From positions 15,190,001 through 15,254,000 of the forward strand of contig JBHGNT010000006.1 of the NCBI GenBank assembly GCA_043228905.1: a stretch of DNA of 64,000 bases, given 5' to 3'. Below are positions 1-64,000 of this stretch, piece by piece (the first letter of the stretch is position 1; the number at the start of each line of letters is the position of its first letter). Origin of the DNA: Azolla caroliniana. Lineage: Eukaryota; Plantae; Polypodiophyta. The notes beneath the pieces are model-generated. The model did no database searches. It worked only from the letters and a program-made list of their open reading frames with translations, and was not told where the DNA came from. Position numbers and translations under genes: made by a program.

Positions 1-882
1 TCTGTCCGGAACCTGGTCCGGACCTGATTCTCTCCGAATCGGCGCGCTTTTTCCAGCACTCGCTCTCCCTATGGCCTTTCTTGCCACAATACCAGCATTC
101 CGCGGCGGATTTCCCTTGCCGGTTCTTGTCACCTCGACTCCCCCTGTTTCCGGAGGGTCCGGAATTGCTATCAGCATCACTTCGGTGCCTTCTTCCTTGA
201 TCCCGTCGGCCGCCTCCATTGCGTACGACTCGCCACGTCCTCCATGTCCACGAGGCCTATCTCCCTTCATGTACAGCATCTTGTTGTCAGTGTGCGTGAT
301 CGTTGACACACCCGCGTGGTTCTCCTCTACTAGGAGCATCGACTGTAAGTCAAAAAAGGACGGTGTATTCTCCCGGGTACACACAGCAGTTCGGAACGCC
401 CCGAACTTTGACGCCAAACCCCCGAGACAGACCTGGACCATCTCACTTTCTTCGATGTTCACATCAATGGAAGCTAAGGAGTCGCATATGTCCTTGATCT
501 TCGAGGTATAGTCAGCCACCGACAAATCGCGTTGTCATAGGTTGCTTAACTCCTGTCGGAGCTGAAGCTTCTTGGCTATGGTGCTCGCGGCAAAGATCTT
601 GTTTAGATTTTCCCACGCACCCTTCGGCGTTTTTGCATCCCGAACGTAGCTTAATAGTTGTTCGCCCACACAAGACGTGAAACAGTACATCACTCTGCTC
701 ACCGATTGTTCCCATGCCGGGAAGTCTTTGTGTGTCGAATCGGGTGTTGTGTCATTTGCTCCATCGACATAGCTCCAGTAACCGTGTCCGAGCAGGTACT
801 AGTGCATCTTATAGGACTAAGATGCGTAGTTGTTTCTGTCGAGCTTCTCTGTTGGAAGCGAGCTAGCCATTCCTCTATCCAT
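1..882 (-). pseudogene. gag: Copia gag, disrupted by stops/frameshift
   Basis: Minus translation MDRGMASSLPTEKLDRNNYAS*SYKM... and zinc knuckle CWYCGKKGHRESEC at about 55-98. Confidence 0.85.
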
Positions 883-953
883 CGGTTTTGCCTGTTCTTC
901 TTGGTTAGTTTTTCTTTCAAGCTATGTCGGCTGCAGAGGTTCTCAACCCTCAC

Positions 954-965
954 GCTCTGATACCA
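954..965 (-). promoter_or_regulatory. Primer binding site, tRNA-iMet
   Basis: TGGTATCAGAGC adjacent to the LTR end. Confidence 0.9.
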
Positions 966-1420
966 TGTGAAAGATAATGTGCAGAAGCAATAGAAAAACG
1001 AACACAGAGAAAATGCGCAAGTTTAAGGGAAAGCTTAGGTTTGCACAATACGCACGGGAGAGAGAGAGAGAGAGTAAAACACTAGAACTTGATTCAAAAA
1101 TAATACTCAATTTGTACATAGGATGTGCTCAGTGAGCACTTTTATACAAGCCCTGACAATCGGGCTGACACAAGTACTGACAGTACTTGACTGCTCATAA
1201 ATGAGCCTCGACACTTACTCCCAAAACTATTCCTTACGAGGAATATCTTTCTAACGGCCTTTCAGTCTACGCACCGATACGGCCTCTCGTTATGCACCGG
1301 TTTGCGTACCGATTTACGCATCCATTTTACGCACCGGTCTGGCCTAACCGATCGGTCCTAACCGATCCGGTCCTCGGCTTGCTCAACCGATCTGGCCGAT
1401 GTTGAGCTTGTCTCTCAACA
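966..1420 (-). repeat. 5' LTR of the Copia element (455 bp)
   Basis: TG...CA termini, abuts PBS, contains a (CT)n tract; partner LTR is outside the window, so the 1420 boundary is inferred. Confidence 0.75.
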
Positions 1421-1499
1421 CATCTTCTCCTCTTCTTTGTAACAATAGTTTCCTTTTTATTCTTGTTAATATAGTTTTCTAGTTTTTTGTATATTTGTG

Positions 1500-1571
1500 C
1501 TCTCTCTCTCTCTCATACACACACACATACATACTCTTTCCGCTGCACAGAATCACATTTGATATATATAT

Positions 1572-1606
<35 letters not shown>

Positions 1607-1632
1607 TAGATATAGATATAGATATAGATATT
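1500..1632. repeat. Compound microsatellites (TC)n, (CA)n, (TA)n, (TAGA)n, (TAGATA)n
   Basis: Directly visible. Confidence 0.95.
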
Positions 1633-1899
1633 TATATTGATACATGCCTAAATGAAGAGAGAACTTGTTGTGTGTTGGCCGGAGTATGGCAGCCTGTTAA
1701 TTTCTTAGTTTTCTTATTGCTACGAGGACCCACAATACTCCATCTATTTGAATGTTGGTGCCAAACTTAAGATGATAAGGAAAACGGTGACATTAAAGGC
1801 AATGGCATAAGTGCACAAAACCCTATGTTACACTATATGTGTGCCCAAATTCAAAAATTTGGGTATTCTCATTTTCCCTCACAACTAGATTGGGTCGCC

Positions 1900-2670
1900 A
1901 TATTGTAGCTGCTCAAACCACTCAAGAGCCAGCTGCTGCAAAGGTATGGCACACATATCATGTTCCTCACACAATTATCACCAAGTTTTGGTAGAAAATC
2001 TAGAAACAACAACACGCATGGTGAATCGCCACTTTCCAATGGCTATTAACACATAGGTCACTACCGGTTGGTGCATGGCAGAGTGGCAACCTTAGCTCTC
2101 CTAATTGTGTAGCGTGCCCAAATGCAATAGAATCAATCCGACACGCTTTATGGAACTGCCCCGAGTCCCATCGAATATGGCAGGGGGTTGGCCGCTCATT
2201 GCAATTATGCCAGGTGAAAGCCTTAATCAAGTGGGGAAATATATGTTGGCTATCATGGTAGGCCCCAATTGATAGATACGAGCATCATTAGGAGGGGATG
2301 ACTTTGGTGATAAAAGAACAAGAGGTTTTTTTCTCCACCATCAACAATGTCCACTCAACTCCTATCAATGCCAAATCTTAAGTTGTGTTGGAATTGGTCA
2401 GCCCAATAACTCTTTGGATTATATGGAAACAATGGTGTAGATGGGTCTTCTCCAACCAAACTGCGTAGCCAATAGTGTTAATGCAAAAGATATGGAGTAA
2501 AGTTGTAGACACTCTAAAGAGCCAATATGATGGCCTCAAGGGCGACTCCGATGAAGTTGAAAGACAACGACTAGCCTTCATCCAACAATGGTCGTCCTCC
2601 CCCTTTATTGAGTCGGTGGGCATCCACATAAGATGGACCTATCGCGTCCCTATAGGGATTTGTATATAAT
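1900..2670 (+). mobile_element. Degenerate LINE (L1-type) 3' fragment with zf-RVT domain
   Basis: Plus translation FQWLLTHRSLPVG...CVACPNAIESIRHALWNCPESHRIW (about 2033-2180) and ITLWIIWKQWCRWVF (about 2406-2450); boundaries approximate. Confidence 0.75.
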
Positions 2671-2789
2671 AATCTCATCTATAAAATTTTATAACTAATG
2701 GAAGGAGTTTATTTTTTGAAAAATAAATTATTTGCCCACTAAATATTATCTAAAACTATAACTAATTAGTTATGCTTTTTAGTTATATA

Positions 2790-2826
2790 TTAGCTATAAT
2801 GGTGTTTCCATTCCCATCCTTTCACC
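2790..2826. mobile_element. Remnant terminus of the MITE family seen at 58824-59120
   Basis: agctataatggtgtttccattcccatcctttcacc matches agctataatagtgtttccattcgcatgctttcacc. Confidence 0.6.
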
Positions 2827-3155
2827 ATAAGCAAAAACCCTAGGCCTTGATGTTCACTATTGACTACGTTCTGTAAAGTGTTCAAGTGATAACCCACTTG
2901 AAAGTTTATCTTACATCGTACTTCATTGTAATATTCATACCCTTGTTCCTTTCAAGATTAACCCACATATACTTAGTGCCTAGGTGTTGTAACTATGTAT
3001 AGATATGGTACAAATTACTAGGTTATAGGAGTTGTGGATACTTTTGTTGTAAATGAGGTGGGGACTATGTCCACTTTGGTGAGAAGGCCAGAGCGACCTT
3101 TCCTGAAATTTTGGTGGTCTATGATGTAATTGTTTGCTAACTAATGCGAAGTAGT

Positions 3156-3156
<1 letters not shown>

Positions 3157-3187
<31 letters not shown>

Positions 3188-3188
3188 G
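3157..3188 (+). repeat. T10-G22 homopolymer run
   Basis: Directly visible. Confidence 0.95.
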
Positions 3189-3221
3189 AATGCCATATAT
3201 GTTTCCATATCAGTCAAATAG

Positions 3222-4372
3222 TTTATATTGTATATAACTCATCACTATTAATATTAACATCGATGGAGGCTCATGGCTAAAATTGTACGTGAATATTGAA
3301 GGAGTATATTCAATCAAGGTATGTCTGGCGAAAACTTCATAATAAAAAGTTACTATTTCCATAAGCTCAAACAATATCCTATTTGATTTGAATGGTTGTT
3401 TAATGGTCCATGAGGTTGGGATTGGGATATGGAACACATGCTCAAGGTAGTTTATAGTTCCATAAGGGAATTTATCACTAAAAATTTCTTAGGTAGATTA
3501 TATTGTATATAACTCATCACAATGAATGTTCTTATTGATGTGAATGTTTGTTTAATGGTCCATGAGGTTGGGGTTAGCAATGGGCACGGTTCGATTCGGT
3601 TTCAAGGCAAAGAAACCAAATCAAACCGTTTATGAACTCTCAGTATTTAAACCAAACCATTTAAGAAAAAGTTTAAACCAAACCAAACCATTTAATAAAA
3701 ACTTTAAACCTAACCACTTAAGTCAAACTAGTTAAACATCTAAAGAAACAAAAATACATTAAATTAAATAAGCATTTAAGTTAAATTTATTAAATCAATA
3801 AAAAACCATTAATTAAATCATTACATCAATAAACTATTAAGGTAAAAAAAAAGTTAACCAAAAACCTATAAACCTTAAAACCAAACCTGTAAACCTATAA
3901 ACCCGAGTTTTAGAACCGAACCGTTTATCGAGAATCCAAACCATTCATTTTTTTGGGAACTAATAAACCGTTAAACCATGGCTTAACGGTTCCGTTCGGT
4001 TTGAGCCGAAACCATGCCCATTGCTAGTTGGGGTTGGGATATGGAGCACATGCTCAAGGTAGTTTATAGTTCCATAAGGGAGTTTATCACTAAAAGTTTC
4101 TTAGGTAGTTTATATTGTATATAACTCATCACAATGAATGTTGACATCAATTGAGTCTCATGGCTAAATCATACATCAATATTATAGGACTATCCAATGA
4201 ATATATGTTTGGTGAAAATTCCATAGTAAGAAGTTATTATTCCCATAAACTCCAAGGATATCTTCATTTATTTGAATACTTGTTTAATTGATCCATTAGG
4301 TTGGGGTTGGGTTATGGATCACATGCTCAAGGTAGTTTATAGTTCCATATGGGAATTTATAACCAAAAGTTC
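3222..4372. repeat. Diverged ~270-bp tandem repeat, about 3 copies; the middle copy is internally deleted and split by a MITE
   Basis: cacatgctcaaggtagtttatagttccata recurs at about 3435, 4047 and 4320; tatattgtatataactcatcac at about 3224, 3499 and 4111. Confidence 0.85.
3575..4026. mobile_element. hAT-type MITE (452 bp)
   Basis: Perfect 12-bp TIR TAGCAATGGGCA/TGCCCATTGCTA; 8-bp TSD GTTGGGGT (3567-3574, 4027-4034); many AAACC/GGTT subterminal motifs. Confidence 0.93.
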
Positions 4373-4429
4373 ACTAGTAATTAGAAATCTCCATCAATCA
4401 TCATATTTGTTGGTAAGCTGACAATGGTG

Positions 4430-5010
4430 GCATTTAGATACATAAGCTTTAATATCAAGACGCATCATAGGCAAAACGAAATGGGTTTAGATGACAATGA
4501 GTGTATGATGTATTTTATGAGGGTACAAAAATAAAATTCTCGTTTTCACCTTAGACAATAGACAATTTGGGAACACAAACCTTTCCAATACGATTGAGCA
4601 AACCATTAGGAATATAGAAGGTTCTCTTCAAGGGTACAATGCTTAATAGCAGATATGTTAGATTGAGCTCTTGCCCAAGATTTTCAAAAGGAAACTTCAT
4701 CAAAGTACTTTCTTCGAAGGTGATTATAATTTATAGGATTATTAATAAAGTTAATCATCTTAACTTCATGAAGATGACTTAAAAGACATTAACAATCGTA
4801 TTGACAAATTATTTTAAGCTATCTAACGGGATCAAAGTCTTGAATGAGGTTCCGTTGGTCACAAAATATTTGAAGGGCTAAATATTTGAAGGGCTACCAG
4901 TCTGTGGTTACCCGAAAATGATTTTTATACAATTAGTATCTTTTGATATCTTTGTGCATTCATGATCTCAAACAACTATGTTCATGAACTATATATCCAT
5001 GTTGAGTAGA
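4430..5010 (+). pseudogene. Possible highly decayed Copia gag relic
   Basis: Short gag-like peptide traces (...NEVPLVTKYLKGL...) across many stops and frameshifts. Confidence 0.25.
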
Positions 5011-5386
5011 AGAAAGTTGCATACTCTCAAATGAATCAGATAAGATAGATGAAGGAGATTGTTAATCATTTCTTGAAGTATGTTTACCTATTATATAATC
5101 CAAGGTAATGGGCTTGTTAACTTGCACATTTGGCCTTATAGGAGGTTACTAAATCACATCTTCTATTCTATGTAATGCAATTAAATATCTGCAATAAATC
5201 AACATAAACAACAAATGAATGAAGTTCTTGGACATTATTAGGGATAGACTAAATTTACACTTTCTTTATCTAAGAAAAATCAATTTGTACCTCATAGTCA
5301 TTGTAGTGATAAATAATATGTAGTCATCATGATCCATCAGATAATAATTTTATGGTATGACAAGGGTTTATTTTAATGGTGACAAT

Positions 5387-5564
5387 CAGGGCAAAAATTT
5401 GACGGGTGTAATGCCCGTCAAAGGCCATTTTGCCCGTCAAAAACATACATCTAATAAAAATGTCCGTCAAATGACATATAAAGTATAAAATTTTCCTTTT
5501 CATATGAAAGGCCACTAAAAATTATCCATGTCAAATGACATGCTAAAATTCTAATTTCCATGTC

Positions 5565-5609
<45 letters not shown>

Positions 5610-8230
5610 AACTAATAAGTTATAAGTTATAACTATGTGTGTAGTATGTAGTTACAACTTACTAAGTTACTAGTATAAAGTGTGTAATATACTAGGTCCT
5701 AGAATTAAGAGTCTAGTCTAATATATATTAATATGACAATATTATAACTTCTAAGTTTATATATATGTATTTAGTTACTAGTATATATATATATATATTA
5801 TTATATATATATATCTTATATGTTTTTTAAAAACACACTTAAAATAAAAAATATAAATTGTAAGTTGTAAATTGTAATGATGAATCATGATTTATGATAT
5901 AAATTCTCAAATCGATTTAAAATTTTAACAATAACATTAGTCATTTATTAAATACTCTAATATACTTTTTTTTTCGAAAAAAAAATACTTTAAATTCTAA
6001 TATACTAGAGTGTAGAGTCTAGACTCTAGGTTTAATTTAAGTTTTAATTTAAAACTAAAAATTTTACTAACCATCTTTTTATACTTATAAGTTATTACAT
6101 TTTACTATTATCTATGCTTTATTAAAAAATTAAGGTTAATAATAACTTATTAGTACAGAACAAAGGTGAGTACTTCTATTAGGGTAGCAAGCTATTCTTC
6201 CACAGTCCACTTAAAAATTATTGATTTTATATGTAGTTTTTCTGCAGCAACAATAGAAGAAGACACCCTTCAAGGCTAGGCTTAAGCTTCAACATTTTAA
6301 ATAGGTAAGTTACCATCTATTACATTATGTAATATTATACAATATAGTTTTTGTATTACTTAAGCAATAACTTGCCTGATTGTATTATATTGAAATGAAA
6401 TACTTTTAATACACAAGTTTCAAGTTAAAATTAAAACTTTTAATAGTTACCATCCTTTTTATAATTATTAAGTTATTACTAATAACTATCATCTATGCTT
6501 TATGAAGAAATTAAGGTTAGTAATAACTTATTAGTATAGAAAATAAGTGAGTAAGTACTTCTATTAGGGTAGCAAGCTATTGTTTCACTTAAAAATTATT
6601 GATTTCATATGTATTTCTACAGCAACAATAGAAGAAGACATCCTTCAAGGCTAGGCTCAAGCTTCAACATTTCAAATAGGCAAGTTACCATCTATTACAT
6701 TATGTAATATTATACAATATAGTTTTTGTATTATTTAAACAATAACTTGGCTGTTTGTATTATATTGAAATGAAATAGTTTTAATACACAAGTTTTAAGT
6801 TAAAATTAAAACTTTTAACAGTTACCATTCTTTTTATAGTTATTAAGTTATTACTAATAACTATCATCTATGCTTTATGAAGAAATTAAGGTTAGTAATA
6901 ACTTATTAGTATAGAAAATAAGTGAGTAAGTACTTCTATTAGGGTAGTAAGCTATTGTTCCACTTAAAAATTATTGATTTTATATGTAGTTGTTCTGCAG
7001 CAACAATAGAAGAAGACATCCTTCAAGGCTAGGCTCAAGCTTCAACATTTTAAATAGGTAAGTTACCATCTATCACATTATTTAATTTTATACAATATAG
7101 TTTTTGTATTACTTAATAACTTGGTTGTTTGTATTATATTGAAATGAAATACTTTTAGTACAAAAGTTTTAAGTTAAAACTAAAACTTTTACTAGCCATC
7201 CTTTTTATAATTATTAAGTTATTACTAATAAGTTATAACTATCATCTATGCTTTATTAAAAAACTAAGGTTAGAACTTAGTAATAACTTATTGATATAGA
7301 AAATAGGTGAGTAAGTACTTCTATTAGGGTAGCAAGTTATTGTTTCACTTGAAAATGATTGATTTTACATATAGTTGTTCAGCAACAACAATAAAAGAAT
7401 ACATGATACATCCATCCAACTTTAACATTTTAAATATGTAAGTTACCATCTATCACATTATGTAATATAATACAATATAGGTTTTGTATTATCTAAGCAA
7501 TAACTTAACTGTTTATATTATATTGAAATGAAATACTTTTAGTACATAGGTTTTAAGTTAAAACTAAAACTTTTACTTACCATTGTTTCTATTATTGTTA
7601 AGTCATTACTATCATCTATGCTTTATTAAAAAATTAAGGTTAGTAATAACTTATTAGCATAGAAAATATGTGAGTGTTTTTTGGAAAGAAAAAAAAAAGG
7701 TGAGTGAGTACTACTAGGGTAACAAGTTATTGTTCCACAATCCACTTAAAAATGATTGATTTTATATGTAGTTATTCTGCAGCAACAATAGAAGAAGACA
7801 TCCTTCAAGGCTAGGCTCAAGCTTCAACATTTTAAATATGTAAGTTACCATCTATCACATTATGTAATATTATACAATATAGTTTTTGTATTAAGTATTC
7901 AATTTATATGTTTTTTTATGCTTATTGTATCCACTTTGCAAGAATAGATTATGATTATTGATAAATATCTTGCTTGTGCTTTGGCTTTAAAACATAAACA
8001 TGATATTTATTTTACGTATTTCATTATCTTTGTGAGGTAGTTATGTTCATTTGTGTACTTTCTATAGCAATAAAATATATAACAATGTAACATTACATAG
8101 AGCTTTTCATGTCTAAAATCTGTATGTCAAATGACATGTTAAGTTTTTGCAATCTTCTGTCATATGACATACATCTTTAAAAAATGCCCGTCAAAAAACT
8201 TTAAGACTAACCCGTCAATTTTAGGCCCTG
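5387..8230. mobile_element. Non-autonomous hAT DNA transposon (2844 bp)
   Basis: Imperfect TIRs CAGGGCAAAAATTTGACGGG / rc CAGGGCCTAAAATTGACGGG; 8-bp TSD GTGACAAT (5379-5386, 8231-8238); subterminal CCCGTCAA and TGTCAnATGACA motifs at both ends; no transposase ORF. Confidence 0.92.
6040..7892 (+). repeat. Five tandem ~375-400-bp AT-rich units inside the hAT
   Basis: caacaatagaagaagac core at 6248, 6623, 7001, ~7386 (diverged) and 7783. Confidence 0.93.
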
Positions 8231-9499
8231 GTGACAATGACTAATATGTAGTCACCATACCATAATAAACAAAGGGCAATTATTGCAAAAGGCAATGATT
8301 GTCCAAGTTTGAATGTGATATATCATATAATAAACAAACAATTTTGTACTACCAAGATTGGGATGAAGCTCAAAATGATACTCAGATCTAACATAACCAA
8401 GTGCTAAAAAGTTCCTTGAATTCTTTCCCTCTCATCTCTCAAATAAGGCTTCACATAATGCAATCTTGCTACTTAGTGGATGTCATCCGCATTTAAGACA
8501 AGTGAAACTCACAAATTCCATTAAATGTTTAAAATGTAGAAAACACAACGTAAGGTGAAATCAAAATGTATGACATAGCTAAGTATATTTGAATATACTG
8601 CAACAAGAATATAACAATAGAGGTGTTAGCCCAGAAACTAATAGTTAAAATCATGAGTGAATGTTGGCGAATGCTGTAACACGAGAGAGTGATGGACTTA
8701 TTATTATTTATTATTATCATTACCGAAAAAAGCACTAGCTTTGATATATCATATCTAAACGAAGAAAAGCACACCCCATACATATATCTGTAGGGGTGGA
8801 TATCTATCTGATGGGAAAAAGCCGGATTGCTGGGGCGGTGCTGCCGACCATGCTGATGTATGGATCAGTGTAGCAGCCATCCACCATGGTTGTAATCGCG
8901 GTGATGCTGCATGCTGATGGGGAGGTGCCAGGTTTACGTCATTAAAAATTTTGATGTTTCTCATCATCTATTGGGTATAATAGCTCGAATTCATCCCATG
9001 CCGTGTGATAGAATCCAGTTTATCTCACAATCATTGTGAATTTTGAGTAGCCTCCATTAGAAGTATATGAACTCCGTTATAAAAATCTCAGGATTCCAAG
9101 AAACAGAAAATGTTATAAACTAAATATTTGGCCATGTACATTTACTAAAGATTCTACTTGCATGACTGAGGAACCTGCAATTAAGAAATATTTAAATTCA
9201 TGGGGAAAACCCTCAGGTATCAGAAAATAGCTATTAATCATGGTTTTAGTGTTTTCTCAATTCACTTATTTCTAGGCCAAAAAACCTTTCAGCAAGCTCT
9301 GTAATCATTAGAACAAATTAGGGTATCTGCAGATAAGGAGAATTTGAGGATCAAAAAAAGATGCAGCAAAAATGTTATCCACTCCACCATACACATGTGC
9401 TAATGGATGATCCACAATGATTTACCAGACCATCCATCATATCTAACACCAAGTATGATCATATAGGAGGTTTACTGGTATTATCAATTGGATGCTTGC

Positions 9500-12400
9500 T
9501 CATATAGGGGGTTTACTGGAACTCAATAACTGACCAACTATAGCAGTTACCTGGAAAAAACATCAACCATCAATTACTCAGCATCAGTGGATTGTGCAAT
9601 TCAAATTGCTTCATACATTCCATTTGGTAAGTTTATCACCTGCCAATACTTATGAACACACCTATCCACGCAACTGTTCTCACCCACATTTAGATCCGAA
9701 TCTTTGTATCTACAAAAAAATTACCTTATATAAATCACTGAAAAAGCTATAAATCCATGAAAATCAAAACTATAAATCCAAACATTAAGTAGCTTGCTGA
9801 CCTTAGCTTTATTTATGTCCTTAATAATCAAATGAACACCAAAATCAATCCAACAGTAAAATGGCTAGCCAACCTTAGCCATATTCAATGCATTAAGACT
9901 CTAATGCATAGCACACAATAAATGCAATGTAAACTAGCTTGACAGCCTTAGCCTTATCCATTACATCATTAATGCTTTTAATGAATACCAAACAATAAAT
10001 CCCATGGTGAACTAAATGAAAACTGCTAGCCAACATTAGGATTACCAAACAATAACTAATTGGCAAGCTTTAAGCTTATCTATATCATTAAATCTACAAT
10101 GAGTACCAAACCATACATCCAATGTTGAAGTCGCTGTCAAACATCATGTTCATCCATGTCATTGAGCCTCCAACAAATACGGAAACTATATAAATCCAAC
10201 AGTAAAGTGGCTAGCCAACATTATCCTTATTCATATACTCAAATCTTCAATGCACAACAAAACTATAAATAAATCCAGTCTGGACAAATTAGCCTTATTC
10301 ATGTCAAACAGTATACAATTACTACCATAAATCATAAACCTAACAGTGATAGTTGCCAAACTTACTTCTTTTCAATGCACTTCTCGAAGCATGATTGTGT
10401 CAACCTGTGAAAGAGTTCAAACTGACACATAATGAGTAGTGAGGGGTCATATTTTAGCTATGATAAAAAATGTCCATCAGAGCAGAAAGCGTGATACTTA
10501 TTATAGAGCTCAACCCGATATTCCATCTCTTGTTGAGCCATTCCAATCATCTAAAACAAATAAAAAACCCATCCCTTGTCAATAGTACGATGGTCAATGC
10601 ATGACACATGAAATTCAGTACCTAACATGCACAGTCAAGAAGAGATCAACATAATTTTCTTATTAAACCACAAGTATGAGAAATTAAGAAAAGATTAGTC
10701 AGGATGAATGTACCATGAACTCTGCTAAATGTTTACAAGTTTAGCTGAGGATGATGCTATACACTTGTACGGATTTTAGTATTTAACATGTTTAATGGCT
10801 TACATTGTTACGTGTAACGAAGGTTAAGCTTAAACATGAGTTTTCAAGATTTTATTTGCATGATAACATGCATTATTATTATTCTTATTTAGCATGCATA
10901 TACAACATCAAATCTCCCACTCTACAAGAGATTGGGGACTCTAGATGCAGAATGGCCAAGAAAGAAGTGCATAAAATGGCACCTAGACCGTTATAAATCA
11001 ACCCAACCCTATTTCAATGTCCAAAGAACCTGTGGCCAAACTTGATGATTGTCACACGTGCAAATGCGCTGGCCTTATTTACCAAGGAGATCCGTGGGTC
11101 TATGCCCAAAATATATATACCAGTGAGAATCATAACTCTTATGCCTGCCTTTTGTTGCCATACAAAGACAAGATCATCCATGAGGTAAATCAGCATATAT
11201 CTGGAGCCTGAATGACTTAACTATATCCTTTATACTCAATATACCCTAGATTTGAGTCGCAAATCATAGGGTTCAATTCTCTTGCCCACCATGCGACTAA
11301 CTGTTAGAAACTAATAATGGCCTGAAACAGGCCTGAGGACTGTCAAGAGAAGTGTTTTACATAAGCCAATAAATACTTAAGTTTTTCACTCACTATGAGT
11401 TCATTTCACATCCAGGGAGTTTGATTGATCCTGAAAACGAAAAAGGAAAAACAGCTTGTTGGACCCTAAATATTAGCACCTCCTAACATATTTCTTTTAG
11501 TGATAATTAGTCGAAGATAGTACAGTAAGATATAGCGCATATCCTAGAAAATTCAGCTAACATTTGAAGCCTATTTCAACACTGCAACCCGTATACAGCT
11601 ATTCCAAAGTATTCTCTGCTGGGCACAGCAGCAAACGGGAGTAAACCAGGTATGATTCTGATGATTTTAGTTTGTGGTTCTCCTAGACCTCTCACTTATC
11701 TACATAACTTCTTGCAATTGCACACAAACAAACACATCAGAATACAATTCTAAGCAGGGTGACCGCATGCTGATCTTAAAGCCTGCTGGAGTTTCACACT
11801 GGCCATGCCATGCCATATTGCCCAATTTGCCAGAGCCCCAAGGATCAAGTCAATATAGATTAAGTACGTAATATTAAAAACGTAATAAACCTGGGTTTCT
11901 AATAGATTCATAGTAATCTAGACCATGATGTAACGGCGAAATTATTACTCGCATTTCATTTCCATAAAAATGAAGAGCAGGTCTATGATGTCCAGAGCAC
12001 GGCCATCCCAACAGTTTCCCAACTAAAGAACCATGAGATAGATAATGGCCTAAATGACTTGGGTACATACCAATGGTCCAAATCATGTCAACCGGAAAAT
12101 GAGAAGTGAAGGGATGGTAGAGTTTTTTACACCAGAGAGAGATAATGGACTTTTTTACACGCGTAGTAGTTCCTTGTTAACCATAGCCATCCATCCAGAG
12201 ATCATCTAAAAAGCCCACGGCTACACACACCCAAAAACACTCGTTCGTAGTAAAAAAAAGTCATCATATGAAGAACGCTGGATTTAGATCACGCAACTAA
12301 AACCTCTTAAGATCAAGAAACTCTTATATTCGAGCACACAATTATCATAGTTTTACTCTAAAGGCTAAAACAGATTTTACTCTTAACATGGTCAAGAGAC

Positions 12401-12624
12401 CTAAAAGCTTTTATGCAAACGTTAGAAATGTGGCGAGATGAGTGAAACGAGGCTCTCACCTCATCGGCCTCCTTTCTGGCCGTTTCAGAAGGCTGCTTCC
12501 CTCCTGAGGAAGAAGAAGAAGAAGAAGAAGAAGAAGAAGAATTAAATAAAAAGGCAAAGGCATTCCATTCAGCAGAGAGTTTGATTCGGAAGGATAATAT
12601 AATACCCAGCTTATTTGACGACAT
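9500..12624 (-). CDS. TIM10: Mitochondrial import inner membrane translocase subunit Tim10 (91 aa, 6 exons: 12624-12606, 12503-12460, 10550-10498, 10404-10366, 9709-9640, 9550-9500)
   Basis: GT-AG splicing gives MSSNKLGGKQPSETARKEADEMIGMAQQEMEYRVELYNKLTQSCFEKCIEKKYKDSDLNVGENSCVDRCVHKYWQVTAIVGQLLSSSKPPI*, with twin CX3C and the plant Tim10 motifs EMEYRVEL and GENSCxDRCV. The last four exons are secure; the first two are less certain. Confidence 0.92.
9765..10305. repeat. Degenerate ~70-bp minisatellite in TIM10 intron 4
   Basis: Recurring aaatccaaca...gctagccaac.ttagcc.tat.cat units. Confidence 0.6.
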
Positions 12625-12762
12625 GGCCTTGCTTGGTTGGTTGGGTGTGGTGAAGAAAGAAAGAAAGGAAGGAAGGAAGGAAGGAAGAAACCCTTTGCTC
12701 TCGCTGTCTGTCTGTCTGTGTGTCTGTCTGTCTGTCTGTCTGTCTGTCTTCCTTCCTTCCTT

Positions 12763-12793
<31 letters not shown>

Positions 12794-12940
12794 GTGTATG
12801 TAGTTGGGTAGTGTTAGGGTTGTTTATATGTTGTGAGTAAATAGCAGAATGTATATGTACTACATACATGCATACATACTCTATAGAGTCAATCAGTCAG
12901 TCAGTCAGTCAGTCTAGTATGTATGTATGTATTGTATGTA
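12509..12940. repeat. Microsatellite cluster around the TIM10 5' end: (GAA)n, (GGAA)n, (CTGT)n, (TTCC)n, (CTG)n, (CAGT)n, (TATG)n
   Basis: Directly visible. Confidence 0.95.
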
Positions 12941-12980
12941 CATATACTCGCCTCTCCTCTCCGTCCCCCGTTTCTTTCTC

Positions 12981-15900
12981 TTTATCGTGCCGAAAGTCCT
13001 CACTAGTAAGGATCAGGTGATATTTATCGCAGTTTGTTACTTCCCCCCGAAAGGGTCCCGCTACAATATGGCTGGAGAGGCGAGTATAGTTGATGAAGGA
13101 ACGCCACATGGGCCTTCCCCATACGAACCTTTGTCGGATGACATAATCCGATATTCTTCTCAAGGGGAAGTCTTCCTGGTAGGAGATTTCAATGCGAGAA
13201 CCCAGTCCCGACAATGCACAATATTTCAGATGGATAGAAACCTAGAAATGGTGAATGTCGACCCTTTAGCCTTAGGCATAACACGTACATCGAAGGATCA
13301 AGGTGCGGATGCCACAAGCTTTGGCCATCATCTGCTTGAACTTGGAAGCCGACACCAGATGATCATATATAATGGCTTAGCCAAGTGGCCGGGCTCGGAA
13401 GAGCTCACATGTTTCCCACATGGAGGAGGGGAAAGCACCGTTGATTATCTAATAGGACGCCCTGAAGCTACCCACATGGTTAGCTCCTTCCGGGTGGCCC
13501 CATGCCCCATTGGGGCAGACCATACCTTCCTATACTTTGAGCTAAAATGTGACACCTCCCACACCACCAACTCTAGTAAACCAACCCATCACACTATAAT
13601 ACATTTCACGCATGAGCTCGCGGACATCTACTCTCGACATGTTTAAGCCCATCTTTCCTCGTTTGATTCTTCCTTGCCTTTAGAGAACCTCACTACAGAA
13701 CTCACACACATCCTTCACTCAGCCGCCACTAGTAGCTTCCCATACACGAAAGACTCCAATCATAGTAGAATAGGGTCTATGCCACAAAACAAGTGGTATG
13801 ACGAGGATTGTAGAGAGTTGTATAGACAACTTAAAGTATCGCGACTCAGTGGTACTATCTCCTTAGTACAGGCTCGCAAAGAGATGCGCAAGATGACACG
13901 TCGTAAAAGACGAGCTTGGGAAGCATCTCAATATTGGGAACTCTACCATATGCTCATGAGTAGGGATTGTGCCCTTGCATGGAAGAGACTACGGGAACCG
14001 AGACCACAAACACCCATCGAGGGTCCCAATATTTGGCACACATATACCGAGAGACTCTACCATGTCCCGAACCAACCACCCATTCCAATGCCCTCCACAC
14101 CTCGACCTACCATGGGGACACTTTTCACGACCTCTAGGGTCACGAAGGTCATAAAAAAATTACAACATAGGAAATCCATGGACCACAAAGGATTGCGAGC
14201 CGAGCACATCATATATGCTCGAGAGTGCCTAGCTCCCCTTCTCACTCTAATCTTCAACCGCGCCCTCGCCGAGGGTTTTCCACCACAATGGGCCATGAAC
14301 ACTGTGGCCCCTATACATAAAGGAGGGGACCCAATGGACCCAAATACATATAGGACCATTATGATAGGTCATACGCTTGCTAAACTATATGGTGCAGTAA
14401 TGGAAGCGGAGCTCAGTGATTATATGGAAACATTAAGTCTTCGAGCACCCGAGCAGGCTGGCTTTAGACGAGCCTTCTCCACTATTGACCACATCTTCAC
14501 ACTTAGGTGCTTAATTGACCAAACAAAGGCTCGTAAGAAGAAACTATATTGTTGCTTTGTGGACTTTCGCAAAGCCTTTGATACAGTTCCTAGGGAGAGG
14601 TTGTTTGATAGACTTAAGAGCTTGGAGATACCAAATGACATGATTTGGGCCATTTATGCCCTATATGAGCAAGTCTGTGGGCGTGTAAGATGCCCAGGTG
14701 GCCTATCCGATTGTTTCACTAGCACCATTGGTGTAAAACAGGGTTGCCCCCTATCACCGACTCTTTTTGGGATCTACATTGATGAGATCACTGATTTTAT
14801 TGCTCGTAAGGGAGGCAAAGGAGTGGCTATTGGGGATACGCAAGTTAGTCTCTTACTCTACGCAGACGACATTGTCTTGCTCTCGGAGTCGAAACACGAC
14901 CTACAAAAGCATCTTAATGCCCTAGATGACTTTTGTACACAACGAGGACTGGTAGTGAATCTAGCGAAAACTAAAGTCCTTATCTTTCATACATCGTCCA
15001 GAGTTAGGAGTAAATGTCACCTCATCCTCTCTCATAAACTAGTTGAGGTGGTGGGATCTTATGTATACTTGGGAGTCACTTTTAGTGCTCGCTCAGGTAA
15101 ATTCTCGATGACCCAGGCAGCCAAAGATAGGCTAACGAGAGGATATGCATCCCTCTCACTCTTAGAGAGACAATGCCACCAAGCATACTTTCAAGAGCCA
15201 CAGACTAAGGGATGGCTTTTCGACTCATTAGTGACCCCGTCCCTCATGTATGCATCAGTAGTATGGGCTCCAGGTCTACCATCTTTCATGTGGACGCAAT
15301 TGGAGAGACCTTTAGTGGTGATGTTATCACGTCAACTCCGAAGCAAATCGACAGTACCACATGACATTATTAGAGCGGAGTTTAGCCTACCCCCGATGTT
15401 AGTAGAAGCACTCTTTCAAGTGGTAGCTTTTATTCATCGGATACATAGTCAACCACAAGATAGGATATCCCGTCGAGCCTTTGAGGCATCCCGATCCTTA
15501 CATGTGTCTGGAGACACTAACTCTTGGTATAGCATTGTGGTGAGTTGGTTATTTGCAAATGGCATAGACATTAATAACCTACCTCCCCTTAAGTACAACC
15601 ATGGGACTGATCAAACTTTAATCTCTCGGGAAGATCGTAATAAAGTGATACGCCAAGAAATATGGCAAATCTACACTCGATACAAATGGATCACCCCACG
15701 AGAGCCACTCCCATCTAAAATGGTGTACTATAAGGAACACTTCTTGCACTTCTCTAAGTTAGGGTTTATTACACGACCAAGATACCTAGATACTTTCTTA
15801 TCAAATGCACTAAGGGTGGCCATTGGACAACTTAGGATATCATCTCACCAACTTGAGATTGAGAATGGTCGAGCTAATAGAGTCCCTAGAGAGGAAAGGC

Positions 15901-16427
15901 TATGTAGGTTATGCCACATAGAGATAGAGGATGAGTATCACTTCACATGCAAGTGCCCAACTTATGCCGAGATACGTGCGGAATACCAAGACATACTAGG
16001 ACCCTCTCCCACCCTCTCCAAACTATTAGATACCCCGAGTGTAAAGAGACTAGGTAGGTATATCTTAGAGCTAAAACAACATAGGGAGGATAAATTACAA
16101 AGTGTTAATCATAACCCTTTTACTACTCATCAACATGTACCTAGTGTAATTTTTCAGGAACATGGGGAGACGATGAATGTGGATACACTTATGCCACTCG
16201 GCCTCTCCCTTGAGGAAGCAGAAATACAAAGAGCAACCAAACGTCCTCGGATGTTGGGCTTCAACACAAGTCAACGTGGAGTAGAAAAGATTAAGAAGAT
16301 AAGGGAACGTGAGCTACGTCGACTCGAAGCTATGGTTGGGGTACCTCTTACATGGGGACCACGGGCCACATCCATATGGCAACCCTTTGACCCCCCGCTT
16401 CTCTTCGAGAGACTTGGATGGAAATGA
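12981..16427 (+). pseudogene. LINE ORF2 (partial AP endonuclease, RT, C-terminal CCHC); one in-frame TAA at 13644-13646
   Basis: APE motifs VCYFPP, VGDFNAR, STVDY, ADH; RT motifs QAGFR, VDFRKAFDTV, GVKQGCPLSP, YADD, YLG; CRLC...EDEYHF..KC. ORFs 12927-13646 and 13674-16427 share a frame. Confidence 0.93.
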
Positions 16428-16643
16428 AATTAGGCCTAGTATAGAATCATTCTCATTGTAGAACATGTTTTTTATATAGAACATGTTTGTTGTTTTCTTA
16501 GAACTATTTAGCTTAAACTCTATTTTATCTTATTTTTATTTTTACTTTCGATGAATGGGTAAATATCCCATTTTTGTTGTACACCATTTGTCTCATGGGC
16601 CAATTTTGGCCTTAGAAGACGTTAATATATCTTTCTTTCTTTC
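12981..16643 (+). mobile_element. 5'-truncated non-LTR retrotransposon, RTE-X-like LINE
   Basis: APE+RT+CCHC ORF, 3' (CTTT)n tail, flanked by TTTCTTTCTC (12971-12980, 16644-16653) as probable TSD. Confidence 0.88.
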
Positions 16644-16783
16644 TTTCTTTCTCCCCTACCTAGTAAGTAGTAATCTATCTAGTACCTACCTACACATTTC
16701 ATTCCGTCACTACTCAAAACTACACTACACGCACATATTTTATTACATACATACTTATTACTGATACATACATACATATGAAG

Positions 16784-16815
<32 letters not shown>

Positions 16816-17438
16816 AGTCATTTAAGGGTATTCAATTTCTATCTAAGTCTTACTTAGAATAGAGATAAGTAAACATGTTTTGGGGCGGGGCAGGCTTATT
16901 AATCTCAAGTCGCTTTGCAGGTGAAAGAGCCATGCCCTGCCCAGAATCAATGTCTTCCAATCGAGCTTACGAACGGACAACATCAACTTGTCTTCCTTGT
17001 TGACGGCCTACAGTGGTCAATTTAGGTCCCCCCAACGGTCTCACTAAAGAAACTCATCATTCTCCTTGTCGTTTCTTTCCCAAAAGTAAACATCACATAT
17101 CAATTAACGCTAAAATATGGATGGATGGATGGATGGACAGATGGAGGATGTATGTGCAAATCATTTAAATATATTATTATAGTGGTTCTCAATAGGTAAC
17201 AATGAGATTTGCGGATATGAATCCCTCATATTGACAATGGCTCTTAGAGTATTTGAATCCAATATTACACAAGATTCACAATATTTGACCCTTTTACGTA
17301 ACGTGAGAAAACATAAGAATAAAATAGTGTTGGGGGAATATCCTTGAGTTTCAGCATTGCATGTCTAGGTTCAATGATCAATTTGCATTAGGTATTGTAA
17401 GCCTCATGAATTGTTTTAAAGTCAAAGCTTGGGCCACC

Positions 17439-19342
17439 TGTTACGGGCATGACCATATAATAACCCGTGGCAAGATTGTACCGTAGTATTTTATACACGT
17501 GAATAAAGTGTGAGGGTTAAATGAGAGTGTAAAGAAGGGAAGGATTACTTTTAATCCTTGGGATTGAGACAACCCATTAAGGCCAAGTGTTAACTTGCCT
17601 GGGGGGCTTAGGTCTAGCTATAAATATGAGGCCTACCTACCCTCATTTGACACGTTATCGTCTATGTCGAGACTCTGAATTCGTGGTGATTAAACTCTTG
17701 AAGCGAGTGCGCCAGTACTAGCTACGACTTGATGCCACGACATGTATGGGACGCCGATCGAGGCTCGAGTCCGTCTCGATCCCTTCACTCAGGGGTGGTC
17801 GGGTGGATCATCACCCTTCTTTCTCTCTCTCCTTTCTATTTTCCAATAATATATTTCCTTATCTCATACTTACATTAGGTTCAAAGCTCTAACACTTGGT
17901 ATCAGAGCTTTGATTCCTAATGTTTCTTTTAATGATTGGTTTTTGTTTTTTGGTTGGATGGTGATCGATTGATGTGTGGTCGACCTTGATCCAAAAAGGC
18001 ATCAACAAAAGAACTTCGATATTCTTTGTTCGGTATGGACCTCCATGTATTGGGTTTTAGGATTAAGGTGTTTCTTTATGGAGTGCGGAGACGGTATATC
18101 GCTCAAACATGAGCTCCACTTCCGATAGCAATGTCCCCCTATAGAATCATTGCTATCATGGATGTAACTAGGACTTCCCGGGAGGTCACCCATCCCAGTT
18201 GTTCTAGCTCAAGCACGCTTAACAAGCAATGCCCAAAGCATCTAGGCAACCACAAAACTCATGGTATGTGAGTTGCCAAGGTAGGTAGGAAAGTACTACA
18301 CATTGATCCCCAACAAGTGGTTGGCGGTCACCCGCTAGTGGGATATATCCGACTGCAAACGGACCGAAACTCAACAAGCGAGAACTTGACCGCATGTCCA
18401 ACCTTATCTAGCGTGCTCGATAGTGTTTAATGTATTTGTTCTTGAGGTCCGGAGTTCAAATATGGCCAAGACTATAAAACATTATTGATACATATGACTA
18501 TAAAACATGTTTCGACTTTAGGTCTAAGTGCACTTCGGGGCCCTCATAATTGGATTTAAAGAGCCGAAACCACATGGGTGGGCACAAAGACATAGTTTAT
18601 TGTTAACATTTTTTCATGTATAAACTATTCATGACATGAACATACATGGTTGAGCCTCGGGGAGCCACCATGAAAAAATCGATATAGAGATCAGGGAAAG
18701 ACATTCATTTGTCGCCCCATGGTTTTTAAAACACCTTTGTGTTACCATAGTAACTTGATTTTGAACCTCATCTCATACGTCTAGAGGGGTATTGACGTGA
18801 GATCATGATATCGATTAAAGTTTGCCCATGATATGTTTACATCACGACATGATGTTATGACTATTTGTCTGACCTTATCCTATTTCTTTGCTAGAAATTA
18901 TCATTCAATGGCTCATAAAAACGACCCGATGGCATCCGCCCAAGTGGAAGGAATTCAAAGAAATCCTCCTAGGCCAATCCCCATTAAGCCGTATTTTTTA
19001 CAAATACAAAATTTCCTTAATTCTACCTTGCACGAGATTTCCGAACTTTGGCAATCTCATAGTGCTCTTGAGGCACGTGTCATTAGTATACAACCTGATA
19101 CTAATAGACCCAATGAGCATCAAGGCGAACCATCCCCAATTTGGACTATCACTAGATAGTGCACGATCAAGCTCCAAAATCCTTCGAAGAGGCCATTGAA
19201 ATAATTCTTAATTATCAACGCACTTCGAAGGACCATAACAAACCCGAAGTGCCCGAACTAAACAATCGCAATTCGTTGGGAAACGCAAGACACCCAACGA
19301 ATTCATGGATCGTGATGGTAAGCGATAAAATCTTTTTTGTGT
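17439..19342 (+). mobile_element. Old Gypsy-like LTR element G, 5' part (LTR, PBS, leader, gag relic), interrupted at 19343
   Basis: LTR 17439-17894 TGTTA...TAACA with TATAAATA at about 17619; PBS TGGTATCAGAGC 17897-17908; gag-like IQWL...KWKEFKEILL and PKSFEEAI at about 18890-19210. Confidence 0.75.
18170..18223 (-). pseudogene. 5S rRNA-derived fragment (internal control region, Cassandra-like)
   Basis: rc GTTAAGCGTGCTTGAGCTAGAACAACTGGGATGGGTGACCTCCCGGGAAGTCCT matches the 3' half of plant 5S rRNA; the 5' half of 5S is absent. Confidence 0.85.
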
Positions 19343-21990
19343 TGTCGTGCTTTTCGGCATCGGATCGTTGCGTGGGTCGGATGGAAACCGCTAAGGTTAT
19401 GGACTAGGAGGAGGAGAGTTTTAAGGCTAATAAGAATATGTGTGTATTATGAGAAAGAGATAACGAAAACTTGTAAATCCCACGAGTGTATTGTATTATA
19501 TTAATCAACCCTTAGAATTCTAACAGTAAATTGGATTAGATTAGAAAAGATAGTTCGAAAATTGGGAATCACCTGAATATAGTCAATTTGATCAATATTT
19601 AGAAACCCAAATCAAAACAACCCTTACAATTTGCTTTCCCCCATCATTATATAGTGATGGGAGAGACGAAGTATATCCTACTACATGCAAGCATGATGCT
19701 TTTTCTCTAACTCGAGTGGTCATGCACACTAGCTGTCCTAGCTTTTTCTATCATACTTTTTCTTTTCTTTTCTTTTTCTTTTAACCCAAGTGTTCATGCA
19801 CACTCGATGTACATGAAGCACTTTCTATCATGCTTTTTCTTTTAACTCGAGTTTATGCATGAATGACCTTTCTATCATGCTTATCGAGAATACTTACATG
19901 AGATAAAGTTTTGTATAATTAAAATCTATAACTTTAACACTTACAATGTACTAGTACAATGGTAAGGCTTGAAATTGTTAACATGGAGGTACAAGGTTGA
20001 AATCTTGCCCTATGCATGTAATATAATTATTTTAGTAATTTCTCTTATTTCTTTATACTTAGTCAATCGGGTACTCTACACATATTTTACGTAGTGTACA
20101 AAGCACACTACGACACTCACCCCCTTCGAACCTACACATCCTCCAGTATGTGCCGAAGTTTCCAATACTTTTTACTCTTCTTCATCTGTAGAACCCTCTG
20201 TCTCTTCCCCTAGATTGATTATTAAATCTAGCTCACTTCCCTCGCTTTTCTGCACTTTTAGGATCCTTGTCCGATTTCTCCTTTGTGTCGGTTTTGTCTA
20301 AGATTATGCAGGGTTCGTCGTCACTTCGCTTCTTGAAAATCTTCACCCACTTCCCCGCTATAGGCACTCGAAGTATTGTTCCATCTAGCTCACTTAGCCG
20401 GTAAGTTCCGTTGTCGAATGATTTTCAAACCTCATATGGTTCGAACCATCGTTTAGCAAATTTCCGTATCGTTGTGTGTTGATGATCCAAACTATTGTCA
20501 TAGACTATGACCCAATCTCCTTCTTCAATCTTCTATGGTCGTAGACAGTGCTTTGTGTCGAAACGATTTTTGTTCCGGAATCGCACTTCTTGTTGTCGGC
20601 GTATCGCTTCCGCTACTATGTCTTCGGTCTTCCTTCTAGCTATCATATCTGGACCGCTAGCAGTTCTTCCCGACCAATCTCTTCCTTCCACGGTAGCACT
20701 GTCCATGTCGCAATTGCAGTTTCTGTAGGCATTACCAGAGCTTGTCCGGTCATAAGTTCTACTGGCATATAACCGGTCATAGAACTATGCGTTGTGCTAG
20801 TGCATACGGAAGCATCTACGACCAATTCTTCACCCTTCTGTCGCATGCTTTTGTGAGTGTTTTAACGATTGGACTATGTCCTCGTTCGATCTTCCCGTTT
20901 GCTTCTAGATTGTATGTCATGGTTAGTGTCAACCTTACTCCATGTTTGGCGAAGAATTCCCTAGCTTTATCAGAGTCAAGTTCTCCCCGATCCGCAATCA
21001 CTTGTCCTACACACCCATACCTGCAAAACAATTCTTCCAAGTGAAATTGGCATACAGTAGAGCATGTTTTCCTCCGTAGCGCCCGACCTTCTACTTGGTT
21101 CCTCAGATCTTCTCGAGCAAACACCAAGTACTTGTTTTGTCCAATCTCGGTTGGCATGGCCACGATGTCGACCATCCATTTAAAGTTGATTGTCAATGAG
21201 AATGTCGGATGTAATTCGTCCCGGTGTTGTACTCCGGAGTAGATTTGACATTTCTTACAGCTTTTCGTAAACTCCGCTACATCCTTGTACATATTCTTCC
21301 ACCAATATTTTTGCTTGATCTTTGCAAATGTTGCCCATGGATGTCCAACCCAATCAAATTCGTGAAATTCAGATATTACTTGTTTCTGTTGTTCTTTTGT
21401 GTTGAGTACCCGGAGTGGTATGCCATCCGGTCTTTTTCGGCTCCCTCCAGATTAATCCATTGTTCAAGAATAACTTTTGGACTTGTTGTTTCTTCAGTTG
21501 GATCTTGGCTCTATTTTCTTTAGTGTCCGATGATTCCTTGATTTCTTGTAGCACTTTCCTGATCAATATGCTTTCTCACTCGTATTCGTTTTCCCGGAAC
21601 TCCCGAATTACGTTCACCCGACATATGTGCTCTGAAGTAAAGTAATCTTTGGAAACTTCTTCATTATCCGATTTTGCTACTTCGTCTCCGAACCATGCCC
21701 TTGATAACATATCCGCTACTGTGTTGTATTTTCCCAAGATGTGTCGGACGTCTAGATTAAGTGACTTTACATATGCAATCCATCGTAACATAGCCACATC
21801 CGGTACTGTGCAACATCGCATCATTCCAAGTATCGGAAGACAATATGTTTCGATCACTACTTCGGCTCCGATCAAATAATCCCGATCCGATTTTATTGCC
21901 TACATGACTCCCCATAGCTCTCTTTTAACTTGTGCATATCCACGTTGCCTTTCGTTGAGAAACTTTGCTCTGAATCGAATTGGATATCAT
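19343..21990 (-). mobile_element. Gypsy element A1: 3' LTR (19343-20115), PPT, decayed RNaseH-integrase; interrupted by A2
   Basis: LTR TGTCGT...ACGACA homologous to the A2 LTRs; PPT AGGGGGTGAG 20116-20125; integrase motifs WMVDIV, ADRGEL, NGKIERGH. Confidence 0.9.
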
Positions 21991-22722
21991 TGTCGTGCCT
22001 TTCGGCTCCGGATCGTTGCGTGAATCGGGTGGGAACCACCGAGGTTTTGGACTAGGAGAAAAGAAAATTCTAAGATAATTAAGAATATGAAATATATGGT
22101 AAGAAAGAAAGATATGAAAAACTCGTGAATCCCACGAGTATAGTGTATTAATTGATACTTAGAATGTAAGAGAGAAATAGATGGCAAAATCGTGAATCCC
22201 ACGAATATTTTTTTATTAATCAATCCTTGTAAAATAATCAACAACCCCCCATACATCTTTCTCTCCTCCTTATATAAGGATGGAAGAGGCTAAGCATAAC
22301 TTCACGCTTTTTCTAGAGTGTTCATGCACACTAAATGTGCATGAGTTGCCTTTTTACACTATGCTTTTATTTCCTAAATATAATGCTCATGCTTGTTAGA
22401 TGTGCACGAATCATTTTTCATTGGTGTACATTTTTATTTTATAAATAAAGTATCCACGCATTCTAAAAAAATGCATGACTTACCTTTTAATAAAGGTAGG
22501 TGTAAATAAAGGTCTTATACGTATTAAATCTATATTTAGATCACTTAGGATAAGTTAGTACAATGGTAAGGTTGGGGTTTGTCTATGTGGCGGTATAGGG
22601 TTTGAATCTTGCCCTATGCACGTAATAAATATTTTTAATATTTTATTTTATTTATTATACGTACTTTAAATCAGATATAGTATTTTACATATTTTACGTA
22701 GTGTGTGATTCACACTACGACA

Positions 22723-25570
22723 CTCGCCCCCTCCGAACCTGCACATCCTCCGGTATGTGCCGAAGTCCCCGATGCTTGCTTTTCACCTTCATCCGAAGCT
22801 TCCTCCGATTCTCCCCTTAAGTCGACTATGAGTTGTAATCCACTTTCTTCGCTTTCCGCATCACCGTGATCTTCGTTCGATTGCTCTTTCTTGTCAGTCT
22901 TGTCTAGGATCACATAGGGTTCTTCATCAGTCCGCTTCTTGAAAATCTTCACCCGTTTCCCGACTATAGGCACTCGTAGCATTGTTCCATCCAACTCGCA
23001 TAGTCGGTAAGTTTCGTTGTCGAAAACTTTCCGAACCTCGTATGGCCCGAACCACCTTTTCACAAACTTCCCCATCGTTGTATGTTGATGATCCAAACTA
23101 CTATCGTAGACAATCACCCAATCTCCTTCTTCAATCTTCCGCAGTCATAGTCGGTGCTTTGTGTCGAACCGGCTTTTATTCCGGAATCGCGCTTCTTGTT
23201 GTTGGCGTATTGCTTCTGCTATGTCTTCCGATCTTCCCTCTAGTTGTCGTATCCGGACCGCCAGTAGTTCGTCCCGGCTCATCTCTTCCTTCCACAGTAG
23301 CACTGTCCATGTCGCGATCGCGGTTTCCGTTAGCATCACCGGTGCTTGTCCGGTCATGAGTTCTGTCGGCATGTAACCGGTTACGGAGCTATGCGTCGTC
23401 TGATCCACCCATAGTGCACACGGAAGCATCTGTGGCCAATCCTTCACCCTTCCATCGCATGCCTTCGCAAGTGCTTTGACGATCGGACTATGTCCTCGTT
23501 CGACCTTCCCGTTGGCTTCCAGATTGTATGCCGTTGTCAGTGTTAACCGAACTCCATGTTTGGTGAAGAATTCCTTAGCTTTATCAGAGTCGAGTTTTCC
23601 TCGATCTGTAATCACTTGTCCTACGCACCCGTGCCTGCAAAACACCTCCTCCAAAAGAAATTGGCATATTGCAGAACACGTTTTCCTTCGTAACGCCCGA
23701 CCTTCTACTTGGTTTGTGAGATCTTCCCGAGCTAACACCAAGTACTTCTTTTGTCCGATTCCGGTTGGCATGGCTACAATATCGACCATCCATTTGAAGT
23801 TGATTGTCGGTGAGAATGTCGGATGTAACTCATCTCGGTGTCGAACTCCGGAGAAGATTTGACACTTCTCGCAGCTTTCCGTGAACTCCGCTATATCTTT
23901 GTACATGTTCTTCCACCAATATTTTTGTTTGATTTTCACAAGAGTTGCCCACGTTCCTCGATGTCCAGCCCAATCGAATTCGTGAAATCCGGACATTATC
24001 CGGTTTCGTTGCTCTTTCGTCCCGACTACCCGAAGTGGTATGCCATCCGGTCTTTTCGGCTCCCTCCATATTAATCCATTTCTCAAGAAGAACTTTCGGA
24101 CTTGCCGCTTCTTACTTCGGATCTCGGCTCTCTTCTCTTTATTGTCCGATGATTCCTCGATTTCTTGTAGCACTTTCCCGATCAGCAAGCTTTCTCCCTC
24201 GTATTCTTCTTCCCAGAATTCTCGGATTACGTTCACCCGACATATGTGCTCCGAAGCAAAGTAGTCTTCGGAAACTTCTTCATTATCGGATTCGGTTATG
24301 TCATCTCCGAACCGCGCCCTTTATAGCATATCCGCTATCGCATTGTCTTTTCCGGAGATGTGTCGTACCTCCGGATTAAGCGACTTAACATATGCAATCC
24401 ATCTTAGCATAGCCACATCCGGTATCGTGCAACACCGCATCATCCCGAGTATCGGAAGACAATCCGTTTCGATCACTACTTCGGCTCCGATCAAATAATC
24501 TCGATCCAATTTTATTGCCGACACAACTCCCCATAATTCTCTTTTGACTTGTGCATATCCGCGTTGCCTTTCGTTGAGAACCTTTGCTCCGAATCGGATC
24601 GGATATCGCGAACCATCCGGATCGGCTTGATTGATGACCCATCCGATCCCGGTTGGACTTGTGTCAACCGTTACTATGATCGGATGGTCATAGTTCGGCT
24701 TCTTTAGTGCTTTTGCCCTCCGTAATGATTTCTTGAGCTTCTTCACGGCTTTGGTATGCTCCGAGTACGGAGCGTTTGATGGCTCTAGAATCCCCACCGC
24801 CACCTTCTCCTTGAGCAAGTCGATGACTTTCGGAATATGTGCCCGTGGCACCGGCATCGGCTTCAGGTTCCACAACACATGGTCAATCGTGAAGATCACC
24901 ATCGGCTCCACTATCTTCGGATCAACGCACCCTATCTCCTTCGATGTGAATGCAAATGATTCCCCATGTTGTTCCAACATCCCTCAGAATCGTTCTTCTT
25001 CATTTTGTAAAAAGAAACCACCTCCACTGATCCGAAGTTTCTTCCGGGTCTCATCCATGAAGGCATGTCCGATATCCACGAACTTCCGAAGTGTCGGATC
25101 TCCTGAGACTTCTTTCCTCTTTTGTTTGCTATCGACGAGTAGTGGTCCCGCGGCCGGTTTCACCTTCTTCTCCACGGTCTTGTATTCCGTACTTACCATT
25201 GCTTCTTCTTTGCGGAGCACATCCGGCCCCATTTTCACAATGATCTCATACATCTCGACCGATTCCACCAAAACTACCCGGTCTCGCTGGCTTGTATCTT
25301 TCGCGAGCTCTTCAAGCCATTGTAGCATGCTCCCATAGAGCATTTCTTCAACTATTCCCACGATTTCTTCATCTTCTTTTATCATTGATGCCGACCGTAA
25401 CTTATCCTCCACCTTTCGGTATTCTTTCTTCATTCCTCCGGTTACAGCCGTGTACGTAGATGCCCCATCCGGACCGATTCGTACTTGTTTTGCTCCGAGA
25501 GTTTTCTTCCTGTGTGGGGTATCAGGGCTTCTCGGACTATCACTTCCCCACTCCGCAACAGTCCGCTCTA
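22723..25570 (-). pseudogene. pol: A2 pol: RT core deleted, RNaseH and integrase retained with stops
   Basis: EPSNAPYS joined directly to EHTKAV; RH motifs VDTSPTGIG, ETDCLP; INT motifs H..WAGH, CEKC, WMVD, ERGH, GPY. Confidence 0.9.
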
Positions 25571-25577
25571 AAAATCC
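25512..25577 (-). promoter_or_regulatory. Predicted -1 ribosomal frameshift signal (G GAU UUU + pseudoknot), A2
   Basis: GGATTTT, then TAG; 5-nt spacer; stem 1 CGGACTGTTGC/GTGATAGTCCG; loop GTGGGG pairs with downstream CCCCAC; pol is in the -1 frame. Confidence 0.8.
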
Positions 25578-26972
25578 ATCCTTGTTTGGGACAAGAGCTC
25601 TCTCTTGTTCCTTTCATGATTTGCCGGCACTGTTAGGAATTGGACGGATTTCCCTCCGTTTTGGCTCCGAATTCGTGCAAAAGCCGCACCGCTATCGAGC
25701 ACCTTCGTCTCCATCCGTGATGCTGTGATAAAGGGTTGCCCAAGGATCATGGAGTGTGAGACCTTGTCTTGTACGAAGAAATTTTGGTCGATCTCGACAT
25801 CCCCGATCTTCACCATCACATCCGGACAAGCCGCAAATAGATCTTCCGTTGCTTTAGTGGCCGCCCGGATCTTCCATCCATGATTGGTGTTAATAGGCCA
25901 CTTCCCCTTCCAGTAGAACTCTTTGGACATCAAATTGATCTCCGATCCGTGATCAATCAATGCTAGCACGGGCTCTTTGATGTTGCCGATTCGGACCGGA
26001 GTCTCCGTAGTTGCATGCGCCCAGTGTGGCTTTGTATAGTGGGAATTCGGAATCTCGTCCTCCACTTCGGTGTCATTCATTAAGATAGTATTTGCATTAA
26101 CCCTTGGAGCATTTTCCTCCGTACTTTGTCTTTTTCTCTTCACGAGATCCACAAGAAGATCATGGAACTCTTTTTTTGCTATTCCGAGTAGTTCCCGAAG
26201 CGAAAAATCTACCCGGATGTCAAGAATTCTCTCCTCGAACACCTTTTTCAAGTCCGTTTGTTGTTCGATGTCCGAGGTGAGCTTGAATGCCGAAATCGTT
26301 TTTCCTTTCCCCCTTCCGTCGGAGTTCCAACTCTCCGGTGTCTTCGATGGTCCTGCCGCATCCTCCGTGCGTCGCTGCTTCTCGTCCACATACACCTCAT
26401 GTAATTGACATAGGGCATATACGCTATTCTTATCGACGGGGCACTCCCATCCCGTAGCTTCTCGGATGCCTTCCGCGGTGCTTCGGATCTTGTTAGAATC
26501 TGTTTTCTCGGTGTTTTCTAGCACTTCCGGCCAAAAAGACACCTTTGCTCCCGATGACTCCCCAACACGTATTCCCGCGGTTGTCGTGTAATTGCTCTTC
26601 GCTGCTATTTCCTCCTCTAGGACCTTCTTCATGCCGCCTTTTCGGAAGTTCGGTCGGAGCGGCTTTCGAGAGTCCATCGAATGAATCCGATTTCCCTCGT
26701 AGTAGATAAGATCCTGTCGTAGCGCTTCCTTGTGCTCGTCGCAATCCCACCGATCATGTTCGGTGCTATCGCACCAGATGCACCGACGGTCCATATACTT
26801 CGAACTTGTGGGACGGTCATCCGACTTCTTCACCATCGCGATTTTTAGATTCTCCATCTCCTTCAGCAACTGCTCCACCGTAGTTGCGTCGATTCCCTTC
26901 TTGGTCGTAGCTTCTCGAGCCCGCGGTTGATGGTCTTCCGATCTGGATCTCGGTTTCGGAATCGGTTCCGAA

Positions 26973-27058
26973 TGTTGGAGACAAAGGTCGTCAATGCGGA
27001 AGATCTGATAGCATTCGATTGGGGTTGAGTACCTGCATATGACAGTTTCTAGGATCGT

Positions 27059-27107
<49 letters not shown>

Positions 27108-30100
27108 AAAAACTCTTTATTCCAATATACAAGAATAATACAACCAACCTTACAAAAGGGTTACAAGGTCACTATATATAGTGACCGACTTAGGGCAACT
27201 ACCATTTATGCTAATTACACAAATGGCCCAGACTTGATCTATAGGAAGGGATAGTGTGAATACGTCCATTATACACTTGTATTCGACACTCCCCCGTAAT
27301 GGGCGTATACATGAGTTATCTAAGATTACAGGTATAAACCTAGGTTCTCGGACATATCAGTTTTGTTCGAGTCGGCAGGGTCCGAAGGCAGAAGACCGAA
27401 CTGGTCGGGTCGGAAGAATTGAAGCCGATCGTTAAGGAACTGATGCCGGTTGTCGGAAACCATCCTGCACTGCGTCCGGCTCTAACCGGACTGGTTTGTC
27501 GTTACGCCCATCTGATGCCGAAGGGACCGAAAGCGGTCTGCCGAAAGACACTTGGTCATTCCATCTGCGACATTGTCGGTTGTGGATATTTTCTCTAGAC
27601 CGATTTTCCCTGAAATGACGCAGTCCCGAACGAAGTGATATCGAACGTCGATATGTTTGGAGGCGTTGTGGTGAACCGGATTTTTCGACAAGGCAACAGC
27701 ACCTTGACTGTCGCTGTAGATAACTGGGGCCGAGTTATGGTCGACTTGTCGAAACGTGTGCGCCAGCCGACCGAGCCATAAAGCTTCTTTTGCAGCGTCG
27801 GACGCAGCTACATATTCGGCTTCGGTCGTTGAGGTCGCTGTGCACTCCTGAAGTTTCGACTTCCACGAGATTGCTCCATTGCCGAATTTGAAGCAGTATC
27901 CGGTTGTTGATTTCCGACTGTCTATGCAGCCGGCGAAGTCCGAGTCGGTGTAACCGACTACGCCTGAGGTTGAGTTCGGACCGAAAAGAATGCCGTGGTC
28001 TTTTGTGCCAGCCAGATATTTGAACACATGCTTGACTGCGTTCCAATGCGATCGGCCAGGATTGTGCATAAATCTGCTAACGACTCCTACGGCATGAGAA
28101 ATATCAGGCCGTGTCGCGACCATCAGGTACATAAGGGAGCCGACTGCCGGTGCATACGGTACCGACTTCATATCTTCCCCCTCCGGACCGGATGTCGGGC
28201 AGTCTCGCTGAGAGAGCCGAAGATTCATGGGGAGCGGGGTTGAAGCAGATTTGGCTGATTGCATGTTGAAGCGTTCCAAGACACGTCCGATATAGTCGGT
28301 CTGAGACAAAAAAAGATGTCGTTGATCGCGATGCCGACTAATCTTCATGCCAAGTATGTGTCGTGCCGGACCGAGGTCCTTCATGGCAAACTTCAACCGC
28401 AGTTGCCGAATGAGATCGGCAAGTTCGCCCGCGTGGCGTCCAGAAATTAGCATGTCGTCCACGTAAATGATGAGGAAGATGGGTGATCCATCTTGAGCTG
28501 TGTTGGTAAAAAGACAATGGTCCTCATCGCTTTTTGAGAAGCCGATCGATTGGATGAAGTCGTCGAACTTCTTGTACCATTGTCGCGGTGCCTGTTTGAG
28601 GCCGTATAGACTCTTCCTGAGTCGGCAGACTAGATGTTCTTGGCCAGTTGCCACGAAGCCTTTTGGCTGCTCCATATAAATTTCCTCTTCAAGATCACCA
28701 TGGAGGAATGCTGTTTTGACATCTAGCTGAATCAGCTCTAAGTTGTCGGCTGCCACTACGCCGAGTAGAAAACGAAGGGTTGTCATTTTCACCACTGGTG
28801 AAAAAATCTCGTCGAAGTCGACGCCATATTCTTGTCGGAAGCCCTTCGCAACTAATCTGGCCTTGTACTTTGGGGTGGTCGAATCAGACGTCTCTTTTAG
28901 TCGATAAACCCACTTTCAAGGAAGAGCACGTCGGTTCCTAGGTAATTCGACCAGATCCCAAGTCTTGTTTGCCCGAATGGAGTGCATTTCCGACTCCATC
29001 GCCAGATGCCAGGTGGCGGAATCGACAGATGTCGATGCTTCTTCGTAAGACGTCGGTTCGCCGGCGTCGGTGAAGAAAATTCCAGGAGAATACCTCTCCG
29101 GAGGTTGCGACAGTCTCTCGGATCGTCGAGGTATGATTGGACTGGTCACATCGGGTATCGAGTTCGGATGGTCCGAAAGCGGACTATTCTGCTGTGCCGA
29201 GTCGGAGTTGTCCGAGTCGGTAGTGTAAGGTTCAGCTACCCGTGAAGCTGACCGTGTGTTAAGAGCGGGGCCTTCTTGAAGGGTCGGCACATCGGAAAAT
29301 GTTACCCTTCGGACTTCGATCGGTGTTTCGACTGATGGAGTCATAGCCGACTCGTTGAACACAACGTCCGAACTTCGAACGATTTGTCTGCATTCGGGGT
29401 CCCAGAGTCGGTATCCCATTTCGCCGTCTGATCCATATCCAAGGAAAATGCATTTCCTGGACCGAGGTGCAAGTTTTCGGCGATCATCTTTCGGAATAAG
29501 GGCGTACGCCTCGCATCCGAAGATCCTCAGCTTGTCGTAATTCGGCTTACTGCCGATCCATAGTTCCTGAGGAATTTGAAGTCCTAGAGGTCTGCTTGGC
29601 GACATATTGATTATGTGTACTGCCGTGAGTAGCGCCTCTGCCCAGAAGCCATCCGACAGTCCGGAGTGTTGGAGCATGGAAACTATCCGTTCTTGGATTG
29701 TCCGATTCATGCGTTCGGCAATCCCGTTTTGCTCCGGGCTGTGTGGTGCCGTAAATTCACGTCGGATGCCGCGTTGTCGGCAGAATTTGACGAATTCTTC
29801 TGATTTGAACTCTCCCCCATTGTCTGTCCGAAAGCATTTCAGTTTTCGGTCGGTTTGATTTTCTACCATAGCGAGCCAATCTGAGAAGATCGAGAAGACC
29901 CGATCTTTGGTGCGAATCGGATAAGCCCACACCTTTCGAGTTGAATCGTCAATAAAAGTGACGAAGTAAGAGGCACCGCCGAGAGACTGATGCGGCATTG
30001 GGCCACAGACGTCCGAGTGGACTAAGTCGAGAGGTCTCGTGTCTCTTGGTGCTGATGTCGGGTGTGTTGCGGCTGCTTGTTTGCCATACTGGCAATGTTC

Positions 30101-32524
30101 GCAAAATTGATGGTCCGAGAAGGAGAGTTTAGGGATGTATCCGGCTCTAGATAGATGCGTAATGCCGGCCTTGCTGAGGTGTCCTAATCTTCTTTGCCAT
30201 AGTGATGACACAGGAATATCCACCAAAAACAGGTTACCCTCTCTGAGCGTAACATGTAACGGATACAGTGAGTGTATCTTGGGTCCTCTGGCAAGCAGGA
30301 GGTTCCCCCTGTGGAGTGTCCACCCTCCCGAAGAGAAACCGGCACGAATGCCGTCTTCATCTAGTTGTCCGACTGAGATCAATGGCCTTGAGAGCTCGGG
30401 TACATGTCGGACATTGTGAAGTACAAGTGTAGAGCCACCTGTAAGGTTGAGCTCTACTGTGCCGATTCCAATGATGTCACAGTGTTGCGAGTTGCCGACT
30501 CGAACTGAGTCGGAGTGACGGATCGTATATTGCCGAAATTGGGATCGATGAGGAGTCACGTGAAATGACGCGCCCGAATCTAAGAGCCATGTGCTCGATT
30601 CTTCAGTCGTGAGCAGAACTTCTGATCCGACTGGATTTTCGATTGATAGTATATTCGGGTCGTTTGGTAGCACATCAGCTGAGAAGCTGACGTAATTGAT
30701 CTCCTCATGCCGGCCACTCTTCTTGTCTGATTTCTGAGACTTGTCGTTCTTGTTCTTGAGTGCGCGGCAGTCGGCTTTGATGTGTCCGGGTTTCTTGCAG
30801 TAGTTGCAGATTCGGTTATCCCGTGACTGGCTCCGTCTTCGCTGATTGTTCGGCGGTCGTGAGGAATCTCTTCCTCGTATGTTCGATCGGTCTGTCGAAC
30901 CTTGTACTACATAAGCGTCGTCTGTTGAGTCTTTGGCAAAAGACTTTCTCCGAGCTGCTTCGGTCAGGATTGCGCTCGTGACTTCGGAGTATTTGACAGC
31001 CGTGGTTGACGCGTTGCACACGGTTGTGACGAAAGTTTCCCATGATGAGGGAAGGCTACTCATGAGTATCATTGCTCTGAGTTCATCCTCGATTGCCGTC
31101 CCCTGAGATGAGATTTGGGAGCTTATGCTTTCGTACTCATTAAGGTGTGCTTGAACCGAATCGGATTCTTTCATCCGCAAGTTGTAGAGACGCCGGATCA
31201 GAAACATCTTCGTTGCGGCGACCTTCTTTTCGTAAGTGTCCGACAGTGTTTTCCACAGTTCGAATGCTGTCGTACACGATTGCACCGTAAAATATACCGA
31301 TTCCGATAGGTGCATCCGAATCGTGGCGCGGACGATTCTGTCCAGCTTCTGCCACTCAATTGGTTTGTATCCTTCTGGAGGTTCTTCATTTTCGATGGGA
31401 TCGATTTGCCCCTTGACTATGAGATAGTCCTGCATTTGCTCCTTCCAGAAGTTAAAGTTCGATCCATCGAACTTTCGTAGACTCATTTCTGACGAGCCGG
31501 ATGTTGATGCCATCAAATTCGGTTTCGGTTGACGAAGCTCGGTTCGGAGTTGACTACGAACCTTGTTGGAGTGCAGCCGGTTGGCTCACCCGATATCGTT
31601 CTAGTCGGATTTGAACCCGAGTCGGTTCGGCTTCGGATATATGTATTGTTGAACTTGCTCGAATTGACTCCGGTAACTTGAGGGACAGAACCGACTGGTC
31701 TTCCCGAATGTTGCCGAGTCGGAGTGAGCTCGGTTCGCTTCCGAATATATATGCCAAATGCCGATTATTGAAACCGATTGTCTGGACCGATTCTGCTTCG
31801 GGTGACTGCAGCGACGAGAGAGACGGATCCAACTGATCCTCCCGAATGTCGATCAGCCGGATGAAGCACGAATTGGGGTTGTTGTCTTGAGACCGATCTG
31901 CACCGAGTGGTTACAATGAGCGGCGAGCAGCGTTTGATGACCTCTTCGGATGCCGTTTAACCGAGTGGAGCACGATCGTGTCAATGTTGCACAAGGGGAT
32001 TTCACCTCGAGCGGTTACGATCACAAGGAACAGAGTACAACCTGCTGGCTTACTCCAAGCGAAGATGATCTAACGCGATGAGATGCAAGCCTCTTTTTTT
32101 TTTTCTTCTTCTCTCTTCTTCGAATGGCGCAGGAAACCGAATGCTGTGCAGGCTGAGACGACGGCCGACAGCGGGATGAAGGACCGAATACTGTGCAGGC
32201 TCTGATACCAGATGTTGGAGACAAAGGTCGTCAATGCGGAAGATCTGATAGCATTCGATTGGGGTTGAGTACCTGCATATGACAGTTTCTAGGATCGTGC
32301 ACAGAGACAGAGAGAGAGAGAGAGAGAGACACACACACACACAAAAAACTCTTTATTCCAATATACAAGAATAATACAACCAACCTTACAAAAGGGTTAC
32401 AAGGTCACTATATATAGTGACCGACTTAGGGCAACTACCATTTATGCTAATTACACAAATGGCCCAGACTTGATCTATAGGAAGGGATAGTGTGAATACG
32501 TCCATTATACACTTGTATTCGACA
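26973..32524 (-). mobile_element. Full-length young Ty1/Copia element F (Tnt1-like)
   Basis: LTRs 26973-27288 and 32213-32524, identical by eye except in the microsatellite; TSD CCGAA (26968-26972, 32525-32529); PBS-Met 32199-32210; PPT at 27289. Confidence 0.97.
27482..31516 (-). pseudogene. Copia F gag-pol polyprotein with a single premature TGA (28916-28918)
   Basis: CNYCKKPGHIKADC, LLDSGAS, HSDVCGP, TDNGGEF, YVDD, TDSDFAG, ADGMTK; the 866-aa and 437-aa ORFs are in one frame. Confidence 0.95.
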
Positions 32525-33186
32525 CCGAAACCCTCTTTTCTTCGTTGGCAAGCCATTGCCCCCTCTTTGTGTATCGCGTGACGATATCCCGCACGCTTTC
32601 CCATGTTTCGGTGAGGCCACTCTTGGTATTCGTGTCCTGTAGAAGCACTCCAAGATCCTTCCGGTTCCGGACGTCTACAACTTGTAAGAACATGATAACT
32701 TTGTCCGGTGCGAGGATAGCTTGATCTCTCGCAGACAACCTCCTGAACCGACTTTTGAATGCCGAAAACACATCGAGGACCTTCATACCCTTGTCTGGTG
32801 TTTCCACCCAATCCTCGAATCCTCTCCGCGTTGCCTTGGAGGAGTCCTCAATAGCGAATGTGGTCTTTAGTGCCTCTTCAAACGCTTCCCACGTCGGATT
32901 TTGTTGTCGTAGCCTGTGGATACTTGCTCGAAGCCCGTTGGTAACCACCCGGTTGAAGGATGCCACTTGCAGTCCTTCCGAAATCCCGCACTGTAGCATT
33001 TCCGCCTTGTAGTCTCGAAGATAGCGTGATACGTCCTTTCCGTTGAATTGCCTGATCCGTTGCACGAGCTGCTCTATTGCCGCCGCTATCTCCGATATCA
33101 CATGTTGTTCCTGAAGCATCTGCTCGAACATCATCATCATCATCTTGTTAGCCTCCGGTTGATTTTCCATCTCCTTGCCACCCGTG

Positions 33187-33204
33187 TTCACGTCGGGTTC
33201 ACCA
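33187..33204 (-). promoter_or_regulatory. PBS complementary to tRNA-Trp (also at 40849-40866 and 45149-45166)
   Basis: TGGTGAACCCGACGTGAA is the complement of the plant tRNA-Trp 3' end TTCACGTCGGGTTCACCA; 4 nt from the LTR end in all three copies. Confidence 0.88.
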
Positions 33205-34845
33205 CTTGTGTCGTGCCTTTCGGCCCCGGATCGTTGCATGAATCGGGTGGGAACCATCGAGGTTTTGGACTAGGAGAAAAGAAAATTCTAAGATATTTAA
33301 GAATATGAAATATATGGTAAGAAAGAAAGATATGAAAAACTCGTGAATCCCACGAGTATAGTGTATTAATTGATACTTAGAATGTAAGAGAGAAATAGAT
33401 GGCAAAATCGTGAATCCCACGAATATTTTTTTATTAATCAATCCTTGTAAAATAATCAACAACCCCCCATACATCTTTCTCTCCTCATATAAGGATGGAA
33501 GAGGCTAAGCATAGCTTCATGCTTTTTCTAGAGTGTTCATGCACACTAAATGTGCATGAGTTGCCTTTTTACACTATGCTTTTATTTCCTAAATATAATG
33601 CTCATGCTCGTTAGATGTGCACAAGTCATTTTTCATTGGTGTACATTTTTTTATTATAAATAAAGTATCCACGCATTCTAAAAAAATGCATGATTTACCT
33701 TTTAATAAAGGTAGGCGTAAATAAAGGTCTTATACATATTAAATAAAGGTCTTATACGTAAATATAGACTTGAAATGGACCGCAGGCGGGTAAGTCGGGT
33801 GTAACTCGTTCCGATGTCGGACTACGGAGTGCATCTAACAACTTTCGCAAGTCGTTACGAACCGATGCACGTCTTGGTACAGCCCCGGCCACCAGTACTT
33901 CTCCTTCACCTTCTTGAACGTGGCCCACGTTCCGCGGTGCCCGGCCCAGGGACTCTCGTGAAATGCCGCCAGTAGTTCCTCATGTTCTTCTTTCTTCGCC
34001 ACTACTCGGAGCGGAACGCCGTTTCTCTTCTTTGGGTGCTTCCATATGTACCCGTCCCGAAGGAAGAATCAGTACGCTTTCTTCCGGATCCGGTTGGTCT
34101 CTTCCTTTGTCCACGCCGCGTCCAGTGTCATTGATTTCAGGAGCCCGCCGATCCGGAGCCACTCCCCGTCGTACTTGCTCTCGTCGAATTCGTTAAACGC
34201 CGGAGTGCTCCCCTTTCTGGTTGCCACGTATGTCGCCTCGAAGAAATCTACCACGACTTCCTCGTCCTCCGAAACCATGCCGTCCTCGTTTCTGAACCTC
34301 ACCCTTGAGAGCATGTCGGCCATGGCATTGTCTTTTCTGGAAATGTGTCGTATCTCCGGATTCAAGGACTTGATGTACGCTATCCACCTAAGCATTGCCA
34401 GGTCCGGCGTCGCGCATCCGGAAACCATGCCTAGAATCGGCAAGCAGTCCGTCTCGATTATTACCTCTATCCCGATAAGGTAGTCTTTATTGGCCTTCAC
34501 CGCCGAAACGATACCCCAGAGTTCGCGTTTAACCTGGGCGTATCCTCACTGTTGCTCACTGAGGACCTTCGCGCCGAACCGGATGGGGAACCTCGTGCCA
34601 ACGTCATCCTCTTGGTTGATCACGCATCTAATCCCGGTCGGACTCGTGTCTACGGTTACATAAATCGAAGTGTCTTTGCCGTAGACCGCCTTTCGGAGTG
34701 CCAGTGTCATGGCAAGTGCTTCCTTCATCTTTCGGACTGACTCCGTATGCTCGTCTCCCCACTCAAATTTACGCCCTTTCTTCAGAAACCCATATAGTGG
34801 CTCCGCGATGTGGGCGTAATGCGGGATCCAGATATGGTAGAACGT

Positions 34846-34917
34846 TGTCGCATTGTTACGCGCGTGCGTGGAGAACAAGGCGGGACCACTGGGGTCTTGG
34901 ACCGAGGAATAGGTGGG

Positions 34918-34967
<50 letters not shown>

Positions 34968-37900
34968 GTTACAGCCGATCAGGTCGGCCAGACGGGTGTC
35001 GACGCCTGATCACCCACACACATAGGGGAGCAAGATGGAGATTCTGCAGGAAGCACACGGGCGTTCCACGGAGCAGAATCAGCCTCTCGAGAACTTGCGC
35101 AAAGAAAGCTTATGGAGAACGACAGAGGAGAAGAGCTCGGTCCCAGTCCGACAACACTTTGTCCCCTCTAGCGCGCCTGTCCCCCTTCTCTCCCCGTCTC
35201 CCTCTCTTTTATAGCTCAAGGAGGGAGGCCGCCTTGCCCGTTTACATCACATTAATTCTCTGTCCTTTCGGACAGAGATACTCCTCGATTCTCCCTATAG
35301 AATATTGCTACCTAGGATCTGACCTTTGTGCCTACCTATCTACTGTACCACAAGGGGCGTGCCCACGTGTAAGGGCCGGTTTACACACGCTATATACGAT
35401 TTGCGCCTGGGGACGGTTTTCTTCACGACATCTGCCGCCACCTAACCGCGCATCCACCGGTATGCGCCAAAATTGGGTTCCTGCTTGGAGAAAACTGGTC
35501 CTTGCTTTTATTCCTCATTAACCGGTTCGTCCTCCACCTCGGGTTGCTCGTCGTTGCTGTCCGTGCCTCCTAGCTCCGGCTCACCGTCGTGTCGTTTCTT
35601 GAACGCTTTGATCCTCTTCCCCGCTACCGGTATCGCCATTCTCGTACTGTCGAGCTCCGCGAGATGGTATGTCCCATTGCCGTTGGCGCCTGTTACTACG
35701 TAAGGCCCAAACCACCTCCTCACAAACTTCCGCATGGCCCTGTGCTGGTTGTCGAGGCTGCTGTCGTAGACTAGCACCCGGTCCCCTTCCTCGATCTTCC
35801 TTGGCTTGGGCCGGTGTGTTCGGTCGAACTGGGCTTTGTTCCTTATCCTCGCTACTCGAAGTTTCTCCGCGGCTCGCTCTACGTCCTCCGGCCTCCGCTC
35901 GAGCTGTCGAATCCGCGCCGCCAACAGTTCCTCCCGGCTCATCTCATCCCTCCAGTCCACCGTGGCCCACGAGGAGATCGTTCACTCTGTTGGCATGATC
36001 GGCTTCTATCTGAACATCAGCTCGGTTGGCATGAACCCGGTTACCGAACTGTGCGTAGTCCGGTCCGCCCACAAGGCATAAGGTAGCAGCTGTGGCCAGT
36101 CCCCGACTTGGCCTCCGCACACCCGTACTAGCGCTTTGACAATTGGCCCGTGTCCGCGCTCCACCTTCCTGTTCGCCTCCGGATTGTACGCTGTGGTGAG
36201 CGAAAGTTTGACTCCTAGCCGGTCGAACAGCTCTTCGGCCTCTTCTGTGTCCAACTCACCACGGTCAGCCACGATCTTCCCTACGCACTCGTATCGGCAT
36301 ACTACATCCTCAATCAAAAACCGGCACATGGCTGCAGTCGTCTTGTTCTGCAGGGCTCGGCCTTCAACCTGGTTCGTTAGATCTTCCCGAGCCAGCACCA
36401 GATACCGCATCTGTCCTACCCCCATCGACATCGTCACCAAATCCACCATCCACTTGAAGTGGACGGTCGGAGGGTAGGTCGGGCGAAGCTCGTCCCGATG
36501 TCGGATCATGGAGTGCACCTGGCAGCTTTCGCAAGTCGTCACGAACCGATGCACGTCCCGGTATAGTCCCGGCCACCAGTACTTCCCCTTTAGCTTTCCG
36601 AACGTGGCCCACGTTCCACGGTGTCTAGCCCACAGGCTTTCGTGGTACGCCGCCAGCAAATCCTCCTGTTCCTCCTTCTTCGCCACCACTCGGAGTGGGA
36701 TGCCGTTCCGCTTCTTCGGGTGCTTCCATATGTACCCGTCCCGGAGAAAGAATCGGTATGCTTTCTTCCGGATCCGGTTGGCCTCATCCTTTGTCCATGC
36801 CGCGTCCGGTGTCATTGTTTTCAGGAACCCGCCGATCTGTAGCCACTCCCCGTTGTACTTGCTCTCATTGAAATCGTTAAGCGTTGGAGTGCATTCCCTG
36901 CCGGTTGTTACGTAGGCCGCCTCAAAGAAGTCCACGCCGACTTCCTCATCCTGGGCGTATCCTCGCTGTCGCGCACTGAGGACCTTCGCGCCGAACAGGA
37001 TCGGGAAACGCGTGCCGTCCTCGCCCTCTTGGTTGACGACCCATCCGATCCTGGTCGGACTCGTGTCCACCGTTACGTAAATTGGAGTGCTCTGTCCGTA
37101 GACAACCTTTCGGAGCGCCGGAGCCGCGGCAAGTGCTCCCTTCATCTTCCGGACAGACTCCGTGTGCTCGTCTCCCCACTCGAATTTTCGCCCCTTTTTC
37201 AGCAACCCGTATAACGGCTCCGCGACGTGAGCGTAATGCGGGATCCATATGTGGTAGAACGCGCACGCTCCCAAGAACCTCTGAACCTCCGTGACCGAGC
37301 TACAATCGTTCTTCATTGCGGAGATGGCTTCTATCTTAGCCGGAGACGGTTTCCGGCCGTACGGCCCGCATAGGTGTCAGACGACCATGATCTCTGATTG
37401 CCCGAAGGCCGATTTTCCCCCGGAGAAGGTGAGCCTCGCGCCCTCCAACCTCTGTAGCACCTTCTCGCAGTCATCGATGTGTGTCGCCATGAATTTCCTG
37501 CACCCGTCCGGTCCGATCGTCTTGTCCCTTTCCTCCACCGGGCATCCCTTGATCGGGACGTCATCCAGAAACGACATGGTGATGTCTGGGATACAATCCC
37601 TCAGCACCTTGTTCATTGCGTTCACCATGTGAGCCACCGAGTTCGTCCCTCCTTGCGGTAGGGTACACATCCGTACTAGGCCGAGAGGAGTTCGCATTGT
37701 CGTGATGTCTCTGCTCTCTATGGCTAGCTGGAACTGATTGTACCCCGAGTAGAGATCACCGACCGAGTAAATCGACCTTCCGGTGAAGGCCTCCGCGAAC
37801 TCGTCTATTGTCGGTCCGATTCCTGCGTTTTGAATGGTCACCTTGTTGACCGGCTGCAAGTCTTGTATAAAGCGCAGCATGCCGTACTTCTTCGGCACGG

Positions 37901-40900
37901 TAAACCACCGATTCGAGTATGGGGCACTCGATGGTTCGAGGATTCCCATCTCGACCTTCTGCTTTAACAGCTCCATCAGCTTCGGGATGTGAGCTCTGGG
38001 TACTGGAATCGGTTTGAGACTCCACGGCACATGCGGTACCGTGAATATCACCATCGGGTCTATGCACCTGATCTCCTCCGGTGAGAATGCGAAGGCCTTC
38101 CCGTGCCTTCCGAGCATTTCCCGAAAATGGTCCTCTTCCGCCAGCAGTAGGAAGCCGCCCCCACTGATTTTGAGCTCGCGCAGCGTTATGTCGGTGAAGG
38201 TGTGTCCTATGCGGGCCGGATTTCGTAAACTTGGGTCCAACGCAACCCCCTTTATTCGCAACCCGCTGCCCTCCGGCAAGGGAGCCGCGATTGGCCTCAC
38301 CTTCCGGTCCACAGTCTTGTACCTCGTGTCCACCTGGGCCGTTCGATCCGACTCGAGCCCTCTACTGAAGTCCGCGACGACTTCGTACATCTTTTCCGAA
38401 CATACCGGAATCGTCCGGTCCTCTTGAAGGACTCCTCCGACCACCTCCCGCAACTCCCCCAAGGTATCGTCGAAAGAGACCGCCTCCACGGCTCCATTGA
38501 TTTCCTCTCCGAGGTCGAGGACGCCACATGCCCGAAGTTGCTCCTCCACCCTTCTGTTCTTCCGGCCAACAACGTCGACTATCGTACACCCTCCGTTGTC
38601 GGAGAACCAAAATTCCCTACTTATAGCACAGGTCTTCCTCGCTATCATACACTTGTGGGGTTCTCCCGGAGTGTCCGGACTATCGCGGCCCCACACCTTG
38701 ATAGCCCTCTTCAAAAATCCTCCCGGCTTTCGCCCCCGAGGGTCTCGCGGTTCCTCTCATGGTTTGGTCTCACCGTCAGGAATTGGACCGAGTGGCGCCC
38801 ATCCTAGCTCTTGACCCTCGCATAGGCCGAGCCGTTGTCCAACACGTTGGTCTCCATCCGTGCTGCTGTGATGTACGGTTCTCCGAGTATAACCGGATCT
38901 GAGGACGTCTCCTGCACGAAGAAGTGCTGGTCAATCTCGACATCGCCGATCTTTACTCGTACATTCGGGCAGGCTCCATGCAGTTCCTCGGTGGCACGCG
39001 TCGCTGCCCGTATCTTCCACCTGTGCTTGGTGTTGATCGGCCATTTCCCGTTCTTATAGAAGTCCATGGACATCAAATTGATTTTTGAACCGTGGTCCAC
39101 CAACGCCACCACCGGTTCCTGAACATCTCCGATCTTCACGGGGGTCTCCGTGGTCGCTCTGGCCCAGTGCAGCCTTGAATAGTGGCTCTCCGCCAACTCG
39201 TCTTCCAACGCCATGTCCTCTATGTGCGTCGTCTGCACCTCCACTGGCTTCTCTGGTTCTGTCTCCGTCGACAGCCTCTTCCTCTTCACCAAGTCTATGA
39301 TGGAGTCATGGAACTCCTTCTTGGCGATCCCGAGCACTTCCCTCAGCGACAGTTCCACCTTGTTGTCGAGGATTCATTCTTCCAGGACCTTTCGCAGGTC
39401 CGTGGATCTTTCGATTTCTATGCCTAGCCGGTACCCGCCCCTCTTGGGATTATCCTGGGCGCCGGTTATACCGGCTTCATTCCGTCTTTGCCCGAATCGA
39501 GTTTCATATCGCTGCGAGGGCCCGGCCCCTCTGGTTTTCCCTACTCGCTTGTCCTCCACTAGGGCCTCGTAGTTTTGACAAGCGGCTTTGATGAAGCCCG
39601 TCTTTTCTTCCACCGGGTCACTCCACCCGATTACCTCCCGACCCGTTTTTCCGCGCGGTCCACCTCTTCTTTCCTCAGCTGTGCGTCGGCGAGGCCTTCT
39701 AGTATCGTCGGCCAGAACCCGACTTTGTTCGTTTTCGGGGCCTCGCCACCTCCGACCCGAATACCAGCTGACGCCGAGTAGTGGACGGTCTCCGCGTGAC
39801 GAGCCACCGTCTCCTCCATCAGCCTTTTCATACCCCCTTGCCTGACGTTCAGGTTCAGGGCCCTTCGGGTCTCACTGGCGTGCACCCGACTATTCCACAG
39901 GTACACCACATTGCTTCTTATCGCCTCGGCGAAGTCCCCGCAGTCCTTCCGGTTGTGCCCAACCGCGTCACACCGCATGCACTTGTTTTCAGCCAGAGGT
40001 CATCGGTCACGGGCCTGTTCGCCACCACCCCTCCGTGCCTGGGCGATCCTTTACCATCCGCGTCAGCTCCTCCAGAGCTACTCCCCCGGACGAGCCCTTG
40101 ACCATGCCGGTTGAAGCCGACCCGGTCTCGAGCCAATCTCGGGTCTCTTCCCTTCGCGTTGGTGGTGTTGGCTCGAGCTTCTTTGCTGCGACAGAGCCGC
40201 CCTTGTCGATCCTTTGTCAACCCATTCCTGCCGTTTGTCGAAACGGCCACAGACCCTTTTCACCACGGCCCAGTCGGCCGTCAGCCCGTCATCAGTCTCC
40301 AATAGGAGACCTACCTGCTCCCGATCCCGCTCGTCAACCGACTTAACAAACAATAGGAGGCGGCTTGTGTCCAGAACGGTCCGGTCAAGCACCGAGAGGC
40401 GCGCGAAGCGTTCCTCAAACTCCCGAAGGAGCATTGTTGCGTTCCTTCCTTTGTCGAGGGTCTCCACCCACTCCATGAAGTCCCGCTTCGAAAGTCGAAG
40501 CGCATCTTCAAGCCCGTATCTTTCGAGGAGCCGACCTTCGAACTCCTCCCAGGTCCGGCTCTCGGCCCGTACCTCGAGCAGCTCCGTATGGATACCCGAC
40601 ATCGCCACTCGAGGGAATCCGGCTAGACGCCTCTCTTCCGGAATGTCCCTCATTACCATCTCAGCCCGGTAGGACGCCAAGTAGCTCGTGGAATCCTTCC
40701 CACTAAACCGGCCGATCGTACCGACAACCGCCTCGATAGCCCTATCAAGGGCGCCGGTGCCTTCGCGGGCACTCACTATATGGTCTACAACCGAAGCCAT
40801 GGCTACTGCAAGGTCCGACCCCCTCATCTTCTATTCCTCTGCCGCCTGTTCACGTCGGGTTCACCAAATATGTCGTATTGTTACGCGCGTGCGTGGAGAA

Positions 40901-40942
40901 CAAGGCGGGACCACTGGGGTCTTGGACCGAGGAATAGGTGGG

Positions 40943-40974
<32 letters not shown>

Positions 40975-41565
40975 CGCTTGCTCACGTATAGACAAAGAAG
41001 CGCACGGGGACGCGCGACACAACAACACAGGAGACACAAGTTGGGTAGGAGATAGAGTATAAGAACGCGTATATAAATGTATGTATGCAGACGACTCGAA
41101 CGGTTACAGCTGATCAGGTCGGCGAGACGGGTGTCGACGCCTGATCACCCACGCACACACGGGAGCAAGATGGAGATTCTGCAGGAAGCACACGGGCGTT
41201 CCACGGAGCAGAATCAGCCTCTCGAGAACTTGGGCAAAGAAAGCTTATGGAGAATGACAGAGGAGAAGAGCTCGGTCCTAGTCCGACAGCACTTCGTCCC
41301 CTCTAGCGTGCATGTCCCCCTTCTCTCCCCTTCTCCCTCTCTTTTATAGCTCAAGGAGGGAGGCCGCCTTGCCCGTTTACATCACATTAATTCTCTGTCC
41401 TTTCGGACAGAGATACTCCTCGATTCTCCCTATAGAATATTGCTACCTAGGATCTGACCTTTGTGCCTACCTATCTACTGTACCACAAGGGGCGTGCCCA
41501 TGTGTAAGGGCCAGTTTACACACGCTATATACGATTTGCGCCTGGGGACGGTTTTCTTCACGACA
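34846..41565 (-). mobile_element. Gypsy element B1, nested in the RT-RH connection of B2
   Basis: LTRs 34846-35430 and 40871-41565 (TGTCG...ACGACA); 4-bp TSD ACGT/ACGC; PBS-Trp; gag 40827, PR VDHGS, RT DLYSGY/FLDD, partial RH, INT with GPY. Confidence 0.95.
38655..38720 (-). promoter_or_regulatory. Predicted -1 frameshift signal, B1
   Basis: GGATTTT TGA; stem 1 GGGCTATC/GATAGTCC; stem 2 GTGGGG/CCCCAC. Confidence 0.8.
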
Positions 41566-42975
41566 ACGCGCATGCTCCCAAGAATCTCTGAACCTCCATA
41601 ACCGAATTGCAGTCATGCTTCATCGCGGAGATGGCATCCTCCTTGGCCGGAGACGGTTTCCGACCATATGGTCCGCATAGGTGCCTGACGACCATGATCT
41701 CTGATTGCCCAAAGGCCGATTTTTCCCCGGAGAAGGTGAGCCTCACGCCTTCTAGTCTCTGCAGCACCTTCTCGCAGTCATCGATGTGAGTCGCCACGAA
41801 ATTCCGACATCCGTCTGGTCCGATTGTCTTGTCCCTTTCCTCCACCGGGCATCCCCTGATCGGGATGCCGTCTAAGAATGGCATGGTGATGTCCGGGATA
41901 CAATCTCTGAGCACTTTGTTCATCGCGTTCACCATGTGGGTCACCGAGTTCGTCCCTCCTTGTGGTAGGGTACACATTCGCACTAGGCCAAGAGGAGTCT
42001 GCATCGTCGTAATGTCTCTGCTCTCCACGGCTAGTTGGAACTGATTGTACCCCGAGTACAGATCACTGACAGAGTAAATCGACCTTCCGGCGAAGGCCTC
42101 CACGAACTCGTCTATGGTCGGTCTGATTCCTGCGTTACGGATGGTCACCTTGTTGACCGGTTGCAGGTTTTGAATGAAGCGCAACGTGCCGTTCTTCTTC
42201 GGCATTGTAAACCACCGATTCGAATACGGGGCACTCGACGGTTCGAGGATCCCCATCTCCACCTTTTGCTTCAGAAGCTCCATCAACTTCAGGATGTGAG
42301 CTCTTGGCACCGGAATCGGTTTGAGATTCCACGGTACATGCGGCACCATGAAGATCACCATCGGTTCGACGATCGTTGGGTCCACGCACCCGATCTCCTC
42401 TGACGAGAACGCGAAGGCCTTCCCATGCCTTTCGAGCATTCTTTGAAACCTGTTCTCCTCCGTCGGTAGTAGAAAGCCACCCCCACCGACCTTGAGCTCC
42501 CGTAGCATTATGTCGGTGGACTGGTGCCCTATGCCAGTTGGATTCCGTAAACTTGGGTCCGACGCAACCCTTTTCTCCGCTCCTCGCTGCCCTCCGGCAA
42601 GGGTGCCGCGACCGGCCTTACCTTCCAGTCCACAGTCTTGTACTTTGTACTCACGCGGGTCGTCCGATCCGACCCGATCCTTTCCCCGAAGTCCGCGATG
42701 ACTTTGTACATTCCCATCGATACTACTGGAACGGTTCGGTCTTCTCTAAGGTCTTCACCGATCACCTTTCGCAAATCACCCAAGGTGTCGTCAAAAGAGA
42801 CCGCCTCCACGGCTCCGCTGATCTCTTCGTCGGGGGAGAGGACTCCGCATCTCCTGAGCTGCTCCTCCGCTCGCTTCCTTTCCCAGCCGTTGACGCCGGC
42901 CATAGTACAACCTCCGTTGTCGGAGAACCAAAATTTCCTACCTATGGTACAAGTCTTCTTCCATACTATACATTT

Positions 42976-43042
42976 ATGGGGTTTTTCCAGGGTGTCTGGA
43001 CTATCGCGGCCCCACACCTTGATAGCCCTCTCTAAAACTCCC
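42976..43042 (-). promoter_or_regulatory. Predicted -1 frameshift signal, B2 (variant slip site GGAGTTT TAG)
   Basis: Same stem 1 GGGCTATC/GATAGTCC; stem 2 GTGGGG/CCCCAT. Confidence 0.6.
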
Positions 43043-46000
43043 CTCAGGTTTCGCCACCGAGGGTCTTGCGGTTACGCTCATGGTTTGGTCGCACCGTTAG
43101 GAACTGGACCGAGTGATGCCCGTTCTGGCTCTTGACTCTTGCGTAGGCCGAACCGTTGTCCAGCACCTTGGTTTCCATCCGTGCCGCCGTGATGTATGGT
43201 TCTCCTAGTATAACCGGATGTGAGGATGTCTCCTGCACGAAGAAGTGCTGGTCGATCTCGACATCGTCAATCTTCACCCGTACATTCGGGCAGGCTCCAT
43301 GTAGTTCCTCTGTGGCCCGCGTCACTGCCCGTATTTTCCAGTCGTGTTTGGTGTTGATCGGCCATTTTCCCTTTTTGTAGAAGTCCATGGACATTAAGTT
43401 GATTTTTGAACCGTGGTCCACCAACGCCACCACCGGCTCCTGGACATCCCCAACGTTAACATGGGTCTCCGTGGTCACTCTAGCCTAGTGCGGCCTCAAA
43501 TAGTGGTTCTCCGCCAACTCGTCTTCTAACGCCATGTCCTCTATGTGCGTCGTTCGCACTTCCACCGGCTTCTTCGGCTCTGGCTCTGTCGACAACCTCT
43601 TCCTCTTTACCAAGTCTACGATGGAGTCATGGAACTACTTCTTGGCGATCCCGAGCACTTCCCTTAGCGACAACTCCACTTTGCTGTCGAGGATACGTTC
43701 CTCCAGGACCTTTCGATTTCCGTGCTCAACCGGTACCCGACCTTCTTGGCTTTATCCGGTGCGCCGGTCGCACCGGCCTCATTCTGTCTTTGTCCGAATC
43801 GGGTCTCGTACCGTTGCGAGGGCCCGGCCCCTCCGGTTTTACCTACTCTCTTGTCTTCCACCAGAGCCTCGTAGTTCTGGCATGCGGCTTCGACAAAGCC
43901 CGTCTTCTCTTCGACCGGGTCACTCCACCCGGTTACCTCCCGAACCCGTTTCTCCGCGCGGTCCGCTTCTTCTTTCCTTAGCCGTGCGTCGGCGAGGCCT
44001 TCCAGAATCCGGCCTCGTTCGTCTTCCGGGCCTCTCCACCTCCGACCCGGATCCTAGCCGACACCGAGTAGTGGACGGTCTCCGCATGGCGAGCCGTCGC
44101 CTCTTCCATCAGCCGTTTCATACCCCCCCGTCCGACATTCAGGTCCAGGGCCCTTCGGGTCTCGCTAGCGTGCACCCGACCGTTCCATAGGTACACCACG
44201 TTGGCTCTCATTGCCTCGGCGAAGTCCCCGCAGTCCTTCCAGACGTGGCCGACCGCGTCGCACCACAAATACCATGTTCCAGCTAGAGGCCTTTGGTCAT
44301 GGGCCTGTTCGCCTCCGTCCCTCCGTGCCCGTGCAATCTGGAGATCCTTTACCATCCTAGTCAGCTCCTCTAGAGCTGCTCCTCCGGACGAGCCTTTGAC
44401 CATGCCGGTCAAAGTTGATCCGGTCTCGAGCCAGTCTTGGGTCTCTTCCCTTCGCACTAGCGGGGTTGGCTCGAGTTTCCTTGCTGCTACGGAGACCGCC
44501 CCTATTGATCCTTTATTGACCCACTCTCGCCATTTGTCGAAATGGCCACAGACTCTCTTCACCACGGCCCAGTCGGCCGTCAGCCCGTCATCAGTCTCCA
44601 GCAGGAGTCCCACTTCCTCCTGATCCCTTGCATCCACCGACTTAACGAACAGTAGGACGCAACTGGTGTCTAGTACGGTCCGGTCGAGCACCGAAAGACG
44701 CGCGAAGCATTCTTCAAACTCCCAGAGGAGCAACGATGTGTTTCTCCCCTTTTCGGGGGTCTCTACCCATTCCATGAAGTCCCGTTTCGAGAGACGAAGC
44801 CCGTCATCAAGCCCGTATTTTTCAAGGACCCGACCTTCAAACTCTTCCCAGGTCCGGCTCTCAGCCTGTACCTCGAGCACCTCCGCATGGATGCCCGGCA
44901 TCGCCACCTGAGGGAATCCGGTCAGTCGCCTTTCTTCCGGAATGTCTCTCATTACCATCTCGGCACGGTAGGCCTCCAAATAGCTTGTGGCGTCCTTCCC
45001 ACCCAACCGGCCTATCGCGCCGACGACCGCTTCAATTGCCCTATCGAGGGCGCCCGTGCCTTCGCGCGCACTCACTATCCGATCCACAGCTGAAGCCATG
45101 GCTTCCGCGAGATCCGACCCCCTCATCTTTCAATTCCTCTCCCGCCTGTTCACGTCGGGTTCACCAAATATGTCACGTTGTTACGCGCGTGCGTGGAGAA
45201 CGAGGTGGAACCACCGGGGCCTTGGACCGAGAAATAGCTTAGAAGGAGGAGAACGGAAAGGTAACAAACGCACTTGCACACACACTGACACGAGAGCACA
45301 CAGGAATCACAGTCCAACAACACAGCAAACGAGATGACTCGAAGTCTGAGTATATGATCACGTATGTATATAAATGTATGTATATATCAAGACGGTTACA
45401 ACTAACAGGCCGGCAAGGCGGACACCGACGCCTGCTCACACACCCACACAGAAGAGCAAGATGGAGTCTTTGCCGAAAGCACACGGGCATTCCGCGGAGC
45501 AGAGTCAGCCTCCCGAAAGCCTACGCAAAAATGGCTATGGAGAGTGGCAGAGAAGAAGGGCTCAGTCCCAGTTCGGCAACACCTCGTCCTCTCTAACGCG
45601 CGATCCCTTTCTCCTTCCTCTCCCTCTCTTTTATAGCCCAAGGAGGGAGGCCGTTATCACCCGTTACATCATATTACTTCTCTGTCCTTTCGGACAGAGA
45701 TACAATTCGATTCTCTCCCTATTGAATGCGTGCTACCTAGGATTTCACCTCAGCCGACTTGTACCTACCTACTTACTATACAACGAAGAGTGCGCTCGCG
45801 TGCAAGGGCCGGTTTACACATGCTAAACTTGGTTTCCGCCTAAGGATGGTTTTCTTCATGACAACGCTTCGAGCTTGTCGGTTGTCAACACCTTGGTCAA
45901 CATATTTGACCTGTTCTCCTTTGTGTGGATCTTCGTCAGCATGAACTCTTGATCTTCTACTCTCTCCCAGATGTAGTGATATCTCCTCTGGATGTGCTTC

Positions 46001-49000
46001 GTCCGGGAATGGTAGGCCACATTCTTCACAAGGTGGATGGCACTTTGATTGTCACAATAGAGCCGGAATTCCTCCTGCTAGATCCCTAGCTCTCCGATGA
46101 AGTCCTTCATCCAGATTATCTCCTTGCCGGCTTCCACAACTGCCATGTACTCAGCCTCCGTGGTTGACAACGCAACTGTCTTCTGCAGCCTCGACTGCCA
46201 TGAAACAACTACCCCTGCATAAGTCATGACATATCCGGATGTAGATCGGCTGGTATCCGCATCATCTAACATATCCGAATCGGTGAAGCCTTCCAAGAGG
46301 GGTTTACCGGAGCCGAATCAAAGGCACATACTCGAGGTGCCTTTCAAATACTAGAGTACCCACTAGACCACGTTCCAGTGCTCTTTTCCGGGATTTCTCA
46401 TGAAACAGATGACTACTCCAACAATATATGCAATATCCGGCCAGGTGCACAACATTGCATACATTAGGCTTCCGACGGCAGAGGCATATGGTATCTTCAT
46501 CATATCCACCTTCTCTGCCTTTGTCTTCGGGCTCTGTTTTCCAGACAATTTGTAGTTTGTCGGGAGTGTCGATCTAACCGATTTTGCCTCTAACATGTTG
46601 AACTGTTGAAGTATCTTTGTCACGTACTTTTCCTATGACAACCACAACAGCTTCTTCGACCGGTCCCGGATAATGTGCATTCCCAATATTTGTCTTGCTG
46701 AACCCAAGTCTTTCATTGAGAAGGTCCGGTTCAGAGCCTTCTTCAGCATTCATATCTTGACTTGGTCTCATCTCCGACGATCAACATATCATCCACATAA
46801 AGGAGGAGTATCAGGAAATCTCCTCCGTAAAATTTCTTCACAAACACACAGTGATCGGCCTACGTCTTGTGGTACCCTTGGTCGGTCATGAAGGAGTCAA
46901 ACTTCTGGTACCATTGCCGGGGATCTTGCTTCAGTTCGTATAAGCTCTTCTTCAACTGGCACACCAAATGCTCCTTCCCTTTCTTCACAAATCCTTCTGG
47001 TTGCTGCATGTAGATATCCTCTTTGAGGTCACCATGGAGGAACATTGTCTTTACGTCTAGTTGCTCTACCTCGAGGTCCATGCTTGCCGCTATGCTCAGC
47101 ACCGTCCAGATGGAAGTCATCTTAACTACTGGGGCAAAGATCTCGTCGAAATCCACTCCTTTCTTCTGTTGGAACCCCTTCACCACGATCTGGGCTTTGT
47201 ATCTCGGTGGGTTTCCAGCATCTCCTGGTTTTAGCTTGTACACCCACTTGTTCCGAAGTGCCCTCTTTCCTTTCGGCAACTCCGTTAGTTCATACGTGTG
47301 GTTCTCATGCATGGAATCCATCTCGTCGTACATGGCACTCAACCACTTGCGGATGTGGGTGTCTTTCTTTGCTTCTTCAAAGTGTTATCGCTAGGGCCGG
47401 ACAATGGCCTAACATAGGGTGTCCCCTTGAGACACTTCACCAAAGGGGTGTTGCGATGAGATAAAGTTAGACCGACTATTAATGGAACCCTAATTGGTTA
47501 CTAAGCGGCAAGATCATTAGTCACAATACACGCGTAGGATAAATTACACTTAGCACAGAACGGTAATTAACAATGATTAAGATACAGAACAAGATCACTC
47601 TATTAATTATCCGCTCCTGATTACAATTTAACCGGGCCCTTTTATAGGTCTCCGACTCTTGGTACAAACTGGTGCCAACTGGCAACCGGCTACGGACGGG
47701 TCCGGATCTGGATCGGCATACCGATTCCGGGTCCGTCCGTTCGTTTCTCAAATCATAATAATTATATATATATATATATATAATCAGGTCCCGGTTATTA
47801 ATTATCCCTCATTTCCCATTCTGGACTTCCCTTGCTGGCCGGCTAATACCGTTGAAAATCAAGCTGCGCCTATCGGAAGAACAAGCAGAACAACAACCGG
47901 AGAAAACGCAGGGGCAGAACCCCTTGGTGGTGTTAATCAACAACAAGACCCTGGAAGAAGAAGAACAGGAAGATGAGCCGACCGAGACGCTACTACGGCG
48001 TCGCCAGACAATTGGAAAGGGCCACGAGGGGGGGACATCAAGGCTAACAGAGAATAGTATATGGGAACCCCTCCCTAAGGAGCCGTAACCTAGGAATGCG
48101 GCAGAATTAGCTCAACAAGAATCGGGGACGGAGCAAGTGCTGCGGTAGGACATCGCGGAACCAACGGTCCAGGACACGACAGTGCCGGTGGATCAGGAAC
48201 CGGTCATTGAATTGTCGGCGTCACTGCCGCAACAGCAACAACCAGAACCGGAGCAGCCTCTTGACGTAACCATCAATAGTAGGCTCGTGACCAGTGAAAA
48301 TGCCATCCCACGACCAGAACCGGCATGACAACAAGGTACCGGCAGTCAATGGCTCCGATGGGTAGCAGAACAAGTGACTGGGGTCGTCTGCTGGTTAGAA
48401 GCGGAAGAGAAAGCACATGAAGACCGGTTGCTAGACATAACCGAGGAATTAGAGAAGTCCTGGTCAAGAATCCGGAGCATGGAGGAAGACATAGAGAGGG
48501 CCAGAACATAAATGGCCAAGTTGGTCATAGAAGGACCACAACAATCGGAACCGGTGGCCCCGGTAACTCTACAGAACGATCAAACCCCGGTGACGGCGGC
48601 AGGCCTGGATACTCATAAATCGTCAGCACAGGAGCTTGCCACATTAAGGGAAGACCTGGCAGCACAAGAAGCCTTATGAGCCAGGGAACGAGAATTGAAA
48701 AAAGCAATGGAGGAGGAACAAAGGAGAACGACCGACAACCTCCGCCGAATAGAGGAAAGCTTGAGAAGAGGTCATCAAGTGTATGACCGGTTGAAAGAAG
48801 AGAAAGACAAATTCCTGCAAGAAAAAGAGAAACTCCGAAGGACGGCGGAAGTGGAGATTGAGTGCCTCAAAGAAGAGCTCCGGCAACAAAAAGACCATGA
48901 GGACCGTGCTCGCTGGCTTATCAATCAAAAGCTCAAACAGAAAACCGATGACATCGACCGACGGCACCGGGATTATAATCATTTGGATGCCGATCATAAG

Positions 49001-49537
49001 AAATTGACTACTGAAAGTGACCGACAGCAGGAAAAGTGTAGGGAACTCCGGGAGGAAATTAACCGGTTGACGACGACATTGATGGAAGAGTAGTCGAAGG
49101 GAGCCGAAGTAGTGAAACAACTGGCGGCAGGTGCGAAAGAGTGACTGGACCTGCAAGTGCAGCACCATGCGGAAATGGAGCGCGCTACAATGACTCTGAA
49201 CAGAGTTCAGACGACATATTAAGCCCAACTCATGCACTACAGAAGCCAAGAAGTGGTAACCGCAAGCCTGATCAAACAATTGAAGGACGAAAAATAGGCC
49301 GCGGAAAACAAGTCGAAGATGGGGCTGGGGAAGATCTGGGACATCATACTGGCATGGAGGAATCGAATGAAGCAATTGGTGGAATAAAGCTCAGTACAGT
49401 GGTGGTCAAAGTGGGCTAAGTAGGCAATAGAGCTATAGTTGTTGCAGGCAGATGCGGAAAATGTTGGGAGACAGGTCCCTCCGGATGGGAAGGGAGAAGA
49501 ACAGTGCCGATGAACAAACTCGGCCGAGGCCGAAACG

Positions 49538-49753
49538 GTATGAGGAGAACTCGGCTACGGAGAGCCGGATGATACAGACCCGGTGAAGACCGGATGAGGA
49601 GTACCTGGCTACGGAGAGCCGGATGGTGCAGGCCCGGTGTGAACCGGATGAGGAGTACCCGGCTACGGAGAGTCGGATGGTGCAGGCCCGGTGTGAACCG
49701 GATGCGGAGTACCCGGCTACGGTGAGCCGGATGGTGCAGAACTGGTGAGAACC
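49538..49753 (+). repeat. 54-bp tandem array in the D2 5' LTR (4 units)
   Basis: Unit ggatgaggagtacccggctacggagagccggatggtgcaggcccggtgtgaacc. Confidence 0.9.
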
Positions 49754-50250
49754 GGAGGAAGAGACATATTCGTAAATATGTTTCTGAGAGCCCATCGAGG
49801 CTATATTTGTAAATAGCCGAAAAGTCATATTAGTATAAATATGACTTAGGGCAAACTTTTAGTATGTGTTGTCATTTTCTTGTTGGTGCAAGAAGAAGAG
49901 AGAGCACGCAACAGTGTACAGAGAGAGAGAGAGAGAGAGAAAGAGGTCGCTGCCTCTGTTGTAACCGCCGCCTGTGGCGAAGATCGTGAGCACGAGGTCG
50001 TTGCCTTTGTGAACTCACTATTTTGTACATTCCAACTTAGTGATAGTTTGCAGCCTGTGGGCTGCCGTGGTTTTTCCCTCTTTGGGTTTTCCACGTAAAC
50101 ATTCTGTGTACCCTTTTTCTCTCCTTTGTGTCGCGTGTTTTTCTTTTCCTGTTTCCTATGTATGAAAAGAAGCTCGGTTGTGGCCGAGCGTTGTGTATAA
50201 GGAGCGTTGAGTTCCCGTCAAGTGGTATCAGAGCGAAATCAACACAGAAA

Positions 50251-53200
50251 ATGGACGAATCATTTGGCGGCATGTTCAAGCTCACCGGCTCCAACTATTC
50301 AGTATGGAAGTCGAAGATGAGGGACACGCTTGTTGTTAAAGACCTCTGGCTGCCGGTTCAGTTCGGGGACAAGAGACCGGACAAAATCGACGCCGCGATA
50401 TGGGAGGTGATGCACATGAAGACAACGGCTCCCTCCTGGATAGCTGGGAGACGTTGGTTGTCACTTTGGGCAGCGCCGGGCCGGAAGGAAAACGGTTATC
50501 CCTAGCAAGAGTAAAGTCGAGCTTGCTAGATGAGGAGGCGCGTCAGAAAGACAAAGATACAAGCTCCGACTCCAAAGCGCTTCTTACCGAATCGGAATGT
50601 GGAAGACATAGAAACCGTAGTCCCCAAAACTGGGAGAAGTTGGGGACATGGTCAAAGTCAAGGGGGAGGCCTACTTGCTTCTATTGCGGCAAGCTGGGAC
50701 ACTTCCAAAAGAACTGTCGGCATTTCCGTAAAGACAAGGAAACCGACGATACCGATTCGAAGCAAACCTCAGACCGGAACGGTAAAGACCGAAAGGGGCC
50801 GGACCGGAAGGGAACGACGGCAATCGCGGCAAGCGAAGAAGAGTTGATGCTCATCACCGAGGAGAGTGAAATAAACCTTGCCGGGGACGAGATAACCTGG
50901 GTGGTAGACTCCGGAGCGTCGTTCCACCTTACCCCGGACCGGAAATGCTTCTCATCCTATTCAGCTGGTGATCATGACTGTGTTCGGATGGGGAATGAAG
51001 GAACATGCCGAATTGTCGGCATAGGAGATGTGTGGCTGACAACACCAACCGGATGCAAGTTGTTGCTGAAGGATGTCCGACACGTTCCAGAAGTTCGTCT
51101 GAACCTGATATCAGCTGGTCGGCTAGATGATGAAGGCTACACGGGTAGCATCCGGAACGGTGTTATGAAGTTCAGCAAAGGGAGCCTGATTGTGGCTCAG
51201 GCCCGGAAGGTAAGCACACTGTACCTGATGAATGCCCGGTTATGTCCGGAAGAAGTGAATGTGGCATCTGACACTGCTGGTGAGCTGTGGCACAAGAGGC
51301 TGTGTCATATGAGCGAGAAGGGGATGAAGAGGCTTGCAGACGACAACGTCATTCCAGTGAAGAACGTGCACTTAGAGAAGTGCACTGATTGTCTGGCCGG
51401 TAAGCAGAACCGGACCTCCTTCCGACCAAGGCCACCGATGAGACGTAATGCACCACTGGAGTTGGTGCATATGGATGTGTGTCAGGTAGACATGAAGTCA
51501 CATGACGGAGCGCAGTACTTCGTGACTTTCATAGATGACCACAGCCGGAAGCTGTGGGCCACACCGTTGAAGACGAAGGATCAGGTGCTATCCGTCTTCA
51601 AAGAGCTCCACGGGAGAGTGGAAAGAGAAACCGGCCGGAAGCTGAAGGCGGTTCGAGCAGATAACGGAGGAGAGTACCGAGGGTAGTTTGAGGAGTACTG
51701 CCGCTCGAAGGGAATCCGGCTCGAATTTACCGTGCCGAAGACGCCGGAACTAAACGGTCTGGCCGAGAGGATGAACCGGACCATAATGGAGAAGGTCCGG
51801 AGTATGCTAGCGCATGCAAAACTACCCAAGAAGTTTTGGGCTGAGGCATTGTCGACGGCAACATATGTGATAAACAGATCACCCTCAGTACCCTTGGACG
51901 GAGACACGCCACAGAGAGTATGGACCGGTAAGGAAGTGTCCTACCGGCATCTGAAGGTGTTCGGGTGTCTCGCGTACGTGCATGTAGCAAAGGACCGGAG
52001 AGGAAAGTTAGATCCAAAGACCCGGCCATGCATATTCCTTGGTTACGGTGACGATGAGTTCGGCTACCGAGTCTGGGACCCGGTCGACAAGAAGGTATTC
52101 CGGAGTCGAGATATTATCTTCATGGAGAACAAGACGCTTGCCGACTTGGAGTCGGAGAAGAAGATAATGAACTCCGAGTCGACCGGTAAGGATAGACCCT
52201 ACGATGAGCAGACCCAACCGGCAAGAGACCGATTAGCACTCGAGGGACCAGCCGATTATGGTGAGGATACCGAACAGGCTGAAGAAGAAATAGTGGAAGC
52301 TGAAACCGGAACCGGCCTAGACCCCGAATCGGATTCAGATGAAGAGCAGATGGACGAGGCGGTTACCGAAGCCCGAAGACGGAGATATCCTCTCAGAGAG
52401 AGAAGGGCGCCCCGGAGATTTCCGGATGCAGAGCATGTTCTGCTGACTGATGAGGGGGAGTCGGAAAGCTTCGAAGAAGCGAAGGAAGACACCCACAACC
52501 GAAAATGGTTAAGTGCCATGCAGGATGAGATGGATTCCCTGCATGAGAACCATACGTACGAATTGGTGGAGTTGCCGAAAGGAAAGCGGGCACTTCGAAA
52601 CAAGTGGGTCTAGAAGTTGAAACCGGGAGATGCCGGGAACCCCCCGAGATACAAAGCCAGGATCGTGGTGAAGGGGTTCCAGCAGAAGAAGGGCGTGGAC
52701 TTCGACGAAATATTTGCCCTGCTAGTAAAGATGACCTCCATCCGGACGGTGCTGAGTATAGCAGCAAGCATGGATCTCGAGGTTGAGCAGCTGGACGTCA
52801 AGACGACATTCCTTCACGGCGACCTCGAAGAGGAGATCTACATGCAGCAACCGGAAGGTTTCGTGGAGAAAGGGAAGGAGCACCTGGTATGCCGGTTGAA
52901 GAAGAGCCTGTACGGACTGAAGTAGGCTCCCCGACAATGGTACCGGAAGTTCTACTCCTTCATGACCTATCAAGGGTACCACAAGACGCAGGCCCATCAC
53001 TGCGTGTTTGTGAAGAAGTTTGAAGGAGGGGACTTCCTGATACTCCTCTTCTACGTAGATGACATGTTGACTGTCGGACGGGACCAAGTCAAAATACGGA
53101 TGCTGAAGAAGGCTCTCAACCGGACCTTCTCAATGAAAGACTTGGGTCCGGCAAGACAAATGTTGGGGATGCACATCATCCGGAACCGTTCAGCGAAGCA

Positions 53201-54029
53201 ATTATGGCTGTCACAGGAGAAGTATGTGACAAAGGTGCTTCACCGGTTCAACATGTCAGAAGCGAAACCGGTCGGATCGACACTTCCGGCAAGCTGCAGG
53301 CTATCCAGCAAGCAAAGCCCAAAGACGAAAGCAGAGAAGGCGGATACGATGAAGATTCCATATGCCTCTGCCGTCGGGAGCTTGATGTACGCAATGGTGT
53401 GTACCCGACCGGATATAGGATACGCAGTCGGAGTGGTGAGCCGGTTCATGAGTAATCCCGGCAAGGAGCACTGGAACGCGGTAAAATGGATACTCTGTTA
53501 TTTGAAGGGCACTTCAAATATGTGTCTCCGATTCGGCTCTGGAAAACCTCAACTAGACGGTTTCACCGATTCGGACATGTCGGCTGATGTGGATACTAGC
53601 CGGTCTACATCCGGGTATGTGATGACATATGCAGGGGGAGCTGTTTCGTGGCAGTCGAGGCTGCAGAAGACGGTTGCATTGTTAACCACGGAGGCGGAGT
53701 ACATGGCAGCTGTGGAAGCCGGCAAGGAAATCTTATGGATGAAGGACTTCATCGGTGAGCTCGGTATACGGCAAGAGGAATACCGACTCTATTGCGACAG
53801 TCGAAGTGCCATCCACCTTGCTAAGAATGCGGCCTACCATTCCCGGACGAAGCATATCCAGCGGAGGTATCACTGTATCCGGGAAAGAGTAGATGACCCG
53901 GAGTTCGCACTGACGAAGATCCACACGGCCGAGAACGGGTCAGATATGCTGACCAAAGTGCTGACACCCGACAAGCTAGATGCATGCCGGAAGAGAATCA
54001 GACTGGTAAGACGCCCCATGCCGGAGTGA
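50251..54029 (+). pseudogene. D2 gag-pol with a gag deletion (~50430) and three TAG stops
   Basis: CFYCGKLGHFQKNC, VVDSGAS, ADNGGEY, YVDD, FTDSD; stops at about 51684, 52611 and 52923. Confidence 0.93.
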
Positions 54030-54115
54030 AGGGGGAGTTTGTTGGGAGACAGGTCCCTCCGGATGGGAAGGGAGAAGAACAGTGCTAACGAACAAACTCG
54101 GCCGAGGCCGAAACG

Positions 54116-54439
54116 GTATGAGGAGAACCCGGCTACGGAGAGCCGGATGATATAGACCCGGTGAAGACCGGATGAGGAGTACCTGGCTACGGAGAGCCGG
54201 ATGGTGCAGGCCCGGTGTGAACCGGATGAGGAGTACCCGGCTACGGAGAGTCGGATGGTACAAGCATGGTGTGAACCGGATGAGGAGTACCCGGCTACGG
54301 AGAGCCGGATGGTGCAGGCCCGATGTGAACCGGATCAGGAGTACCCGGCTACGGAGAGTCGGATGGTGCAGGCCCGGTGTGAACCGGATGAGGAGTACCC
54401 GGCTACGGAGAGCCGGATGGTGTAGAACCGGTGAGAACC
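54116..54439 (+). repeat. 54-bp tandem array in the D2 3' LTR (6 units)
   Basis: Same unit; LTR length difference is 108 bp = 2 units. Confidence 0.9.
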
Positions 54440-55601
54440 GGAGGAAGAGACATATTCGTAAATATGTTTCTGAGAGCCCATCGAGGCTATATTTGTAAAT
54501 AGCCGAAAAGTCATATTAGTATAAATATGACTTAGGGCAAACTTTTAGTATGTGTTGTCATTTTCTTGTTGGTGCAAGAAGAAGAGAGAGCACGCAACAG
54601 TGTACAGAGAGAGAGAGAGAGAGAGAAAGAGGTCGCTGCCTCTGTTGTAACCGCCGCCTGTGGCGAATATCGTGAGCACGAGGTCGTTGCCTTTGTGAAC
54701 TCACTGTTTTGTACATTCCAACTTAGTGATAGTTTGCAGCCTGTGGGCTGCCGTGGTTTTTCCCTCTTTGGGTTTTCCACGTAAACATTCTGTGTACCCT
54801 TTTTCTCTCCTTTGTGTTGCGTGTTTTTCGTTTCCTGTTTCCTGTGTATGAAAAGAAGCTCGGTTGTGGCCGAGCGTTGTGTATAAGGAGCGTTGAGTTC
54901 CCGTCAGAAAACCGGTGGAAAGAGGGCGACGAAGTTTACATCCTGGATAAAGAAAGCATTGAAGCAATAAAAGATGAACTGTCAGATGATTTCATACCCT
55001 TGGGTGATGAGCAGAGGGTGGCGGTACGCCAGTTGGTGGCACAGCTGGATCATGACCAGTTGGACAACCAACTCCGTTTCGAAAAGTACGAATGGGAACG
55101 ACAACGACAAGAAGTTGCCAAGACAACTGCGGCGATTAGCATTAGTGACGAGGAGCCATCTTTAGCACAAACCCCGGTTAAAGCCGAGGGAAGCCAACCA
55201 GATAGTACTAAGGAGGAGCCGCTAAAGGAAGGTCATTTGTAGGAACTAGTGCACGTCAGACAACAGAACCAGGAGACGCCAAGGCCAGTAGAGCCGGAAA
55301 AGGAGAAAGAGCCGGTAAGTCCAATTGAGCCAAAAATGGAGACAGAGTCAGTCAGACCGACGGAGCCGCATGCAACAGACGTCAACCAACAACAACCACA
55401 ACTAGAGTCGGAGCGGCAAGAAGAGCAGCCACAACCACAGGAATAGGAGGAGGAGGAACAACATCAGTAGCAGACGACAGAATAGCTTCCCGAGGAACCA
55501 TTGGAACCCTTAGATCAAAGCATTCTAGACATTTTGGAGGATGAATGAAGGCTGGATCATGGGATTCGACGTACAAGGTATTGTCCCATTGGCGTGCCAT
55601 G

Positions 55602-56069
55602 TGTTAGCCGGCCGGCAAGGGAAGTCTAGAATGGGAAATGGGGGATAATTAATAACCTGGAGCTGATTATATATATAGAATTATTAGGATTTTAGAAGCA
55701 AATGGACGGACACGGAATCGGTATGCCGATCCGGATCCGGACCGGTTCGTAGCCGGTTCCCGGTTGGCACCGGTTTGTACCTAGAGCCAGAGACCTATAA
55801 AAGGGCCCGATTAAATTGTAATCAGGAGAGGATAATTAATAGAGTGTTGTTGTTCTGTATCTTAATCATTGTTAATTACCGTTCTGATTACAATTTAATC
55901 GGGCCCTTTTGTAGGTCTCCAGCTCTAGGTACAAACCGGTGCCAACCGGCAACTGGCTACGAACCGGTGGGGATCTGGATCGGCATACCGATTCCAGGTC
56001 CGTCTGTTCGCTTCTCAAATCATAATAATTATATATATATATAATCAGCTCCTGGTTATTAATTATCCC
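55602..56069. repeat. Fold-back of two partial family-C LTR copies (55602-55887 plus, 55885-56069 minus)
   Basis: TGTTAGCCGGCCGGCAAGGGAAGT start matches the rc of 63329; orientation flips at ctg. Confidence 0.88.
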
Positions 56070-56250
56070 ATCGTGGTCGCCAAAAGGTGTTGTACGTTTT
56101 AGGGTTAGGGTTAATGGTAATGATGATTGGTGATGGAGATGGTGTGTTTGATAAGGATGATGAGCGTTATGGGATTGATGGTGAGAGAGACGACAAACAT
56201 TGAGAAGCATTGTGGGGTGGGGGGTATACATGGCTATACTCATGGAGTAC

Positions 56251-56739
56251 TCAAGCCATTTCCCGAAACAAGAGGTCTTCTCCGCCTTGCGTGCGGTACA
56301 CCTTGCTGCCCAGGGAGTATTCCCCAAAATACCTCATCAGTAGCTCCTGCGAAGGGTTGTTGATCGAGTAGATCCACCCTTCCAGCAGGCCGGTCATGGT
56401 TCGGATGGCTTCCTCGGTGATGACCTCCGTGTCGATGTCTTTAATGACATTTTCCGCATCTCCGTGTGGCGGTGCTTCGACTATCCTCAAGAATCCCTCG
56501 AGACTGTGTTGCTTCAGCCATTTCTTAGCCGCTTCAGAGAATACCATGCATTTCATGTCGTTGTCGGAGTCGTTAGATTGTGGTAAGATTGGTGCGCCTG
56601 TGTGTTTTGCGTGCTCTCGCCTGATCACTCGTAATCGCCTGTGTGCACTGAGATCTCTGTGTTCGCGAAATGAAAGGGACTCTACGCGGCGAAGGTTTTC
56701 TTTCTCCATGCGTGGCGCCTTTTCTTGATTCCCGCGCAT
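56251..56739 (-). CDS. Extra ORF downstream of pol in element C (N-terminal fragment, unknown function)
   Basis: 162-aa ORF in the element sense, about 300 bp after the integrase; no family recognised. Confidence 0.5.
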   Translation of the reverse strand: MRGNQEKAPRMEKENLRRVESLSFREHRDLSAHRRLRVIRREHAKHTGAPILPQSNDSDNDMKCMVFSEAAKKWLKQHSLEGFLRIVEAPPHGDAENVIKDIDTEVITEEAIRTMTGLLEGWIYSINNPSQELLMRYFGEYSLGSKVYRTQGGEDLLFREMA

Positions 56740-56999
56740 GCACGTCCTGTACTAATATAGCAGTCGGTTGACATGTGGTGCGCCTTTTTTAAAGGCTTTA
56801 ATTAGCCACCCACCACACTTTTTCAAAGTGCTCATTAGCTCCTCGCCTCTGCATGATGACTTTTCTTTTTCTTTTTCTTGGTCTTTTTTTTTTTTCAAAT
56901 TGAGTTTTAGTTAACCGGAAGCACCGGGTCCGTATCCCAGTTTTTCCCCATATTTACGTTTGCCGGCTACTTGTTTGTCGTTATCCGGTACCATCGGCT

Positions 57000-59900
57000 C
57001 TGCTTGATTGTCGGGTACTTTTTTCCTGCTTCCTATTGTTGCATCAACCTCCGTCTGCTTGAACGGATTCTGTGGCATAGGTCCACAATATGGTTTGAGT
57101 CAAAACCCATTGACCCATTTGCTCATTATCTCACAGGCGAGCGTTCCAAGTTGGTATGACCCGTTGAATTCCTGCGTTATCCAATACGGCTCGGTCCACC
57201 GGAACCGTAGCTTTCCCGGCATCTGACCCATCCGGGTCTGGAACACCAGTACCGGCTTGCCGATCCCAAACATCTTCTCATTGCCCTTCCGGTGCTGATC
57301 GACAAACGTCTTCCTTCGTCGTTGCTCCACTTCCAACTACATGAGACTTGCTATCCGATGCTCCTCGAGTTTGCATAATGCGGCTAACCGGATTTTTTCC
57401 GATTCCTTTTCACTTAGTCGTTCTCTAACCTATATCTGCAAACTCGGAACCTGAAATTCGATTGGCATTACTGCTTCAAGACCAAATGCTAACCGGAATG
57501 GTGTGGACCGGATACTCGTTTTGTATGCCGTCCGGTATGCCCATAGTGCCCTATGCAGCTTGGTGTCCCAATCGGTCCGGTTTTCATTGACGATCTTTCG
57601 CAGGATGTTTTGGAGCGTTTTGTTTGTGGATTCGTCTAGTCCATTGGTCTGTGGATAGAAAGTCGTTAAGCTCTCCACTACTTGACCAAGAAAATGTCTG
57701 CCTTGGTCGTTAATTAACTCGATCGGGCATCCATATTGCCACCAGATGTACTCATATAAGAACTTTGCCGTTGATGCCGTTGTGTTGTCCCGCAACGCCT
57801 TAGGTTCTACCCACTTGGTGCAATAATCTGTGGCGACTATAACATACCTGTTGCCGGTTCTCATTGCCGGAGGTTTAAATGGCCCAACGAAGTCGAGCCC
57901 CCATTTCTGAAATGGCTCTAAGGGTAGCATTGGCTAGTGAGGCATCCTTGCTTGTTCTGTTGGTTGGCCCATCCGTTGACATAAATCACAGACTTTCGCG
58001 TACCGAACCGAGTCCTTCAGTGTCGTCAGCCACCATAACCCGTTGTGCCATATCGTTCTTACCGTAGAGTCCCCGGCATAGTGCCCTCCGGCAACGCCAC
58101 AATGCGCTTCTCGTAATATTGTGTCCTTTTCGTCACTTCGCACTGCTCGCCGCCATATGCCATCCGTGCCTTTGTGGTAAAGGGTGTCTTGTAGTAGACA
58201 AAAATGTCGGCTTTGTACTGCTAACCGTTTTCGCTCATCCCGGTTCATCACCTCTGGTGGGAGTCCCGTGCTTAGGAATTGATGCATGTTGGTTAGCCAT
58301 TTGTCTTCGTCGACTACCGTGCTATCGGTTGCCGTTTTTGTTGTTACTTTAAACAACTGGGCATCCGGAAACTCATCCGGGACTCCATCACCAGTCTCGC
58401 CGGAATCTAACCGGCTTAGATAATCGGCAACCGCATGTTGTATTCCCGGCCGATGATATATTTCGAACTCAAACTCTTGTAGCAACAATGTCCATCGGCC
58501 CAGCTTGTCGATGAGCGATGCCTTTGAAACCAAATATAATAGCGCGGAATGGTCGACATGAAATGAAAATTTCTTTCCCAATAAATAATGCCTGAACTTG
58601 GTAACACTGTAAATCATCCCTAAGGCTTCTCTTTCCGTTGTTGAATAATTTCGTTCTGCTTGGGATAGCTTTCGGCTAGAATAATAGACCGGTCGGTACC
58701 ATTTCGGTTTAGTCAGTTGCATTAGTGCGCTGCCGATTGCTATGTCGGACGCATCAACGAACACGTGGAATTCTTTTGACTAGTTCGGTGGTTGCATCAC
58801 CGATGCTTGTGATAGTTGTACTTGGGTGAAAGCATGGGAATGGGAACAATTAGCTATGTCCTTGACATAGCTAATTAGCTATCTAATTAGCTACATGTAA
58901 TCTGTATATTTTGGCAATTTTAGGGATGATTAGAATTTGATCTCAAATAAAGACTAGCTAAACTGTGGACCATAAATGGTAATATTTCCATCCCCATCAT
59001 AAATGATACGTATCTTTAAGATCTTCCTACTAAAAATTAGCTATAAAAAAAACTATTTAGCTGTGGTCAATTTACTAGCTAAATAGCTATAATAGTGTTT
59101 CCATTCGCATGCTTTCACCCACTTTCAGTGCCCAGTAAGCCTCATCCTCCGTATTTGTCCATTGGAATGGTGTCTGGTGAACCGCGGCATGCAACAGTGT
59201 AGCAAGATCAGCCAAATACCGGAGCATCCGGCTATGCCATCGGATTTGCCCTAGAAACCAACTCAAAGCTTTGGCCATGGATGGTGCTGGTGCTTCTAAG
59301 ATTTCTTTGACCTTATCGGGGTCTACCGCGATCCCGTCCTTGCTGACAAGATGGCCGAGCAATGCATCGCTTGTTACTCCGAACACACACTTTGCCGGAT
59401 TTAGGCTTAACCGATAACTCCTGCATTTCTCAAGACATAGCCAGAGGTGTTGGAGATGCTCTCCTTCTCGACTATACACGGCGAAGTCATCCTGGAATAC
59501 CTGCATGAATGCTAGAATGAACTCGCCAAATATTTCCATGATTATTCGTTGGAAGGTCGCCGATGCGGTCTTGAGCCTGAACATCATTACCACTGCGACA
59601 AAGACTCCCCATTCAGTGATGAACGCCATTTTGTCTTGGTTGTCGAGGTGCATCCTTATTTGGTTGTAGCCGCTGAAACCGTCTAGAAAGCTATACACTT
59701 CATGACAGGCTACCACGTCCAGGACTCCATCCGTAAATGGAAGTGGAAAGGCGTCATCACTGTTGCCGCATTGAGTTTCCGGTAGTCGACGCACACCCGG
59801 ATCTTACCGTTCTTTTTCGGCACGACGACTATGGGGCTTAACCATGTAGCTTTTTTCACTGGTCGGATAAAACCTACTCGTAGCAACTTATCAATTTCCT

Positions 59901-62810
59901 CTTTGACCTTGGCCGCATAGTTGGGGTTCATTTGGTAACATCGTTGTGCTACTGGTTTGGCATCCTTACTGAGATGTATCTGGTGTTGGTACAACTAAGG
60001 ATCCAGCCCCCGCATGTCTTCATATGACCAGGCGAATACATCCCAGAATTCCTTTAATAAAGTGATCATCACCGTCTTGTTGTCTGGTGACATTTCCTTA
60101 GCAATATGAACCGGTCTTGCGTCGTCCCCAGTTCCTAAGTTGACTTCCTCTAATTGGGATGCTTTCACGCGTTGGGATACCACCATCTCCCTCTCCAGAG
60201 GGTATCATCCGATTGCGTTATATATGGTGACACCTCTTCTGCCACATCGATTTCAAATAGGGGTACAATTTTTGGGTTTTCTTCTAAGTATTGGTCAACC
60301 TCTTCGTCCGCAAGCCCTTCGAGCATGTTTACCCCTTCCGCATATAGTGGTGTCAGCTCCTTGCCAGTACTTGCTCGAGCGTGGGTAGGTACCCTTACTT
60401 TAGTCTTTCCTCGCCGGAAGGTAATCATGTTTTTCCACCAGTTTTGTTTGATATGTGCCGTTTGTAGCTGTGGGCGGCCCAACAATAGTGGGTAAGCCCC
60501 TTGCGCATTGAGCTGGAGAACCACCGCCGAAATGCGGAATGCGTGTCCTCCGATAGTTACGTCTAGATCCCGTATCAAGCCGGTAGGTCTTACCGAACTT
60601 GTATCCGCCATCCGGAGCCAAAACAAGCAAGGTTCCCATTCCTGGATTCCCAGGGTATTACAAGACCATAGACTAATCACGCCTGATCCTCCGTCCACAA
60701 TCGTCCCTGGTAGTTCTCGTCCTTTGACGATGGCGGTGATTGCCGGACTGTTCGTGTCCACCACTGCTGGCCCTTCTTCCGGATTTGAGAAGAACGCAGG
60801 AGCCGACAACAAAATTGGTGTGGTCATTCCTGATTTCAACCCTTCCGTAAACCGGGGCATTAGCTGTAATAACCGACCCAATGGCAGGGTAATTTGACAT
60901 TCTTGTAACGCTTGCCATGTGGGTTTTCCGCCTGAATCGCGTCAGTGGATTTTTCTGGTTTCTCCTTTTGTTGTTCAAGCTCAGCTACATTTTGCTCATT
61001 TGCCTTCTTCACCCACTCGGTGGTTTGCTTTCGTATTGCGTCCTGTGTTTCCCACTCCGTTGTTTTGCCTTTTGCCCTGGTGGTGACTTGTTGTATGTCG
61101 GCGACTTCTGCTACCACCAAATTTACGGCTGGTCTTTTCTCGTAACTTTTAACCGGACATTGATTACTGTAATGTGCTTCTTGCCGGCAATAGTAGCAGT
61201 ACGCTTTCCGGGTGTTGCTGGATTCGGCGTTCGCTCCGGTACCCGGTTGAGGTCCTATTGGTGGTCGGTTGGGTGCTTCGCCTTGGTCCGGTTGGGTACT
61301 TGGCGTGCCCTTGTCCGACTGCCACTAGCGGTCCTCCTTTCTAGCGTTCCATTTTTTATTGAAGCGTTTTGCCTTGAGCCTCCCTCCGTTGGTTGTAATC
61401 GGGGGAGTGATCCCAGTTGTATCGCTCATATCGTTCACCGTTTTAATCCTGGTAGCTATCCTACTGGTCTCGGTCAGGAGCGTCCTTTCTGTGTCTCTAT
61501 TTCGGATATCTTGCGTCGACCGATAACGCTCATCTCGCCGCCAACGTTCTTCTTCCTCCTCTCGGTTGCTCCGAGGTTCGATTTGCCTTACCAGTGCCGC
61601 TTGCCGGTTCAGCAAGTTATATTTGCATCGGTCCATTGTGTGCGTCTTGGAATGGCATAACATGCATTGTGTCCGCATGGTACATTCTATTGCCGAGTGC
61701 CCGACATTGAGACAAGTCGTACATTGTAGAGCTTGCCGAAACCGTAAGTCGTCTTCTATCGGTAATGTACGCTGGAGTGCCCCCCTTTTTAGCCACGAGC
61801 TTGTTTTCTCCATCTCCCTAACCCTTTCTATGACTTGGTCGATCGTGCTGGTGCGGAAATCAATCATTGCGCACACCGTACGTAGGGATTCCCGGAGTGC
61901 TGCTAGGAATATTGCCTTAGCCTTTGCCTCTAGTAGTGCCCGATTGAGCTGACTGTGCGTTCGCTGGAACCAGATTACGAATTGCTTAATGGTTTCCGTA
62001 GGTTCTTGCCGTATGGTGTAGAATAGGCCGACCATCTCTCGTTGATCCACCTCCTTGTTGAAGAACTGTAAAAATCTGGTTTTTAAGTCTTCAAACGTTG
62101 TGATGGTGCCAGGAGTGTGCGTTAAGCGCCATTGCGCGGCTGGTTGTTCCAAGGTCATGCCGAACTCTGCCATCTTCGAGTGTTCTGCTTTGGCGGCGGT
62201 CAAGTGTTGCGACACATGGTTTGCTTCCCATGTTTGCAGAAATGCATAGACATGAGCTTCTACGTCCAGATCATCCTAGTACTTGGGATATTGGAATGAC
62301 ATGTCGTCATCCAGTGTCGGAGGTCTCCCCTACGCTTCTTTCGATGTCAGAGGTCTTTCCTCCTCTTCTTGCGGTGTCTCATGTGGCGCTGTCGGAAGTT
62401 GATCTGCCACTTGCCTGTCTGGGGCTTCTAGTTCCGTTAACTCTTCTTGTGTCGGCAAGGTATCCGACTGCTCTTCCTCTGGTTCGTTTGGGGTATCGTG
62501 GCTGCTACGGTAATTCGAATGGGTGCTGCATTTGCCGTTTGAATTGGATTCGAAGGCCGAGAACGGTTCCGAATCGCCGCCCGTGTCTATAGAATGGATT
62601 CCGCATCCTGGAGACTACTCAAACTGCTTCCTTCGTCCGGTTGGGAATTCTACTGCCCACAGAGTGACTCCATGGCCACTCGCCGGATTACCTTGGAAAA
62701 TGAATGATCCGCACGGATCTCTTTTGCCGCATGTTGGAAAGCCTCTCGTTTCCGCAATCATTCGGCAAGTCTTCTTGCTCGCTCCGTAACCGGGTCATTT
62801 GTTGGTCTAG
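57000..62810 (-). pseudogene. Element C gag-pol, fragmented
   Basis: Tandem knuckles CTTCLNVGHSAIEC and CMLCHSKTHTMDRC; PR IVDGGSG; RT CVDYRKLN, LDGFSGYNQI; RH VDAS...RNYSTTERE; INT WGLDFVGP; ends approximate. Confidence 0.9.
58824..59120. mobile_element. MITE (297 bp), ~25-bp TIR, 4-bp TSD
   Basis: GGGTGAAAGCATGGGAATGGGAACA / TGTTTCCATTCGCATGCTTTCACCC; ACTT duplicated (58820-58823, 59121-59124); removal restores the pol frame ALKVQLSQ. Confidence 0.9.
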
Positions 62811-64000
62811 TCATCCATGCCCGCTGTTGTTCACTGCATTTGTGCAGGAATCGTGGTCGCCAAAAACTGTGTTATCGCTAGGGCCGAACAATGGCCTAAC
62901 ACAGGGTGTCCCCTTGAGACACTTCACCAAAGGGGTGTTGCGGTGAGATAAAGTTAGACCGACTATTAATGGAACCCTAATCGGTTACTAAGCGGCAAGA
63001 TCATTAGTCACAATACACGTGTAGGATAAATTACACTTAGCATAGAATGGTAATTAACAATGATTAAGATACAGAACAACAACACTCTATTAATTATCCG
63101 CTCCTGATTACAATTTAACCATGCCCTTTTATAGGTCTCCGGCTCTTGGTACAAACCGGTGCCAACTGGCAACCATCTACAAACCGGTTCGGATCCGGAT
63201 CGGCATACCGATTCCGCGTCCGTCCGTTCGCTTCTCAAATCATAATAATTATATATATATATAATCAGCTCCTGGTTATTAATTATCCCCCGTTTCCCAT
63301 TTTGGACTTCCCTTGCCGGCCGGCTAACACAAAGCTTTCCGGCTCCCCCTCATCAATCAACAATACGTGCTCTGCATCTGGAAATCTCCATGGGGCTCTT
63401 CTCTCTCGGAGAGGATATCTCTGTCCTTGGTTTCTGACTACCGGTCCGTTCGTTTGTTCCTCATTCGAGTACGATTCAGGATCTTGTCCGGTTCCAGTGT
63501 CTTCTTCTTCTTCGGTCGGTTCAGTTTCTTGTCCGTATCTGGCCGGTTCGTCGAGTGTCATCCGATTGCTGGCCAACATCCGGTTTTCAACCAGGTAGGT
63601 CCTTGTGTCCTCAAACCGGTTTTCATTGGATGATCCGGAGTTCATCATCTTCTTCTCCGACTCTGAGTCGACAATGGTTCTGTCTTCCATGAAGACTATG
63701 TCCTGACACCGGAACACCTTCTTGTCGACCAGATCCCACACTCGGTAACCGAACTCATCATCGCCGTATCCAAGGAATATGCATTTCCTGGACTTTGGAT
63801 CTAGCTTTGCTCTCTTGTACTTTGCAACATGCACAGATGCAAGACACCCGAACACCTTCAGATGCCGGTAAGACACGTCTTTATCAGTCCATACTCTCTG
63901 TGGTGTGTCTTTGTCCAAGGGTACTGAGGGTGATCTATTTATCATGTAAGTCGCCGTCATCAGCACCTCAGCCTAAAATGTCTTGGGTAACTTGGCATGT

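Follow-up and report, generated by a model that had tools for sequence, protein, structure and literature searches.

A close described parallel to the arrangement reported here is that of the alpharetrovirus Rous sarcoma virus, in which Gag and protease are read in one frame and a single -1 shift, at a heptamer followed by a 3′ structure, precedes the reverse transcriptase (RT), a pattern denoted '0/-1' in which the shift lies between protease and RT (PMC1224870). Heptamers of the G_GA type are known as -1 sites, among others from umbraviruses and dianthoviruses, and the stimulating element 3′ of such sites usually stands 5-9 nt away (PMC5009743). Among plant LTR retrotransposons, a 2003 survey, as relayed by a 2016 review, counted only two element types with split frames, both of them +1 (PMC5009743). 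A table published in 2019 lists no group in which GAG-PROT overlaps RT in another frame (PMC6317226), and a 2025 review of plant elements, in the part accessible, names frameshifting in general terms only (PMC12786077). As cases of -2 shifting the 2016 review names phage Mu, arteriviruses and Trichomonas virus 1 (PMC5009743). The PRRSV site AG_GUU_UUU serves for both -2 and -1 slippage, the -1 frame there also meeting a stop (PMC7618472, PMC4937337), and work on engineered RNAs describes a direction of slippage that depends on the length of the spacer (PMC3458567).

The locus studied here lies in a window of 64,000 nucleotides of Azolla caroliniana (contig JBHGNT010000006.1, positions 15,190,001 to 15,254,000), in which one copy of a retrotransposon family A (A2) and two of a family B (B1 and B2) carry a common cassette on the minus strand (Table 1). 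The 3′ end of ORF1 in A2 reads ...ATG GAT TTT TAG (...RMDF*). A preliminary description of this DNA had reported a Gag-protease frame that ends in G GAT TTT TAG, an open -1 frame and two stems, and all of these are found at the places claimed. The -1 frame of A2 opens 12 codons 5′ of the heptamer, continues for 197 codons beyond it and has its first ATG at 25433. The B1 cassette (38720-38654) also agrees with what had been described, and its -1 frame extends for 447 codons, into RT. B2 had been called similar, which holds for its stems but not for its heptamer, and an in-frame TGA lies just 5′ of the latter. The differences between A and B had been presented as changes that preserve pairing; pairing is indeed kept, but within the window these changes are one-sided only and stem 2 is identical, so that the covariation evidence proper comes from distant relatives. 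A2 itself is a dead copy, since about 740 bp of the RT core are missing at 24763 and a nested copia element inside gag cuts the 5′ part of gag off from the 3′ part of ORF1; in addition to the RT-core deletion, its pol frame is broken by stops at 24984 and 24321. The cassette is not a product of chance: a perfect hairpin of eight pairs spanning 31 nt occurs at 73 of 127,938 positions in the window. Single-strand folding of the three window cassettes, computed without pseudoknots, is unremarkable (z -0.8 to -1.2).

Table 1. Positions, within the 64,000-nt window, of the frameshift cassettes and of the element parts that surround them.
Feature	Position	Strand	Remarks
A2 5′ LTR, part, approximate	33209..33744	-	blastn to a family A element
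A2 ORF1, 3′ part	25568..26972	-	Gag region (DUF4100 match), then protease
Retropepsin-type protease at ORF1 end	25571..26050	-	atypical D-H-G motif, Asp codon at 25954
A2 pol frame (-1)	23145..25613	-	~125-residue linker, RT start, RNase H, integrase
Slippery heptamer GGATTTT	25571..25577	-	G_GAU_UUU in phase with ORF1; identical in 47/52 metagenome relatives
ORF1 stop TAG	25568..25570	-	first half of 6-nt spacer
Stem 1, 5′ strand CGGACTGTTGC	25555..25565	-	predicted pseudoknot
Stem 2, 5′ strand GTGGGG	25546..25551	-	inside stem 1 loop; predicted pseudoknot
Stem 1, 3′ strand GTGATAGTCCG	25533..25543	-	predicted pseudoknot
Stem 2, 3′ strand CCCCAC	25514..25519	-	predicted pseudoknot
A2 3′ LTR, approximate	21991..22654	-	comparison to a family A element
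B1 cassette	38654..38720	-	GGATTTT, TGA, 8-bp stem 1, 7-bp stem 2, 6-nt spacer
B2 cassette, decayed	42976..43041	-	heptamer GGAGTTT (43041-43035), stems largely kept

The domain that closes ORF1 gives weak sequence matches in Pfam and PDB, Asp_protease_2 being found in 9 of 16 aligned members, and its AlphaFold model (pLDDT 81) resembles Ddi1 and retroviral proteases (best E 1.2e-6). Because ORF1 ends in a retropepsin, the split falls after the protease, and the position that had been assigned to it is upheld by the predicted fold of the upstream domain. For the linker that joins the slip site to RT, Pfam gives no consistent match, and its model is poorly folded (pTM 0.40). Pfam searches of full family B and C frames (family C lies elsewhere in the genome; see below) give the domain order protease (by fold), RT, RNase H, integrase. 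The elements are Ty3/gypsy LTR retrotransposons, and Phygy-like. Direct LTR pairs of the TG...CA type are present in 10 of the 11 stretches examined, full-length copies have a primer-binding site (PBS) 3-6 nt beyond the 5′ LTR and a G-rich tract before the 3′ LTR, and a 4-bp NCGN target duplication is exact in five stretches, has one mismatch in three and is not resolved in the other three. The PBS of families A, B and C is complementary to tRNA-Trp, by a motif with 64 matches in the genome, and the four matches checked all sit in tRNA-Trp(CCA) genes. Phygy is defined in the 2019 source by an NCGN target duplication, a tRNA-Trp PBS and a size of 7.66-9.97 kb (PMC6317226, supplement 3), and its coding organisation is given in the table as not determined (PMC6317226). 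Two full pol frames gave no Pfam match to a chromodomain or an additional RNase H, so that the elements share with this clade the NCGN duplication, the PBS, the lack of both domains and an interior filled by the coding region. Family C elements measure 7.9-8.0 kb; those of families A and B, at 7.0-7.3 kb, fall below the Phygy range, and the likeness is one of features. The named pol homologues are gene models of Riccia (a liverwort) and Adiantum (a fern), those of Riccia having Gag and Pol joined (at the protein level only); a frameshift between the two would account for gene predictors joining Gag and Pol at inconsistent points.

The layout of the frames was followed through 80 metagenome loci with an RT 52-92% identical, of which 52 have protease and RT in order, one domain being absent or misplaced in the other 28. 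Among the 52, the pol frame is -1 in 49, +1/-2 in three (among them L117, a -1 copy in decay that acquired an indel later) and in frame with the protease in none, which agrees with the earlier statement that protease and RT are not read in one frame. The heptamer is present in phase in 51 of the 52 loci, as GGATTTT in 47, GGTTTTT in two, and GGGTTTT and GGATTTC in one each. From the heptamer to the start of RT, the 23 scored -1 families contain no stop in the -1 frame, compared with 184 and 252 in the other frames; of three more families that the motif search did not pick up, two are open by eye and the third, L106, has a stop in the linker. The first Met of the pol frame occurs anywhere between codons 3 and 110. 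In the 523-Mb genome, the pattern GGATTTTN{5,7}GGRCYRYY has 3789 matches versus 56 for the reversed control, and the spacer is 6 nt long in 98 of the 100 matches listed. In the best 30 of 40 listed copies of each family, GGATTTT is kept in 27 of 30 for A and 27 of 30 for B, with a stop directly 3′ of it in 30 and 28, respectively, a conservation that is partly built in, since the query used to select these copies by similarity contains the site. Of two full-length family B copies examined, one has both frames open, yet carries GGAGTTT. The metagenome loci come mostly from one accession series and represent collapsed repeats, which limits the breadth of hosts that they cover. Two scans of viral contigs returned no relative, and a prokaryote collection contained four loci, probably contaminants, of which only L209 was usable.

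Thirty non-redundant cassettes, namely two from the window, 27 from the 52 metagenome loci and L209, were aligned by sequence alone and tested for covariation with a structure drawn from one aligned row. Stem 1 is free of gaps in this alignment, and two-sided changes occur in 14 of the 17 proposed pairs. The covariation score is 0.353 versus 0.228 in shuffled alignments (reached in 0 of 500 shuffles) and 0.08-0.15 in slid controls; as these controls ignore relatedness, the shuffle figures are not probabilities. Pairing holds in 229 of 240 cells across the eight core pairs of stem 1, and in 27 of the 28 -1 rows the core lies 6 nt past the heptamer, spans 31 nt and forms 7-9 of 9 pairs; L129 has a shorter hairpin with the spacing unchanged. 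In the most divergent cassettes (L113, L119, L124 and L209) the stem sequences are wholly different and complementarity is retained. For stem 2, the duplex between each family's own loop and tail (-13.1 kcal/mol) is more stable than that between swapped families (-10.3 kcal/mol; 0 of 10,000 permutations), stem 2 being weak in L088, L103 and L106. A free pseudoknot search, run within overly narrow limits, missed five of the 30 cassettes and gave B1 a low score, and it placed the knot of L209 with an offset of 6 nt, so a test of fixed geometry was used in its stead. The alignment of copies and the covariation test bear out the earlier proposal of a conserved cassette, since families that have diverged keep the heptamer as well as the stems, which covary. 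In 6 of 7 pairs the cassette shows less synonymous divergence than the linker, and the amino acids that the cassette encodes vary freely when families are compared; the cassette dN/dS above 1 in 6 of 7 pairs results from the suppression of synonymous change. In the linker, dN/dS is 0.14-0.36 in the five pairs that are not saturated. By these comparisons the constraint on the cassette acts on RNA, at a fixed distance from the heptamer, and the linker in the pol frame is under purifying selection.

The site is very probably a programmed -1 ribosomal frameshift signal placed after the protease, forming a Gag-protease/-1 pol junction. Canonical features of such signals are present: a G_GA heptamer in phase, a predicted knot with a spacer of 5-6 nt, and a pol frame that is open from the shift site and has no shared start codon of its own. 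In the proposed mechanism, ribosomes would stall at the H-type pseudoknot 5-6 bases beyond G_GAU_UUU and, while the knot resists unwinding, the tRNAs on GAU and UUU would slip to GGA and UUU. Most ribosomes would not shift and would terminate at the adjacent stop, producing Gag-protease, whereas the product of the minority that slip by one base would be Gag-protease-RT-RNase H-integrase. Folding in vivo, slippage and the ratio of products (abundant Gag-PR, rare Gag-PR-Pol) are what we infer from the sequence. The cassette differs from the junction of Rous sarcoma virus in belonging to a plant Ty3/gypsy element without env, in its heptamer, and in the linker of about 125 residues, which belongs to no known family; the likeness to the alpharetrovirus layout is, as far as tested, likely convergent and not due to descent. 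Pea enation mosaic virus RNA2 (an umbravirus) as well as red clover necrotic mosaic virus (a dianthovirus) have the same G_GAU_UUU with a stop just downstream (PMC5009743). In these viruses, however, the stimulator is a stem-loop whose pairing partner is kilobases away (PMC5009743), whereas here it would be an H-type knot that is compact and formed locally, and the stop adjoins the heptamer. A protease/pol frameshift in Dictyostelium Skipper, considered as a parallel, was not borne out, ORF2 of that element being described as holding both protease and RT.

The literature searched, with subscription papers, Repbase entries and preprint supplements outside its scope, contained no description of the cassette that we could find. 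As the survey reports +1 shifts only and the 2019 table lists no overlap, a -1 knot conserved behind the protease would count as a new strategy among plant elements, in parallel with that of alpharetroviruses. It would also account for how pol is expressed in a plant group that is listed with its coding layout not determined and that is abundant here (3789 matches).

Two other ways of producing pol have to be weighed against the -1 shift. Translation from a spliced RNA, through an Ogre-like intron or a foamy-virus-like pol mRNA, would turn the U-rich run and AG into an acceptor and the stems into regulators of splicing. An intron between GAG-PROT and RT is indeed reported for Ogre (PMC6317226), and the site looks acceptor-like both in the families with a TAG stop (TTTTTAG) and in family C (TTTTTGACTAG before a G). 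However, at any given offset an AG occurs in 12 of 26 families at the most, the spacer of several families has no AG, and a phase-2 donor is absent from the final 330 nt of ORF1 in both L081 and L213. Unlike an intron, the region after the stop is moreover open in one frame and subject to purifying selection there, and the fixed distance of 6 nt to the knot would suit a ribosome and not a spliceosome. Whereas Ogre is tabulated with an intron and Retand with a single in-frame stop (PMC6317226), the frames here overlap and change phase; a non-coding intron of the Ogre type was not found, the frames overlapping without a shared acceptor. We therefore regard splicing as highly improbable. None of the data sets recorded as containing this stretch is RNA. 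Three polyA runs labelled with another organism, compared with one family A and one family C copy, yielded 13-122 reads, mostly less than 90% alike and with hardly any coverage of the slip site. Reinitiation or internal initiation at a linker AUG, with the knot as part of the initiation signal, is given even less credence. A Met precedes RT in every family, and one is common to the two metagenome families with pol in the -2 frame (see below), but the position of the first Met varies from codon 3 to codon 110, the pol frame is free of stops from the heptamer onwards, and the invariance of the heptamer is left without an explanation. In the two -2 families, the 15 codons 5′ of the shared Met encode identical residues at 10 positions, four of them through synonymous changes, which also speaks against initiation at that Met. 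Points that count against a -1 shift at G_GAU_UUU include the only weak re-pairing in the P site at G_GA heptamers and the occurrence of GGAGTTT in B2 and in a family B copy with open frames.

A subgroup with a different shift lies outside the window and was absent from the preliminary description. It consists of family C of the Azolla genome and two metagenome families, L081 and L082, in which ORF1 ends in CAG GTT TTT (G/T)AC TAG and pol is open in the -2/+1 frame for 1181 and 1106 codons, respectively. The family C pattern has 119 matches in the genome versus 9 for the control, with a spacer of 5 nt in 93 of the 100 listed. Among the best 30 copies of family C, RT lies at -2/+1 in 21 by a crude frame call, the other nine having altered distances and closed frames, as in decayed copies. 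In nine of the 30 the -2 frame stays open as far as the locus extends, the -1 frame reaches a TGA after one codon in 24, and GGTTTTT is present in 27, the slip site in L081 and L082 being AG_GTT_TTT. In six family C copies chosen for their long frames, the LTRs are 99.1-100% identical, and four of these have both frames intact (739 and 1181-1182 codons). The knot persists, its stems having changed in a compensatory way between L081 and L082, and the phase in which pol is read over stem 1 is that of the -1 families; with the stem 5 instead of 6 nt away, this amounts to one spacer base fewer and a new heptamer.

In an RT tree of 55 rows, the three subgroup rows form one clade (100/100) placed within the -1 families (98/98). 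A smaller tree, rooted on L129 as the sole and very long outgroup, does not resolve the base, and in an AU test the alternative of a single clade of -1 families that excludes the -2 rows is not rejected (p 0.56); as L129 is itself -1, however, -2 is the more parsimonious derived state. The -2 case represents a single event in evolution, for which two diverged families provide the evidence. Pol in this subgroup is probably reached by -2 slippage stimulated by the RNA structure, as judged from frames, slip site and stems. Shortening the spacer by 1-2 nt relative to that for -1 favours a -2 shift, as shown on U6A and not on AG_GUU_UUU (PMC3458567). We think it fairly likely that, in a lineage that has retained a single pseudoknot-driven shift after its protease in spite of deep divergence, one branch turned this shift from -1 into -2 by losing a spacer base and changing G_GAU_UUU to AG_GUU_UUU, thus converging on the PRRSV site without protein activators. 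The octamer of PRRSV nsp2TF is also that of the -2 subgroup, and in PRRSV, as in 24 of the 30 family C copies, a -1 shift leads straight to a stop. In contrast, PRRSV has no RNA structure and depends on a C-rich motif 11 nt downstream and on proteins (PMC4937337), whereas family C lacks this motif and has a covarying knot 5 nt downstream; a PRRSV-type CCCANCUCC motif is absent within 200 nt in L081 and L082. This branch is the weightier part of the result, more so than the -1 cassette. If the reading is true, a retroelement would have a natural -2 signal that is stimulated by RNA structure and essential for expression of the polymerase, and this would be a natural confirmation of the spacer-tension model known from engineered constructs. 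Because the -1 and -2 cassettes have a common knot and are one spacer base and a slip site apart, the spacer model could be tested on them directly.

Since +1 and -2 are identical frames on paper, pol in the subgroup could also be reached by a +1 shift, with UUU before GAC or UAC or at the UAG stop. Shifts of +1 are known in Ty1 and Ty3 (PMC5911963), two plant element types have pol in +1 (PMC5009743), and a U follows UUU in L082 and in five of the 30 family C copies, where clean +1 re-pairing would be allowed. In the other 25 copies, however, a G follows UUU and offers a poor +1 landing, while -2 gives the A-site tRNA a perfect UUU; the octamer is the one that PRRSV uses for -2 (PMC7618472), and spacers shortened by 1-2 nt favour -2 (PMC3458567). 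The position of the knot also matters, for it stands 5 nt from the heptamer and stem 1 starts inside the stop codon, so that it would already be unwound once the stop is read. A +1 shift is thus unlikely, although less so than the remaining alternative, a non-autonomous lineage with a fixed one-base deletion that is mobilised by the enzymes of the -1 families. That such enzymes would be at hand is suggested by the far greater number of -1 elements (3789 versus 119 pattern matches) and by the identical primer site, yet we hold this reading to be very improbable. Heptamer and spacer changed together, and the stem changes between L081 and L082 are compensatory, both of which argue against loss of autonomy. 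The linker, compared between L081 and L082, has a dN/dS of 0.14 at a pS of 0.55, and pol is unbroken over 1181 codons in five of the six chosen family C copies with their nearly identical LTRs.

In these elements, the end of the Gag-protease frame (ORF1) varies in position relative to the slippery heptamer (mostly GGATTTT). In five families from metagenomes (L103, L106, L119, L124 and L129), ORF1 extends 5 to 21 codons beyond the heptamer, reading across the predicted knot, and a stop adjoining the heptamer is therefore common, not required. Downstream, the linker that leads to the reverse transcriptase (RT) has a conserved sequence pattern and is under purifying selection across relatives. 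A Pfam search with the linker returned no consistent match, and structure prediction modelled its central part as a small alpha/beta unit, with low overall confidence. Upstream, the protease carries D-H-G as its catalytic motif in 14 of the 16 aligned families, the other two having D-S-G and D-G-G; the usual catalytic motif of such proteases is D-S/T-G.

Features located in the window
Feature	Position	Strand	Remark
Linker, slip site to RT start	25161-25500	minus	~125 residues; present in all relatives
Protease catalytic motif	25952-25960	minus	
Nested and tandem array of elements	20091-45863	minus	
Partial tandem A copy	21988-20091	minus	
LINE-type element	12918-16427	plus	endonuclease and 926-codon RT frame

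Among gene models of the liverwort Riccia (proteins P0022-P0103), the Gag-protease/Pol junction, as seen in the protein models alone, is placed variously, the outcome to be anticipated where gene prediction bridges a frameshift with introns. Five distant relatives (P0104-P0108; RT identity 35-40%) are each one long protein of 1684-2123 residues, some of which hold protease and RT together, suggesting that single-frame relatives exist outside the frameshifting group. Close relatives also occur on short contigs within bacterial assemblies (L209 and L210), which are probably plant contamination; the -1 cassette is present in L209.

In the element copy L031, the gag region (4437-6080) is covered in sense by stranded polyA reads, which carry another organism label, and the same reads nearly disappear ahead of protease and pol. 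The reads could come from a single truncated copy or from a short transcript of gag, or divergence could account for the loss of coverage.

The 3' motif of tRNA-Trp, the tRNA to which the primer site of these elements is complementary, forms regularly spaced clusters in the host genome (G000 C8:17.80-17.82 Mb, C16:4.99-5.11 Mb and C5:10.11 Mb), which are possibly tandem tRNA gene arrays. Within the element array of the window, a copia element is inserted in the gag of the family A copy A2, and the family B copies B2 and B1 lie in tandem on the minus strand with a common LTR near 41565.
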